DNA from: Atractiella rhizophila
Lineage: Eukaryota
DNA length: 58,687 nucleotides
Direction of reading: 5' to 3'
Assembly: GCA_021432655.1 (NCBI GenBank)
Contig: MU271319.1
Coordinates: 35,514 to 94,200 of the forward strand
A model generated the notes under the pieces. It worked only from the letters and a program-made list of their open reading frames with translations, was not told the DNA's origin and searched no databases. Positions 1 through 58,687 of this stretch are shown here, piece after piece. The first letter of the stretch is position 1, and every line of letters begins with the position of its first letter. A program made the translations under genes and the position numbers.

Positions 1-109
1 GAGCCGTACCGTAGCGGTACGGACGGTTGCGGTGGACAGCCCTACCGGAGCAGGAGTCACGAACGTTTGACGGTGCTGCGGTGCTGCGTTTCTGGAGTCG
101 ACTACACTA
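1..109 (-). mobile_element. Possible terminus of a DNA transposon (hAT-like end with subterminal repeats), running off the window
   Basis: Minus strand from 109 reads TAGTGTAGTCGACTCC, followed by short direct and inverted motifs (GCAGCACCG twice; CCGTACCG/CGGTACGG at 4-22). This GC-rich stretch differs from the downstream DNA. The partner end is not visible. Confidence 0.3.
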
Positions 110-1909
110 TCCGATAGTCATGAGTCTAGTTCGATTTTGACGTCGGTTAATTAACGCCAATTTTGAGTACCAGACACATGTCGAAATACTCCTCCAATCC
201 TCCAATCCTGCTTCTGTCGTACAACGACCTCTCTGGAACTTATCATCCACCTTTACCTTAATAGGACTGCGCGCATGATCTGTTGAGCTCCAAATGGGCA
301 AAAGTGTGTTCGTCCTGCTTGTTTGTGGGCTGCGGATATCGGGGAATTAAGTCTGCAACAAACTGCTCCGAGTTTATAAAACGATGATAAAATGATTGAT
401 GTGAAGCGCGCCAACCTGAACGTCGCAGTGTTTTACCAAGGGGTTGTGATTCCATCCACTCATAATCCCAACTGACACAACTTCAACCTGCCCAACTCCG
501 GTTCCTCAATCTTACTCTTTTCCTTAAGACATAGACTTCTTCAGGTGTCGGCTCCTTCAGTGTTCTGGGGTCCCCTAATGGGTCAAATTTTTCAGAAGGC
601 TCGAAGTGAGGTGGCAAAAAGCAATCAAAAGTACGTCGTGTATTCATCAACCTCGTCCCAATGGAGATGACACAAATCCGACTCAGAGCTGAGGATGATG
701 ACACATCGAGTAATATTCTCCAAGCTTCGGATATTCTTCGAAGTAACCACTTTTAACGCTTGGGTGTTGAAACTTACGGTCGTTTTGATTTTACAGATGA
801 AAATACCTCACCTCAATGGTTCGATCTCCCCTTCCTCCTGCATAATATCTGTTGTTCAACAATGGTATTGACAGCGTCATCAATGCTCCTACCATAGGAG
901 GAACTGATACTTGGGCTGGTTCTCGCTTTGGCCATGACACAAGGGGCGCGAAGCTTCTTCTGGTTCTGGATCGCTTCCTTGCTCCTCACCACCTGCGTGG
1001 CATGCGTTGACATTACCTCGCGTTACCATGCCTGTATGTCAATTCCTTTGCTGCCTTTACTCCCAAGATTTGGGCTGATACCCTCCTTCTCACTAGCCAT
1101 CGCTGAATCCCCTCCGGACGCTGCAGATGGATTCGCCCCCTGGCTTCTATTCTGGAGCCTTCAGAATCTTATCGCCTTTTCTCACACCGCGGACCATCCC
1201 GAAGAATACAAATCGGTATCGCGCTTCTTGCCGATGCTCACTGGCCCCTGGTTCATAGCCGAAATCTTAATCTTTTTTCGGAAGCGCAGAACAGGACAAA
1301 GTAGAAGTCAGAAGCGGAGATGCTGATGTATGATGAGGCTAAGAAAGAGTATTGGTTCTAAACCTTGCCTTCGTTAGTACCAAGCGGTTGCATGGTTTGT
1401 ATGTGGTTCTCTGGCATTCTTGACTGTGACGTCTCCTTTCGTCTAGGATTGTGTAATATATATCAAAAATGGATGTGCTTACTTGCAACCAACCGTCTCT
1501 ACTCTGGCCTCGACTAGCTCGACAAGCTCCAGCCTACAAAGAAGGAGCCAGAAGGACCCTAACCCTATGCTTCAAGTTGGAACTGATTTGGGAACAGGAC
1601 GTCACTCTGTGCACCTTTCTTTCACGGGAATTTCTCCGTCAGCACGTCAGCAGTCTCAGTAGACTCTCGCTCTGTAGCCTCAGCAGGAAAGAGCACAGAA
1701 GAAGGCTAAGCAAGTGAAATACATTGGCTGGAGAATAAGAAAGTCGGAGTATAAGTGCAGGAGTTCGGTCTGTCAAAATCATCCGCCGAACCTCGTTTAT
1801 AAACGTCTGTCTTCCCTTTCAAGTTCGCTCCTCTTTTAGACTCACAGACGTCCACACAGGACCTGGTTTCATTTCGTATCAGCAATAATCGAGTGCGAAA
1901 GAGTGCAAA

Positions 1910-4867
1910 ATGGGACTCTTCACAGGCCTCAAATCGCGTTCCAACAATCCGAATCCAGAGAGCGGCAACAACACGAACGATGTCCCCCCTCTCGCCCACC
2001 GCCAACGCCACCAACTCTTCTACCTCGGACACGCCCACGGCGACAGACATCCCCAGCATCTCCGTCTCTCGGCCCTCCGTCTCGCGTCCCAACCTGAACT
2101 CTCTCCCAACGCCGTCCCCGCGTCCGTCACAGGGCCAGGCCACGCTCCGACCCCAATCGTCTCAACGGTCGATGGGCTCCGTTCTCCGCTCCACCGCGGC
2201 CAGCGTCCGTCAGAGTTAGGAAGCGGCCGTCGAGGGAGCGACCTGGGACCGGGGGAAGTGGGCCAGGTGTGATGGGAAAACCTGGATGAGGATGTGGACA
2301 TGACGGAGGAAGTCGGGGAGGGAGAGAGTGCTACGCCTGGAATTTCTAATGCTGCTCTTCAAGGAAAAGGTAGCCCTGCAAGCGCCAGTGCTGGATTGAA
2401 GGGACAGAAACCTGGACAATTCTTGACCCCTCCCACTGCGGAAGGCGCTGGTAGGATGAGAAGCAGGTCAGCTCCTGGAGAAGCGAGGGATGGAGGATCG
2501 CTTTCTGTTTCCCCTTCTGCGTGGGGAAGCGGAGCGGGAGCTGGAGGAAGGGGGAGGAGAGGAAGCGTGGTTGAGAGCGTGGTGAGGGGCACGCCGATCG
2601 TGGAGGAGACGGAGATGGATTGGACTCAGGGGGAGCNNNNNNNNNNNNNNNNNNNNNNNNNNNNNNNNNNNNNNNNNNNNNNNNNNNNNNNNNNNNNNNN
2701 NNNNNNNNNNNNNNNNNNNNNNNNNNNNNNNNNNNNNNNNNNNNNNNNNNNNNNNNNNNNNNNNNNNNNNNNNNNNNNNNNNNNNNNNNNNNNNNNNNNN
2801 NNNNNNNNNNNNNNNNNNNNNNNNNNNNNNNNNNNNNNNNNNNNNNNNNNNNNNNNNNNNNNNNNNNNNNNNNNNNNNNNNNNNNNNNNNNNNNNNNNNN
2901 NNNNNNNNNNNNNNNNNNNNNNNNNNNNNNNNNNNNNNNNNNNNNNNNNNNNNNNNNNNNNNNNNNNNNNNNNNNNNNNNNNNNNNNNNNNNNNNNNNNN
3001 NNNNNNNNNNNNNNNNNNNNNNNNNNNNNNNNNNNNNNNNNNNNNNNNNNNNNNNNNNNNNNNNNNNNNNNNNNNNNNNNNNNNNNNNNNNNNNNNNNNN
3101 NNNNNNNNNNNNNNNNNNNNNNNNNNNNNNNNNNNNNNNNNNNNNNNNNNNNNNNNNNNNNNNNNNNNNNNNNNNNNNNNNNNNNNNNNNNNNNNNNNNN
3201 NNNNNNNNNNNNNNNNNNNNNNNNNNNNNNNNNNNNNNNNNNNNNNNNNNNNNNNNNNNNNNNNNNNNNNNNNNNNNNNNNNNNNNNNNNNNNNNNNNNN
3301 NNNNNNNNNNNNNNNNNNNNNNNNNNNNNNNNNNNNNNNNNNNNNNNNNNNNNNNNNNNNNNNNNNNNNNNNNNNNNNNNNNNNNNNNNNNNNNNNNNNN
3401 NNNNNNNNNNNNNNNNNNNNNNNNNNNNNNNNNNNNNNNNNNTGGAAGTTTTATACCACACGTACGCCTTTTCATTTCTCCTTCTTCTCTCTTCAGCTTT
3501 CATCGAGTGGCTGACGATGATTGTAGCGCTCTGGGGTTCATCACGACCACTTATTTCTTCCTCATTACCTTCTGGGGATCTGCCATCTTCCTTTTCATCA
3601 TCGGATGGATCCCAGGCACTGAAGGAGACTCACGCGTATGTCTTCCCTTCTCCTCTTCCACCCTACGCCGCCTGGCCAGCGTTGTTGACATCATGTTCTT
3701 GCATGTAGCGGTACTGGATCGAGATTTGTGACCAAATCCTCTGCGCACTTTTCACCGTCGTCGGAAGTGCGTATATTCCACTCTTGCTCTGCTCCAGCTG
3801 AATCTTTGATACCGTGGTTCATGATAGTTGGACTCGCACCGTTCAGGGCTAGGGACACGTACATCATGTATCACATTGTGAAATATTACCGCAAGTCAGA
3901 GAAAATTCGGGTTCGTCTTTCCTTTCCTCACCCCGGTTGCTTTGTTTGCTTTTGCTCGCTAGGTCTCATAGATTTGGTTTGTCCGTGGATAGAAAGCACG
4001 CCATCTGCCCAAGCTGACGGATAAAAATGAACTGCCGTCCCATAACTTGGATCCGGAGGAAGAGGCCCCGTATTATAATAAAACGGACGAGATCGTGTTG
4101 TCCCCAGAGGATCAGGAGCAGTTGGTTTATTATCAGACTAAGTTCCACGTAAGCTCCTTCTAGAAGGTGGATCATTTCACTAATGGACGAGATGATTGTA
4201 GGAAAGCCACTCGTTCTATCGCGCCCATGAGACGGCTACACATTATGCCTTCCCTATTAAGCTCATGGTCACCATCGTCCTCCTTCTCGACTTCCACAGC
4301 GTCTTCCAATCTTGTCTCGGCGGAGTGTTCGTCTTTCTTTCCTATCCTCCTCTTCTCCTCTCACTGACCATTCGTGTTTTTATTATCGTCAATAGAACCT
4401 GGGGAATAAACTATCTCGACCGTCCCACCTGGCCACCGATCTTCCTCATCTCCTGCTCCCTCTCCTGTTCCATATCCGCCGGTGTCCTCATTGCTCGAGG
4501 GGGATCGAAGACTAAGAAGACGGAGGAGGTGGAAAGGAGGCTGAGGGCTGCTTTGGAGAAGGAGGCGTTGTTGCAGATCCAGCATAAGAGGGAGAGGGAG
4601 GAACAGAAGAGGAAGGAACACGAGGAGGCGTTGAAGGTCATGGATGAAGCGGCGAGGGCTACGGATGAGGCTTTGCTCGGTAAGTCAAAATTTCCTATTC
4701 TAATGACCTGGAGTCACGTGGAGAGGATGCACTTCTTATTTCATTTGGGGAGCAGAGAGGGAGAGAGACCATGCGAACGGAATACATCATGGACATCATT
4801 TTTGGAAAAAATAATCTGTTCGACTCAAATCTTACGGCGCCCAGACCAGCACCAACCACCAGATTGA
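1910..4867 (+). CDS. DUF2985-family integral membrane protein; multi-exon, spans the assembly gap, both ends approximate
   Basis: Spliced translation after the gap gives GFITTTYFFLITFWGSAIFLFIIGWI, WIEICDQILCALF, GLAPFRARDTY, FYRAHETATHYAFPIKLMVTIVLLLDFHSVFQ and SCSISAGVLIARGGSKTKKTEEVERRLR, motifs I recognise from fungal DUF2985 proteins. A Ser/Pro-rich N-terminal region lies at 1910-2636 with apparent frameshifts. Confidence 0.75.
2637..3442. other. Assembly gap (806 N)
   Basis: Run of N in the sequence. Confidence 1.
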
Positions 4868-5891
4868 ATTTGACTCGTTACTTTATCTTTTCAATCTTTC
4901 AAGTTTTCTACAAGAAACCAAACAACGTTGCGCTTGTGAATATACCATTTCCTCACTTCCTTCTTACTCGGCCACTTTCCACATTCACGATTACGAACAT
5001 TGGTTGAATATTATGTCACGCTAAACTCACTTGCTAATTACTTCGTTATAACTTGAGAATAGAGCGTAGAATAACGAAAATTGTTCGTGAATGATCAACT
5101 AGAAAGTGTCTTGTTTGACCATCAGTGTCCCTGCAATCGCACACTGCGACGACATGACGACGATTACGAAGACAGTACCGAACCCGCATTTCAATTTCAA
5201 CTTGACCTTGTATGCCTCCAACCCCTTTAAAGCTCTCTCACTCCCGGGCTGTCGTATTCGAAATTGGGACATGAGATTGAGGTCGAGTGAGGTCCCTCTC
5301 ATCCCTGCTCTCATTCTCAGACACCAAGTTGTCATCAACCGGCAAGCACTGTCTGGAACATTTCGGTGAATACGAAGTTGGACCTCCCCTAGCTACTCCC
5401 TCACCAATTCGCTCGTGCAACTGCCTAGCTCTTCAGCTTCCCTCCTTCTCCCGATGGCGATAAGATCGTCAAGCATCAAGACAATGTGCGGCGTGAAGAA
5501 GGTCTGAAGGGTTACTGCAGTTCGTGAGTCTGGAGGGGGATGAGCGCTAATGCTGAGCTTTGTGAGTATAGTGTGGGCAATACACAGTAAATTGTGTCAC
5601 TCAAAGCTTTTTCTAAGCAGGAAAGGACACGCAGAACTGGAGTTATCCACGCGCCTCCTACGACGGTGTCACGAAATTAAGTCAATATTTCCTCTCGATT
5701 ACGGTCGAAGTCAACCGACGGGTGACCTGAATCCATCCTAGAAGGTCCAAGTCCAAAATGAACGAACTTTGCTTTAGTCGAGGCCTTCACGTGGCGTCGA
5801 AGGCGCGTCGTGGCGACAATCTTGCTTGTTTTGAATTTTAAATTTACAATCCTTCCCACTCCTACAGCGAGTCAAAACAAGTCAAACAACC

Positions 5892-8371
5892 ATGCAACCT
5901 CTCTGCCTGGTATATGCCATTATTGAAGGGGAAACGTATCACCCTCCAACTGTCGTTCGCCTCGACAAATCACAGCATAACGATATATCGGACCTTCAAA
6001 ATCAAATTCGAGGTGCTATAAACATCCAATCTCTCAGCCTCCCGAGAGCCACCGAAGAAGCTTGTCGACTGAGGGTCTGGAAAGTCAACACGCAACTTCC
6101 AGTAGCCACACCTCATGAAAGAGGCCACGCCGCTTCTGTTGTCCAATCGATCGAGTTTCGTTGGAGCCTGGAGGCAGATGATCATCATATCTCCCCGAAA
6201 AGCCCGGATTTGTCGTTGGAGTTTCTTGCTCCACACTCTCTGCTCAACTCTCATTGGACAGCTCAACCAGAAGAGTCAAAATTGCATCTCATCCTCGAAA
6301 TATTGCCATGGGTCAAGTGTTCGTTGCTCCTCCCTCACATTTCCCTTCAGTCCTAACTGATTTACCAGCCCCAAAACTTACTCCCCTACAACAGCTTGCA
6401 AGAATCAAGACGGACCCCAAGGCATCATTATCTGCTGAAACTGTCCTCAGGATGAATCGAATCCGCTTTGTTGCCAATGAGTCCGCTGTACTCAACGCCG
6501 CGAAAGAAAAACTGGCCGAGTTCTTCCTCTTGCCTAACGAGCTGAACACATACTCTACATTCGTGAACCAGCTTCAATCCGAATTTGGTAGCCCCACTTC
6601 CAACCGGACGGCCAGTGAGAGAGAGCTCAGCCATTACGCCGCCGCGCTGGGGTACTGCCTCGATGTTTCGCTCGAGCGATATCGACAGAGTAAACTCAGT
6701 TACTTTAATGCAACGTATATGGATCCCGTGGCGAAGGAGCTATCTTGCAGGTTGCAGAAAGAACAACTGTCCAACTTTTTTTCGTGAGCAAGCTTGGTTA
6801 AGCAAGAGCTGAGCTGACGCCTGAATTTAGCGGTGAAGAGTGGCCATTTCATGTATTGCCTTTCGCGACCAATATTGCAGACGGGACCGTTTCCCAGTTC
6901 AAATTTCTCCCTCGAAGCGATTACGAGTTTCGGAACGATTCCGAAAGAATCCCGCGACTTCTAGTTCAGGTTCAGTCTCAACCAACAGAGAAGGACAGAA
7001 CAGGGATGCTACTTCAAGCGGCAGCCTTAGTTAGGATTGCGCAGGATGCTATCAACTCGAAGAATGATCAACCGTGGCCATTTATTCTGATCTGTTGTTA
7101 TGTAACGGATTCGCTCACAGTTAGCCGATACCTAATGTGTTGTGAAGATATCACAAAGCCTAAGGAATCCCTATTTGCCACTTTCAGAAAGTCTTCTCTA
7201 ACAGCTTTGCAGGGAGACATTCTCTATCGACGCGATGATTATTGGCTTAAATTTAAAGAGCAAGCGTTCAGGTTTCTCCTTGAGCTATACAATTCGCCTT
7301 CGGTCATCGATTGGGAGAAACCAATCGACTCCTCCAACATTCTCCAAAATCTAAAACGTTCAAACTTAGAGGAGTTCAAATCTTTCTACTCGCCTGGTAC
7401 TGATAACAAGAATGAAAAGTGTGCCATGGACGATAATGGCCGTGATCAATCGCGGAGCAGCAACCGTCAAAATGCAGTGAAATTGGACGTTCCTAAAGTG
7501 AGGGAGGCTCTTGGGGCTGCAGGATACTCGCTTGTGCTACCTGAACCTGAGCCTGAGGATCCCAGTGAATGGACCATATTTGATTCGGTTAGTCCCTGCA
7601 AGGCTAATCTTCTGAGCTTGACCATGATGATAACAGACTGCGATTTGTTCTCCTTCAGTATCAAAATTGAGGCGGCGACGAGATGGGGAGCAGCTCGTTG
7701 TCAGGATTGTCGAGAGTTCAGACCATGAAGAGATGGAGATACATCGTTGTCTCGCGAGCATCGCTGACTCAAGAAACCATACGATCAAAATTATCGAAGT
7801 TTTAGAATGTGCAGGGGATCGTCTCCTCATTCTTCCACGCGGACTCCCCTTGCGATTCAACTTTGATGGCCGCACTTATGGCGCGATATCTCTGTGCGAG
7901 CAACTCCTCGATGGTGTCGGATTCATGCATAGTCGTGGCTTCGCACACATGGATTTGAAACCAGAAAACCTCGTAACCATTGATGAGACTCTCCAGATCA
8001 TCGATTTTGGATTATCATGTCACGTTGGTTGTGGTACGGTTTTGAAAGGCTTCAGGGGGACGAGGACGTGGGTCGCCCCAGAAGTTGGGGAAGTAGACGG
8101 GCCAGACCAGATATTCGAGCCCATCCCTGCCGATTTGTGGTCTACAGGTACTGTCATCCTTCGTTTCTTCGGTCCATTTCTCCCACATGGGCACCAGCTT
8201 TTGGAACTTGCAAATCGATTGACCTCAGAAAACCCAAAGTCTCGACCACGTTTGGATACGGTTAGAATGGATCGAAACTCGAGAAAGAGGTCCGCCGAAC
8301 CAGGTAATTCGCCAGACAGGAAACGCAGCTTTATCCCCCGCCAGAGTTCGAAGCATCCGATTAGAAAGTGA
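5892..8371 (+). CDS. Crinkler (CRN)-like N-terminal domain + restriction-endonuclease-like domain + protein kinase domain, ~780 aa
   Basis: Phase-consistent exons 5892-6318, 6369-6783, 6831-7587 and 7637-8371 (GT-AG introns of 47-50 nt). The N-terminus has CRN-type motifs (DISDLQNQI, LRVWKV, KLHLILEILP). The middle has EWPFH...PRSDY...PRLLVQVQS...MLLQAAALVR. The C-terminus has HMDLKPEN, IIDFG, GTRTWVAPE and ADLWSTG. Confidence 0.8.
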
Positions 8372-8496
8372 TTCATGTTTATTGTAGAAAGGACTAATAT
8401 GATCCCTGGAACGTTTCTGCTGCTCGGTAGACTATAGAAATACAAGTATTTCCTTCAATCGCAAGCTATCAAAACATTCCATCAATACATCATTCA

Positions 8497-9096
8497 CTGT
8501 AGCTCGGCGGAGGGAGACTGTTCAATTTGTAGAGAACGACAATATATTGACTTTAAACCGTTCATCGTCCCTGCGAGGAACTGATTGAGCGAAGCGAGGG
8601 ACAACGGAACAACAATGTTGCGGAAACTAGTTCAGTCTGTTATTGTATAGTTTCTGACAAAAACGCTTCTGTATCCCTCATGTTCCAAGCCTTCATTTGA
8701 GCGAGGTCAGTCCAAGGTTTGCGCGAAGTGAAGCAAAGAGACGCACCACGTCTATCCAACATCTCTTGAACGGACGCAAGATGCTTACTTGGTTTCACTT
8801 GAACTGGAACTTTATTTTGATCGTATCCTATTGCAGCAAACGACTTGTTTGTGAAACCCTGGTAAGGCGAGTTTCCACAGGCAATACGTGTTCTGCTCGA
8901 GAGGTCTGTCCGGAGGGCATGGAAGGATCAGGAGGCGGACATGCATAGATGGTAAATCGTTCCTGGGTAGGTTCAGATACCAAAAGGGGTGCCTCCAAGG
9001 TCCTGCAGGTGCTTCTTCTGGATGGTCAGCGAGGCGGAGGTTCGCCCACACTAAGATCGTTTCGTGAGTAATGATGAGGCCGCCGCAAACTGGCAT
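8497..9096 (-). CDS. Small hypothetical spliced protein
   Basis: ORF MPVCGGLIITHETILVWANLRLADHPEEAP follows a ...TTGACAG acceptor-like site, with further open segments downstream. No recognisable domain. Confidence 0.3.
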
Positions 9097-9525
9097 CTGT
9101 CAAAAGAGATAAGTCAAGTGTCAAAGCATACCAGGGACTTGCCTTGAGTATAATGGCGCTAGGCCTGGGTGTTATTGTTAAGAATAAGAGACCCTGTACC
9201 AATTGCGTTGTCTACCGCTACCAAATCGATAACGTCGTCAACTGATTCTGAAACAGCTACATACATATAGCAGTGAATGTTAGCTGAAGTAGGACTAGCA
9301 TATATAGCTTCTCTGCAAACTCACAGATAACTTTCTCGTTTACTCAAGCTTGAAGGAGCGTTTTTTGTTATAACTACGTCCAGGTTATTCTTGATTCTCG
9401 GCTCCATGGTAGCGTTCAGATATATTTCCTTACTTTCATTGTGATGCGAATATGACGATACTTTGCACCTGCGCAGAAAGTCTCAATCACATATTAACGC
9501 AGAAAGCTAGCTGGAAGCAAAGGCT

Positions 9526-10902
9526 CTATGTCCCAACTTGTAGACCGGATCCACGCTCTTCCTCGTCCTCCACCTCCCGAACGAAGCACCTCCCCCTTTC
9601 GCCTCTCATGCTCTCCCAATCCTCCACTTCTAACTCAAACTTCATCTCTCTCTCCATCTTTCCATCATCTAGGCGAGCCACGCCATCGTCACCATCCTCA
9701 TATTCGCCGTCCCCACCTCCTCCAACCCGCTTCCTCTTCTTCCCTTTCATATCATCTGCCTTTCGTTCACTCAGCTCTTCATCCAGCGCAGAATACATCT
9801 GATCGAACTCGATTACAACTGAAGGCTGCATCAATCTCCCCAATCTTGCCTCCTCTGATTCCTCAAACGGAGGTCCGACAGGTTTCTCTTCTCCTTGACC
9901 TTCCTTGGTCTCCTTTCCGGCGAGGGAGTTCCGCAACCGAATTGAATCGAGCTCACTCGGTGAGGAGGGGGAGTTGGACCATGATGTAGAGCCAAGGGTT
10001 GGGGTGTTGGCATGAGTGTGGGAGGTGGAAGTGGAGGTGGAGAGGTGCGGTCCTATGATTGAGGAGTGCGAGTGGGGGAGGAGGGAGGGAGGAGGAGGGA
10101 GAACCCATATTCGCTCACGGAGGCGTTTATGCTATCTCAAATTTCCATGAGTGACAATGTCAGATGCAAGGATTAAATAACAAACCCGTTCTCTGTCATC
10201 GTCAATTCGGATCTTAGTGTCTCGTTCGGAAAAAGTTGTTGACGAGTGGGATGACTGTTCATGTACGCTTTAAGGCATCCTGAGTATGGCTGTCAGTTGC
10301 TGAAGTTAGAGGAGACGAACATCTGTTTTCTGAGCTTCAAATTTTGTTCGACATGCTCAATAATTGACGATTCAATTATCCTCCTAGTTTTCCAAGTCTT
10401 CAGAACCTATGGATGCCTCATGAATGTATATATCTGGAATGGTAGGTTATGAACGAACCTGTTCGGTGCTCATGAGGTTTAGTAACCCGTCCAATGTTGC
10501 AGGAACCACAAGATCGACCAATTTTTGGAGGTCTCTCTTTACGAGGGTAAGGTATAAGGGAAAGGAAAGAGCTGCAGAAGCATCAAGGAGCGAATCTAGA
10601 GCATAGAACATGTTTATTCTCGAGTTTAGACTCGCCTGTTGGTATCAACATCAGCAATATTTCAGCCTTCAAGCATGAATAAGGAGAAGTGACCTACACG
10701 TTCACACTCTTCGAATAAACAGTCCCAGAGGTCGTCACCACACTTCGGGCCGTGCTTCAGAGCGAGGGAGACTAGTTTGAAGACGTCTTGATGTCGAGAA
10801 GTAAGTTTGCGCAGGGCTTGCACAAATTGCATCCGAACCTGTTCTAAAACGTCATTCCACTTCCCCTTCAGAGGAAAACAATCTTACTTCGAAGGCATCC
10901 AT
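9526..10902 (-). CDS. CTK3: CTD kinase I gamma subunit (Ctk3 family)
   Basis: Spliced translation MDAFE|VRMQFVQALRKLTSRHQDVFKLVSLALKHGPKCGDDLWDCLFEECER...RINMFYALDSLLD matches the Ctk3 N-terminal domain, and IRIDDDRER|HKRLRERIWVLP matches the CTK3_C motif. The last exon includes ORF 9526..9936. Confidence 0.88.
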
Positions 10903-11381
10903 TCTAAAGATTCGTTGCGTCGTTGATTATTGAGACTACTAGTTCCGGCCGCGCGCACGTGCATTTCCTTTGCAACCCCTGCTGCCCTGTTGTATTGCAA
11001 CTTGATGCAACTGGTGCGATATTTTATAACGGTGTGTCTGTTTTTGTTGTTTGTCTGGTTACACTTGGCCGCCAATCCTTTATATGCGGATTTGATGGTG
11101 CTCAGTGACCTTGGACACCGCTTTTAAGGAAAAGCAGCATTGTGAACAGCCACGATCCCGTTACGATCACGATAAAAGTCATACCTAAAGGGCTCAAGGG
11201 GTGTTACAGGGTGATAACAGTGGGTTTCCCCCAAGCTCTGCTCCAAACTTACAAAATTATGAGAGGGTCGTGCGGCGTTGGAGATATGTTTAATAATGCT
11301 GGGTTCTGGCAAATAATTACTGCTGTAAGGGTGCTACAAAGTACGACGAGAAGGAAGCTAGGTCGTTAACGAGAGAACTTA

Positions 11382-11400
11382 GGGCCAAGTCGCGACGCGT
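11382..11400. promoter_or_regulatory. 19-bp motif GGGCCAAGTCGCGACGCGT containing an MCB-like ACGCGT, ~480 bp upstream of CTK3
   Basis: Exactly identical to 16591-16609 upstream of MCM4. Confidence 0.4.
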
Positions 11401-11793
11401 ACGCTATTATTATTATTATCACTACATTTAGAACTGGAAAGGTCATGGGTACTCCCTTTACTTACAAATGTCATCGAGGCTAATTGAGAACAAAATGCAC
11501 AATGACGATCGATTGATGGTCTGACGCGCCAACCACAGCGAAGGAAACTGCGAATGATTATTTAGCTTCATACAGGCGACATTAGAATACGATGAATCAG
11601 CAAGAGGATGAATGAAAAAGAATGTGCAATGCTACCACGGGATTCTACCAATGAACATCAATCTACTGATTTCGTCAGGAATTGTTTGAAGAAATGCAAG
11701 GAGTGTACACCGATTCAGATGTTCAGGCATTGCCCTAGTATTCGTATTTAACTCACATATTCACACACCTGATCAACCAAAGACTTCACAGAG

Positions 11794-12963
11794 TTAATGT
11801 TCTGCCATGACCGCTATTCCTCGACTCGTAAGCTCATGAAACATAGCCTCTTCGGTCGTCATTCCCGCAAATTTGAGTCTCTTTAGTTTCGCCTCTGGCT
11901 TCTCTTGATAGTCAAATTCAGGCAAAGACCGGGCTGGGACAGAGCTTTGGGAGGGTGATAAACCAAGAATATCATGCCGCGAGGATCTGGTGCTGAATAA
12001 AGTAAAGCCAGGTGGGATTGCCTCATATGGCCAAAGTCCTGGATGCGGCAGAGAGGTTGGTCTCATCATATTCAATGATCGGCTTTGGGAAGGCGAAGCA
12101 GCCCACAATGCTTTCAAATAAATTGCTAGTGGTAAGTTGACCTGAGTCCTCAGTCAGTTCAAAGCACCGTGCCAGAAGAAAACCAACAAATGGATCTGCT
12201 GTCGCACTGTTGAAGCTGAAGTCTAGACGACCCGTTTGAACCCAAATGGCGATTGTTAGAGAAAGATATAACATAATCTGAGGGAAAAGATCGCGGCCAG
12301 TAACGCGAAAGTCCGTATAGCACGTCTTGCGATCGATGTGCCTAAAGAAATACTCGTAGCTTGGGATATCCGCGTCGAAATATGCATCGTAGGGTACGCT
12401 GCTTGCATCGAACTTTCCATAAAACTGAGAGTAGGGAATTCTGCCCGGATCAATATTCGTCTTCCGGATGGAATCTTCGCGGAATCGTAGGCATCCTTCT
12501 TCGATCACAATAAAATACTCTAAAACGTCGCGGTTAGGTAGGAACCCAAGGTTGCCATCATCAAACGGTCTGCTGTACTGTGACGGGAACATGTTTTGAT
12601 ATCCTTCTCTTCGGAAATCTGTTGGCAACAAATTGAGCCTGCCCAACGTAGTTTGCTTTTGAGACCATATCACCCATGTGATCACATTCCCAACTGGACA
12701 GAAAACAGATAACACACCAAGGAATCATCTTTCACCTCCAATATGTGGCACCACTCCACGCTGTGGTCGGCTATTTGGCTGAAAACACATCTCGTCCCCC
12801 CATAGCGACTGCGCATCCACTCCTCGTCGGCTCGCATAAGCATAAGTGACTGACGACTGGAGGTACTAGCTGATCGAGAAGAGGGTCGAGAAGGCTGAAG
12901 GCTCGGGAACACTCCCAATCCCTCCGGTATGGTCCATTCACCCGTGGAGACGGGCAATGTCAT
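11794..12963 (-). CDS. Fungal HNH endonuclease-like (HNH_2-type) protein, probably degenerate
   Basis: GGTRCVFSQIADHSVEWCHIL...YQNMFP...PFDDGNLGFLP resembles the RCxxT..xAHI..N..FD pattern. There is an intron near 12660-12715 and a frame change near 12023-12117. The second His is not evident. Confidence 0.55.
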
Positions 12964-13637
12964 TTCAAAGAAGTGAGATTTCGCAAACACGAAATTTGAC
13001 GAAGTTGTTGAGTTAAACCAGGATCGGACTCATGTGACGTAACTGACCAAAGTCTATCGTGTGTGCGCCAGCCGTACATGGGGGAGTACCTGCCTCATTC
13101 CAGTTGGGAAAATGCAAATCAGATTAAAGATTGCAGGTGGCATTAAATACATGGACGTACCGCACCCCGTTGTTGTGATCATATTTCAGGGGCATACATC
13201 AAGGGAGCTCGACTTTGCTGCAGCGATCAAGTCATTTTAGAACCGTGGATTGGAAGGAAGACTATCGAAGATGTGTTAGTACGACGTGTATAGGAAGTAA
13301 AAGAAAAGGTTATCGAATATCGGTGGTCTTGTGCATTCCTCGCCCATTTGCAGACAACCCTGCATCAGCATCAACATCGAACCCCCACCGCCAACGAGTG
13401 CGCATGTTGCGGAAAGGAATGCCTTGATGATATCAGCGGGCGGAGAGCAGAGCAGAGAAATTTGACAAGAGGTGTAAGGATCCAGTATGAACGCGAACGA
13501 GGTTTACGATTGCATCATCAACATTCTACAACATCATGCTTCACAAGCCTTTCGCCCTGCAACCCGGGAAAAATCAGAATGCAAACAAACAACGTCCTGG
13601 TATGAAGCCAACGAAAGAATCCCAAGATATTAGAATA

Positions 13638-15321
13638 TTAGACCTCATAGCTGTGCACGGTCGAAAAGTTCGAAACAGTCTCCGCCTTCTTCTCACTAAA
13701 CAAACGTGGGGAGTGAACATCTTCGAGCTGTACCGCCTGTTCCACGACATCAGACTGCTGCACAGACACCTCGTTAACCTTCCCCTTTTTCAGATCAGAT
13801 CACTTAAACAGAGGAGATGAGCAAAGACGCACAAAAATTTGGTCATGGAATCGGGCCCTGGAGCGTTCCCGTGAAGATTGCGTGTTTCCCCGCTCATGGC
13901 TCGCTGCAGGGAGTAGGGTGGCGAAAGCAGCTTCGTATAGAACGAGCGCCGCTACCACGTACAACTGTGCCTTGTCGATCAGCTACACGTTTGCATGGAA
14001 AAGATTGATTCGACCTTTGCAATGAAATATCCAAATGCTCCCCATACGCCATCACGCTTCATACCATCTTCAGTGATTTGATTTGGTGTAGGGAAAGAGG
14101 ACAAACTGGTTTAAGGATAATCAACAGCAGTTCCGCCATCTAATTTCCGTTAGCATTCATAACCTTCAATAACGATCAACACACCTGTGTTAGGGTTGGT
14201 ATGAGTCCAGTTTCAAGTGTCAGCTTGCTAAGGTACGTTGAGCAACATTAGCCCAAATAAACAAAGCCTGGGAGCCTTACATGAACTATCATGAAGTGAT
14301 CAGTTGATAGCTTAGTACCAAAGGAGGAACGCACCTTTGTGGCCATGAAGCTGGTCTTGGAGAAATCTGATTTTGTTTTGTGCTGTCGGAGATGATAAAC
14401 CATGCAAGCGCAGAGGATCACATCCACCGCCGAAGCACCTACCATAAATAAACACTTCAAAACTTTCTTCGAGGAACGGAGAAGCGGACTTACAGCCCAG
14501 GGCTAGGATCGCGGGAACGAGCAGATGTGGGAAGAAATTGACAATGGGTCCTGATTCGACGCTGGCGCCGATGAAGAAGCCAACGAGCTATTACACGTTG
14601 TAAGCTTCATTGTTACATCGGTATGGATGGAGAATTTACTGAGGCGATTATCAACGCTCCCGCCACACAGAGGCACCTTTCCACCGCATTAGTTCTGACC
14701 AAAGGGAGCGTAGTCGTACACGTATGTAACAACCTTTGCCAGGTGATGGGAAGGGCTAAACTTCTCCATGCCCCTTGATAACAAGTCATCAGGCCCAGGT
14801 GTACCATGTTTCAGGAACGAGAAGTGACGAACCGAATAATTCGCAAGATGCGGTAGATGTAGAGCAGTTGGACGTACACCGTGAGAATGCCTTGAAATAT
14901 TGTGGAAGGGACTGTTAAACCAGCATCTGAGAAAGTCATACAATTGGAGAGATAAGAAGGCAAACTGATTGATCGATTGACAGGTATGAAAAACACGTGC
15001 GACCCATCAAGAGCGACACTCTGCATGTAGGTAACGTAGAAAATGAATTTGTTCACGCTGTGGCCAGCATCAACAGTGAGGGAGGGGGAAGGGAAACACG
15101 GACGTGTCTCCAAAACTGATCCAGAAGAGGCCCATGAGTATCCACCAGGACCTGGAGTACGAAGTCGCGCGTTCATGCATGAGCTTGAAGACGTGCAGGA
15201 ACTGATGCAGGGATATGCCGAACAAGATGAAGCCGATGGAAGCGCCGACGACGGCGGGCAGGATGTGAAGGCGGTAGAGCCCCTTCTCCCACGGCACGAA
15301 AGTGTCATCTGGCGCGCTCAT
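13638..15321 (-). CDS. Basidiomycete multi-pass membrane protein, DUF6534-type
   Basis: Starts MSAPDDTFVPWEKG with a TATA-like CTTATATAAG at 15401-15410. Hydrophobic exons include GASIGFILFGISLHQF, GILTVYVQLLYIYRI, ASAVDVILCACMVYHLRQHKTKSDFSKT and LTLETGLIPT. It ends ...TVHSYEV*. Confidence 0.72.
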
Positions 15322-15639
15322 GTTTGTGATGGCGAGGGGCGACGAGGAAAGCGAGGAAAGCAAAGAGCGAACTGAGTTCCGGAACGAGGAACGGTCGCAG
15401 CTTATATAAGTAGGAGCAGCTACAACACACCCAAAGACTGTGTCACCCCGGGACTTGCTCGCTTCGTGGGGCCTCGCTAAGAGCTTCGAGTTCAGTCGGT
15501 GGATGTTGAATCCTGGTGAATCGAAGCCAGTGCCAACCCGTAACCCGAGGTTCGAGTTCCGAAGTGATCGATCTGATCGCTTGTAAACCCAGCCTTTGAT
15601 TCAAAGGTGTGAATACCATCTCCGCAATATCAGAGCTCA

Positions 15640-16450
15640 AATAGCTTCAGATAGTTAGAGCTCTTTCCCAAATTCAAGTAACTGAACTGAGGCTGATCCT
15701 GATCCAAGGTGCATTTGAAGAAGGTTGGGCTCTCTTCAATCCTTTCAATCTCTTCTCAGCAACGCGGGCGAGATGATTTCCGCAGGTGATCGATATGATC
15801 GTGCACATTTCTTGGTGCCTTGGTATTCGAAGCTGAGTTGAACTGATAAGTTCCAGGTTGAGGAGTTGACATTTCCCCTCAACTAGTCTTATCGTTTCAG
15901 AAACTATCCGTCATGATCGAATTAAGGCTCGGATAGAATGGGAGGAGGAACACCCCAACTTTCGCTGTGGCGCGAGCTGACGCGACGCGACGTTTGCTGA
16001 CAAATCTACTAATGAGAATCGAAAAAGAACCCCGGAAAACAACAAACCCAACCTCCCAACGGGTCCCAAGAAAAAGAAGGGGAAAAACCACGAAAGAAGT
16101 CGAAGCTGGAAGAGGAAGGGGAACGAATAGCATTTGTCTGTATGAATGCAAAGCAGATCATCATGAGCTTGCTTCGCGATCATCCATCGACTGTCAATCA
16201 TGAATTCCATGTAACGAGTTCATCCCCAGCATGGAGTGACCATGAAATCTCTCTCGAAGAAGTGAGAAACTCTTGTGGTTCGGGATTCATCATGCGCTGA
16301 AAAAAGTCATGAATACATCATGAGATGTACGAGATCACGAGATGTAATGAAAATGTCTTGATTGACTTATCATTTCATGAAAGATCCCATGTACAACGAT
16401 CACAAGTACAACTAGTTCAGCCTGAGTTCAACTGATGAGGGGATACTGTA
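15640..16450. mobile_element. Decayed non-autonomous Tc1/mariner/pogo-like relic (tentative)
   Basis: Minus strand from 16450 reads TACAGTATCCCCTC (TA + CAGT start). TGAACT(G/C)AGGCTGA occurs in inverted orientation at ~15683 and ~16417-16430. TCATGA/CATG/TCACGA motifs are dense at 16155-16400. No coding capacity. Confidence 0.3.
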
Positions 16451-16590
16451 GTCAATGCGGAAAGAAGCGCAAAGGACGACTTTACGCACTCTTCTGAAAT
16501 ATTCAATTTTCTCCTTCCCAGCTGATAATTAAGAGGAGTTGTTTAGTGATGCTGCGCTGAAGTAATGATGGTGGGAAGTGGAAACCTCGG

Positions 16591-16609
16591 GGGCCAAGTC
16601 GCGACGCGT
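16591..16609 (+). promoter_or_regulatory. MCB (MluI cell-cycle box)-like element upstream of MCM4
   Basis: TCGCGACGCGT (two CGCG cores, including ACGCGT) lies ~107 bp upstream of the ATG of a replication-licensing gene. Confidence 0.55.
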
Positions 16610-16715
16610 CAAACCACGACAAGTGCAAATCTCTCCACTCAATCTGTCTTCTTTTGTCTTGAGACACATCGACATCGACATCATCAGGATCATTGAAAGC
16701 GCTCGCTAGCACGCG

Positions 16716-19700
16716 ATGTCCTCCCCTCCGCCCTCCGGCGAACCGAACCGCTCCTCCTCCCCGCTCTTCTTCGGCACCTCCTCCCCCTCCCAACCCCGAA
16801 CCCGCGCAGGCCAGCCGCCGTCCTCAGCGCAAGTCACGCCGCGTCGCCCGAACGCGTCACATGCGTCTCAAGCGGACTCCACGCCGCTGCGCTTCCCTTC
16901 GTCCGCTGCTCGTGGAGTGGCTGGCAGCGGGGGAGGACTGTTCTTTCCCCCGTCTTCGGCGGGTGGGACGGCGAGGAGTAGGAGGGTGCAGGATCTGTTG
17001 AGGGATGAAGTCATGGGTGGAGGCAGTCAGGGGAGCGGGTTGGATAGCGATGGGAGTAGGCTGCAGTTTCCTGGGTACGCGATTATCTATTGTGTTCTGT
17101 AGGGTAAAAGGAAGACGCGTTTAAAATCGAGAAATTGGAGAAAGATGGAGCTAGTCAAAGTGGTTGTTGTGATCAGCCCAGATCAGAACATTGCATTAAT
17201 GCAACTTGAATGAATCTGATGCCTGACCTCTGAATAGGTCTGCGAATGCCACTCCCGTCCGTGGAGGCGCTCGACGGCCCGCAAGAGGAGACATCCACTC
17301 CTCCGTCCCCTTCGACTCCCCATCCAATGCCCAGAACGCCCGTCGGCGCGTCCCCGCCTCTCACGGTGACCCTGCGCCATCGTCCAACGCCGACGTGACG
17401 ATGGACGAAGCAGACGCAGAGAACAACGCGGAGCCTCGCACCGTCATCTGGGGAACCTTGGTCTCCTTGAACCGCACCATCGCCGCCTTTCGAACCTTCC
17501 TCACGACCTTCAGAGCGGCCGATCGCGCGAAGCTCTATCCGCCTACGTACCCGGCTTCGCCTTATAGTGAAGAGGATGCGGAGAAGAGGGTTTATTGGGA
17601 TTTGTTGAGGAAGATGAGGCAGACGGGGGAGACTAATCTCAATTTGTCGATGTTGGACCTGTGGAGTTTTGGTGGGAAGGGCAGGGAGTGTTATGACCTA
17701 CTTATCAATTGGCCCCAGGAGGTGGTACCCGTTTTTGATCAGTGTGTGAAGGATATGGTGCTCGAGCAGGCGGAGCAGGAAGGCGCGGCTGATGAAGAAC
17801 TCGACGAATTGGAAGGAGGAATTTTTAAAGTCAGACCTGTGGGGGGAGAGTGTGGCGAGGGGAAAGGAAAGGACAGATGGGGGATTAAGGGAGATGAAGA
17901 TAACGTTGGAAAAGGAGTCAGAATGAGAGACCTCAATCCGTCAGGTACACTGCCCTTTACTTTCAAGTAGGAATATTGCTGATGGCTATGTCTAGACATC
18001 GACAAGCTCGTATCGATTAAAGGACTCGTTATTCGTACAACGACTGTGATCCCAGATATGAAGACGGCCTTCTTCCGTTGCATCTCCTGCTCTCATACCA
18101 TGACTTCAGTCATCGATCGAGGACGCATTGCCGAACCTGAAAAGTGCCCAAGGGAAGTCTGCAATTTGCAAGGAGGCATGCAACTGGTGCACAACCGCTG
18201 CGAATTCAGCGACCGGCAGGTCGTACGTTTGCAGGAAACCCCTGGTTAGTTTTTTCATTTTTCTCATGGAGATCTATCGAACTTAACTGTCTGATGGATA
18301 GACGCCGTACCCGATGGCCAGACTCCTCACACCATATCTCTATGCCTCTACGACGAGCTTGTGGACGTCGCGAAACCTGGAGATCGTATAACGGCCACCG
18401 GCATCTTCCGTTCCGTCGCCGTGAGACAAAATCCGAAGCAGAGAACGATCAAGACGCTCTTCAAAACCTACATCGACGTCGTTCACGTCCGTCGCACAAC
18501 CAAAGGCAAGCTTGGTGTCGATGCCTCGACGCGCGAAAACGGTCGTGTGACGATGAGTGTCGGCGTTGGGTTTGCGGGGTTGAATGCGGAGGAGAGGGAG
18601 GAACAGGAGGGTGAAGATAGGGTAATGGACGAGTTGGCGTCCAATGTCGATGGAGGAGAGCGGGATGGCGGACGGCGAGAGTTGGAAAGAAGGTTGAGAG
18701 AGTTGAGTCGGCGGGAGGACATTTATGAGGTCCTTAGTCGGAGCGTAGCACCGAGCATTTGGGAGATGAACGACGTCAAGAAGGGTATACTCTTACAAAT
18801 GTTTGGAGGAACAAACAAGAGTATCGAAAGAGGAGGTGGAGCGGGAGGTCCGAGATATCGTGGGGATATCAATGTCCTGCTGGTTGGAGACCCTGGTACC
18901 AGTAAAAGTCAGCTGCTCTCAGTAAGTACCACGGCTAGGAAATTTTGGTCTGACGCGAAGTTCGATCAGTACGTCCATCGAATCGCTCCTCGAGGCGTCT
19001 ACACCAGCGGAAAGGGTAGTTCGGCTGTTGGATTGACGGCGTATGTAACGCGTGATCCTGATTCTAGACAGCTGGTGCTGGAAAGGTACCTAGTTCCGTT
19101 GCTGCACATCCAGTTGGAGGTTGACAATCCGTCTCCAGTGGCGCGTTAGTGCTTAGTGACGGAGGAATCTGCTGCATCGACGAATTTGACAAAATGTCAG
19201 ACGCTACTCGATCTGTCCTCCACGAAGTCATGGCGAGTGCCTTCTTCGTTCACAGTCAATCAGCTGATTATAGGCGCGGCAGGAACAACAAACGGTCTCT
19301 ATCGCCAAAGCTGGAATCATCACCACTCTCAATGCTCGTACATCCATCCTCGCGGCAGCAAATCCGGTTAATTCAAAATACGATCGAAAGCAGCCCATAG
19401 CGAAAAACATTGACTTGCCTCCGACTCTGATTTCTCGATTCGATCTGCTCTATTTGGTACTAGACCAGATTGACGAGGCAAACGATAGACGCTTGGCAAA
19501 GCACCTTGTTGGGTTATACCTTGAAGACAAGCCAGAGACTGGTGGCGTTGACGTCTTGGTAAGTCCCCAAATGCTGCTGAGGGATGTAGAGTGAACATGA
19601 GGCAGCCGATCGAAACCTTGACTGCATACATCTCCTACGCTCGCAACAACATCCACCCCATCCTCACCGAAGCAGCCTCGAATTCGCTTGTGAAATCTTA

Positions 19701-20239
19701 TGTTGAGATGCGAAAGGTAGGGGAAGACGTTAGAGGAACGGATAAACGCATCACAGCTACAACACGGCAGTTAGAAAGTATGATTCGGTTCGTCAGTTCT
19801 CTTACATCGTTTGTGATGAATCACTGACGATTTTGCTTGCAGGCTCAGCGAAGCACATGCAAGGATGAGATTCAGTGAGACTGTCGATGAAGAAGATGTC
19901 GTCGAAGCCTATCGTCTCATCCGTTCTGCGATCAAGGAATCAGCAACGGATCCCAACACTGGACTGATTGACCTCGACCTCCTGAACACTGGACAAGGCG
20001 TGCAGCAACGCCGTCTGCGTGGGGATTTGCGGCGTGAGATCATCAACTATTTGGAGGCGAATGATGCTCAGAATAGAGGTGTGCGGTGGATGGAGCTCAT
20101 CAAAGGCCTAGAGGGACAGAGTAGCATCAGGATCGAGGCGAATGAGTTCGCAGAGATTGTGAGAGGATTGGAGAACGAGGGATCTGTGAAGGTGACAGGA
20201 GATAGGGAGAGGAGGACTATTAAGCGCTTGGTGGCCTAA
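16716..20239 (+). CDS. MCM4: DNA replication licensing factor MCM4 (Cdc54/Cdc21)
   Basis: S/TP-rich N-terminus, [40 protein letters not shown] zinc finger, [35 protein letters not shown] (Walker A), CCIDEFDKM (Walker B), [15 protein letters not shown] and a C-terminal winged helix. Multi-exon, including a GC-AG intron at 19233-19282. Confidence 0.97.
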
Positions 20240-20803
20240 ACGAATTCTCACAATGTCGTATTTCATTTGGCTGTTAATGTATGACCTTGGGCTGATTTTT
20301 TAATCACAATTATAAATTAAACGAGTATTCATTGGATATAGATCAGAATAAATGCGGCCTCCTCTCCTTTCCTCTCTTCCCGTTTATGGTCGTGGGTCAC
20401 GTCCATCCATCAAAGCAAAACAAAACAACGTTTTCAGCCTCACAACTTCATCCGTATACTGGTACATCAGCTATCCGCTGTGACTTGACACCCTCAAAGG
20501 ACTCGCTACTCAATTTTCGATGAGTCTTGAGTTATTACATGGAATTATTACATGTATTTGTCTATGAGAGACCTTCATCTTCTACACTCTCGTACTACAG
20601 AGCTGTTGCAACAGTTGGGAGGACTGGCCCCCTCCACACCGGCCCCTCCAACACTTCCGCACTTGCGTATCGAGGCAATCTCCAAGCTATTCATGGTCCG
20701 TTACGGCCCGTCTCCAGCCTCTTCTCTCGATCTGCTTGACGTATCGTAGTGAGAGCGCAAAGCGACATCTTTAAAGTCTTGAGGTGGGAACATTCGATGC
20801 CTT

Positions 20804-21435
20804 CTACTCCGCCTCCCTCAGCGACTCCAGGAGGACCATAAGTGGGTTATCTTCCATATCCTCTCCCACCTCCTCTTCCGCATCCTCCCTCGTGGAATTT
20901 CGAGCTCCAGATCGATGCTGAGCAGCCATCTGCATAGCTCGCACCCACCGGTCGTCCTCTTCGTCCTCCACCTCGATGCGCTTAGAGTGATCCAGCCCCA
21001 ATCCCTGCCGATTAGTTACAGGCCGAATGGGACGCGCTTGCGTTAACTTGCCAACGTTGTGCGCGAGACGATCGAGGGCAGCTGAGAGGTGCGGATTGTC
21101 CATCGACACCGTGGCTTGCATCGGGCGGATGGCGGGGAGTGGTGATTCAAACTCGATGGATGGCTTCGCCGATCGGGATCGTCCGCTTTTCGACTTCGAA
21201 GATGGTGATGTAGACCCAGATGTGGAGGTTGATCCAGGAGTCATGGGCGAAGGGATGGACGACATGTCGGGATATGTAGTCCTGATTCTGCTAACTTCAT
21301 CAGCTCAATGTCAAGGAAGAAAGAAAAGACAAACTGGTTGAGAGACTTCAAGTTATTACCAGCTCCAATAAAACTGGACTCCATCCAATCAGAAGTAGAT
21401 GCCGAGTTGGAGAAGGAGCTTGATGACGACATCAT
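20804..21435 (-). CDS. Hypothetical Ser-rich protein (partial model)
   Basis: ORFs 20804..21265 and 21241..21435 have protein-like composition and are separated by an intron-like segment. No domain recognised. Confidence 0.4.
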
Positions 21436-23237
21436 AGAATGAATAGCTGCTTGTTTGATAGTATTGATGCTGAACTGGATAAGGATGTGATTTGGGGTGC
21501 CTAGCCAAGTCCAGCTATTTATGCCAGAAGGATGAATGAAAAACGGAGGTTGTGGAGGACGACCTTCATTCGCCTGGCCTCCACATCATCCTCCAATAAA
21601 TGGCGGCATGGTGAAGGAGCGATGTGTCAGCGGTTTTCACGGCGCGGATCTGCGGTGGAGTGGCCGACTTCGCGAACGACAACGCCGAACACGGAAGGCG
21701 ATAAGGGCCGACGCGAAGCATGCTTCCTGCACAACTTTGAACATCGAATTGGTGGTTCCATCTCTTTCCAAAGAAGGTTGAGAAGAAGCACGTCCCGACG
21801 TCATTGGGTGATTTGGGCAGATAGCCTGTCTGCCTGGGATGAACCCATCTTACACATGCACACAAGCTAGGAAGAGTTTCGAGGCTCGAGGACGTTATGC
21901 AAGTTATTCCGCGGAACAGTCTGTCACAGAGGAATGTTGGGAAAGGCAATTTCACTCCTCTACTCGTCCCGAGCCGTGCAGTTCGCTGCATAATGACGGA
22001 TACGATAACGCCAGTTTGCTAAACACCAATCCACTCAAATCCACAGCAGACTTAGTATTAGGAAAAAGTCATGAGGTCTAATTATATAAAGCGCAGTTCA
22101 TTAACTGAACCTACATCCCTGTTGATCGCTTTCAAGCTGCTTGGTGTTACACAACAGAGAAATGCCGATATAGCCAACTGGTGAGGAGGAAGGACATAAC
22201 AGGTCCCTCGACATTGCTTGCAGTCAAGTTGGCGTCCGTTAGCTCTATTCCATTGCTGGCGCTATCGCGTACTATCGGAATAGGGCTCAACTATTGCGAC
22301 TTATATAGGAACAGGTGCAATATCGTCTTGAAACCTTTGCTTATGAAACGGAACAAGGAAGCTCGAAACTGAATCCTACTGACTCCTTACAATAACTCAA
22401 AATCAACGACCCCACCGCTATTTGTTCACGCGTCATCTTGAGACGTCGCCAAATCCCTGGCCGAATACTTTGAAATGACACTTGTTAGCATTTGTTTGCT
22501 TTTAGGTTCCGGCGTATTTTGAATTGTTGAATTTTAGAATTGTTGGATTTTACGGGTTACAACAAACCCAAGGTGAGGTTCTTGAATTTACTGTATTGAC
22601 TCAACGTCGTGTTGAGAGCAAGTACTCAAGGGGTTGCTTGACATCGTGCTGTGTGTGGTGAAAGATGAGGAGAGCCTGATTATTTCTACCCTTAACCTTG
22701 CTGATCTGGTGCATTGCGAGCGATGAAATGCTCGAAACATCCCCATGATCCAGACCAATCCCTGCTTCGAGGTCCAGTCATGATAGTGGAACATACCGGA
22801 GGGTTTCCTTGAACTGGATCACACTTACTCTTTTATTCAGCTTGTTATCTGGTTAGTGCACTGAAGTACCGGCAACAAGAAAAGATGGCACCTTCAGGCA
22901 CTATCAAATTCGCTCAGTGTGTGCTGCCTCACTGTGCTTGCGATTGTCCAACTCATATGAAATCTAATTCGGACTTCTCTGAGCTATTATTTGCATGTAT
23001 CAGCCCAAGGGTGAGGGCGGGACTCGCAGACTGTGTGTTGAGTTGGTATTTCATCTCAACTCTCTCTCCGCTCGTTAGGGTGAATCACCTGAGAGGGTTT
23101 CTTCCTTCGCCTAAACGTGGCGAACTGTGGATGACACTAAGTCGTCTACCCTAAACTATTGTTTGTGAGAGCTCATCTTACAAGATCTCCCATGTGCAAG
23201 TACTAACAATCGCATTTAGTTTGATAGGCGTCCAAAG

Positions 23238-24942
23238 ATGCTCGATTTCAACGAGTTAGAATTCAACAAGGTCCTGTCTACCTTGGTAGAAGTGGTCACA
23301 CGGCATCGTCGAGATCTTTCTGACCGTCCAATTCTCCCACCTCCGTTCCCAAGCGACAACGAGCATAGGATCCCCACGATGCTTCCCATTCAATCTCAGT
23401 CTCTGGAACACACCTTTTCGCTTTTGTGTGACGAAATCTTGCCTCGATTGGGGACCTATAACTCGCCAAGATTCTTTGGATTCGTAACCGGTGGTGTGAC
23501 CGATGCCTCACTCTGTGCGTTCATCTTAGCTGTCTCCACCACGTTGTCATAGTAGCTAATGTGATATGCCTTCGTAGTGGCAGACATGCTGCTGCCTTCA
23601 TTAGATCGACATGTTCAAGTGCATTCACCTCTTGACCCACTACCGGCCCTCCTTGAAGCTCTGACGCTGCATTTCGTCCTCTCTCTCCTTTCGCCGCCAT
23701 CATCTCCGACTCTCCTGCAAGAACGCTTCGCGTCTCGCACACTTACGACTGGTGCGACCTCCAGCAACATCCTCGGACTTGCTTGCGGAAGGGATTTCGT
23801 GCTGCAGCAGTATGGAGTCTCAGTAGCAGACGACGGCTTTGCTGGTCACAGGGTCGTGGTTCTTCACGCAGCCTCTCACGCGAGTGTATCGAAAGCCGCT
23901 TCGTTGGTAGGCATCGGGAGGAAGCAATGTTATGACCTCGGGGTGGGAGGGAGGGAGTGGGACTTCGATCTTGAAAAGCTGGAGGAGAGACTAAAGGAGG
24001 CGAAAGAGAAAGGAGACGGAGTGATTGTCGTCGCGCAATTAGGGGAAGTGAACACTGTGTGTACCATATGTACCATGTTTCTCAAAAGATGTCATTAACG
24101 TTGAAGATATAGGGAGGCATGACCGCGGATCTACCAGCCATTCGGCAGCTTTGCAATGACTACGATGCCTGGTTACACATTGACGGAGGTAACGTCTTCT
24201 TTCTTCTTTCTTCTATTGCTCATCCATGTCTAACTTCAAAATGCTAGCATTTGGCGCATTTGCCGCTCTTCTCCCTACGCTCTTCCCAACTGTTTCTCGC
24301 GATCTTGCACTCGCTGATTCTCTTACCCTCGACGGACACAAGTGGCTGAACGTTCCATACGACTGTGCCCTCTTCTATTCCCGCTCGCGGACTCTCCAAA
24401 CCAGCGTTTTCGGTATCAATGCAGCGTATCTCTCAACTTCGAGCGATAAAGCAGACGCCGATGTTCCTCTGATAGATCCCCTCCCCCCTTTGAAAAGTAT
24501 CATTCCCACACTGGAGAGCCCTCTTAATATGGGTATCGAGAACTCAAGGCGTTTTCGCGCGCTTCCTCTTTTTGCGAGCCTGATCTGTCTTGGGCGAGAA
24601 GGCTACACAGATATCGTTTCTCGCAATATCGCCTTCGCTCGTCAAATTGTTTCTTGGATGCGAGAAGAGAAAAAAGACGACTACGAAGTGCTACTTCCTC
24701 CCAATGTGGACGTACTCAACGTTGTTCTCTTTAAATCAAGGAAAGGCACTGGTGCCGAAATGGTCAAGAAGATCAATGAGCAAGGTAGGATGTTCGTGAC
24801 TGGGACCAAGTGGAGGGGGGAAGATGCTGCAAGACTGGCTGTTTCAAACTGGATGACAGGATTGGATCATGGGAAGGGAAAAGAAGAAGATTGGGTTATA
24901 GTGAAAAGAGTGTTGGAAAAAGTTGCGAGCGAGATGGCGTGA
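23238..24942 (+). CDS. Group II pyridoxal-phosphate-dependent decarboxylase (aromatic-amino-acid/diaminobutyrate decarboxylase-like)
   Basis: SPRFFGFVTGG, TTGATSSNILGLACGR, HASVSKAASLVGIG, WLHIDG|AFG, ADSLTLDGHKWLNVPYD (PLP lysine) and ENSRRFRALP, over four exons. Confidence 0.92.
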
Positions 24943-25134
24943 CAACTCTCGAAGGATGTTTGCGGTCTGATGGTACGGCGAGACAGATACAACAAGCACA
25001 AATGAGACAATTTTTCATGGATTTCATTCGTCAGTGTGCCATGATACATCAAGATAACATCACGCATGATTCAGAGACAGAAAACGGGGGGTCAAGGGTC
25101 CTCTGGAAATATAGAAAAGAAGCCTCCGGCTCAG

Positions 25135-27247
25135 TTACTTGCCTTGGACAACCTGAGCCTGCCTCTCTTTCTTGCCTCCTGAAGCCCACCTCTCATACAC
25201 CTTGTACAAGCGCTTGTACTGCTTCTCGTCGTCAGCTCCACCACTTCCCTCATCCGTGATCATCGTCTTGCTCGTCTCCGCATCGACATGCGTACCTTTC
25301 ACAAAATTGCCTTTGGCTGGAGAAGGAGGGAGTGAGGAACCTGGAGTATCGTTGGCCGAATTTGGAGGGGACCAAAAGTCGTCAGTTAACGCTCCAAGAG
25401 TTGACGCTGACTCCGAAGAGTCGGAGCCATCTGAATTGCGGATTTGACGGGGAGGCGTGAAGAAGAGATATTGGTTTGATTGGCGAGCAACGCTTCCAGT
25501 CTCCGGACTTGCAAAAAGACTACCTCTCCTTTCCCCATTCAACATTGCCTTCGGGCTCCGGAAAGCTCCAAGAAAATGGGGGAAGTCAGCCTGACGGATC
25601 GGCGATTGGGGATTGGCAGGATGGTCGCGCACGTCCCATTCGTCCGTCAAGTCGCTGTCCAGCGAAGAATCCGTGAGATCCCGAGTAAAATCGTCAACAG
25701 GACGGTGAACTTGTGGAGGGCATGGGAACTTCGCTTGCGTTTTTCGAAAGGCGGAGTGTTCGGGGCGTTTATTTACGAAAGCTGTCGCGGGAGGAGGTCG
25801 GATAGGAGGAGGGACATGATATCTCTTTGAAGACGACTGAGGGCGAGGAGGATTGCCTGGAAATCTAAAGTCGAATGCGGCTTTTGGCGTCGCTGGAGAG
25901 TGGAGAATGGACTCCAAGTTGACATTCTCGTGATAGCCGGTAGACACGACGCTTTCCTCCTCTTCTTCGCTGAGTATCGTTGAGAGAGTCCTTCCTCTCT
26001 CAAACTTGGTTGAAGAGGTCGCGCCTCGCTCTTCAGGAATTGAGTGAGCCTTAAGCTCAACGCTGCTCCTACGATCTAAGAGGTTGAGATCGTTGCCGAA
26101 TACCGCCCGAGCTGCCTCTTTTGTTGCCTTCGTAGAGTGACGTAGTTGTTCGATGGACATGGTCCACCTCGTTATCTTGGACACCATTCCACGGAGTTCG
26201 CGAACCGTAGGTCGTCCATCAGGATGAAGGTTGAAGACCCTGTACGACGCCGCATCCCCTTAAGTTACCAAGAAAGATCAAAGCGATAAAACACAGACAC
26301 AGACCTTCGAAGAACATCATGACAGTCGTTTGATATTGGGAGGATTTTAGGAAGGAACCATTCTTGATCGTTCCTGAAAGCGCAAAAGGTCTCGTCCTTC
26401 ATCGTGGCTTGCTTCCAAGGGTTGCGCGAGCAAGTCAGATTGATCAGGATGACACCCAAAGACCAAACGTCGTTCGGCTGAGTTGCATACACCTTCTCTC
26501 CAGCAGCATTCCTGAGGCACGTTATCCCTTGACATTCTGGACCATTTTGGATACATCAGTTCGGAAGACAGTGTTGAAGTAATGGGGCGGCGCACCAGGA
26601 GACATGTAGAAAGAGCTTCCACACCCCAAGTCGGCACTAACCTTCTCTGTCGTAGCCAAACCAAAATCCGCGACAACGACCTTCTTCCCTCCTTCCGCAG
26701 CCACCAAGATATTCTCTGGCTTCAAATCTCGATGCGCAATCCCCAACTCATGGCAATACCCCACCGCATCCAAAATTTGACCGAAGACTTTCGTGATCAA
26801 GTCGTCTCTACCGATATAGGCCTGCTTCTCGGTAATCATGCTGAAAAGATCTCCGTAACAATGATAGTCCATGACGACGAAGATGGTGGTGGAAGTTTCG
26901 TGAATCGCGTGAAGAGTAACGATGTTCTGATGCCGACTCGCGAGCGAATGAACCGTAAGCTCCCTCTTCTGGAATTTACGCTGACGTTCGTCCAATCCAA
27001 CTTTGGAAAGACACTTGACGGCATAAAACGCTGGTGTTTCGCGTGCTCGAAGGTCGTGAGCGAGATAAACAACTCCGTACGCTCCGACTCCCAACTTCGA
27101 TTTGAAGATGAGGCGACCAGAATTGATGGCTTGTCCTTCGAGGCTGGAGATGTGCGGAACGGAACTGCGACTTGCGCTAGGGTTGGGAGATTTCGCCGTT
27201 TTGCTAGTTTTGCTGGTCTTGCTGTTGGTGTTGGTGTTGCGAGGCAT
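25135..27247 (-). CDS. Ran1/Pat1/Sks1-family Ser/Thr protein kinase
   Basis: [82 protein letters not shown] and [23 protein letters not shown], which are family-diagnostic, plus a long low-complexity C-terminus. Confidence 0.92.
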
Positions 27248-28229
27248 TTTGAAAGTTATCGAAACTTGCTGTCGAAGGTGCTGTAGCTTGATGGAGGAGA
27301 GGGACTTATATCGAGTCGATCGATGTGAGAATAGAAGATGGTTACTGAGAGGTATATCCAGATATGACAACGAGATAATCGAGGTTGCGAACGACGATGG
27401 ATATAAGAGAACTGATGCTGCACGGAGAGGGCGAGAAGGCTATGCTTGATGATAAAGCTCCAGGTCAGAAAACAAATCAAGACAATAAAAACTTTCTGAC
27501 GAGAAAGAAAGAACATTGTCGATGCTACAAGGATGAATAGGTGTCAGAGGAAGGTGAACATGATTGCGCATAAAGAACTTCATTCGCCACACGCGAAGGG
27601 GGAGGGGTATGAGCAGGGGTAGAGCCAAGACAGAACGAAGGAGAACAAAGGTACTCACGAGACGCTAATAGAACGATTGCTTGAACGACAAAGCAAGTGG
27701 TTGCGAACTGAGGAGGAAAGGTGAGAGTCAGACAGTTTAAATAGGTCTGGAGTAAAGCCCCTTTCTCTCAAATGGGATCGAGCTGGATCGAGAACTTTGT
27801 CGCAGAATTAGTGCTGTCTTACAGGGTCTCACCCTCCCGCACTTTCCCATAAGACCACTTCAGCACAGGTGTGTCTCATATTCCCTCATACTCCAGGCTG
27901 GAGTGCAATCTGGGGTCCCAGTGCGCAGGTATGGATCATGTTGGAAAGATGCACCAAGATGCACCCAACAATATCCTGGGGTGGAACCCGTCAACAATAC
28001 TTGAGTAGGCCGGAGTGAGTTGAAGTGAAAGTACGGTGTGTCACCATCGATGACCTTACGGGGGTTCGCGCTCCATGATATGAGAACACTGGTCGCAATC
28101 CCGAAAATCTAGACAAGGGATCGGTCAGAGCTCGGCCATCCATTATACCATCATAAAAGCATTGCAAAGAGTTATGTGCACCCCCTGCCTGCTTCACTGG
28201 CCTTCGGTCCTATAAGAAATTCTGCAAGA

Positions 28230-31069
28230 TGTCGAATGCACTCCCTCCTCCACCACCGCATCATCCAAAAACGACGCATCTTCCCCCTTTGAAGGAAAAA
28301 AGCCACGCCATCGAAAGGGCGAAGTAAGCCTGCGTGCAACAATTCACTGTTCTAATCAAGTCACAGATCTGTCTTTCACCTTATCCACGGGGCGATGGAA
28401 GCCGGTCGAGGAGCTTTCAACAGAACGATGGATGAGGGATTAGATAAAGCTGTTCATCAAGTCAAGGAAACGAAAGAACATCTGCACGGCCGGGATCACG
28501 AGAAGAAAGTACTTTCAAGTAACTCGACGGTTGAGGAGGAAGGAAAGGAAGAATACAGAAATGCTCTTAGGGAGTTGAAAGGGAGTCATTGCGATCATTA
28601 TTAATCTCTTGTTGCGTTGCATCTAAATGGCATGTTGCCATACTGTAGATAAGGCGAGAACCTTCTAATGGTTTGGCTGATGAAACATGAGCACAGTCAT
28701 GAAGGGCATGGGCATGATTTCTTGGTCAGAGGAGGAATCGAGCAAAAATCACAGACTCTTCTTCTCCCATCTTCGTTCCCTTCGGCTCCCAGTTGCAGAC
28801 AGAGCACTCGCAAGAAGAGGGAGGCTAGATGGCAGAGTAATACAGCCTTCCATCAATAGAACTGAAGAAAAAGGAAAGGAGGTGCCTGTAATGGCAATAG
28901 GAAGACGGAAGCTGGAAGGGATGCATTTTGACCATACAGCGGATGTTGCAACCCTTTCACGCTTGAAGATGTTGCCAGTCAGCACAGTGAAACGTCCCAT
29001 CGGTTGCAAACAAAGTACCAAATCGGCAGATGAAGTTACTCAGCAAGTGACAGAAGGCGACAGTCGGAGTCCGTTGACAGATGCATCAGAACTTGAACCA
29101 CGTAACTGAACGAAGAGAAGAACACAACACCATGGCTTGAAGCAAAAAAATGGAGCACGTGCAATTTCGCTTCCGTGACTGAAAATAGACACAGATGAAT
29201 GCGTCACTTCCATTTCCCAATACCCAAACAACTACCCAATGCCCCCGTAACTCTAACCCTCTCCACGAACGCTGGCTGCTGCCGTTGCAGGCAAGTATTC
29301 AGCATCAGACGAAGCCGCACAGAACGAAGGTTCGGTGTAAGAAGTGACAGGAAGATTTGGAAGCAACCTGCTTGGACTCGAACTGGAATGCAAAGGTCCG
29401 CGTCACGATGCCCTCTCCCACGGTTTTCATAGGGGACTTCTTCGTAAGTCCTCTATCAATGCCTTACTGCAAGTCTAAACTCTCCCTAGCCCTGCCACAC
29501 GATAGGCCACACACGAAAGAAGGAATTCACGCTACCTGGGTCGAAGCTAGGATACGGCTCTTTCTCCGTGGTGAGGCGTGTGAGGTGGAAGAAGATGGGT
29601 AACCAGAAGGTGGCGCTGAAAGTTATCAACATACGGAAGGGCATGTCGGATTTGGACGCACATAGGAAGATTATGCAAGTTTTGAGAGAAATCAATCATC
29701 CCAATATTGGTGGGTTTCCATCTCTCCCTCCTTCTCCACTCCTCTTTCATCCATGCACTTTATTTGTGGTGAAATCACGCTCGGTTAAGAGCATGATGAC
29801 GCCTCTTGAAATAAATCGAAGTATTACATGCTGGTAAATGGCGGAAGAAGGAGATCATGCTTGGAAGGGCTTTACCTGCCTGCTGCTATGACAACTGTCA
29901 TACTCAGTGTCTTTTTGCTCTCTTTGCTCATTTTGCTGCTTCCCCCTCTAACCAGGAGTACTGACAATGGTGTTCCTTTTCCACTCAGTGAAACTACACG
30001 ACTACTTTCAAACTCCACGATACTGGTATTCCATCCTGGAACTTGCACCTGGCGGCTGCCTGCTTGATTATGTTTCTCCCACAGAACACTTCAGCGAAGA
30101 AGATGCTCGGGGGTTAATGAAAGATCTAGTTGTGCGTATCCTCTCACCGCGTACCCTGATGAGGCTGACTATCGAGGTGACCAGGGAGCAGTAGCTCACC
30201 TCCACGCCAATCACCTCATTCATCGAGACCTGAAACTCGAGAACCTACTCCTGTCAAACAAACCATCTCCTCCCTCCGAACCCCACATGTCACAAACAAC
30301 CAAACAGAACAGCTCGTTGAAATCTAAGCCAAAGCTGCTGATAGCCGATTTTGGCCTCGCGAAGCTGTGCACGGAGGAGAATGAAGGAGAAGAATGGAAA
30401 GGACTCCTCCTCTCCTCAGTGGCGGGTAGTGCGTCTTACATCGCTCCGGAGGTGTACGAAGGAGGATACGGGTGGGGATGCGACGTTTGGTCGTGTGGAG
30501 TGATCGCTTTTCTCCTGTCAGTCGCCAGCCTCTTGAGTCCATATAGCGGATGTGGATTGCAGATGGTGCTGATGGAGTGGCAACAGTCTAACGGGTTCAT
30601 TCCCATTCAAAGCTCTGGACGGGAAAGCTCTAGTCGTAGAAGCGAAGGGAGGCGTCCACTTCCCCCCAGAGAAGTGGGACGGGATCTCTTCTGCGGGTAT
30701 GTTTTCCCCTTCCCTCCTTTCATCTCCTAATCTGCTGCCATGTCTTGTGTGGATGGGACTGGGACGCTAGCGAAAGATTTTATCACCCAGTTGTTGACGT
30801 ATGACCCGATAGTCAGGCCGACAGCTGAACAGGCTGTCAGATTGGAGGTTCGTGCACTCCTCCCTCCTTCACCTGTATGAGGCAAGAACTGATAATTGCG
30901 GTGCAAATTCCAGTGGTTAGCTAATTCAGAAATAGGGAAGAGTAGTGAAATCCGTGAGAAAGAGGGAAGGAAGGTGTCTGAGAAGGAGTCAGAGGAGCCA
31001 ATCAATATCGAAGAAGGGTTCAAGCACAATGGAACGAAACGAGCAGTCAGCAATGCGAAAGGAGTTTGA
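28230..31069 (+). CDS. CAMK/CMK-like Ser/Thr protein kinase; kinase domain ~29490-30920, 5' exons uncertain
   Basis: Spliced LGYGSFSVVRR, VALKVI, REINHPNI|VKLHDYF, LELAPGG, HRDLKLENLLL, IADFGLAK, AGSASYIAPEV, CDVWSCGVI, WDGISSA|AKDFITQLL. The upstream His-rich exons cannot be joined with confidence. Confidence 0.8.
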
Positions 31070-32117
31070 GTTCTGCTTCGGCTCCTCCTCATATTACTTA
31101 CAACAAGGTTAGGATTAATGTAGAGTCGGTTTTGGAGACGGGTGGAGCGTGACGAGCAAGCGGAATCATCCCATAATCAAGATGGACTTTATCTATTGCC
31201 ACTGAGCTCGTCAAATTTTAAACTGTATTCCAAGCAATCACTAGTGAACCTGGCTGAGTAGCACAACAGCACGCTTTCGGCAGGACTGAAAGGAGCTGTG
31301 AGAGCTGCATGGGTGGCGGAGTGACATGTGCAAGTGGCGGGGAAATACGACCTCTCTAATCCTTCTGTTGGTGGATATTCATACTTTCCTCGCATGCACG
31401 CTACCCGTGCGACGCCTCCCATTCAAGTTAAGACGCGAGCGTGGGAGGGAAGTGTTCAACCGGTACGAGTCTGAGTCTGGGTACTCGAGGAGCATCCAGT
31501 GCGACTGACAGCTATCGGAGTGTTCCTGTCAGCGAATACCCGTTACCTGGGCTGTAGATGAGGTTTTATTTAAGCACAGAAGTTGAATTCATGCATTTCA
31601 ACTCACAACCACAACAAAAACGCTGAAGGGTCTTAACCTGTATGCTTCAAAATCACATGCCCGGAAAAAATGTCGCAACAAATGAATCTGCATTCCAAAG
31701 CACTACTTCTTGTTCCGACCACTTCACTGTAACGAACCCGTCGACTCAAGTCGCGCTTCCGTTGAATGCAACCCCTCACCGCAAAGTTGGAACAAAATCT
31801 CTTCCCAAGCCCTCAATACAACTTCACCAGTATCGAGGATCGAGGAGATTAAGGTCACGCATATTTGGACAGAGCGGCGACGCAAACGACAGTTTAGTTG
31901 GACATAAAAGCGCACTGGGTTCCAACGTCCGTCCCCACGTCTCTCTTCGTTCAAACTTGGAGAAATGCTTCTGTGCTACTACTACCTTGGGCTCTTCCCC
32001 TTGATGGCCTTCGCAGCTTCCAACCTCCTGTGAGTTTCCTCCTCCCCGAAATTGGACTTGTCTTACAATTAGACAAGGTCTCTTGAACGTTCGGAGGTTT
32101 CCAACAAGGGATTTTCT

Positions 32118-32876
32118 ATGCTGGACAGCAACACCGAACCCCAAATCGTCCTCGCTTCGAACTGGGATCCAGAGCACTTCTCTATCGATGAATACTTTGC
32201 TGCATTGATTAAGGCATACGAGAACGAAACCGATGGAACGGTCACGAATGCTAGTTTCTGGGATGTCCTCAAAAGCATCTTCTCCTCTCTCCCCTCTCAT
32301 CTGAAAGAACTCCACAAATTTGTCACCGACACCGTCTCCTCCATTCGAGAGATCTTTGAGTTGCCTGCCATGGAACCCATAATTGAGGGACTCGATGATC
32401 TTCCAAACAGCAGCTCGGGCGATCCTGTAGCCCAACGTTTTTACTCGCTGGCCAATGAACTGAAAAGTATCATTTGTGATGCTCTCGAGAAACGTACGGA
32501 TTGGAAAGACCTCAGTGCATCCACCATAGACGCGCTCAAGAAAGTTTATGAGGAAATCCAGAGTCTCTATACCTCTCACAAGCTGTCAGATTCTCCCAAG
32601 CCTCTCCGTCTCTTTCTGGGTGTCACCCTTGTCACTTCTGGCTTCATGATTCTTGCTAGCCCTCTCTTTCTGTGGACACTAGGATTTGGAACTGCGGGTG
32701 TTACCGCTCGAAGCTTTGCGGCTGCTATCCAGGCCATGATTGGGAATGTAGCGAAGGGATCGATTTTTGCGTTGTTTCAGAGTATTGGAGCCGCGGGGTT
32801 AGGATCAGATACGTTACTTGTTGCACGGGGTATGATTAGGTTGGGGATGATTTTCTTGATGTCATTAAAGGATTGA
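32118..32876 (+). CDS. IFI6/IFI27 (Ifi-6-16)-like domain protein; short upstream exons possible
   Basis: C-terminal LGFGTAGVTARSFAAAIQAMIGNVAKGSIFALFQSIGAAGLG is the hallmark Ifi-6-16 motif. It is preceded by a helical region with two similar halves. Confidence 0.75.
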   Translation: MLDSNTEPQIVLASNWDPEHFSIDEYFAALIKAYENETDGTVTNASFWDVLKSIFSSLPSHLKELHKFVTDTVSSIREIFELPAMEPIIEGLDDLPNSSSGDPVAQRFYSLANELKSIICDALEKRTDWKDLSASTIDALKKVYEEIQSLYTSHKLSDSPKPLRLFLGVTLVTSGFMILASPLFLWTLGFGTAGVTARSFAAAIQAMIGNVAKGSIFALFQSIGAAGLGSDTLLVARGMIRLGMIFLMSLKD

Positions 32877-33187
32877 TTGGAGACAGAAGGGTCAGTTGGA
32901 GTGTCACCAACATGTGCCAGTGGTGATACCGCAATGTACTCATATTTTGTTCATGCTGTATGTAAATTTCAAAGCTTGAAGAAATCCATGTCTCGATGGG
33001 TTCAACATTGACGACGACGATGATCTACATGATTCAAGGTTGGTGGTGCGGACTTGCTGGGACTTGGGTTGGGACAATTCTAGCTGGTGAAGACGCGAGC
33101 ACAGAGGTGTATTTGAGGAAGAAGGGAACTGCACCATCACACAATCAAAGAAGAGGGACAGGCAAGCTTCTATTCGAGGAGAAGTAC

Positions 33188-33614
33188 GCCTAGGAAGCAA
33201 AAAGCTATCGCATCGTACTCCCTTGCACCTCCCGACTGCCTTCATCTGTTCAATCCGTCTGCAGCCTCCACCATGTCCTCCATCTCCTCAACATTGTCAG
33301 AATTTTGATAGTCGAACTGCAGAGCAAGCTGGCTTAGCTCGTCCGGTGCTGGCTTGCTTGCGCTGGGCTCTCTCCACCTTCATTGACCATGCTTGCTCCA
33401 TAATGTCGCCAGACCTATCATTCTGATATATTTTAAACCTCCAATAATGACTCTTTAGTCTTGTTAGCTGAAAAAAGCGAGGCACGTCTGGGTTAAGGGG
33501 GAGAAGAATGAGTACAATCCCGCTCCTGCAAATGTCATGTCCTTGGAATTGTGGAAGTAGACAGCCCCACACAGAACTGTCACTAGAAGGGTACGTGGAG
33601 GGATGGGATCGAAG
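33188..33614 (+). repeat. ~420-bp direct repeat, copy 1
   Basis: Aligns end to end with 36888-37299 (e.g. GACTGCCTTCATCTGTTCAATCCGTCTGCA, CGTCCGGTGCTGGCTTGCTTGCGCTGGGCTCTCTCCACCTTCATTGA), with scattered substitutions and indels. Confidence 0.92.
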
Positions 33615-36600
33615 GGTTCAAGGGGCCATGCTCTTTGCGAGCGAGTTGGGGGGCCTGAGCGACGAGGGAGATGGAGATATCCTGGGAGATATCAATGGAG
33701 CCTTTGTCCTCCTAGTCAAAGTCGCAAAGTCGCGTCCATTTCTAATTCCTTCCCTCTATTTACCGTGCCTGAAACAACGACGGCCAGAGTGACGATAGAA
33801 GAAGCGCCGGAACATCGTGGCTACTCCAAACTCTCATCAGAGCACAAGCACGAGTTACAGGACGTATGCCAAACCGCTCCCTCTCCTCCCTTACCCATCC
33901 ATTCAAGCCATAACTGACTGTCGGTGTACAGCTCGCTCAAACCGCGCTTAGAGACTTAGCGGATATGAAACCAGTTATCAAAGCGAGATACTACGCCTGG
34001 GCTGCCTCCCAAGGTCAGCAACAGCCTGGTCCTACCTCGGCCGGAACACTATACAGCTACCAGAATTCGGAGCTTGCTCCTTTTCCTTCTTCCATCGGTA
34101 AAAATGCACAGCCCCGTCCAGGAACCAGAGGAAGTAGAAGGACAACGCATGAATTGATCACTCGCAGCGAGTTGCAGAATATGCCGATAGGCATTCCTAT
34201 CCAGCCTAACGATGGGAAGGAAGAAAAGGAGAAGGATAAACAGAAGCAAGGGTTTAGAAAATATTTTGGCGGGAATGGAAAGGAGAGATGGAAGGAGAAG
34301 TCACGAGCGTTCGACCAGAAGAATGGAGGAGTGTTTGGAATTCACCTCAGTGAAACTCTCAAGTATGCAAGCGTGGCTGTATCAATCTTTAACTCGGAAG
34401 ATGGGAAATCATACATCTAGTGAGCTCCGCATCATGTTCTCCTTTGGGGTCTTGCAGGTCTGATAGTTGGATTCGGGGCTAGTGGATACATTCCGATAGT
34501 GGTAGCGAAGTGTGCATTGTTTCTAAAAGAGAATGCGACAGAAACCGAAGGAGTTTTCGGAGTCTCAGGCTCTGCGAAACGGATGAAAGAGCTCCAAGCC
34601 ATCTTCGACGCACCTCCCAAGTACGGGATGGACCTGCAATGGTCAAATTACTCTGTTCACGACGCCGCAGGCGTTCTACGACGGTTTCTCAACATGATGC
34701 CTGTTAGTGTCGCACTTGCCTGCATTTGAGCGCGAGGAGCTATCGTCTGATCCGTGATAACATTATAGGAGCCAGTGGTTCCTTACGACTTGTATCACAG
34801 CTTTCGGGACTGTCTCACTTACCCTGGACAATCACTAGACGACAAAATCCAACACTTTCGTCTACTTCTCCTCTCGGTCCCTCCTTCTTCCCAATGTCTT
34901 CTTCTCTATGTCCTCGACTTCCTCCTCGTCTTCTCTCGCAACTCTTGCGTCAACCTAATGACAGCCTCCAACCTGGCAGTCCTGTTTCAGCCAGGTTTGG
35001 TCCGTCCTCCAGAGGCCGATCTAACAAATCTTGGGGAATCGACTGCACAAGGCATTAAGGCGTTAGCAGAAGCGGAAGCCAACGGTCACAAGAGCAGTCA
35101 GGAGATTTTGAAATTCCTGATTGAGCATCAAGACCATTTTCTCCTAGGTCTAGGTCCTCCACCGAAGGTCAGTTTCTCCCCTGCATCTGCCAACGCGACC
35201 GCAGTCGCTTCTCAGTCTTCCATCCCCCAACCCCAACTTCAGCAACCAGCACTAGTCCTTTTGATCACCCCAGTAAGATTCAAACATGGCACCCCGATCC
35301 ATATATCCATTCTTCCCTCTTTCCTTGCTCGCCTACCTCCATCGATTCACACGCTCCGCATCACGTTTGTCTCACTCCCTCTAACTATGAGCTTCTATTA
35401 TGGGCAGTATTCTCCGAAATCGTCCTACTTCTCTCTTGAATGCCTTGATAATGCAGTCGAATCCGACGGTGCAGCGAATCTTCGCATCACGTTGGAGGAG
35501 CAAATTACAGTAACTTTTGGGGACACCAAACATCTAGCATTCCCGCACGTTTCGCCCTCCATATGCACGTTTCGCCTTTCAAATAATCGCTCGCAGGCCA
35601 TCTTTAACCCCATTGCGCGATACTCCAAACTGGAACGGCGTTTCGTTTCTATCAGTGAATGGGAAGGATCAACCATCCCATCTACCCATCTGGGGACCAT
35701 TGTCCAACTCTCCCTCTCCCCAACTCAAACTCTAGGGATTAATCCATGCCCTATCGCACAGCTACCTACCGAGATCATCTCTATCATCTTCGAGTCCCTT
35801 TTATTCGATCCAAATGGAAGGCTCATCAAAGGTTCTCTCGTTTCCGTCCGGCGACTTTCTGCCGTCTGTCGGCTCTGGAAGGCTCTTTCAGTCCCTTATT
35901 TGAATGAAGATGTTTCTGTGAAGGAGAGGCATGCTCGTTTGAAAGCCTATCCTAATGCCGGACGTTTGTGGGAAGTTATCCGGTTTCAGACAAGTTTTGA
36001 CAATGATATCAGCGTTGACATGGCGAAAGACGTCGTCACAGGCTCGCCGAATGTTACGCGCGTGTGGATGGAAGCAATGTGGGATGAAGAGGAGGCGAAG
36101 AGTTTGTTGCATGCGATTGAAGGCTTGACGAGGTTGGAGGAGGTAATCTTTGGACGAGAAGGTTGGAGAAAGTGGAAGAAGGATGAGGTAGAGAATTTTA
36201 TGCGGAGGATGGGTGACAGGATCAGATACTTTGATGCTTACTACGTGGAGGACTCTATCCCTTCATCATCACCAGGCCTTCAATTGCCTTCTGGCATCAA
36301 AAGCCTAGGGCTTCTTGCATACCCACCTCTCCAATCGCTCTCCTTCCCATACACCCTCATGCATTTACGTCTCTCCAACCTGTGTCCGCTCCCTCCCTCC
36401 GTCTCAGGCACCTGTCTTCCGCCTCTTCTAGAACAGCTGGATATCAAGCTTGCCCCCTACTCACCTGATGGGAAGATCTCCGTCCTACCCACTCCCCTCG
36501 ACCTATCACACCTCAAACATCTCACTGAGCTCTACCTTGACGGTGGCATGGAAACTTCAAACCTCATTTCCCCTCAGTTCTTCCACACCCTCACAAAAGC

Positions 36601-36886
36601 AAAAGCAATAAATGTCATAGATGTTCAGTACTGTGTGGTGGACTGGGAATTCATGGGGTTTGTATTCTCAGACTTCATCCGCGGGTTCTTTGGCGACAGG
36701 GGAGCGAATGAGGAGTGGGATATGATGGGTGAAGTTGTGGAACCGAGACAATGCTATTTGAGGGTTCAGCTATTCTTTGGAGAGTGGCCTGAGGAAGAGA
36801 TATACAAGGCCGGGAGCACTTTGAGAGAGTTTGGGGTGAGGGAGGGGGACGAAGATAGTTGGGTTCGGGAAGGAGGAGAAGCATGA
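33603..36886 (+). CDS. Chimeric protein: Sac7-like RhoGAP domain lacking the arginine finger, fused to an F-box-like motif and LRR-like region (~1028 aa)
   Basis: Phase-consistent exons 33603-33863, 33932-34419, 34483-34702 and 34769-36886. RhoGAP motifs GVFG..L, YIY|GYIPIVVAKC, EGVFGVSGS, VHDAAGVLRRFL, NLMTASNLAVLFQPG. The same last exon has PIAQLPTEIISIIF...LSAVCRLWKALSVPYL (F-box-like) followed by LxxLxL repeats. Confidence 0.82.
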
Positions 36887-36887
36887 T

Positions 36888-37299
36888 GCCTAGGAAGAAA
36901 AAAGCTATCACATCATACTCCTTTGCGCCCCTGACTGCCTTCATCTGTTCAATCCGTCTGCACCTCCACCATGTCCTCCATCTCCTCAACATTGTCAGAA
37001 TCTTGATAGTCAAACTGCAGAGCAAGCTGGCGAAGCTCGTCCGGTGCTGGCTTGCTTGCGCTGGGCTCTCTCCACCTTCATTGATCATGCTTGCTCCATA
37101 TTGTCAGCAGACCTTTCATTCTCATATCTTTTAAACCTTCAATAATGACTCTTTAGTCTTGTCAGCTGAAAGAAACGAGGCATGTCTGGGTTCAGGAGGT
37201 GAAGAATGAGTACAATGACGCTCCGTCATGTCCTTGGAGTTGTGGAAATAGACAGCCCCATGCAGAACTGTCAGTAGAAGGGTATGTGAGGGATCGAAG
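36888..37299 (+). repeat. ~420-bp direct repeat, copy 2
   Basis: Homologous to 33188-33614; starts immediately after the stop codon of the RhoGAP/F-box ORF. Confidence 0.92.
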
Positions 37300-38816
37300 T
37301 GTGCAAACGAGGACGGGAAGAAGTTCGTTGATGGAGTTGAGAGAAATAACAACGTATGAAATAGGCATTGTTATAAACCATGATGCTCTGGACTCCAGGC
37401 TATGAGAAAAGCGGATGAATAGGTTGGAATGCACCTGTTCCATAAAGCCACAAGAGACCTTGGAAAAGACAATTTCAGAAGGTAAACTCTGCATGCACCG
37501 AATTCTTTCCACGCTTCCACTTTGAGGCAAATATTCGCACACGAGATGGTGGATCAAAGCTTCTTTTACAGCCAGAAAAGTTGCAAGGTATTCCTTGTTC
37601 GAGAGAGAAGGCATATCTGGGTCTGAATTGACCTTCCATTCCTACTCATTTTGAGGAGCTGAAGTGTTTGGCATGAAGCAAACCGCATACACACCGTATG
37701 ACATAATTGATCTCCAAGGGTCTTCTAATGATTACTCTACCTCCTAATACGAGCTTTTCCGCCGATCCAACCTTTATTAAATGTGGTTGAATTTAATTGT
37801 AGCTTTTCCAGAACATAAATGCATTTTGAAGACCCAAAGCTTCTCAAGGATTGATATCTAGTGGGTTCAGCCTGCGTTATTTCGAAAGAGACAGACTCGA
37901 TGGCACGAGACACCGTCCTCAGATGCCACGTTAATATTGATGATGAGGAACAAAGTTCAAATTCAAATCACCTGATTATGATTGAGGACGCCTGCTTAGC
38001 CAGGATCGTGGCAATTACCACGCCATGAAGCGAGAAAAAGTCCGGCGACTTCACCTCAGGTTTCTGAGTGCTGGCCACAACTGCAGCCCAGCTGGCATTC
38101 GAAATTGATTGTTCTTCAATACTCCTCGCTGGCGAAAATAAGCTCAAATCAGAGTAGATTACGGGGACTTACTGTGACGATCCGAACTCTCTTGTCGGCT
38201 TCTGTTCTATCCAACGTTTGAGGCTGAGGAGGAGTTGAGGTGCCGTCCCGGCTAAGACTCGTTACGACTGCGGAACGCGGCGAGGTTGCTTGGAGGGAAG
38301 GGAATCTGGCCTTGCTTTCGACTCGTTCATCGTGGAAGAGGAAGAAAAGGGCCGTTCCTCGGGAGCAATGGAGGATAATTTGGTTGTTGGCTTGGGTTCA
38401 GAAAGACGGAGGCCAGGCAGGATCGAAGGACGATCTCCAAGGATCAAAGAGGAAGAAGGAGGACCACCCGGACTCGCTGGACGATCTGGTCAAAATATTC
38501 GACGGACTAGAATTAGGGCTGGAGTTACCCAAGAAGACGTCGAGGGAGCTGAACGGGAAACGATCAAGGCTGAAGTCGGCCTCACGCCTGACAATCTAAT
38601 GCAGCTTTATTATGTTATACGTCACAAACCCTTTTTTCAATCGACATTCGACTTGGGAACAACACACGCGCGATTTGGTCGTGGCTCATCAAGCGAAGTT
38701 GCAGTCTGAATCGACATTGCATTACGGCGACGCCTCCTGCAATGGCTCGATCGTCTATGGATCAATGGTGAGAGCATCAGCCAGTCATTTTGCCAACGCT
38801 GAAAGGGAAGGGAGGT

Positions 38817-39533
38817 AAGAAAAAGTCCTTATCAGAGGAAGAGAAAGACCTCGGCCTCCTGAAGCTAGAAAGCCTAACAGGTCGGTTCTTACTTTTCCTA
38901 TACAAGCGTCCTTATGTTCTTTTGCCAGAGCGAGCACAAAAAACGCTCTCCCCCTAACGCCGTCAGGCAAAGCGTTATCTCGCTCAGAAGGTTGCAGATG
39001 AGAGTGAACAAGGGTGAGGATAAAGAGGATCATCTGGATCTGACCGGCAAAGCCAAATCGGTTCGCATCTACAGTCTCGTTCAAGTGCCGCTTGCCTGGC
39101 GTGTAACAGGAGCAAACTTGCTGACGAGACGGAAGATGACGATTTGACCGACCAAACCGAGTATTTTCGTTCTCCCAGTTTGTATTGTTCTAAAACGGAG
39201 AGTAGGTATCCCGTCAACGGCTCGCGCCATGCCGCTTGCCCCTAAAGTCACCTGGTGCGTCATATTCTTTGCCTCTGTACCTGCTGATACGTGATACTTT
39301 GTATGATTAGGCGTGCAAGCAAACCACTTAGCGCTCCGTCATCTGAGCAAACTTCAAGCCGCGACTGAGCGAACACTACAGACTTCAGGAAACAAAGACA
39401 TTGCAACCAAACACCCAGCAACTCGAGGCAAAGGTAAAGCTGGAAGAAGATCAGCCGCACCAACTCGGTATACGAGGTATGCCATTGCCGCTCTACCAGC
39501 ACTTGAGGTTTGACGGAGGAATAGGTCTACAAG
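38817..39533 (-). repeat. Inverted, more diverged partial copy of the 1.4-kb repeat unit
   Basis: Reverse complement of ~43301-44078 and ~44720-45490. The same peptides (VERxWHTSYTELVRLIF; SASLLLLHARQAALERDCRCEPIWLCRSDPD) appear on opposite strands in the ORF track. Confidence 0.9.
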
Positions 39534-40888
39534 CTATGACTCGCCTCCCACCACGTAAGTGTATTTTACTATGCTCTCACAAACATACTTGATACTTATC
39601 GGTGGTAATTCACAGCAAATCTAGCAATGGGAAAACGGAAGAGAATGTATATGCTCACTTTAATGCCTTCTCCCAGTTACTAGTCTCCGCCAGGCAGAAG
39701 AAGAAGAAGGGCCATGGATTCATTCGATCATTCTCCATCCGACCTCTCTTCGACGCGAGCATGCTCGAGGCCGTGCGCTGGCGACGAGAATGGCAAGGTG
39801 ATGCTGACGGCACCAGGAGCCAAGGATCTTCCCATTTTGAAGGACAGAATCTTGTCAAGACCGATGGTTTACGTGTGGCTACAGAACGTGGCTGTAAGTA
39901 TGGGTTATGAGATACCGTGCACGGCTTGCTCATGGTATATCCATTCAGAAGACATTCAATTCGCATAAAACAGTTTGAGGCCAGGTGTATGAGTTTGTGA
40001 TGACAATTTGAGGAAAGGAGGAAGACTGGAATTGGGACGATTACTACATGACAGAAAGTGATGTGGTAGAGCCTAATGAAGAGAATTAAAGGTATGCCAT
40101 TTATTTCGTGCATATTCAAGTTGTTGGTTTCTAGTGAAATTTTGACATGGGAAGGTGCAAGTTGTACATAGAATTGCTTCTGTATAATTTTCCGGTATAC
40201 AATGTCTTATCAAATCGTTTAAGGCAGCTAGAAAGCGTGAAAGAAAAGTAGGAAACGAGAAGTTTCACAAAAGCGTCCAGCGAAGCTTATGATTTCGAGG
40301 AGAACCGTGGAGGCTACTGGAGGTGTGGAGGCAACGGAGCGTCGTGTAATCGAGTCGCCGCCTGGAGGCGAGCGCACTCCTGGTGCGCGCCTCCAGGAAC
40401 CTCCAGATTCTTGGCGTGTGCCTACTATATGGAGTCCCTCAACTGCCTCAGATGTCTTCTCTCGGCGGAGAATTGAGGAGAAAAGACGTTTTACTGATGG
40501 TCCACCATGAGCTAGTGGCCGTTTTCGAAAAAACTATCCAGAATCTTCAAGCTGTTTCTGAGAATCGGGCGGATCTCGATCAAGGTGGATGTTCCCGTCG
40601 AAGCTTTTTGAGTCGAAACTTTGAAAGGTGCTTGGTTGAATGTTCGAATGTTTGCAAGATCCAGTTCTTATTACTGCACTCGCCTTCGCTGTGGCACGTC
40701 CACTTATATCGACTGAACCTCAACATTCTCAGCACTCAATGCGTGGGTCTTCTCGATCAATACGACTCCTGCGCAGACACGAAGAAACGAGGGGCTTTGA
40801 TATCATTCGAGGTGAGTAGCTGCTACAGGTTCAAGGGGGAACTATAAAGAGGCTGTTTCCCGTCCTCCTGTGAGCTGCAAATCCCAGG

Positions 40889-42427
40889 ATGTCATCTGCT
40901 AATCCTTCAGCAAGCCCAATTGCGACGGCGGAGGAGCAGCTGGCTCTTGCACTCCAACGCGCAGCGTTGGAGGACGTTCTTTCCACTACTCGTGTCTATG
41001 TCACTGGTTCGCTCTATTCTCCCCCCTTCGTGAGATTCACTGAACTGGAAGACAGCTTGCTTTGCGATCTTCAGCTGGGACTTTATAATCACCTTCCCAG
41101 ACGAGTACAGGACAGTGTGGAAGGCTCAGCGTTGGACACCTATCCGTGCCTTCTTCTTCTTCAATCGGTACGCTTCCCATTTGTGATACGACAGGTTGGA
41201 GTGTTGACGTGAATTTTTGAAGTTACTGGGGGCTCCTCTACCTTTCCATGGCCATGTGTCTGTTATGGTCTCGAATCGACCCGCGAACATGTGACAAGGT
41301 TCACCTTCTCGAGCCTGTCGGTGGCAGCATTCTCATTTGTGCATATCTCTCCTCCCAATTCGGTCTCGAGGAGACTGTCTGACGCGCCGCGACCGCAGTT
41401 GGCAGCGAGTTCCTGCTTGGCGCAAGGGTGTGGGCAATGTTCAACCGTCGAAGATGGATCATTTGGTTCTTCGGTACATTTGCAATCTGCGCACTGGCGA
41501 TTGAGATCTGGGCGATTCTTCCGAACAGGGCACTACGTGTGTACGGTGTCAACTTGAACTTTCATGAGGGGAGATCTTGACGCAGGGCAATAGACCCTCT
41601 GGTTTGAGAGGGTGCCTCTCTGTCGGAGGAGGTCAGAAGTGATTTATTTCTCCCCCAGTCTGATATCAACAAAGCTGATGCTACTTGAAGCTACATATGG
41701 GCGTTTTGGTTTGTTGCCCTGAACGTAACTTAACCAATCCATGATGGGAGGAACAGGATCCCGCCTCTCCTCTACGACACAACGGCCACAATATTCGCGC
41801 TCGTGTGCGCCACATGTGCTCACTCATATGATCAAAGGTTACTGACAATCATATCAGACCACTCATCGCTCACTGGCGCAAAACACCTCGCACACGTCTC
41901 CTCACCATCTTTGCGCGTGACGGTGTACTCTACTTTTGTGTGGTATTCATCTGCAACCTAATTAACGTGATTTACTTCAGGTTTGTCTTCTTCACGATTA
42001 TCTATCCGCATACACCCTCTCGGCCCTTTTTCTCTGGACTGATGCAGATTGCAAATGAGACAGCATCCCTACAGTAGCTAACCCAGTTCTCAACGGACCA
42101 CTTACCTTCACATTTACCACCATGATGGCCTCTCATCTTGTTCTCCACCTTCGAACTGCCGATGTTGGCGCAAACTCGCGAGATGGGGGCACGTCAGGCC
42201 ACAGTGCTTCCCGCGGGCGAAACACGATTGTGCAACCATTTGCCAGCCCCAATCAACTCGATAAAGGTGCAGGGCCAGAGATACATCTTCAGAAATTAAG
42301 GAGACGAATGGAAGGTGACTTGCAAGTCGGTTATGACGACTTGATAGTCAATATTGAAACAGTCGCAGATATGGAAAAGAGGTCAGTTGATTGCTCAGCG
42401 CTCATTCTTCCTGAACAAACGCCCTGA
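40889..42427 (+). CDS. Basidiomycete multi-pass membrane protein, DUF6533-type
   Basis: TATAAA ~45 bp upstream. Spliced WDFIITFPDEYRTVWKAQRWTPIRAFFFFNR|Y, EFLLGARVWAMF, IPPLLYDT, LLTIFARDGVLYF and TMMASHLVLHLR are hallmark motifs. Confidence 0.82.
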
Positions 42428-42788
42428 TCAAGCATAGACCTAAAGCTTCGCCAGATCTGGAAGCTCATGATGAGTATCCTTCGTCAGAGTACAGCGTTCG
42501 AGATACGGCAAAAAACTAATACGCAAACTCCTTGACTCCTTGCTATGCCGCTTTGTTGCTTCCAGCGACGCTTTCGTTGCATTTGTGATTTCTGCCGCAT
42601 TGACGTTCGACACATTAGCACTCAGACAAATAGTATTGAAATGCGTATGAAAAGAGCCTAACAGGGACACAACAATTCTCCCTCCTTCCTCCCCATGTGG
42701 AGAGAAAAGTAAGGATGACGAATGTTGAGATAACTTGAACGGTTGCGTATAGTGAATTTTGTTTCTGAGAATTGGGCGGATCTAGATC

Positions 42789-42979
42789 AAGGCGGATGTT
42801 CACATCGAAGCTTTTGAGTGAACGGAGTTGAAAGGTGTTTGATTGAAGGGGATCCAAAAGATCGAGTTCTTATTACTGCACCGAAAGGCGGATGTTCACA
42901 TCGAAGCTTTTGAGTGAACGGAGTTGAAAGGTGTTTGATTGAAGGGGATCCAAAAGATCGAGTTCTTATTACTGCACCG
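42789..42979 (+). repeat. Tandem duplication of a ~96-bp unit
   Basis: AAGGCGGATGTTCACATCGAAGC...TTATTACTGCACCG occurs twice in succession. A diverged relative lies at ~40555-40682. Confidence 0.95.
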
Positions 42980-45760
42980 CACCCTTGCTGCATTGACTGT
43001 TGCCCATCCACTTACACTGCCGGCCGCAAAAACACGAAATCCATAGATTTTCGCAACAATCGGTGTTCTCAGAAATGCAGAACACGAAAACAACCTGGCA
43101 CAGAAGCTGAATCTGTAGTTGAGAAAAAAAGTAAGAATCAGGTTGTGTAAAACCGCGTCAAACATGTATTATATCCAACAGGGGTCACAATTATGCGTTT
43201 AAACAAATCAATTGTCGTTTGCCTGTTGGTCAGATGGCAGTAAAACTGAACCACTTACCTCTCATCCTCACTCCCCGCCGAGGAAACAGCACGCGTATTC
43301 CTTGTAGACCTATTCCTCCGTCAGACCTCAAGTGCCGGTAGAGCGGCGATGGCATACCTCGTATACCGAGTTGGTGCGGCTGATCTTCGTCCGCCTTTAC
43401 CTTTGCCTCGAGTTGCAGTGTGTTTGGTTGCAATGTCTTTGTTTCCTGAAGTCTGTAGTGTTCGCTCAGTTGCTATGGAGGTTGCTGACGGTGCCTAAGA
43501 AGCAGGACGGGTAGAAGTTGGCTTAGATGACGGAGCGCTAAGTGGTTTGCTTACACGCCTAATCATACAAAGTATCACGTGTCAGCAGGTACAGAGGCAA
43601 AGAATATGACGCACCAGGCGACTTTGGAGGCAGGAGCGGTATGGCTCGAGTCGTTGATGGGAACCCTACTCCCCGTTTTAGAACAATACAAACTGGGAGA
43701 ACGAAAATACTAGGTTGGGCGGTCACATCGTCATCTTCCGTCTCGTCAGCAAGTTTGCTCCTGTTACACGCCAGGCAAGCGGCACTTGAACGAGACTGTA
43801 GATGCGAACCTATTTGGCTTTGCCGGTCAGATCCAGACGTTCCTCTTTATCCTCATCCTCGCTGTCCTGTTCACTCTCGCTCTCATCTGTAACCTTCTGA
43901 GCGAGATATCGGTTTGCCTGACTCTTGGCGTTCCGGGGGAGGAGCGTTTCTCGTGCTCGCTTTGACAAAAAGAACTATTCAAGGGAAACTTGCATAGTAA
44001 AAGTAAGAATCCACCTGATAGGCTTGCTAACTTCAGGGGGCCGAGGTCTTTCTTCTCCTCTGAAGAGGACTTTTTCTTCCCTTTCTTCTTCGCGTTCGTG
44101 GATTTACTGCCTCCGGCTTTTGACCTATCATTTCGTCAAGTCGTGTAGGAACGAGTTATCCAACTTTCACTTCGCCTTCTTTGATACGGCTGTCGCGTCA
44201 GTTTCTCGAGTTAGTTTGGCGTGGCCGCTCGATTTCACCATGGATCTCCATCCAAGCTTCCGCAAAATGAAGATCATCGTCGTCGCTGCCTGCGAGCTCT
44301 TTGAGCTATCTATCCTTCAAACTTTTCTCGAACTTCTTGAGAGCGTTATGATTGAAGGGGATCCAAAAGATCGAGTTCTTATTACTGCACCGTGACCGCA
44401 CCCTTGCTGCATTGACTGTTGCCCATCCACTTACACGGCCGGCCGCAAAAACACGAAATCCATAGATTTTCGCAACAATCGGTGCTCTCAGAAATGCAGA
44501 ACACGAAAACAACCTGGCACAGAAGCTGAATCCGTAGTTGAGATAAAAGTAAGAATCAGGTCGTGTAAAACCGCGTCAAACATGTATTACATCCAACAGG
44601 GGTCACAATTATGCGTTTAAATAAATCAATCGTCGCTTTGCCTGTTGGTCAGATGGCATTAAAACTGAACCACTTACCTCTCATCCTCACTCCCCGCCGA
44701 GGAAACAGCACGCCTATTCCTTGTAGACCTATTCCTCCGTGAGACCTCAAGTGCTGGTAGAGCGGCGATGGCATACCTCGTATACCGAGTTGGTGTGGCT
44801 GATCTTCCTCCAGCTTTACCTTTGCCTCGAGTTGCAGGTTGTTTGGTTGCAATGTCTTTGTTTCCTGAAGTCTGTAGTTCGCTCAGTTGCTATGGAGGTT
44901 GCCGACGGTGCTTAAGAAGCAGGACGGTTAGAAGTTGGCTTAGATGATGGAGCGCCAAGTGGTTTGCTTGCACGCCTAATCATACAATGTATCACGTATC
45001 AGCAGGTACAGAGGAAAAGAATATGACGCACCAGGCGACTTTGGAGGCAGGAGCGGTATGGCGCGAGTCGTTGATGGGAACCCTACTCTCCGTTTTAGAA
45101 CAATACAAACTGGGAGAACGAAAATACTCGGTTGGGCAGTCACATCGTCATCTTCCGTCTCGTCAGCAGGTTTGCTCCTGTTACACGCCAGGCAAGCGGC
45201 CCACGAACGAGACTGTAGATGTGAACCGATTTGGCTTTGCCGGAGCCTCAGATCCAGACGTTCCTCTTTATCCTCATCCTCGCTGTCCTGTTCACTCTCA
45301 TCTCTAACCTTCTGAGCGAGATATCGGTTTGCCTGACTCTTGACGTTACGGGGAGGAGCGTTTCTCGTGCACGCTTTGGCAAAAGAACTATTCAAGGGAA
45401 ACTTGCATAGTAAAAGTAAGAATCCACCTGATAGGCTTGCTAACTTCAGGAGGCCGAGGTCTTTCTTCTCCGCTGATGAGGACTTTTTCTTCCCTTTCTT
45501 CTTCGCGTTCGTGGATTTACTGCCTCCGGCTTTTGACTTATCATTTCGTCAACTCGTGCAGGAACGAGTTATCCAACTTTCGCCTCGCCTTCTTTGATAC
45601 GGCTGTCGCGTCAGTTTCTCGAGTCAGTTTGGCGTGGCCGCTCGATTTCACCATGGATCTCAATCCATGCTTCCGCAAAATGAAGATCATCGTCGTCGCG
45701 GCCTGCGAGCTCTTTGGGCTATCTATCCTTCAAACTTTTCTCGAACTTCTTGAGAGCGTT
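42937..45760 (+). repeat. Tandem duplication of a ~1.41-kb unit (42937-44348 and 44349-45760) containing a decayed minus-strand coding fragment
   Basis: Both units start TGATTGAAGGGGATCCAAAAGATCG and end CTTCTTGAGAGCGTT. The ORF track gives paired near-identical peptides (43230/44649, 43641/45058, 43925/45437). Confidence 0.95.
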
Positions 45761-46398
45761 TTAGAAATAGCGTCAGGGAGTGGCCAACGCTGACACCGCG
45801 GGTGAGGACAGGAAGGGAGTGGCCAACGCTGACACCGCGGGTGAGGACAGGTCAGGGGTAGCCCAGGATAGGCATCTCACATCTTTGACCTCAGATATCT
45901 AGATAGCCATGCCTTTGGCTTTCCACTCGTTCAGCTGACTGGAAGCCACAACCTTGAAAGAAGCTGGCAAAACAGCTTGCACTGTTCCTCTGAACAAGTC
46001 AGCACCAATCGTTCGGGGTTGGATCCGACAACTTATGGACCCATTGTATATCTGCTTGATGATGTCCAAACGAAGATCATAGAGGACTAGCTCATCTGTC
46101 GGCTGGTCAAGGTTCTCGCTGATACGCTGTGCGCGCGAGAAACTCGCTTGAGAGAAACTCACAGAGTGGCGACCCCTCTGAGATCGGTCTGATCGACCAT
46201 CGTGCTGCAATCTGATGATGTTTTGGCCTACCTCGTCACCGTGATCGTCGTATACACATTCAAAATATCGAGAGAGAGGACGTGACGGTCTTTTGCATCC
46301 TTCCTCCGATGGGCAGCCGATGAGAAACAGTAGACGGTGGCAAGTAGAAGGGGCATTGTCGCAGTGGTTGGTTCCCCGACGTTTCTGGCGAAAGTACA
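45718..46398 (+). repeat. ~650-bp dispersed direct repeat, copy 1 (with an internal 38-bp tandem duplication at 45775-45851)
   Basis: Matches 49186-49830 from GCTATCTATCCTTCAAAC to GGCGAAAGTACA. Confidence 0.93.
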
Positions 46399-48509
46399 AT
46401 CCTGCAAAGCAACGAACCGAAACGTTTAGAACAAAGGAAGCTTTGGAGGCCGAAGGTTGAAAAGAGAGGTTTTGAGAACTCCAATCATCCCACATCTCAT
46501 CAACACCTCCCCTTACCCTTACCGCTACAGGCAGCTTTCTCTTGATTGTTCTGCTGGCAATCGAGGCAGAAGGAGAGCCTTGACAGATGTTCTGCCTGGG
46601 ATCATCTACATTGTGCTGGGACTTGTAGATGGTGTTGATCGACAGAGCTTCCCAATAGCGGCTTAGACCCTGATTGTCCGGTGGCAATCGAGGAACGGGC
46701 ACTACTTTACGAGATCTCTCCCTTTAGTCTTGCGGCTCGAAGAAGCCTGGACCCCTATCCGCCATCTCGCGTAGACGCTCCACAATCGAGTTCGATTAAT
46801 GTATCGTTACTCAGATTGGATTTCGAGAACAGACTCACCTATGCCACTTGGCAGTTTTTACGCAGTTTTTAGGGGCTGTTCAATTTACTTAGGAGTCGGA
46901 GTCGGTCGGCGTTAAAACTGGTCCAAAAGCTGTTGAAAAGTTTTGGACCGAATAACCAAAGCGCAATACCGCGCTTGGGAGTGCAAACTGTTTCCCAATC
47001 GTTCGCTCAAAATGGTTGTGCGCTTTAGTATTGAGAACGTTTGCAGCCAAAAGCCGACGTCAAAACGAGACCACTTTATCGCCGATCATCGATCATCGAT
47101 CACTCCATCTCCGCTGATTTACCAACGTCCGGACGTTGTTGAAAACTACGAGTCCTTCGCTGATCTCGTCAGTTATTTCTTCTCCAGCGTCCATTTGCAG
47201 ATATCAAACTGAGTCCATCAAAATGGCACAAATTTCGGCGGGGGAGGATGGAATGAGGGCATGATCTCTCTTTTTCTTTTTCTCATCACCTAACGTAAGC
47301 TTTGGGCTGTGGTCTGGCATCTTTTTTCAGGAAATGATTGAGCAGCAACCATCAATCCCATGCACAGGCGTTCAGGAGCCAGACTCGAGTGCCACGGCCT
47401 TGTTCAAGGAAGATCGCCAGCAAAACTTGATTGCTCACGCGACCAGCATTCAAACTCCCACCAACACATCCGAACTTTCGACCTCAGGACCCTTCGCGAC
47501 AGGTGTCATGATTGTGGACTCTCCGCAATCTGACTACCACGAACCCCCTTCATTTACTCCTCCTGATTTCATACCCGGAAAGCACGCATTGGTCCTCGCC
47601 AACCCTGCCACCACCTCCGTTTCGAAGCTCAAATTGTCTCTCGGACCAATCTCCCAAATCCCACCTTTCAATCCAAAGCGCGCAAAACCTGCTACACCCC
47701 GAGGCAAACCTGCCACAACGCCAATCATGGAGGAAAGCGGAAGAGTATCTCATCACTTCAATCATCCTATCACTTTTACCCCACTTGTACGTCCTCTTAT
47801 CCTATACTTCGGAAGATAATGCTGATGGACTACCAAGAATGACCCAGGCCAAGGCCATGCTGCTTCGTCCTCAGCTTCTTCCACCGAGACGGTGAGGAGA
47901 TGTTCTTTTCGCTGAAGTCGAGTCATAAAAGTGGATTTTGATCCAGGAGGTGGCAGCGAATCCATTTTTTCATGATCGCGCCTTGAAGAACAGAGCTTCG
48001 ATCCACGTGAAAGAGGATTTCTCACCCTTCAAAAGCGGCACAGCCAGGGATCCATCGTCAGTTAGTCAGTTAGCCTTTGCCCCATCGATCTTGCTACTAC
48101 TATTCCTTCGTGACGGAACTGTTCCGTCAGTCAAATTTGGCTGGGGAACAGAGTTAGGGTCAGGGCCAGGGTGAGTCCCGTCAGCCCAGTTGCGAGGCTC
48201 TGACTGACGGAACTAACCTGACGGGATGGAACGCACCGTTGAGTCCCGTCAGCTCTGACGCGACGGCCAAATTGTCTTGCAAGGTGGGGATCAGCACCGA
48301 CGCGAAGCTCAAACATGCGAGGTTCATTGCGAGGGCGCCAAGTTCGCTACCAGTCGCGAAGTAGGCACTTCGGGTCGCTGGCTGGCTGCAACGTGCGAAG
48401 TGCCTTCCAGTCGCGAAAGGTCAAGTTTGGTTCAGCAATGGGTGGCAACCTGCGAAGGGCCTCTGTAGTTGAGAGGGAGCAGGCTCGCAAGAAAGCAGAT
48501 GTGCGAGAG

Positions 48510-49185
48510 AGCACACTCGAGAGACGGCCAACTTGCGAGACGGCCAACTCGCGAGATAGCAAACTAGCGAGGTGAACCGAAACGCTAGGTTGCAAACTCG
48601 CGAGACGGCAACAAACTCGCGAGACAGCTAACTGGCGAGACTGCCAACTCGCGAGATGGCCAACTCGCGAGACTGCAAACCACCGAGACGGCCAACTAGC
48701 AAGAAAGCAAACTTGTGAGAATGCGAGCTCCGAGATGGCCAACTTGCGAGACAGCAAACTAGCGAGGTAGGTGAAACGCTAAGTTGCTAACTCGCGAGAG
48801 AGCAACAAACTCGTGAGACAGCAAATTAGCGAAGAGCACTCGCGAGACTGCCAACTCGCGAGACGCCCAACTCGCGAGACTGCCAACTCGCGAGACGCCC
48901 AACTCGCGAGACAGCAAACCCGCGAGACGGCCAAGTAGCGAGAATGCTGTCTCGTGAGACTGCAAATGCGAGAGAGCAAACTCGCAAGGTGGCCAACTCG
49001 CAAGCATGCAAACTCACGAGACTGCCAACGCGAGAGAGCAAACTCGCGAGACGGCCAACTCGCGAGATAGCAAACTAGCGAGGTGAACCGAAACGCTAGG
49101 TTGCAAACTCGCGAGACGGCAACAAACTCGCGAGACAGCAAACTGGCGAGAGTGCCACCTCGCGAGACGGCCAACTCGCGAGACA
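48510..49185. repeat. Degenerate tandem array of ~15-18-bp units with palindromic core CTCGCGAG (consensus ~GCCAACTCGCGAGAC)
   Basis: Roughly 35-40 units read directly. A 94-bp higher-order block at 48535-48628 is repeated exactly at 49046-49139, with a variant near 48735-48830. Confidence 0.93.
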
Positions 49186-49830
49186 GCTATCTATCCTTCA
49201 AACTTTTCTCGAACTTCTTGAGAGCGTTTTAGAAATAGCGTCAGGGAGTGGCCAACGCTGACACCGCGGGTGAGGACAGGTCAGGGGTAGCCCAGGATAG
49301 GCATCTCACATCTTTGACCTCAGATATCTAGATAGCCATGCCTTTGGCTTTCCACTCGTTCAGCTGACTGGAAGCCACAACCTTGAAAGAAGCTGGCAAA
49401 ACAGCTTGCACTGTTCCTCTGAACAAGTTAGCACCAATCGTTCGAGGTTGGATCCGAGAAACTTATGGACCTATTGTATATCTGCTTGATGATGTCCAAA
49501 CGAAGACCATAGAGGACTAGCTCATCTGTCGGCCGGTCAAGATTCTCGCTGCTCGATACGTTGTGCGAGCGAGAAACTCGCTTGAGAGAAACTCACAGAG
49601 TGACGACCCCTCTGAGATCGGTCTGATCGACCATCGTGCTGCAATCTGATGATGTTTGGCCTACCTCGTCACCAAGATCGTCGTATATACATTCAGAATA
49701 TCGAGAGAGAGGACATGAAGGTCTTTTGCATCCTTCTCCGATGGGCAGCCGATGAGAAACAGTAGACGGTGAAAAGTAGAAGAGGCATTGTCGCAGTGGT
49801 TGGTTCCCCGACATTTCTGGCGAAAGTACA
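49186..49830 (+). repeat. ~650-bp dispersed direct repeat, copy 2
   Basis: Matches 45718-46398 and abuts the CTCGCGAG array directly. Confidence 0.93.
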
Positions 49831-51191
49831 CCAAGACGAGACTCTTGAGTACCTGGAAGGTTGACCAATCCAAGTGTATTGATTTCAGGGAGAGATCTCG
49901 TCATCGCCGAGATGAGATTAACTAGTGCCACGGAGTCCGGTCCCTGTATATAAAGCGCATAAGTCGATGTTGGGTGGGGCAGGTGAGAAGAAAAGGAACA
50001 GAAGTTGGCACATTGAGCCTGCATTGTCTTGTAACTGCGAGCGGGTGGAAGAGCCAAAGCTCCGTTGGTTGTAGAGGGTTGCCATTCGGCGGATTGCGCG
50101 ACGGATGGCACGAGGAGTTTCGGATGCTTTTTGCTGCTTTGAGCTTCTCGCGTACGTCCAAGGCCATGACGGCGTCCAGGGAGGACTATCTGTTGTATCA
50201 ATGCGATAGTCAGTCACCATTAACCCTCCATTCCAGCAGGGAATCCAAGATGGAAAAATCAGAAGAAAAGAAGACGCACTTGTATTTCTCCTCCTCCTCG
50301 CCATCTTCTCCTCGTCTCCGCTTCTCTGCCCTTCTCTCAGCCTCCCCACATCCTCCGCTTCCTAGCCTTTGCCTTTCCCCATCTCTGCTCTCCCTCCGTC
50401 CCCACCTCTTCCTTCCACTTCGATCTCCTTCCGGCCAATTCGCCGCTGGAACAGAACTAGGATCCGGTTCCAACACACCGAGGCGGAGGGCAAGTTCAGA
50501 ACGGCCTTCTCTATCTCTAGTGCCACCACAATGTTGTCCACGGTGATCCCGTTGCTGTTACCGCCGAAGCCGCGTGAGATCTCTAGCCTCAGGATCGGAC
50601 AGCAGGGGAGAGGGTTAGGTCTTGATGAAGGACCCTTTCACGCTTCTGCTTCGGAGGCGCCGACATGGGAGCGGAAGCGGAGTTGACGGGATTGGAAGGC
50701 GTGGGAGATGAATGAACATGTCCTTCGGGGAGGCTTCGTTGAGGCCCCGCGGACGTTGTGGCTGATGCAAGGCTGATGGAAGTTTCCGTCCATACTGCAC
50801 AGGCTGGATGGTTGTTCAGATTCCATCTCGTGTAGATGGGACTAGGAAGGAGAGGATGAGTCGCGGTCTGTCACTGTCTCCATGCATGTCAAGGGCCCGA
50901 CAGACCTGACACCTGAGGTACGAAGGCCCCTCAACTCACTTGGAAAGGGCCTACACTGGGGATGACGGTAAGTGTGCTACGTGATGGATCAAATTGAATC
51001 CTTTGTGCAATCGGCCGCTTAGATGTCAAGACATCGAATCCACCGCAACCTGCCGCAACTGCTTTTACACACATCAAAAAGTTCCTAGTTCTTGCAGGAG
51101 TCCATATACAGGAATTTATCTCTTTTCTTGTGACGCTTGAGGCAGTTCAGTTAAGGGGGAAAGACAGTATGCCAAAGCGGAACATCACACC

Positions 51192-52199
51192 TTATACATC
51201 AAACGTCACACTGCCATCCCCATACAGCGCGAACGAAGCCCAGTGCTTCGGTTCCGCTCGCCCAGGCACCCGCATGTACTCCGTTAGGGTCTCTCTGACC
51301 AGCTCTGCCATCGACTTAACCTCAAGCCGGCGTGATAGTCGGATCTTACGCAGCAAGTTTGTCGAAATTGGAACTATATCTTCTTGCAGCACCGTGTGAA
51401 GAGTTCCCAGTACACTTTGTGAGCCAGCCAAGATGAAGGAGTTGATGAATCCGAGATAGTCGTCGGTGGGGGAGTTTCGACCTTGCAGGCTTCCACACCC
51501 AGCCAAGATAGTTGTCGTTGCTCTAAGTTGAAGTTCTGTTACTCGACGAGCTGTGAGGAGCCCATTATCCGCCATAAGGAAAGCAGCCGAAAGGGGATCA
51601 AGTGGATCGATAGTGGCATCCGCATGGCTCAAGAAGTATATCAAGTCAGCTTCCGGCATGGCTTGGACACATGCTTGAGCCGTCGCATGCACTCCAAGAA
51701 GAAGGGTTGAAGGGGAGTGCTCTTGGTGCAATTCTCGAAAGGCTTGCTCGCATCGTTCCTGTTCAACAGGATCCAGATGGAAACGGCGGCCAGCAGGGAA
51801 CGCCATTAGGAGCTCGTTTGAGGTTGCTTCACCCTCTCTTGTCGCTCGTAGACCCACCAGCGAGAGCAGCGAAAGGCTATATGAGACTGGATTTCGCACA
51901 AGAAGGTATTGGTCATTGAGTTTGAGCGCATGTAAAGGAATGCGGTACATCTCCTTGGTTGGGATCAGAATCAAGTGCTGATTGGGCTTTGTGTGATCCT
52001 GTAGCGGTTGGATGAGATAGGCAAAGTGTTCCAGAAGATTGGCTCCTTCTGCATACCAGGCCTCCGAGTCACCAAGCTCTCCCCTTTTGTGAATCTCGCT
52101 CGAGTACTCCTTATTCAGGTCAATCAGGACCGGTTGGTTCACAGGACCGTTGCATATCATGAGATAAAGGCTATCCAGTATTGTGATCCATTCCACAAC
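51192..52199 (-). pseudogene. CHAT-domain (caspase-HetF/separase-like peptidase) gene, 5'-truncated by the adjacent transposon
   Basis: LILIPTKEMYRIPLHAL, IYFLSHAD (catalytic His), LLTARRV, ILAGCGS (catalytic Cys), FILAGSQSVLGTLHTV, HWASFALYG. The ORF has no own start: its first 8 annotated residues come from the transposon end (52200-52223). Confidence 0.8.
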
Positions 52200-52546
52200 T
52201 ATGACGTGCATTTCGGGCCACAACTAGACTCACCAAAGTGACCAACCCAGCCTACCAACCCAACCAATCAGACCAACCACACTAACCAGGAAGACTTACC
52301 AAAAGGACCGACTAGCTTGATTGACATGACCGACCAGACTGATCAAACAACATACAATCAAGGTGTATGGAGAGTGGAATTGAAACAATTGAATCGTTGT
52401 CAAAGTGAGCAGAGACCTAATAAGAAAAGACCTCAGCTTGTGCTGGAGCTCAATAGTATATAATATGACGTTGTTCACGCACATGTGCAAACTTTATTAG
52501 ATGCTTCACCTTGATTTCAGCAATCACAGAACGTTCAAGCAATGCA

Positions 52547-54355
52547 ATGGCCAGGGGAAGAAGGCTAAGGGAAGAAGCACGTCGATTTGCACGCAATCCG
52601 ACACAAGCACGCCCTTGGGTTCAGTCACAAGGGCAATCAGCCGTGCAGAATGGTTCAGACCTGCTTCCGTTCGCTGCAGATGAGGTACGAAAGGTCCAGG
52701 AAGCTGTGTACGAATGCACACTCCCAATCTACAACTTCAGCCGTCAGCTTTCAAGCTTCTATACTGCCCGCCGATTCCTTGCTCTTCCTGAGGTTCTCAA
52801 CCGCCTACAACAAGTCATCAACCTCTATGTCTCTCTCAAGCCCCTTCTGCCATATCAAGAAATCTTTGCTCCTACTCTAGTCAAACTCATGAACTTGCGT
52901 GAGGAGCTTGGGAACCTGGAGGAGACAGCTGGGGATGTTCTTCCACAATTAGGGCAACAATTGTTTGAAATTGGACCCAGTGGACGTCGACGTATCAAGA
53001 TTGACCATGACTTATTCGTCTACTTGGTGAAGAACAAAATTCCGGCTCCTGAGATCGCCTTTCTGCTTGGTGGGGTTAGTGAAAGGACAGTAAAGAGAAG
53101 GAAACAAGAGTGGGGTCTATCAAAGAAGCTTTGGCCCAAGATCAGTAAGGACGACTTGCACGAACTTGTTCAACGTCTTAGAGCGTCAGGAGATATCTAT
53201 GTCGGAGAGATTGGAATGTTAGCTGCAGTGCACTCTTGTGGCGTAAGAGTTGATCGAGAAGAATTAAGAGAAGTCTTAAGGGAGGTGGATCCAATTGGAG
53301 TGATGGAGCGATGGGCTGGCCGAATCAAACGCCGAACATATTCTGTTCCTTTTGTCTTTTCTCTGTGGCATATTGATGGTATATTTTGGCACTTTTCAAG
53401 TTCCAACCTGAAAGTCTTTGAATAGGGTATATGGCACTTATTCGCTGGTCCTTACCTATTCATGGCGGAATAGATGGGTTCTCAAGGCTCTGTGTCTATC
53501 TTTTCATTGCGGACAATAATCGGGCCGAAACAGTCCTGAAGGCATTTGAGCAAGGATGTCAAAGGTATGGCTGGCCAAGTCGTGTAAGGTGTGATTTCGG
53601 CGGGGAGTTTGAAGAAGTAGAGAAGAAGATTATTTCAGTCAGAGGAGCCGGTCGAGGTGTGTGAATCCTGTACAAACTGATAAGAAATGTTAATCAGACA
53701 AGGATAGCTTCTCTCATTCGTGGATCTTCCACACGAAACCAACGAATCGAACGCTTATGGGTCGATGTTTGGAGATGGGTCATCCGGCTCTATTACACAT
53801 TGTTCTATTTCTTAGAACATGAAGGGCTTCTCAATGCAGAGAACGAAGCAGATATCTGGATCCTTCATTATGTCTTTATTCCTCGCATCCAATCTCACCT
53901 CGATCACTTTCGTGAAAATCTCTGGAATAATCACAAGATCAGCACAGAAAGCTCAAAGACTCCATGGCAACTCTATATAACTGGTAATGTCAAGTCCTGA
54001 AGAGGTCTTTGTTGCTGTTCTGAGACATTTTACAGGTCGCATACGTGCTGAAAAACGAGGTTTCCGTCTCAATTTAGATCCATTTCATGCTCAAACCTCA
54101 AATGACGATCATGAGACAGCAGGTATTGATTTTACTGAATATGGTGTTGATCACGACATTGGACGGGCTCGGAAGAACACAGACCCTCATGTCGAAGTCA
54201 ATCCACCTGCACGTTTTCTCACAGCAAGCGAATATGCCATATTGAAGGCAGAAGTTCCTGTCAGCACCAGGTCAGCAACTGACAACTGGGGACTGGATAC
54301 TTATATTGCTGCTCGTAACGTCATTGCAACACTGATCTGTAAGAGGCGAACATAA
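52547..54355 (+). CDS. DDE transposase, integrase-core/IS3EU type
   Basis: Four exons (introns ~53379-53425, ~53658-53707, ~53984-54035). HTH EIAFLLGGVSERTVKRR, then LREVDP.G...IKRRTYSVP..FSLWHIDG|YMALIRW..IHGGIDGFSR, YGWPSRVRCDFGGE, GSSTRNQRIERLWVDV, WNNHKISTE..TPWQL. The D-D-E triad is intact. Confidence 0.9.
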
Positions 54356-54687
54356 TTGAGGAGTTCTGATACAGTAGTTCGTTTTCTTTTAATCCTAACA
54401 ACAAAAGCATACAGTATAATTATTCACGTTTACACTAAATAATGAATAAAGAGCATTTTATTCCCTATCTGAATCTTCTAATGGAACATCATTCCCAATT
54501 ATGCTAGAAAAAGGCACACTTTCCCTCATTACTTCAATAGCCTTATCAGGTTGATCAAATATTCCTAGGTCTTGTGCAATTAATCTCCAGCCCACCTTAG
54601 GAACCACAATCTTCTCCATGACATCACTAAACACTGGAATCTTCTTCGACTGTTTGTACCACTTTGCTTTGGAGAAGAGGTCCTTAT
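54317..54687 (+). repeat. 371-bp direct repeat, copy 1 (3' ends of both transposon genes)
   Basis: Aligns without gaps to 54782-55152 (offset 465); I count 7 differences, all transitions. Confidence 0.95.
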
Positions 54688-54780
54688 GGGTTAGGGTTAG
54701 GGTTAGGGTTAGGGTTAGGGTTAGGGTTAGGGTTAGGGTTAGGGTTAGGGTTAGGGTTAGGGTTAGGGTTAGGGTTAGGG
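54688..54780 (+). repeat. Interstitial telomeric tract GGG(TTAGGG)15
   Basis: 93 bp of perfect canonical fungal telomere repeat, G-rich strand on + (orientation of a right-hand chromosome end). Confidence 0.99.
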
Positions 54781-54781
54781 A

Positions 54782-55152
54782 AATGTCGTTGCAACACTGA
54801 TCTGTAAGAGGCGAACATAATTGAGGAGTTCTGATACAGTAGTTCGTTTTCTTTCAATCCTAACAACAAAAGTATACGGTATAATTATTCACGTTTACAC
54901 TAAATAGTGAATAAAGAGCATTTTATTCCCTATCTGAATCTTCTAATGGAACATCATTCCCAATTATGCTAGAAAAAGGCACACTTTCCCTCATTACTTC
55001 AATAGCCTTATCAGGTTGATCAAATATTCCTAGGTCTTGTGCAATTAATCTCCAGCCCACCTCAGGAACCACAATCTTCTCCATGACATCACTAAACACT
55101 GGAATCTTCTTCGACTGTTTGTACCACTTTGCTTTGGAGAAGAGGTCCTTAT
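54782..55152 (+). repeat. 371-bp direct repeat, copy 2
   Basis: Matches 54317-54687 and continues into the remainder of transposon ORF2. Confidence 0.95.
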
Positions 55153-57900
55153 TCTTCTCTACAAAGCGACAGATTAGATCAGCACCGTAACTTCCGTAGC
55201 TATCCGAAATCGTAAATGCAGTGAACCATATATTCAGTAGCACACTACTTACTATCCTGGATAACAATGGTCAAAATTATGAAACTGTTCTGTCAGTGTT
55301 TGACGCTTCATATTCTCCTTAACTAGTGGTTCAATATTCTGTGTTAGAATGTCTGAAACTACATCACTATATTCGGTGATCCTCCTTTCGGTGTATTAGA
55401 TTGAACCTGCTAATAAAGAGAGCATGACGTACAACTTGAAGAGATCCCAATCAACTATAACCGGCCAATGCTTCTTGAACCCAGCATTTATCTCTAACCA
55501 ATCGTGACTGTGCTCGCTACAAGGTCCAGGAACATCTAGCGTTCGTTTATCGACAAGGACAAATTGACGGATCGAATCTCTCCGGTTAGGCTTACAAAAG
55601 ATACAAAGCCTGAAATAATAACGTCTCATTAGCTGAATCCATATATAAGGAAAGACAGACTCTTTTGGGGCATAAAAGTTCTTGATACCTTCAAGCTGCC
55701 GAGGGACAATAGAAAGTGGATCAGCACCAGCTGTTTTGCTCCGAGTCCGATATGCTGGCTCTCTCTGGAAATCCGCTTCATTTATTTGAGAGGAAGGGGT
55801 AAAAATTTGTGGTGTAGAAGCATTATTCAAATTGAAATCCTGCATAAACGGATCGCTGACACCTTCCTGCATGGTCTCTAGACCATTGGACGATTGATGT
55901 GAATCTACGTCATAATCCACCTTCATTCCATATGAGGTCTACGTTAACTGCCATTGGAAGGACGCACTAAGCTTTGGCTCTTGGCAACCATCCCTGCTTC
56001 ATCTTCTAACCATAGGAGTCCCTTCTGATCATCCCATGCCATTCTCCCACTAAGCGCATCTTCGCTTTGATGCCCATCGTCCATTGATGGATCTGGAAAC
56101 AAACCAAAATAGTTCGCTTCAAGCTGATCATGAGGTGGGCTAAAGCTTTGTGCATCCAGCTCTGCTGTGGTGTCCATACTTTGCAATGACCCAAGACCTA
56201 GTTGGCCCTCAACTGCATCGTCCTCATCAGCTCCCAATCTGACTGCTTGAGAGATGTGCTGTGTGGTCTTTTGAGGGGGAGGTGCCTTATTGTCTTCACT
56301 CTCAGATGTAAACCCTGCAGACTATCACTGGTATATCAGCTCAACCTTATCTTTTGATAGCAACAAGGCATACACAGCGTTTGACATGATGAGAGAACTC
56401 GCCTTCATTGAACAGTTGGGCGCAGGATGGGCATTTTAACTGCTGGGCTACTACGTTGTCATTTCGGTCCTGTTTCATCTTGCTGCCCTTGTCAAGGTGA
56501 TATTTCCGGAAACGTTTGGGAGTACGTCCTAAACGGATAAGTACTTTTGAAGTCTTGTAGGCCCACTTGAACTTTTCGACATCTGGTCGCTCAGGGACCG
56601 CAAGGTTAACGTTCTTGTACGTTCGTTCAAGTCCATTAGAAGCGGTAATCCGATAATATCTGCAGAATAAATTATGTTACCTGTACTTATAACTTGGTTA
56701 ATGGGTAAAAGATGCGTACCGATAATTATACTTTACTAGATCAATATCCTTATCCAAGAAACAGGTGGTAACGAGGGAATGGAGATGATCTGATGTGGCA
56801 TTGTCCGGAATAGGGACCGTTACTGAAAACTCCTTGGAAATTCGTGACAGGTATGAGGTTGACCAAGTAAACTGTATGTCCTCTCCAGTTGGAATGAGTA
56901 CAAAGGAATTTTTGGAGTTTTGGGTTCCTCCACCATAGTTTAGAAGCTTGGAAGAGGTCGGCGATTGTTCGACAGGGGTTTTGAAGTTGAAAATATCGGA
57001 AGGGAGGTGTGCCATGGTCACAGCCTTCTTCCTTCGTCTCAGGCTAGAGGATGATCGATTTGAAAAATTTTGTGGTGCCGTTTGAGCCTTCCCAGTGATG
57101 TTCTCATTCAGTGTCTAAGTGTATAATGAATATACTGTCTCAACACATAAAAGAGAACAGACCCCTGAGACAATACCGGGTATCAACCAACGACCGCTGT
57201 CTTGTTTGCCTTGTGTCGTCTTTTGGAACTCGTGTGTAATCCTCGTTACAATATCTGTGTGTTGTTCTAAATTAATGTCGCTAAGCCAATCCCCATGAAG
57301 CGTCAACCAGCAACATACCTGTACGTCTTCGTTTCTTTCCTTTCCGTCCATGCTTTTCAATAGCATCTTCTTCATGTTGAACGTTCCCATTATGTCTCTT
57401 CTTGCCAAGGATTGCACTACTGCAGCATTTATGATACAATATGACGATGAATTTTGGGATAGGCGTACATATCTTCCGTTATGATTGTAGGGCTTGTCGC
57501 TTGTGGGTCCGTAGTAGGGGCAGAAAGATCTCGGAGGCGTTGCCAAATAGGGTCTTCCTTTGGCCTGGAGCTAAAGCAACTTCATGATCAATAAACCCGC
57601 CACAATAGCTAGAAGGAAGAAACTTGCCTTTCAACTCCCTCAAGAGCCTCCTTATCAGGTGCCACCTGCCTATTATCATCACTGTCCCCGCTGTCCTCAG
57701 TTTGCTCATCCTGCTCCTCTTCTTCCCCATTTCCATCACTATCGCTGTTCTATTCCGAAACTGATATAAATTGAAGGCCAAAAATTATGAGAAGAGAAGT
57801 GTTACCAGCAACTGTTGCAATAGAAGTTGTTTCTCCTTCTTTGTTAGCTTAGAGACATCGAGTTTCTTTGGAAGTGACGAAGCATCTTGAAGCATGAAGA
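54923..57900 (-). CDS. Transposon accessory gene (ORF2), multi-exon, unknown function; 5' end approximate
   Basis: Chain of minus-strand ORFs (57115..57546, 56698..57021, 55944..56237, 55396..55926, 54923..55267) separated by intron-sized gaps. It converges on the transposase and lies inside the TIRs. Confidence 0.6.
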
Positions 57901-58687
57901 TTTAGAAGATTGAACGTATTGATCTACCTTTATCGTAGATAGATAAATCCAAAGAAACCAACTGCGAACTTATAGGCTATGGATCTTCGGCCGGCTGCAA
58001 ATGATTCCGGTTTCGCTTGTCTTGATTCCTTCAGATTCATGCTGTGATATTACATGGATGAAGGTAACAAATCCTATTTCGCATCAGCCCAAAAGCAATC
58101 GCATCAACTTGCATCATGGTAGTATGTGACCTAGCTCAATCAGGTGATCTTCAACTGCCCGAGGGTAGGTACTATATAAGGTTATATCCGAGTTCCGCTC
58201 TTCGCCCGAAGTCGGAGATATCACGTGACCCGATTTAAATTTACATATGCCGATTATTATCAGGTACCTGCCTTGTCATCAATCTAATTATCCTCTTTGT
58301 CTATAAGTCAACAAAAGGAGTCAAATTTCTGGGTTTGGATTGTTAGGTCTGGTAGGTAGGTCTGGTCTGGTCCCTTACTCTACTAGGTGCTGGCCCTTTT
58401 TTCATGCCATACTCGACGGCTCGAGCGGCTTGGAGAGCTGCAGCTACAAAAGAGAGAGGAACGAGAGAAGAATGCATGACGAGAAAGAACGTCTGAAGCT
58501 GCAGTACGCTCAGCCTTGCGACAACCACGAATGGGAAGCATGGTTGTGAGGCCAGTGGATTTTATTCGCTGTCGCGCCGAGAGAAAGAGGGAAATGCAAC
58601 GTGAGAGATACACTGAAGGATCTTGAACGTGCGATAAGCTCCACATGGTGCGGAATAACAAGTGTTGCAGGGAACTGTAAGTCCGAC

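Follow-up and report, generated by a model that had tools for sequence, protein, structure and literature searches.

Does a regulator that has lost its catalytic residue acquire a new role when it is joined to a ubiquitin ligase adaptor, or is such a gene a chance product of genome rearrangement? The question is raised by a locus of the root-associated fungus Atractiella rhizophila, where a single reading frame runs from a RhoGAP domain with a glycine in place of its arginine finger into an F-box-like motif and a leucine-rich repeat (LRR) solenoid. We analyzed it within a window of 58,687 nt (GCA_021432655.1, contig MU271319.1, positions 35,514 to 94,200), and all positions below are those of this window.

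A single open frame joins the two halves

A preliminary description of the window had reported a catalytic motif reading EGVFGVSGS, and this is indeed what the locus encodes: with GGA at codon 34559-34561, the frame translates as EGVFGVSGSA. The same description had placed the second half of the GAP domain and an F-box-like motif on one open exon, which we recovered as a stop-free ORF of 705 aa (34769-36886). The RhoGAP domain (Pfam PF00620) is split over two exons, with its second half at residues 1-81 of this ORF (E 3.6e-14). The F-box-like match (residues 329-374; 19.1 bits vs. a Pfam gathering score of 24.3) lies ∼250 residues past it. The features of the locus are collected in Table 1.

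Table 1. Features of the fusion locus, in window coordinates (a slash within a peptide marks the join)
Feature	Positions	Strand	Remarks
Direct repeat copy 1, ~440 bp	33176..33621	.	upstream of gene; 88-89% identical to 36873-37306
5' extension, low complexity, start 33508, 33603 or 33965	33508..34282	+	frame open through three exon pieces (to 33728; 33788-33863; from 33932)
Copy of Sac7-like RhoGAP segment (residues ~37-319 of parent)	34283..35251	+	introns 34420-34482, 34703-34768; 88% identical to P0041
Arginine-finger codon changed to Gly (GGA; parent CGA)	34559..34561	+	aligned with Arg of p190RhoGAP and myosin-IXb GAP chains
Fusion junction	35249..35254	+	chimera QQPA/LVLLITP, parent PQPA/SPTT, F-box/LRR family ESIA/LVHLITP
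N-terminal beta-rich domain of Atractiella F-box/LRR family, 165 aa	35252..35749	+	~60% identical to paralogs
F-box-like motif (LP.EI..IF ... L..VC..W), ~10-residue insertion	35750..35893	+	PF12937 E 0.0011, below gathering score
Leucine-rich-repeat solenoid through stop codon	35960..36886	+	model pLDDT and Foldseek
Direct repeat copy 2	36873..37306	.	begins within gene's last codons

We compared the locus with contigs of two DNA runs (X1 and X2), which come from one sample, possibly the source of the assembly, and confirm the sequence rather than represent independent strains. Over 33390-34594 these contigs showed no deviating letter (0 in X1 and X2), disposing of the read error at the GGA codon that the earlier account had allowed for. 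A second, paralogous contig in the DNA runs carries C at 34559 (a CGA codon), its alignment beginning at 34283. We also rejected an assembly join at the fusion junction, which is spanned by DNA contigs at 35116-35589 (X1) and 35116-35880 (X2) with 0 differences and at full single-copy depth; at this depth, the junction is expected on both haplotypes.

The locus already has a public gene model, P0001 (KAH8923547.1), which joins the RhoGAP domain to the F-box and is named just RhoGAP protein. The model ends early through an intron at ∼35963-36012, in the LRR part. RNA contig record 19 (see below) has no gap at this intron, which may represent a minor isoform. An intron at 35168 (GTCAGT donor) was rejected, as the parent protein shows colinearity at this point and record 19 is gapless.

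At the 5′ end, three gene models are open, of 1040 aa (ATG 33508), 1028 aa (ATG 33603), and 930 aa (ATG 33965). The start at 33603 proposed earlier is uncertain; its ATG is in frame only if intron 33729-33787 is retained, but in the RNA-like run X3 this intron has been removed from at least a portion of the transcripts, and intron 33864-33931 is spliced too (joint 33728 to 33803; record 17). The 5′ extension replaces the N-terminus of the parent protein P0041 (described below), including its WWK motif. We found no Pfam or Atlas match to the extension, and nothing in it matching P0041 before residue 37 of the latter. Copy number in the DNA runs varies along it, with 33927-34248 being single-copy and 33605-33765 multi-copy. 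The direct repeats that flank the gene would fit an insertion through template switching or circle recombination. Half-depth variant contigs at 33312-33387 in the DNA runs suggest two alleles there.

The fusion is transcribed

Evidence on transcription came from X3, an unlabelled run behaving as RNA. Transcribed sequence across the junction, as the one-gene reading predicts, was recovered in X3 record 19 (35116-36188; 1073 bases with one deviating letter and no gap), which starts 135 bases within the GAP-derived sequence and spans the junction and the F-box, a contig over two genes not being proof of a single transcript molecule. Two further records cover the upstream exons. The chimera-specific record 18 (500 letters) consists of a 127-base exon end followed by 34769-35141, with 0 deviating letters, and shows intron 34703-34768 spliced. 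Record 17 consists of 61 bases of the preceding exon followed by 33932-34188, and all four of its variant letters (4/4), which lie in the 5′ extension, alter a residue. Three chimera introns are shown spliced in X3, and intron 34420-34482 is supported by the NCBI model P0001 and by homology at the protein level. By rough figures, the depth of X3 is 94 early in the chimera, then 113 and finally 160, and stands at 197 at a splice joint of the parent.

No X3 contig shows the G allele at 34559, a parent-type contig alone covering 34515-34564 in that run; the two copies may have been collapsed in assembly. A root metatranscriptome (run X4) yielded mostly short paralog-like pieces that were uninformative on the fusion. 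The chimera is real and transcribed, and has been observed in a single genome.

The GAP half is a copy of a Sac7-like gene

The preliminary description had proposed a young chimeric gene and suggested, as a check, a search of the genome for a Sac7-like parent still carrying the arginine. We found such a parent in P0041 (KAH8918096.1; 413 aa), which reads EGVFRVSGS and whose homologs are named SAC7/BAG7. The GAP region of the chimera is 88% identical to P0041 and gapless over 239 aligned residues; together with the PF00620 match, this identifies a RhoGAP domain of Sac7 ancestry. The proposal of a young chimera is supported, and one open frame joins the GAP copy to a member of another family. 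Sac7 is a Rho1 GAP and binds GTP-Rho1 in Candida albicans (PMC5772354). The copy keeps two introns, which argues for duplication at the DNA level and not for a retrocopy.

The glycine at the arginine finger sets the chimera apart. Arginine is retained in P0041 and in 215 of 216 other homologs, the remaining one not being covered at the site, and in all of the close outgroups (118/118; those among the best 120 of 448 near-length matches). By membership, the predicted protein is not a catalytic RhoGAP, and would be at most an FBXL-like adaptor.

We then asked how widely the architecture occurs. All matches of the first homolog search (42/42) were named Atractiella rhizophila. An F-box profile built from the Atractiella F-box/LRR family matched none of the 216 Sac7-like homologs (0/216), in keeping with the earlier statement that no fungal RhoGAP-F-box architecture was known, and in the literature searched by title or abstract start no such fungal protein came to light. 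A metagenome scan with P0041 returned 27 loci, and to judge from listed identity and coverage neither the chimera nor its Atractiella parent was among them.

The downstream half belongs to an Atractiella F-box/LRR family

A search with the family profile identified 99 proteins, of which 43 matched at E<=1e-30. Seven of eight checked matches were from Atractiella, and the eighth was a weak F-box-only match from Gymnopilus. Among the matches listed, the nearest paralogs are 60-69% identical to the F-box/LRR half of the chimera. At the junction, the chimera passes into family sequence (LVLLITP vs. LVHLITP; Table 1), so that the whole conserved body of a family protein is retained; either side could be the source of the junction alanine. 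The F-box/LRR half departs from the family at 19 of 197 conserved columns, mostly by conservative changes, and ranks 19th among 33 members, a constraint that may predate the fusion. At E<=0.1, 29 of 33 aligned family members match PF12937 (best 5.8e-9) and 13 of 33 match PF00646.

A beta-rich domain, unmentioned in the preliminary description, lies between the GAP domain and the F-box. Its AlphaFold model (pLDDT 70.8) consists mostly of strands. Foldseek gave no match to it at E<=0.001, and the best VIA hits (Z 3.4) were Ig/FnIII-like sandwiches, a lack of structural match that does not establish a new fold. C-terminal to the F-box, the model forms an LRR solenoid (pLDDT 77-95 over residues 221-400), and Foldseek matched this half to NLRC4, COI1, FBXL17, Dia2, TIR1, and D3 (E 2.5e-4 to 1e-3, TM-scores ∼0.3), the first five of these at E 2.5e-4 to 5e-4.

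Fusion to unrelated sequence may be a habit of this family. Among the 52 proteins with the domain start, seven carry >100 residues ahead of the domain; these long-headed members are known from unverified gene models, and P0002 among them consists of a partial tandem of family sequence. In P0268, a 713-aa TPR array is joined at the same place as the GAP segment in the chimera, and further mixed models include P0282 (TPR) and P0302 (two SH3 domains). Taken at face value, these unverified models indicate a family that repeatedly acquires foreign heads. Many family models are fragments.

Amino acid changes in the GAP half resemble neutral decay

The preliminary description had suggested that the pseudo-GAP may trap GTP-bound Rho and deliver it for ubiquitination, or act as an integrated decoy, and had named neutral decay of the GAP part as a refuting pattern. 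The chimera and its parent differ at 24 of the 239 aligned residues, of which 19 differences were polarized to the chimera and two to the parent, with three ambiguous. A relative-rate test gave a median of 12 chimera-only changes vs. one parent-only change (p<0.05 with 118/118 outgroups). Eight of the 24 differences fall at columns that are >=90% conserved (99 of 239 columns). All eight are chimera-derived, the parent having the consensus residue at each (S32T, I40V, G64A, R79G, K102M, S116G, A182S, and E241K in P0001 numbering). For comparison, 763 outgroup pairs of 85-93% identity, which are not mutually independent, had a mean of 1.9 and a maximum of seven conserved-site differences (0/763 reached eight).

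The share of chimera-derived changes at conserved sites (8/19 = 0.42) equals the neutral share (0.42), and the observed changes were no milder than simulated random missense (profile score P 0.21-0.23). Loss of the arginine is thus probably one event in a general release from Sac7 constraints; a random hit on the arginine codon had a chance of 8%-9%. This amino acid pattern, close to neutral decay, weakens the proposal of a selected pseudo-GAP.

The remaining GAP motifs had been described as well preserved, which holds for the Rho-contact residues but not for seven further near-invariant Sac7 residues, which are altered. Several observations point the other way. Rho-binding positions R119, N194, V197, and P201 (P0001 numbering) are unchanged from the parent; they correspond to Lys319, Asn391, Val394, and Pro398 of p50, mapped via p190 and chimaerin alignments and not via p50 itself (for the roles of these determinants, see PMC8305018). 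The seven conserved-site changes besides R to G were milder than expected at random (P 0.025), a result from one of five post-hoc tests, and the core domain gave P 0.70. Six differences from the parent are visible in DNA, and the split of four synonymous vs. two replacement differences leans toward some constraint. No coding indel occurs in 239 codons, whereas the introns (129 bases) have at least three indels of one base each (P 0.02-0.07). Given the unchanged contacts, the mild changes, the lack of coding indels, and the odds of hitting the arginine codon, a folded domain that may still touch Rho1 is conceivable.

Origin and possible roles of the chimera

We consider it probable that the gene is a young product of shuffling whose GAP half is a released passenger. 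Duplication and rearrangement at the DNA level in Atractiella rhizophila would have created the chimera. A Sac7-like RhoGAP copy with its introns, shorn of its own N-terminus and tail, would have been fused, with the frame preserved, to the conserved beginning of a beta-domain/F-box/LRR family gene, with a foreign 5′ piece and the pair of 440-bp direct repeats surrounding the whole. The predicted product is an FBXL-like SCF adaptor of 930-1040 aa with a long N-terminal passenger. If it works, it would bind Skp1 via the F-box and substrates via the LRR as its paralogs are expected to do, judging from family resemblance. The GAP half would be catalytically crippled and drifting, its frame kept mainly for the F-box/LRR half downstream. 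It may still touch Rho1-GTP, and nothing indicates selection on that contact.

Read as a passenger, the GAP half implies that dead-enzyme fusions form easily in the Atractiella rhizophila genome, and that a selection test should precede any reading of function. Here a housekeeping regulator, one that acts in cell-wall signalling in a root-associated fungus, has been duplicated into an adaptor family that is expanding fast, and the copy is catalytically crippled. Both genes are expressed, and the chimera makes a clean example that can be dated.

Neutrality may extend further. The whole gene could be a transcribed by-product that is not yet broken, with neither half now under selection, a reading we regard as unlikely. 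The GAP half looks neutral, and since random change would bring only about one stop for every 22 missense changes, the GAP frame taken by itself would stay open in about one case out of three. The residue-altering letters of record 17 and the many fragmentary family models are also in its favor. Assuming equal ages for the fusion and the duplication, however, ∼2.8 stops are expected over the 785 fused codons (calculated P(none) ∼0.06). The contrast in indels between exons and introns, the three spliced introns, and a junction carried on both haplotypes likewise tell against it.

Somewhat less likely again is a working pseudo-GAP adaptor, in which the domain without arginine would bind Rho1-GTP and deliver it to SCF, shield it from the parent GAP, or bait attackers of Sac7 or Rho1. 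Loss of the arginine would then have been selected, as a trap or against a surplus GAP dose, and the other changes would reflect release from Sac7-specific contacts. The dosage argument is one that we infer, with nothing on a GAP-dead Sac7 seen in PMC4700482. There are precedents for binding, in that the arginine-less OCRL1 binds Rac1-GTP without hydrolysis (PMC8305018) and Sac7 binds the GTP form of Rho1 in Candida albicans (PMC5772354). The retained Rho-contact positions, the mildness of the non-arginine changes at conserved sites (P 0.025, post hoc), the presence of some of the changed residues in an active RhoGAP (G116 and S182 in p190), and a depth of 94 for the chimera-specific spliced contigs vs. 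197 for the parent (rough figures) are all compatible with such a role. At ∼9% change per site, however, retention of the four or five named residues by chance is itself the likelier outcome (calculated). Moreover, changes are not depleted at conserved sites, V198L adjoins the binding patch, and among the homologs searched a single genome showed the fusion. Position is a further difficulty; FBXL substrates bind the C-terminal LRR, whereas the GAP segment is N-terminal, behind a 165-aa domain.

A broader version of this idea seems slightly more doubtful still. The F-box/LRR family would capture host domains as baits, and the chimera would be either a Rho1 degrader, with the arginine-less Sac7 copy holding Rho1-GTP and the F-box recruiting SCF, or a decoy for attackers of the cell-wall-integrity switch. 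Should the GAP half prove to be bait, it would offer a new route to switching Rho1 off by destruction and would support a decoy role for the F-box/LRR repertoire, making the chimera a fungal counterpart of integrated decoys, with a ubiquitin ligase adaptor taking the place of the NLR.

Lastly, we judge it very improbable that the locus is an assembly artefact or consists of two transcription units that overlap (with ATG 35387 as the start of the F-box gene): the limits of a contig as proof of one molecule, the climb in X3 depth along the gene, and the early end of the public model would suit two units, but the sequence between the halves is stop-free, ATG 35387 sits 45 residues within the conserved domain of the family, record 19 runs gapless from inside the GAP-derived sequence, and contigs from both DNA runs pass through the junction without a difference.

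Comparison with known proteins

The chimera resembles Sac7/Bag7 Rho1 GAPs, and P0041 in particular, in its GAP region (88%), in the Sac7-type segment ahead of the GAP core, and in its Rho-contact residues. It differs from them in the glycine finger, in seven more changed near-invariant residues, in the replacement of the WWK motif and of the C-terminal tail, and in the fused F-box/LRR half.

RhoGAP-like proteins that lack the arginine and have non-catalytic roles are known from animals (OCRL1, INPP5B, ARHGAP36, FAM13B, and DEPDC1) (PMC8305018, PMC8128262). Common to them and the chimera is a RhoGAP fold without the catalytic arginine, set in a multidomain protein. The animal genes are old and conserved, whereas the chimera is found in one genome and bears no signature of conservation.

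The order of an F-box followed by an LRR solenoid is shared with FBXL17, COI1, TIR1, D3, and yeast Dia2, the last of which also has an extra N-terminal domain. In contrast to these adaptors, the chimera belongs to an Atractiella-specific family with an added beta domain, and its F-box falls below the Pfam cut-off; its Skp1 binding is putative.

Plant integrated-decoy NLRs combine a receptor-like protein with a duplicated host gene. The chimera is alike in having a host-gene copy, a fast-expanding receptor-like family, and lost catalysis. It differs in having no NB-ARC or NACHT domain (Pfam detects RhoGAP and F-box-like only), and in an added domain that so far lacks signs of recurrence or conservation.

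An F-box and a RhoGAP domain probably also occur together in Dictyostelium GacFF, where the F-box comes first and the LRR of the Atractiella family is absent; the two proteins are of unrelated origin. In PMC2474670, GacFF is named just as a RacGAP.

Repeated and variable sequence around the chimera

The chimera, an Atractiella Sac7-like RhoGAP copy joined to beta-domain/F-box/LRR sequence, has a stretch within its first exon that reached ∼20–40× single-copy depth in the DNA runs and therefore consists in part of a repeated element. Sequence differences were seen at three places in and around the gene. Ten half-depth letters lie within the first copy of the direct repeat pair surrounding it, the DNA contigs have a 6-base gap when compared with the window, and X3, an unlabelled run that behaves as RNA, shows four differing letters. 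These differences are likely allelic.

Several recent duplications were found elsewhere in the window: a 1.4-kb tandem pair (95%), a copy in inverted orientation (85%), a pair of 0.7 kb (90%), and a 16-bp minisatellite. An internal TTAGGG telomere-repeat array was flanked on both sides by 371-bp direct repeats with 98% identity.

Features in and around the chimera (window coordinates)
Position	Strand	Feature
32073–32876	+	Upstream neighbor; E 3.6e-13 match to the Ifi-6-16 domain (interferon-induced 6-16 family)
33312–33387		Ten differing letters
33605–33765		Partly repeated stretch, first exon
∼33795–33802		6-base gap
34118–34149		Four differing letters, each altering a residue
38807–39533, 42936–45760, 45718–49830		Duplications
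∼48466–49235		16-bp minisatellite
51195–52223	−	Open frame; Pfam match to CHAT, a caspase-like protease domain (E 3e-32)
52469–53425	+	318-aa open frame
54317–55152		Telomere-repeat feature (array ∼54688–54780)

The 318-aa frame had no Pfam match at E ≤ 0.001; by eye, its end resembles the start of a transposase or integrase.

Other mixed gene models

Five further Atractiella models (P0268, P0282, P0302, P0040, and P0266) combine the F-box/LRR family with TPR arrays, SH3 domains, or uncharacterized N-terminal regions. Among homologs of the parent RhoGAP, predicted models joining PF02230 to Sac7 (P0161, P0163, P0164, P0170–P0171, and others) recurred in Sanghuangporus, Rhizoctonia, and Ceratobasidium, representing either a candidate fusion or merged neighbors.

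What the first reader, a model, noticed from the sequence alone, without database searches (positions are those of the whole stretch)
52200..58411. A DNA transposon carrying its own telomere: IS3EU-like element with a perfect internal (TTAGGG)15 tract, both genes and both ends retained
Seen: left TIR + intact DDE transposase + 371-bp segment + GGG(TTAGGG)15 + second copy of the 371-bp segment + ORF2 + right TIR. The duplicated segment covers exactly the convergent 3' ends of the two genes. The left half therefore has a complete transposase and a truncated ORF2 tail, and the right half has an apparently complete ORF2 and only the last ~12 transposase codons. Known: IS3EU is a eukaryotic superfamily related to bacterial IS3, with TAY..RTA ends, 6-bp TSDs and two genes; interstitial telomere tracts can act as fragile sites and seeds for new chromosome ends. 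Inference: the composite keeps everything needed to move, so it could carry a telomere seed to new sites. That would be a cut-and-paste route to chromosome fragmentation, which I do not know to be described for this family.
Basis: partly seen in the sequence, partly recalled or inferred. Interest (0 to 1): 0.88.

Follow-up and report, generated by a model that had tools for sequence, protein, structure and literature searches.

The report
Telomere-capped broken transposon, probably misjoined
The telomere repeat inside this fungal transposon most likely marks a real chromosome end where one copy broke and was healed, and the assembly probably stitched a second, complete copy from another locus onto it, so it is probably not a transposon that carries a telomere.

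Summary
The sequence is as described: GGG(TTAGGG)15 at 54688-54780, flanked by a 371-bp direct duplication (364 of 371 identical), inside an IS3EU-type element (52200-58411). The transposase (~555 aa) and the second gene (799 aa) are both intact.

The two halves do not belong to one insertion. The window's flanks (CACAAC / CTCGAC) are not a target-site duplication. Contigs from public runs show the right flank paired with a different left flank, absent from the window. That pairing gives a perfect 6-bp duplication (CTCGAC), and an empty allele of the site also exists. The runs hold two variants of the left half but show one right half, at lower word depth. The copy with the other left flank carries the non-window variant.

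Best reading (0.6): a truncated copy healed by a telomere (a chromosome end) was abutted in assembly to the right part of a complete, tract-less copy. Rival (0.27): a real join of that healed end to the second copy by break-induced replication or end joining.

The right junction (54780/54781) could not be checked because the read tool masks the tract. Nothing shows a mobile telomere-carrying element.

By-product: an expressed, spliced and apparently recently mobile fungal IS3EU family.

The parts
51192..52199 (-). Left flank ('locus L'): C-terminal part of a CHAT-domain gene, interrupted at 52199/52200
   Evidence: Pfam CHAT PF12770, E 3.2e-32. A 230-nt X1 contig covers 51998-52227 with 0 differences, so this junction exists in reads. 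Paralogous contigs (17-29 differences) run on past 52196 without the element.
52200..52230 (+). Left terminal inverted repeat (TATGACGTGCATTTCGGGCCA...)
   Evidence: 14 of 21 terminal bases match the reverse complement of the right end.
52547..54355 (+). Transposase gene, 4 exons, about 555 aa, intact. Intron 53379-53425 is seen in X3 contigs. Introns 53661-53702 and 53984-54035 are predicted.
   Evidence: Pfam rva_4 PF24764 (E 8.6e-25, 4.5e-34) and rve (1.1e-4). Weak NCBIfam IS481 (2.9e-4) and IS3 (0.02). Open spliced frame. X3 joint 53377/53425, GT..AG.
54317..54687 (.). Left copy of the 371-bp segment (last 12 transposase codons, intergenic DNA, truncated 3' end of ORF2). It ends where the copy is broken.
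   Evidence: X2 contig 14 ends 8 letters past 54679, that is at 54687, a branch point.
54688..54781 (+). GGG(TTAGGG)15 plus one A. The G-rich strand runs 5'->3' rightwards, as at the right end of a chromosome.
   Evidence: X2 loose end of 27 telomere letters after the end of the segment.
54782..55152 (.). Right copy of the 371-bp segment. It belongs to the complete copy ('locus R').
   Evidence: X1 contig 7 covers 54908-58382 with 0 differences. X2 contig 15 starts at 55123, which is 30 bases before the 55152 branch.
54923..57896 (-). ORF2: 12 exons, 799 aa, intact. The C-terminal exon has an RTC4-like domain. The start codon position near 57896 is inferred from the spliced frame.
   Evidence: 11 introns seen as joints in X3 contigs. 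Open 799-aa spliced frame. Pfam RTC4 PF14474, E 3.3e-6, 27.7 bits against a cut-off of 23.7. No relatives found for the last 115 aa.
58380..58411 (-). Right terminal inverted repeat (...TGGCCCTTTTTTCATGCCATA)
58412..58687 (-). Right flank ('locus R'). It starts with CTCGAC, the 6-bp target duplication of the complete copy.
   Evidence: An X1 loose end shows this flank preceded by ...GTCCACAAT with no element (empty allele). An X3 loose end shows ...CACAATCTCGAC followed by the element's left end. That left flank is absent from the window (0 matches with up to 3 mismatches).

Best explanation
The genome holds at least two nearly identical copies of one IS3EU-type cut-and-paste transposon, inserted at homologous positions of two paralogous CHAT-domain genes.

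- Copy R is complete and has no telomere tract. It consists of transposase, one 371-bp intergenic and 3'-end segment, and ORF2. It is flanked by a perfect 6-bp duplication, CTCGAC.
- Copy L broke inside the 3' end of ORF2, after ...GGTCCTTAT at 54687. The broken chromosome was healed by telomerase, so window 1-54780 is a chromosome arm ending in a short telomere.
- The assembler collapsed the two near-identical left halves. It then placed the R-specific piece (54781-58687: segment, right half, 276 bp of R flank) behind the telomere without a gap. The two contigs really overlap by 371 bp, so this made a false 371-bp 'duplication' around the tract.

Shown:
- The tract and its left junction exist.
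- The flanks come from two loci.
- There are two left-half variants.
- A tract-less link from transposase to segment exists.
- Both genes are intact, and contigs of run X3 lack their introns.

Inferred:
- The tract is terminal in the cell.
- The right junction was made by the assembler.
For: 1. Flanks. The window's flanks, CACAAC and CTCGAC, are not a duplication.
   - In X1 the right flank (58412 onward) is preceded by ...CCATTGATGTCCACAAT with no element.
   - In X3 the same sequence plus CTCGAC precedes the element's left end. This gives a perfect 6-bp duplication, as expected for IS3EU (family rule from passages of PMC10045372).
   - That left flank is not in the window (0 matches).

2. 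Two left halves, one right half seen.
   - X1 contigs 5 and 6 differ from the window's left half at 5 and 8 letters plus an 11-nt gap at 52317. X2 contig 14 differs at 12 letters plus the same gap.
   - X1 and X2 come from one sample yet disagree with each other. At 9 of the 12 element positions shown in table 3, only X1 carries the other letter.
   - The right-half contigs have 0 differences over 3475 nt (X1) and 3185 nt (X2).

3. The X3 contig with the R-type left flank lacks the stretch around 52317, as the non-window variant does (joint 52252/52328). So the window's left half goes with flank L, not with the copy that owns the right flank.

4. All X1 and X2 contigs covering 54319 carry T, the right-copy letter, directly after the transposase 3' end. 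So a tract-less link from transposase to segment exists (table 3).

5. Contig word depth is 229-256 for the left half against 159 for the right half in X1, and 154.9 against 85.4 in X2 (table 8). This fits two left halves to one right half. The tool warns that this depth is not a copy number, so the point is weak.

6. The contig graph branches exactly at the end of the segment. X2 contig 14 ends at 54687. X2 contig 15 starts 30 bases before 55152. Another contig goes from there into telomere letters.

7. Tract orientation (G-rich strand reading outward to the right) and length (93 nt) fit a chromosome end. De novo telomeres on truncated ends are documented in a fungus (PMC7367193, passages).

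8. The right copy starts 2 bases before a cluster of two copy-specific differences (54784, 54788). The window carries an 806-N gap, so it is a scaffolded assembly. The window ends only 276 bp beyond the element.
Against: - The join carries no N and has a definite sequence ((TTAGGG)15-A-AATGTCG). Most scaffolders would leave a gap unless some read supported the join.
- I could not look at reads across 54680-54788 because the tool masks it. The right junction is therefore neither confirmed nor refuted.
- The depths are contig means, which the tool says are not copy numbers.
- Only 28 of 100 contig pieces and 14 of 28 loose ends were shown. The R-type left junction was seen only in X3 (organism B), not in the listed rows of X1 or X2.
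- X1 and X2 may be the window's own source data or a slightly different strain. No contig there shows the window's C at 54319.
- A tract of 93 nt is short enough for short reads to cross, so a real internal tract would also have assembled this way.
- Telomere ends priming break-induced replication into repeats is a real process in fungi (PMC7367193).
Confidence: 0.6

Rival explanations
1. The structure is real but a one-off rearrangement. Copy L broke and was healed by a telomere. Later that short telomere end was joined to copy R 371 bp upstream of the homologous break point. The join came either from break-induced replication primed from the telomere end or from end joining to a break in copy R. 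This left an interstitial telomere tract and a non-reciprocal translocation (L arm - tract - R right half - R distal arm).
For: - It explains the L/R mosaic, the R-type letters in the right copy and the N-free junction equally well.
- Repair of telomere-bearing ends by break-induced replication, D-loop extension or end joining, leaving internal telomere tracts between repeats, is described in Magnaporthe (PMC7367193, passages).
- A 93-nt tract can be crossed by short reads, so assembly through it is plausible.
Against: - It needs a second copy of the right half and of the R flank, because the complete R copy with its own left flank also exists (X3). It therefore predicts right-half depth about equal to left-half depth and segment depth about 1.5 times that. 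Observed right:left is 159:229-256 in X1 and 85.4:154.9 in X2 (weak, since contig depth is not a copy number).
- The junction falling 2 bases before two clustered copy-specific differences is a coincidence under this model.
- Neither junction was found elsewhere (a blank of low weight).
Confidence: 0.27
2. A single-copy event: a staggered break in one element, telomerase adding repeats to one 3' end, then fill-in and rejoining. This would make a 371-bp tandem duplication with a telomeric filler, as proposed for telomeric repeats inserted during break repair in mammals.
For: - The layout, a direct duplication flanking a telomeric insert, looks like a filled staggered break.
- Insertion of telomeric repeats at repaired breaks is described in vertebrates (PMC2246262 and PMC7215372; search listing and abstract starts only).
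Against: - The two sides carry different flanks and different copy-specific variants, so two copies are involved, not one.
- 7 differences in 371 bp beside a perfect tract would need later divergence.
- The window's flanks do not form a target duplication.
Confidence: 0.05
3. One reading: a functional composite IS3EU that carries an internal telomere seed and can transpose it to new sites, seeding chromosome breaks.
For: - If the join is real, the composite has both ends and both intact genes.
- The family looks recently mobile: filled and empty alleles of the R site with a perfect 6-bp duplication. X3 contigs lack the introns of both genes.
Against: - The composite's own flanks show no target duplication, so it did not arrive by transposition.
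- The only tract-bearing copy seen is this one.
- A tract-less link from transposase to segment exists in the runs.
- Neither junction was found in the metagenome collection.
- The halves derive from two insertions.
Confidence: 0.03

Closest known systems
[quoted passage not shown]
   Same: - An rve-type DDE transposase with weak likeness to IS481 and IS3 models.
- TA..TA termini, with the right end reading TATGG in reverse complement (TAYGG..CCRTA type).
- A 6-bp target duplication (CTCGAC) for the complete copy.
- A second gene convergent with the transposase.
   Different: - The second gene is not an alpha-kinase, unlike the rust-fungus families described. It is a 799-aa protein with a C-terminal RTC4-like domain and no detectable relatives for that part.
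- The left terminus reads TATGA, not TAYGG.
- Placement in a tree with Repbase IS3EU proteins could not be done here.
Terminal truncation healed by de novo telomere formation in fungi (Magnaporthe; PMC7367193, passages read)
   Same: A break inside a repeated element, followed directly by TTAGGG repeats with the G-rich strand pointing outward, starting at a T-ending sequence.
   Different: There the ends were shown by cloning and long reads to be terminal. Here terminality is inferred. The first added letters (GGG after ...TTAT) are not in simple register with a 1-4 nt seed.
Interstitial telomere tracts between MoTeR retrotransposons, and their breakage and break-induced-replication products (PMC7367193)
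   Same: Telomere repeats lie between copies of a mobile element, with duplication of element sequence on either side.
   Different: MoTeRs are telomere-targeted retrotransposons that internalise telomere repeats when they integrate. Here the element is a cut-and-paste DNA transposon with no sign of telomere targeting, and the internal position of the tract is unproven.
False duplications at contig joins in scaffolded assemblies (PMC9516828; search listing and abstract start only)
   Same: Two overlapping contig ends, here 371 bp at 98% identity from two repeat copies, are placed in tandem instead of being merged.
   Different: Here the sequence between the copies is a telomere tract rather than a gap of Ns. 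That needs either direct abutting or a chimeric read.

Membership tests
IS3EU (eukaryotic DNA transposon superfamily) | DDE transposase of the retroviral-integrase (rve) fold, related to bacterial IS3/IS481 | tested here: met
   Pfam PF24764 rva_4 in 2 of 4 transposase pieces (E 8.6e-25, 4.5e-34) and PF00665 rve (1.1e-4). NCBIfam IS481 (E 2.9e-4) and IS3 (E 0.02) match in 1 of 3 proteins scanned, far below the curated cut-offs. The likeness to the bacterial families is therefore weak.
IS3EU (eukaryotic DNA transposon superfamily) | TA..TA termini (fungal families: TAYGG..CCRTA) | tested here: met
   The ends read TATGACG... and ...TGCCATA. The right end fits CCRTA. The left end reads TATGA, one letter off TAYGG. 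Rule taken from passages of PMC10045372 and PMC12730594.
IS3EU (eukaryotic DNA transposon superfamily) | 6-bp target-site duplication | tested here: met
   Met for the complete copy only. Run contigs give ...CACAAT-CTCGAC-[element]-CTCGAC-GGC... and an empty allele with a single CTCGAC. Not met for the window's own pair of flanks (CACAAC / CTCGAC).
IS3EU (eukaryotic DNA transposon superfamily) | Terminal inverted repeats longer than 30 bp (fungal families) | tested here: inconclusive
   14 of 21 and 16 of 30 terminal bases match without gaps. A gapped alignment extends to about 70 nt. The two ends may come from two different copies.
IS3EU (eukaryotic DNA transposon superfamily) | Second gene opposite to the transposase (an alpha-kinase in the described rust-fungus families) | tested here: not met
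   A convergent second gene is present. No Alpha_kinase match at E up to 0.1 in any of its 7 ORF pieces. Only RTC4-like (3.3e-6) and a weak C2HC zinc finger (0.008) were found. The alpha-kinase is reported for TET-carrying families only (PMC12730594 passage), so it may not define the superfamily.
IS3EU (eukaryotic DNA transposon superfamily) | Grouping with Repbase IS3EU transposases in a tree | not testable with these tools
   Repbase sequences are not held. Protein searches gave no hit for exon 1 and 1 hit for exon 3 (an unnamed 254-aa PF24764 protein, 49% identity).
Interstitial telomeric sequence (a real internal tract) | Single molecules that carry unique sequence on both sides of the tract | not testable with these tools
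   Read laying skipped 54680-54788 and only contigs were available. Only the left junction was seen.
Healed chromosome end (de novo telomere) | G-rich strand 5'->3' toward the end, starting abruptly at non-telomeric sequence, with molecules ending in the tract | tested here: inconclusive
   Orientation and the abrupt start are met. A contig runs from the segment into telomere letters. That molecules end there could not be tested.

The most novel reading that the evidence does not exclude
The join is real. A telomere-healed, truncated IS3EU copy primed repair into a second copy, creating a composite. The composite has both transposon ends and two intact genes whose spliced forms appear in run X3. 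It belongs to a family that still shows insertion polymorphism, and it carries an internal 93-bp telomere seed. Such an element could in principle be cut out and pasted elsewhere by its own transposase, planting a breakage-prone telomere seed at new sites.
Probability: 0.05. Interest if true: 0.8.

Novelty: not a real feature. Interest (0 to 1): 0.22.

Why it matters
If the composite were real and mobile, it would be a new route by which a cut-and-paste transposon spreads telomere seeds and fragments chromosomes. The evidence points the other way. What probably exists is a chromosome end created by a break inside a transposon copy and healed by telomerase, a known kind of event, plus an assembly join that should be corrected before anyone counts this as an interstitial telomere or a gene duplication.

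The useful positive result is a fungal IS3EU family that looks alive. Both genes are intact, and contigs of run X3 lack their introns. The insertion is polymorphic with a perfect 6-bp duplication. Two insertions lie 6 bp apart at homologous sites of paralogous genes, which hints at target preference. The accessory gene has no detectable relatives.

Tried and rejected
- Whole-genome search for other copies: no genome is held for this window.
- Metagenome scans: exact scans for the left junction and the right junction each gave 0 hits. This is a blank of little weight.
- Earlier notes of this scan: nothing found by place or by sequence.
- RNA runs: no RNA holder was listed by the look-up of sequencing runs. 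X3 is of unrecorded kind. I read it as RNA only from its 12 intron-like joints.
- Cover near the tract: by my arithmetic on table 2, no contig of X1 or X2 seems to be laid on 54789-54859. The tool masks the tract and drops human-like records, so this hole is not evidence about the right junction.
- X4: this soil metagenome gave only four 151-nt pieces, so nothing is drawn from it.
- Transposase homologues: exon 1 against longer proteins gave none. Exon 3 gave 1 of 26 candidates.
- ORF2 homologues: the last 115 aa gave 0 hits in 1.84 billion representatives. The protein atlas gave a best score of 0.77, below the lead level.
- Link between the RTC4 name and the tract: I considered whether the RTC4-like domain (named after a yeast telomere-capping screen; the meaning of the name is recalled, not from a call) links ORF2 to the tract. 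I rejected this as a coincidence of naming. The tract lies downstream of the ORF2 stop in the right copy, and the break simply truncates the left copy.
- Old in-place duplication: the perfect tract beside 1.9% divergent copies does not exclude this by itself (about 0.9 changes would be expected in 93 nt). The different flanks and variants argue against it.

Full report
**1. What is in the sequence**

The window holds a perfect GGG(TTAGGG)15 at 54688-54780, followed by one extra A. It is the only place in 58,687 bases with two or more telomere units.

The tract sits between two direct copies of a 371-bp segment, 54317-54687 and 54782-55152. These are 98.1% identical. The 7 differing positions are all transitions, and two of them lie in the first 7 bases of the right copy.

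The whole lies in an element running from TATGACG... at 52200 to ...GCCATA at 58411. Its ends match as imperfect inverted repeats, 14 of the first 21 bases. The window also has an 806-N gap at 2637-3442, so it comes from a scaffolded assembly.

**2. The element and its genes**

- Transposase family. Two of the four transposase ORF pieces match Pfam PF24764 (rva_4, integrase core) at E 8.6e-25 and 4.5e-34. One piece has weak likeness to the NCBIfam IS481 (E 2.9e-4) and IS3 (E 0.02) transposase models.
- Transposase frame. With one intron seen in run X3 and two predicted introns, the gene reads as an open frame of about 555 aa.
- ORF2. Contigs of run X3 skip 11 short intervals (47-60 nt) on the minus strand, bounded by CT..AC, or CT..GC once. 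They skip one GT..AG interval in the transposase (table 5). Removing the 11 intervals gives an open 799-aa frame.
- Expression. X1 and X2 do not show these joints. I therefore read X3 as a transcript assembly and take both genes to be transcribed and spliced. The run's kind is not on record.
- ORF2 domains. Its last exon matches the RTC4-like domain (PF14474, E 3.3e-6, above the cut-off). Its last 115 aa have no hit among 1.84 billion representatives. No alpha-kinase domain was found.
- Family features. By the passages I read, IS3EU families have TA..TA termini and usually 6-bp target duplications (PMC10045372). Fungal ones have TAYGG..CCRTA ends and a transposase facing a second gene (PMC12730594). 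The element fits this superfamily, with a different accessory gene.

**3. The two halves belong to two insertions**

The window's flanks, CACAAC on the left and CTCGAC on the right, are not a duplication. Contigs from public runs show the following:
- An X1 contig has the right flank preceded by ...CCATTGATGTCCACAAT with no element. This is an empty allele.
- An X3 contig has that same sequence plus CTCGAC directly before the element's left end.

So the right flank belongs to a complete insertion, 'R', with a perfect 6-bp duplication CTCGAC. Its left flank is absent from the window (0 matches at up to 3 mismatches).

The window's own left junction, 'L', is also real: an X1 contig covers 51998-52227 with 0 differences. 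Contigs of paralogous CHAT-domain genes run on without the element past 52196. Their continuation is not in the window either.

Read on the minus strand, L and R are paralogous genes hit 6 bp apart at the homologous place.

**4. Two left halves, one right half seen**

- X1 and X2 are two runs of one sample. They give left-half contigs that differ from the window at 13 and 12 letters, plus an 11-nt gap at 52317. They also differ from each other: at 9 of the 12 element positions listed, only X1 has the other letter.
- The right-half contigs have 0 differences over 3475 and 3185 nt.
- The X3 contig with the R-type flank also lacks the stretch around 52317. Copy R therefore carries the non-window variant, and the window's left half goes with flank L.
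- All X1 and X2 contigs covering 54319 carry T, the right-copy letter, directly after the transposase end. A tract-less link from transposase to segment therefore exists.
- Contig word depths are 229-256 (left) against 159 (right) in X1, and 154.9 against 85.4 in X2. The tool warns that these are not copy numbers. I use them only as a weak pointer to two left halves per right half.
- The contig graph branches exactly at the end of the segment. X2 contig 14 ends at 54687. X2 contig 15 starts 30 bases before 55152. One contig continues from there into 27 telomere letters.

**5. Reading**

The simplest account is as follows.
- Copy L broke after 54687 and was healed by telomerase, so window 1-54780 is a chromosome arm with its telomere. 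The G-rich strand points outward, as it must.
- The assembler collapsed the near-identical left halves. It then set the R-specific contig (segment, right half and 276 bp of flank) behind the telomere.
- That produced the false 371-bp duplication. The right copy starts two bases before a cluster of copy-specific differences, which is what an assembler break would give and a coincidence for a biological junction.
- Healing of truncated ends by de novo telomeres, mostly on 1-4 nt seeds, is documented in Magnaporthe (PMC7367193, passages).

I put this reading at 0.6.

**6. Rivals**

- A real join of the healed end to copy R, by break-induced replication or end joining, fits the L/R mosaic and the N-free junction as well. 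Such repair is described in the same paper. It needs a second right half and R flank, which the depths do not suggest (0.27).
- A single-copy staggered break with telomeric filler does not fit the two flanks and the two variant sets (0.05).
- The mobile telomere-carrier reading (0.03) lacks a target duplication for the composite, lacks any second tract-bearing copy (0 hits; no genome held), and rests on ends that come from two insertions.

**7. Limits**

- The right junction could not be examined. Read laying masks 54680-54788, and only contigs, not reads, were available.
- Only 28 of 100 contig pieces, 14 of 28 loose ends and 40 of 105 differing positions were shown.
- X1 and X2 may be the window's own source and are not independent support.
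- PMC9516828, PMC2246262 and PMC7215372 were seen only as search listings with abstract starts.

**8. Verdict**

The family assignment and gene integrity are right. The proposed telomere-carrying transposon is most likely an assembly join at a healed chromosome end, or at most a one-off rearrangement.

Noticed in passing
window 58412-58417 and the element as a whole: The complete copy's site is polymorphic in one sample. Contigs show both the filled site and an empty allele with a single CTCGAC. Together with the intact genes and the intron-lacking X3 contigs, this suggests the IS3EU family is or was recently mobile.
   Followed up: partly
window 52190-52199 versus the R-type left flank seen: Two insertions of the same element lie 6 bp apart at homologous positions of two paralogous CHAT-domain genes. 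The flanks are strongly diverged, including a 12-codon indel, while the element copies are about 99% alike. This may reflect target-site preference or gene conversion.
   Followed up: partly
window 58119-58172: A stretch of about 50 bp in the right subterminal part has a summed contig depth of about 2438 in X1 and 1259 in X2, against about 160-270 nearby. Several contigs run on unlike on both sides. It is probably a short dispersed repeat shared with many loci.
   Followed up: no
window 54923-57896 (-): ORF2 (799 aa, 12 exons) has only an RTC4-like C-terminal domain and a weak C2HC zinc finger. Its last 115 aa have no relative at E 0.001 or better among 1.84 billion representatives. One of its introns (57571-57627) is of the GC..AG type.
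   Followed up: partly
window 48503-49187: A degenerate tandem array of a 16-nt unit (ACTCGCGAGACGGCCA-like, about 42 copies, 65% matches) lies about 3 kb left of the element. There are also perfect 2-copy repeats of 96 bp (42789-42979) and 39 bp (45775-45851).
   Followed up: no
window 7634-36886: The rest of the window looks like ordinary gene-rich DNA. 8 of 25 long ORF pieces have Pfam hits: MCM helicase (17227-19149), three protein-kinase pieces, a PLP decarboxylase, an Ifi-6-16 family piece and RhoGAP. If the healed-end reading is right, an MCM gene lies about 35 kb from a telomere.
   Followed up: no
window 52253-52327: The left subterminal region, rich in ACCAAC-type short repeats, is length-variable between copies. 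There is an 11-nt gap at 52317 in X1 and X2 contigs, and a 75-nt interval replaced by 16 letters in an X3 contig.
   Followed up: no
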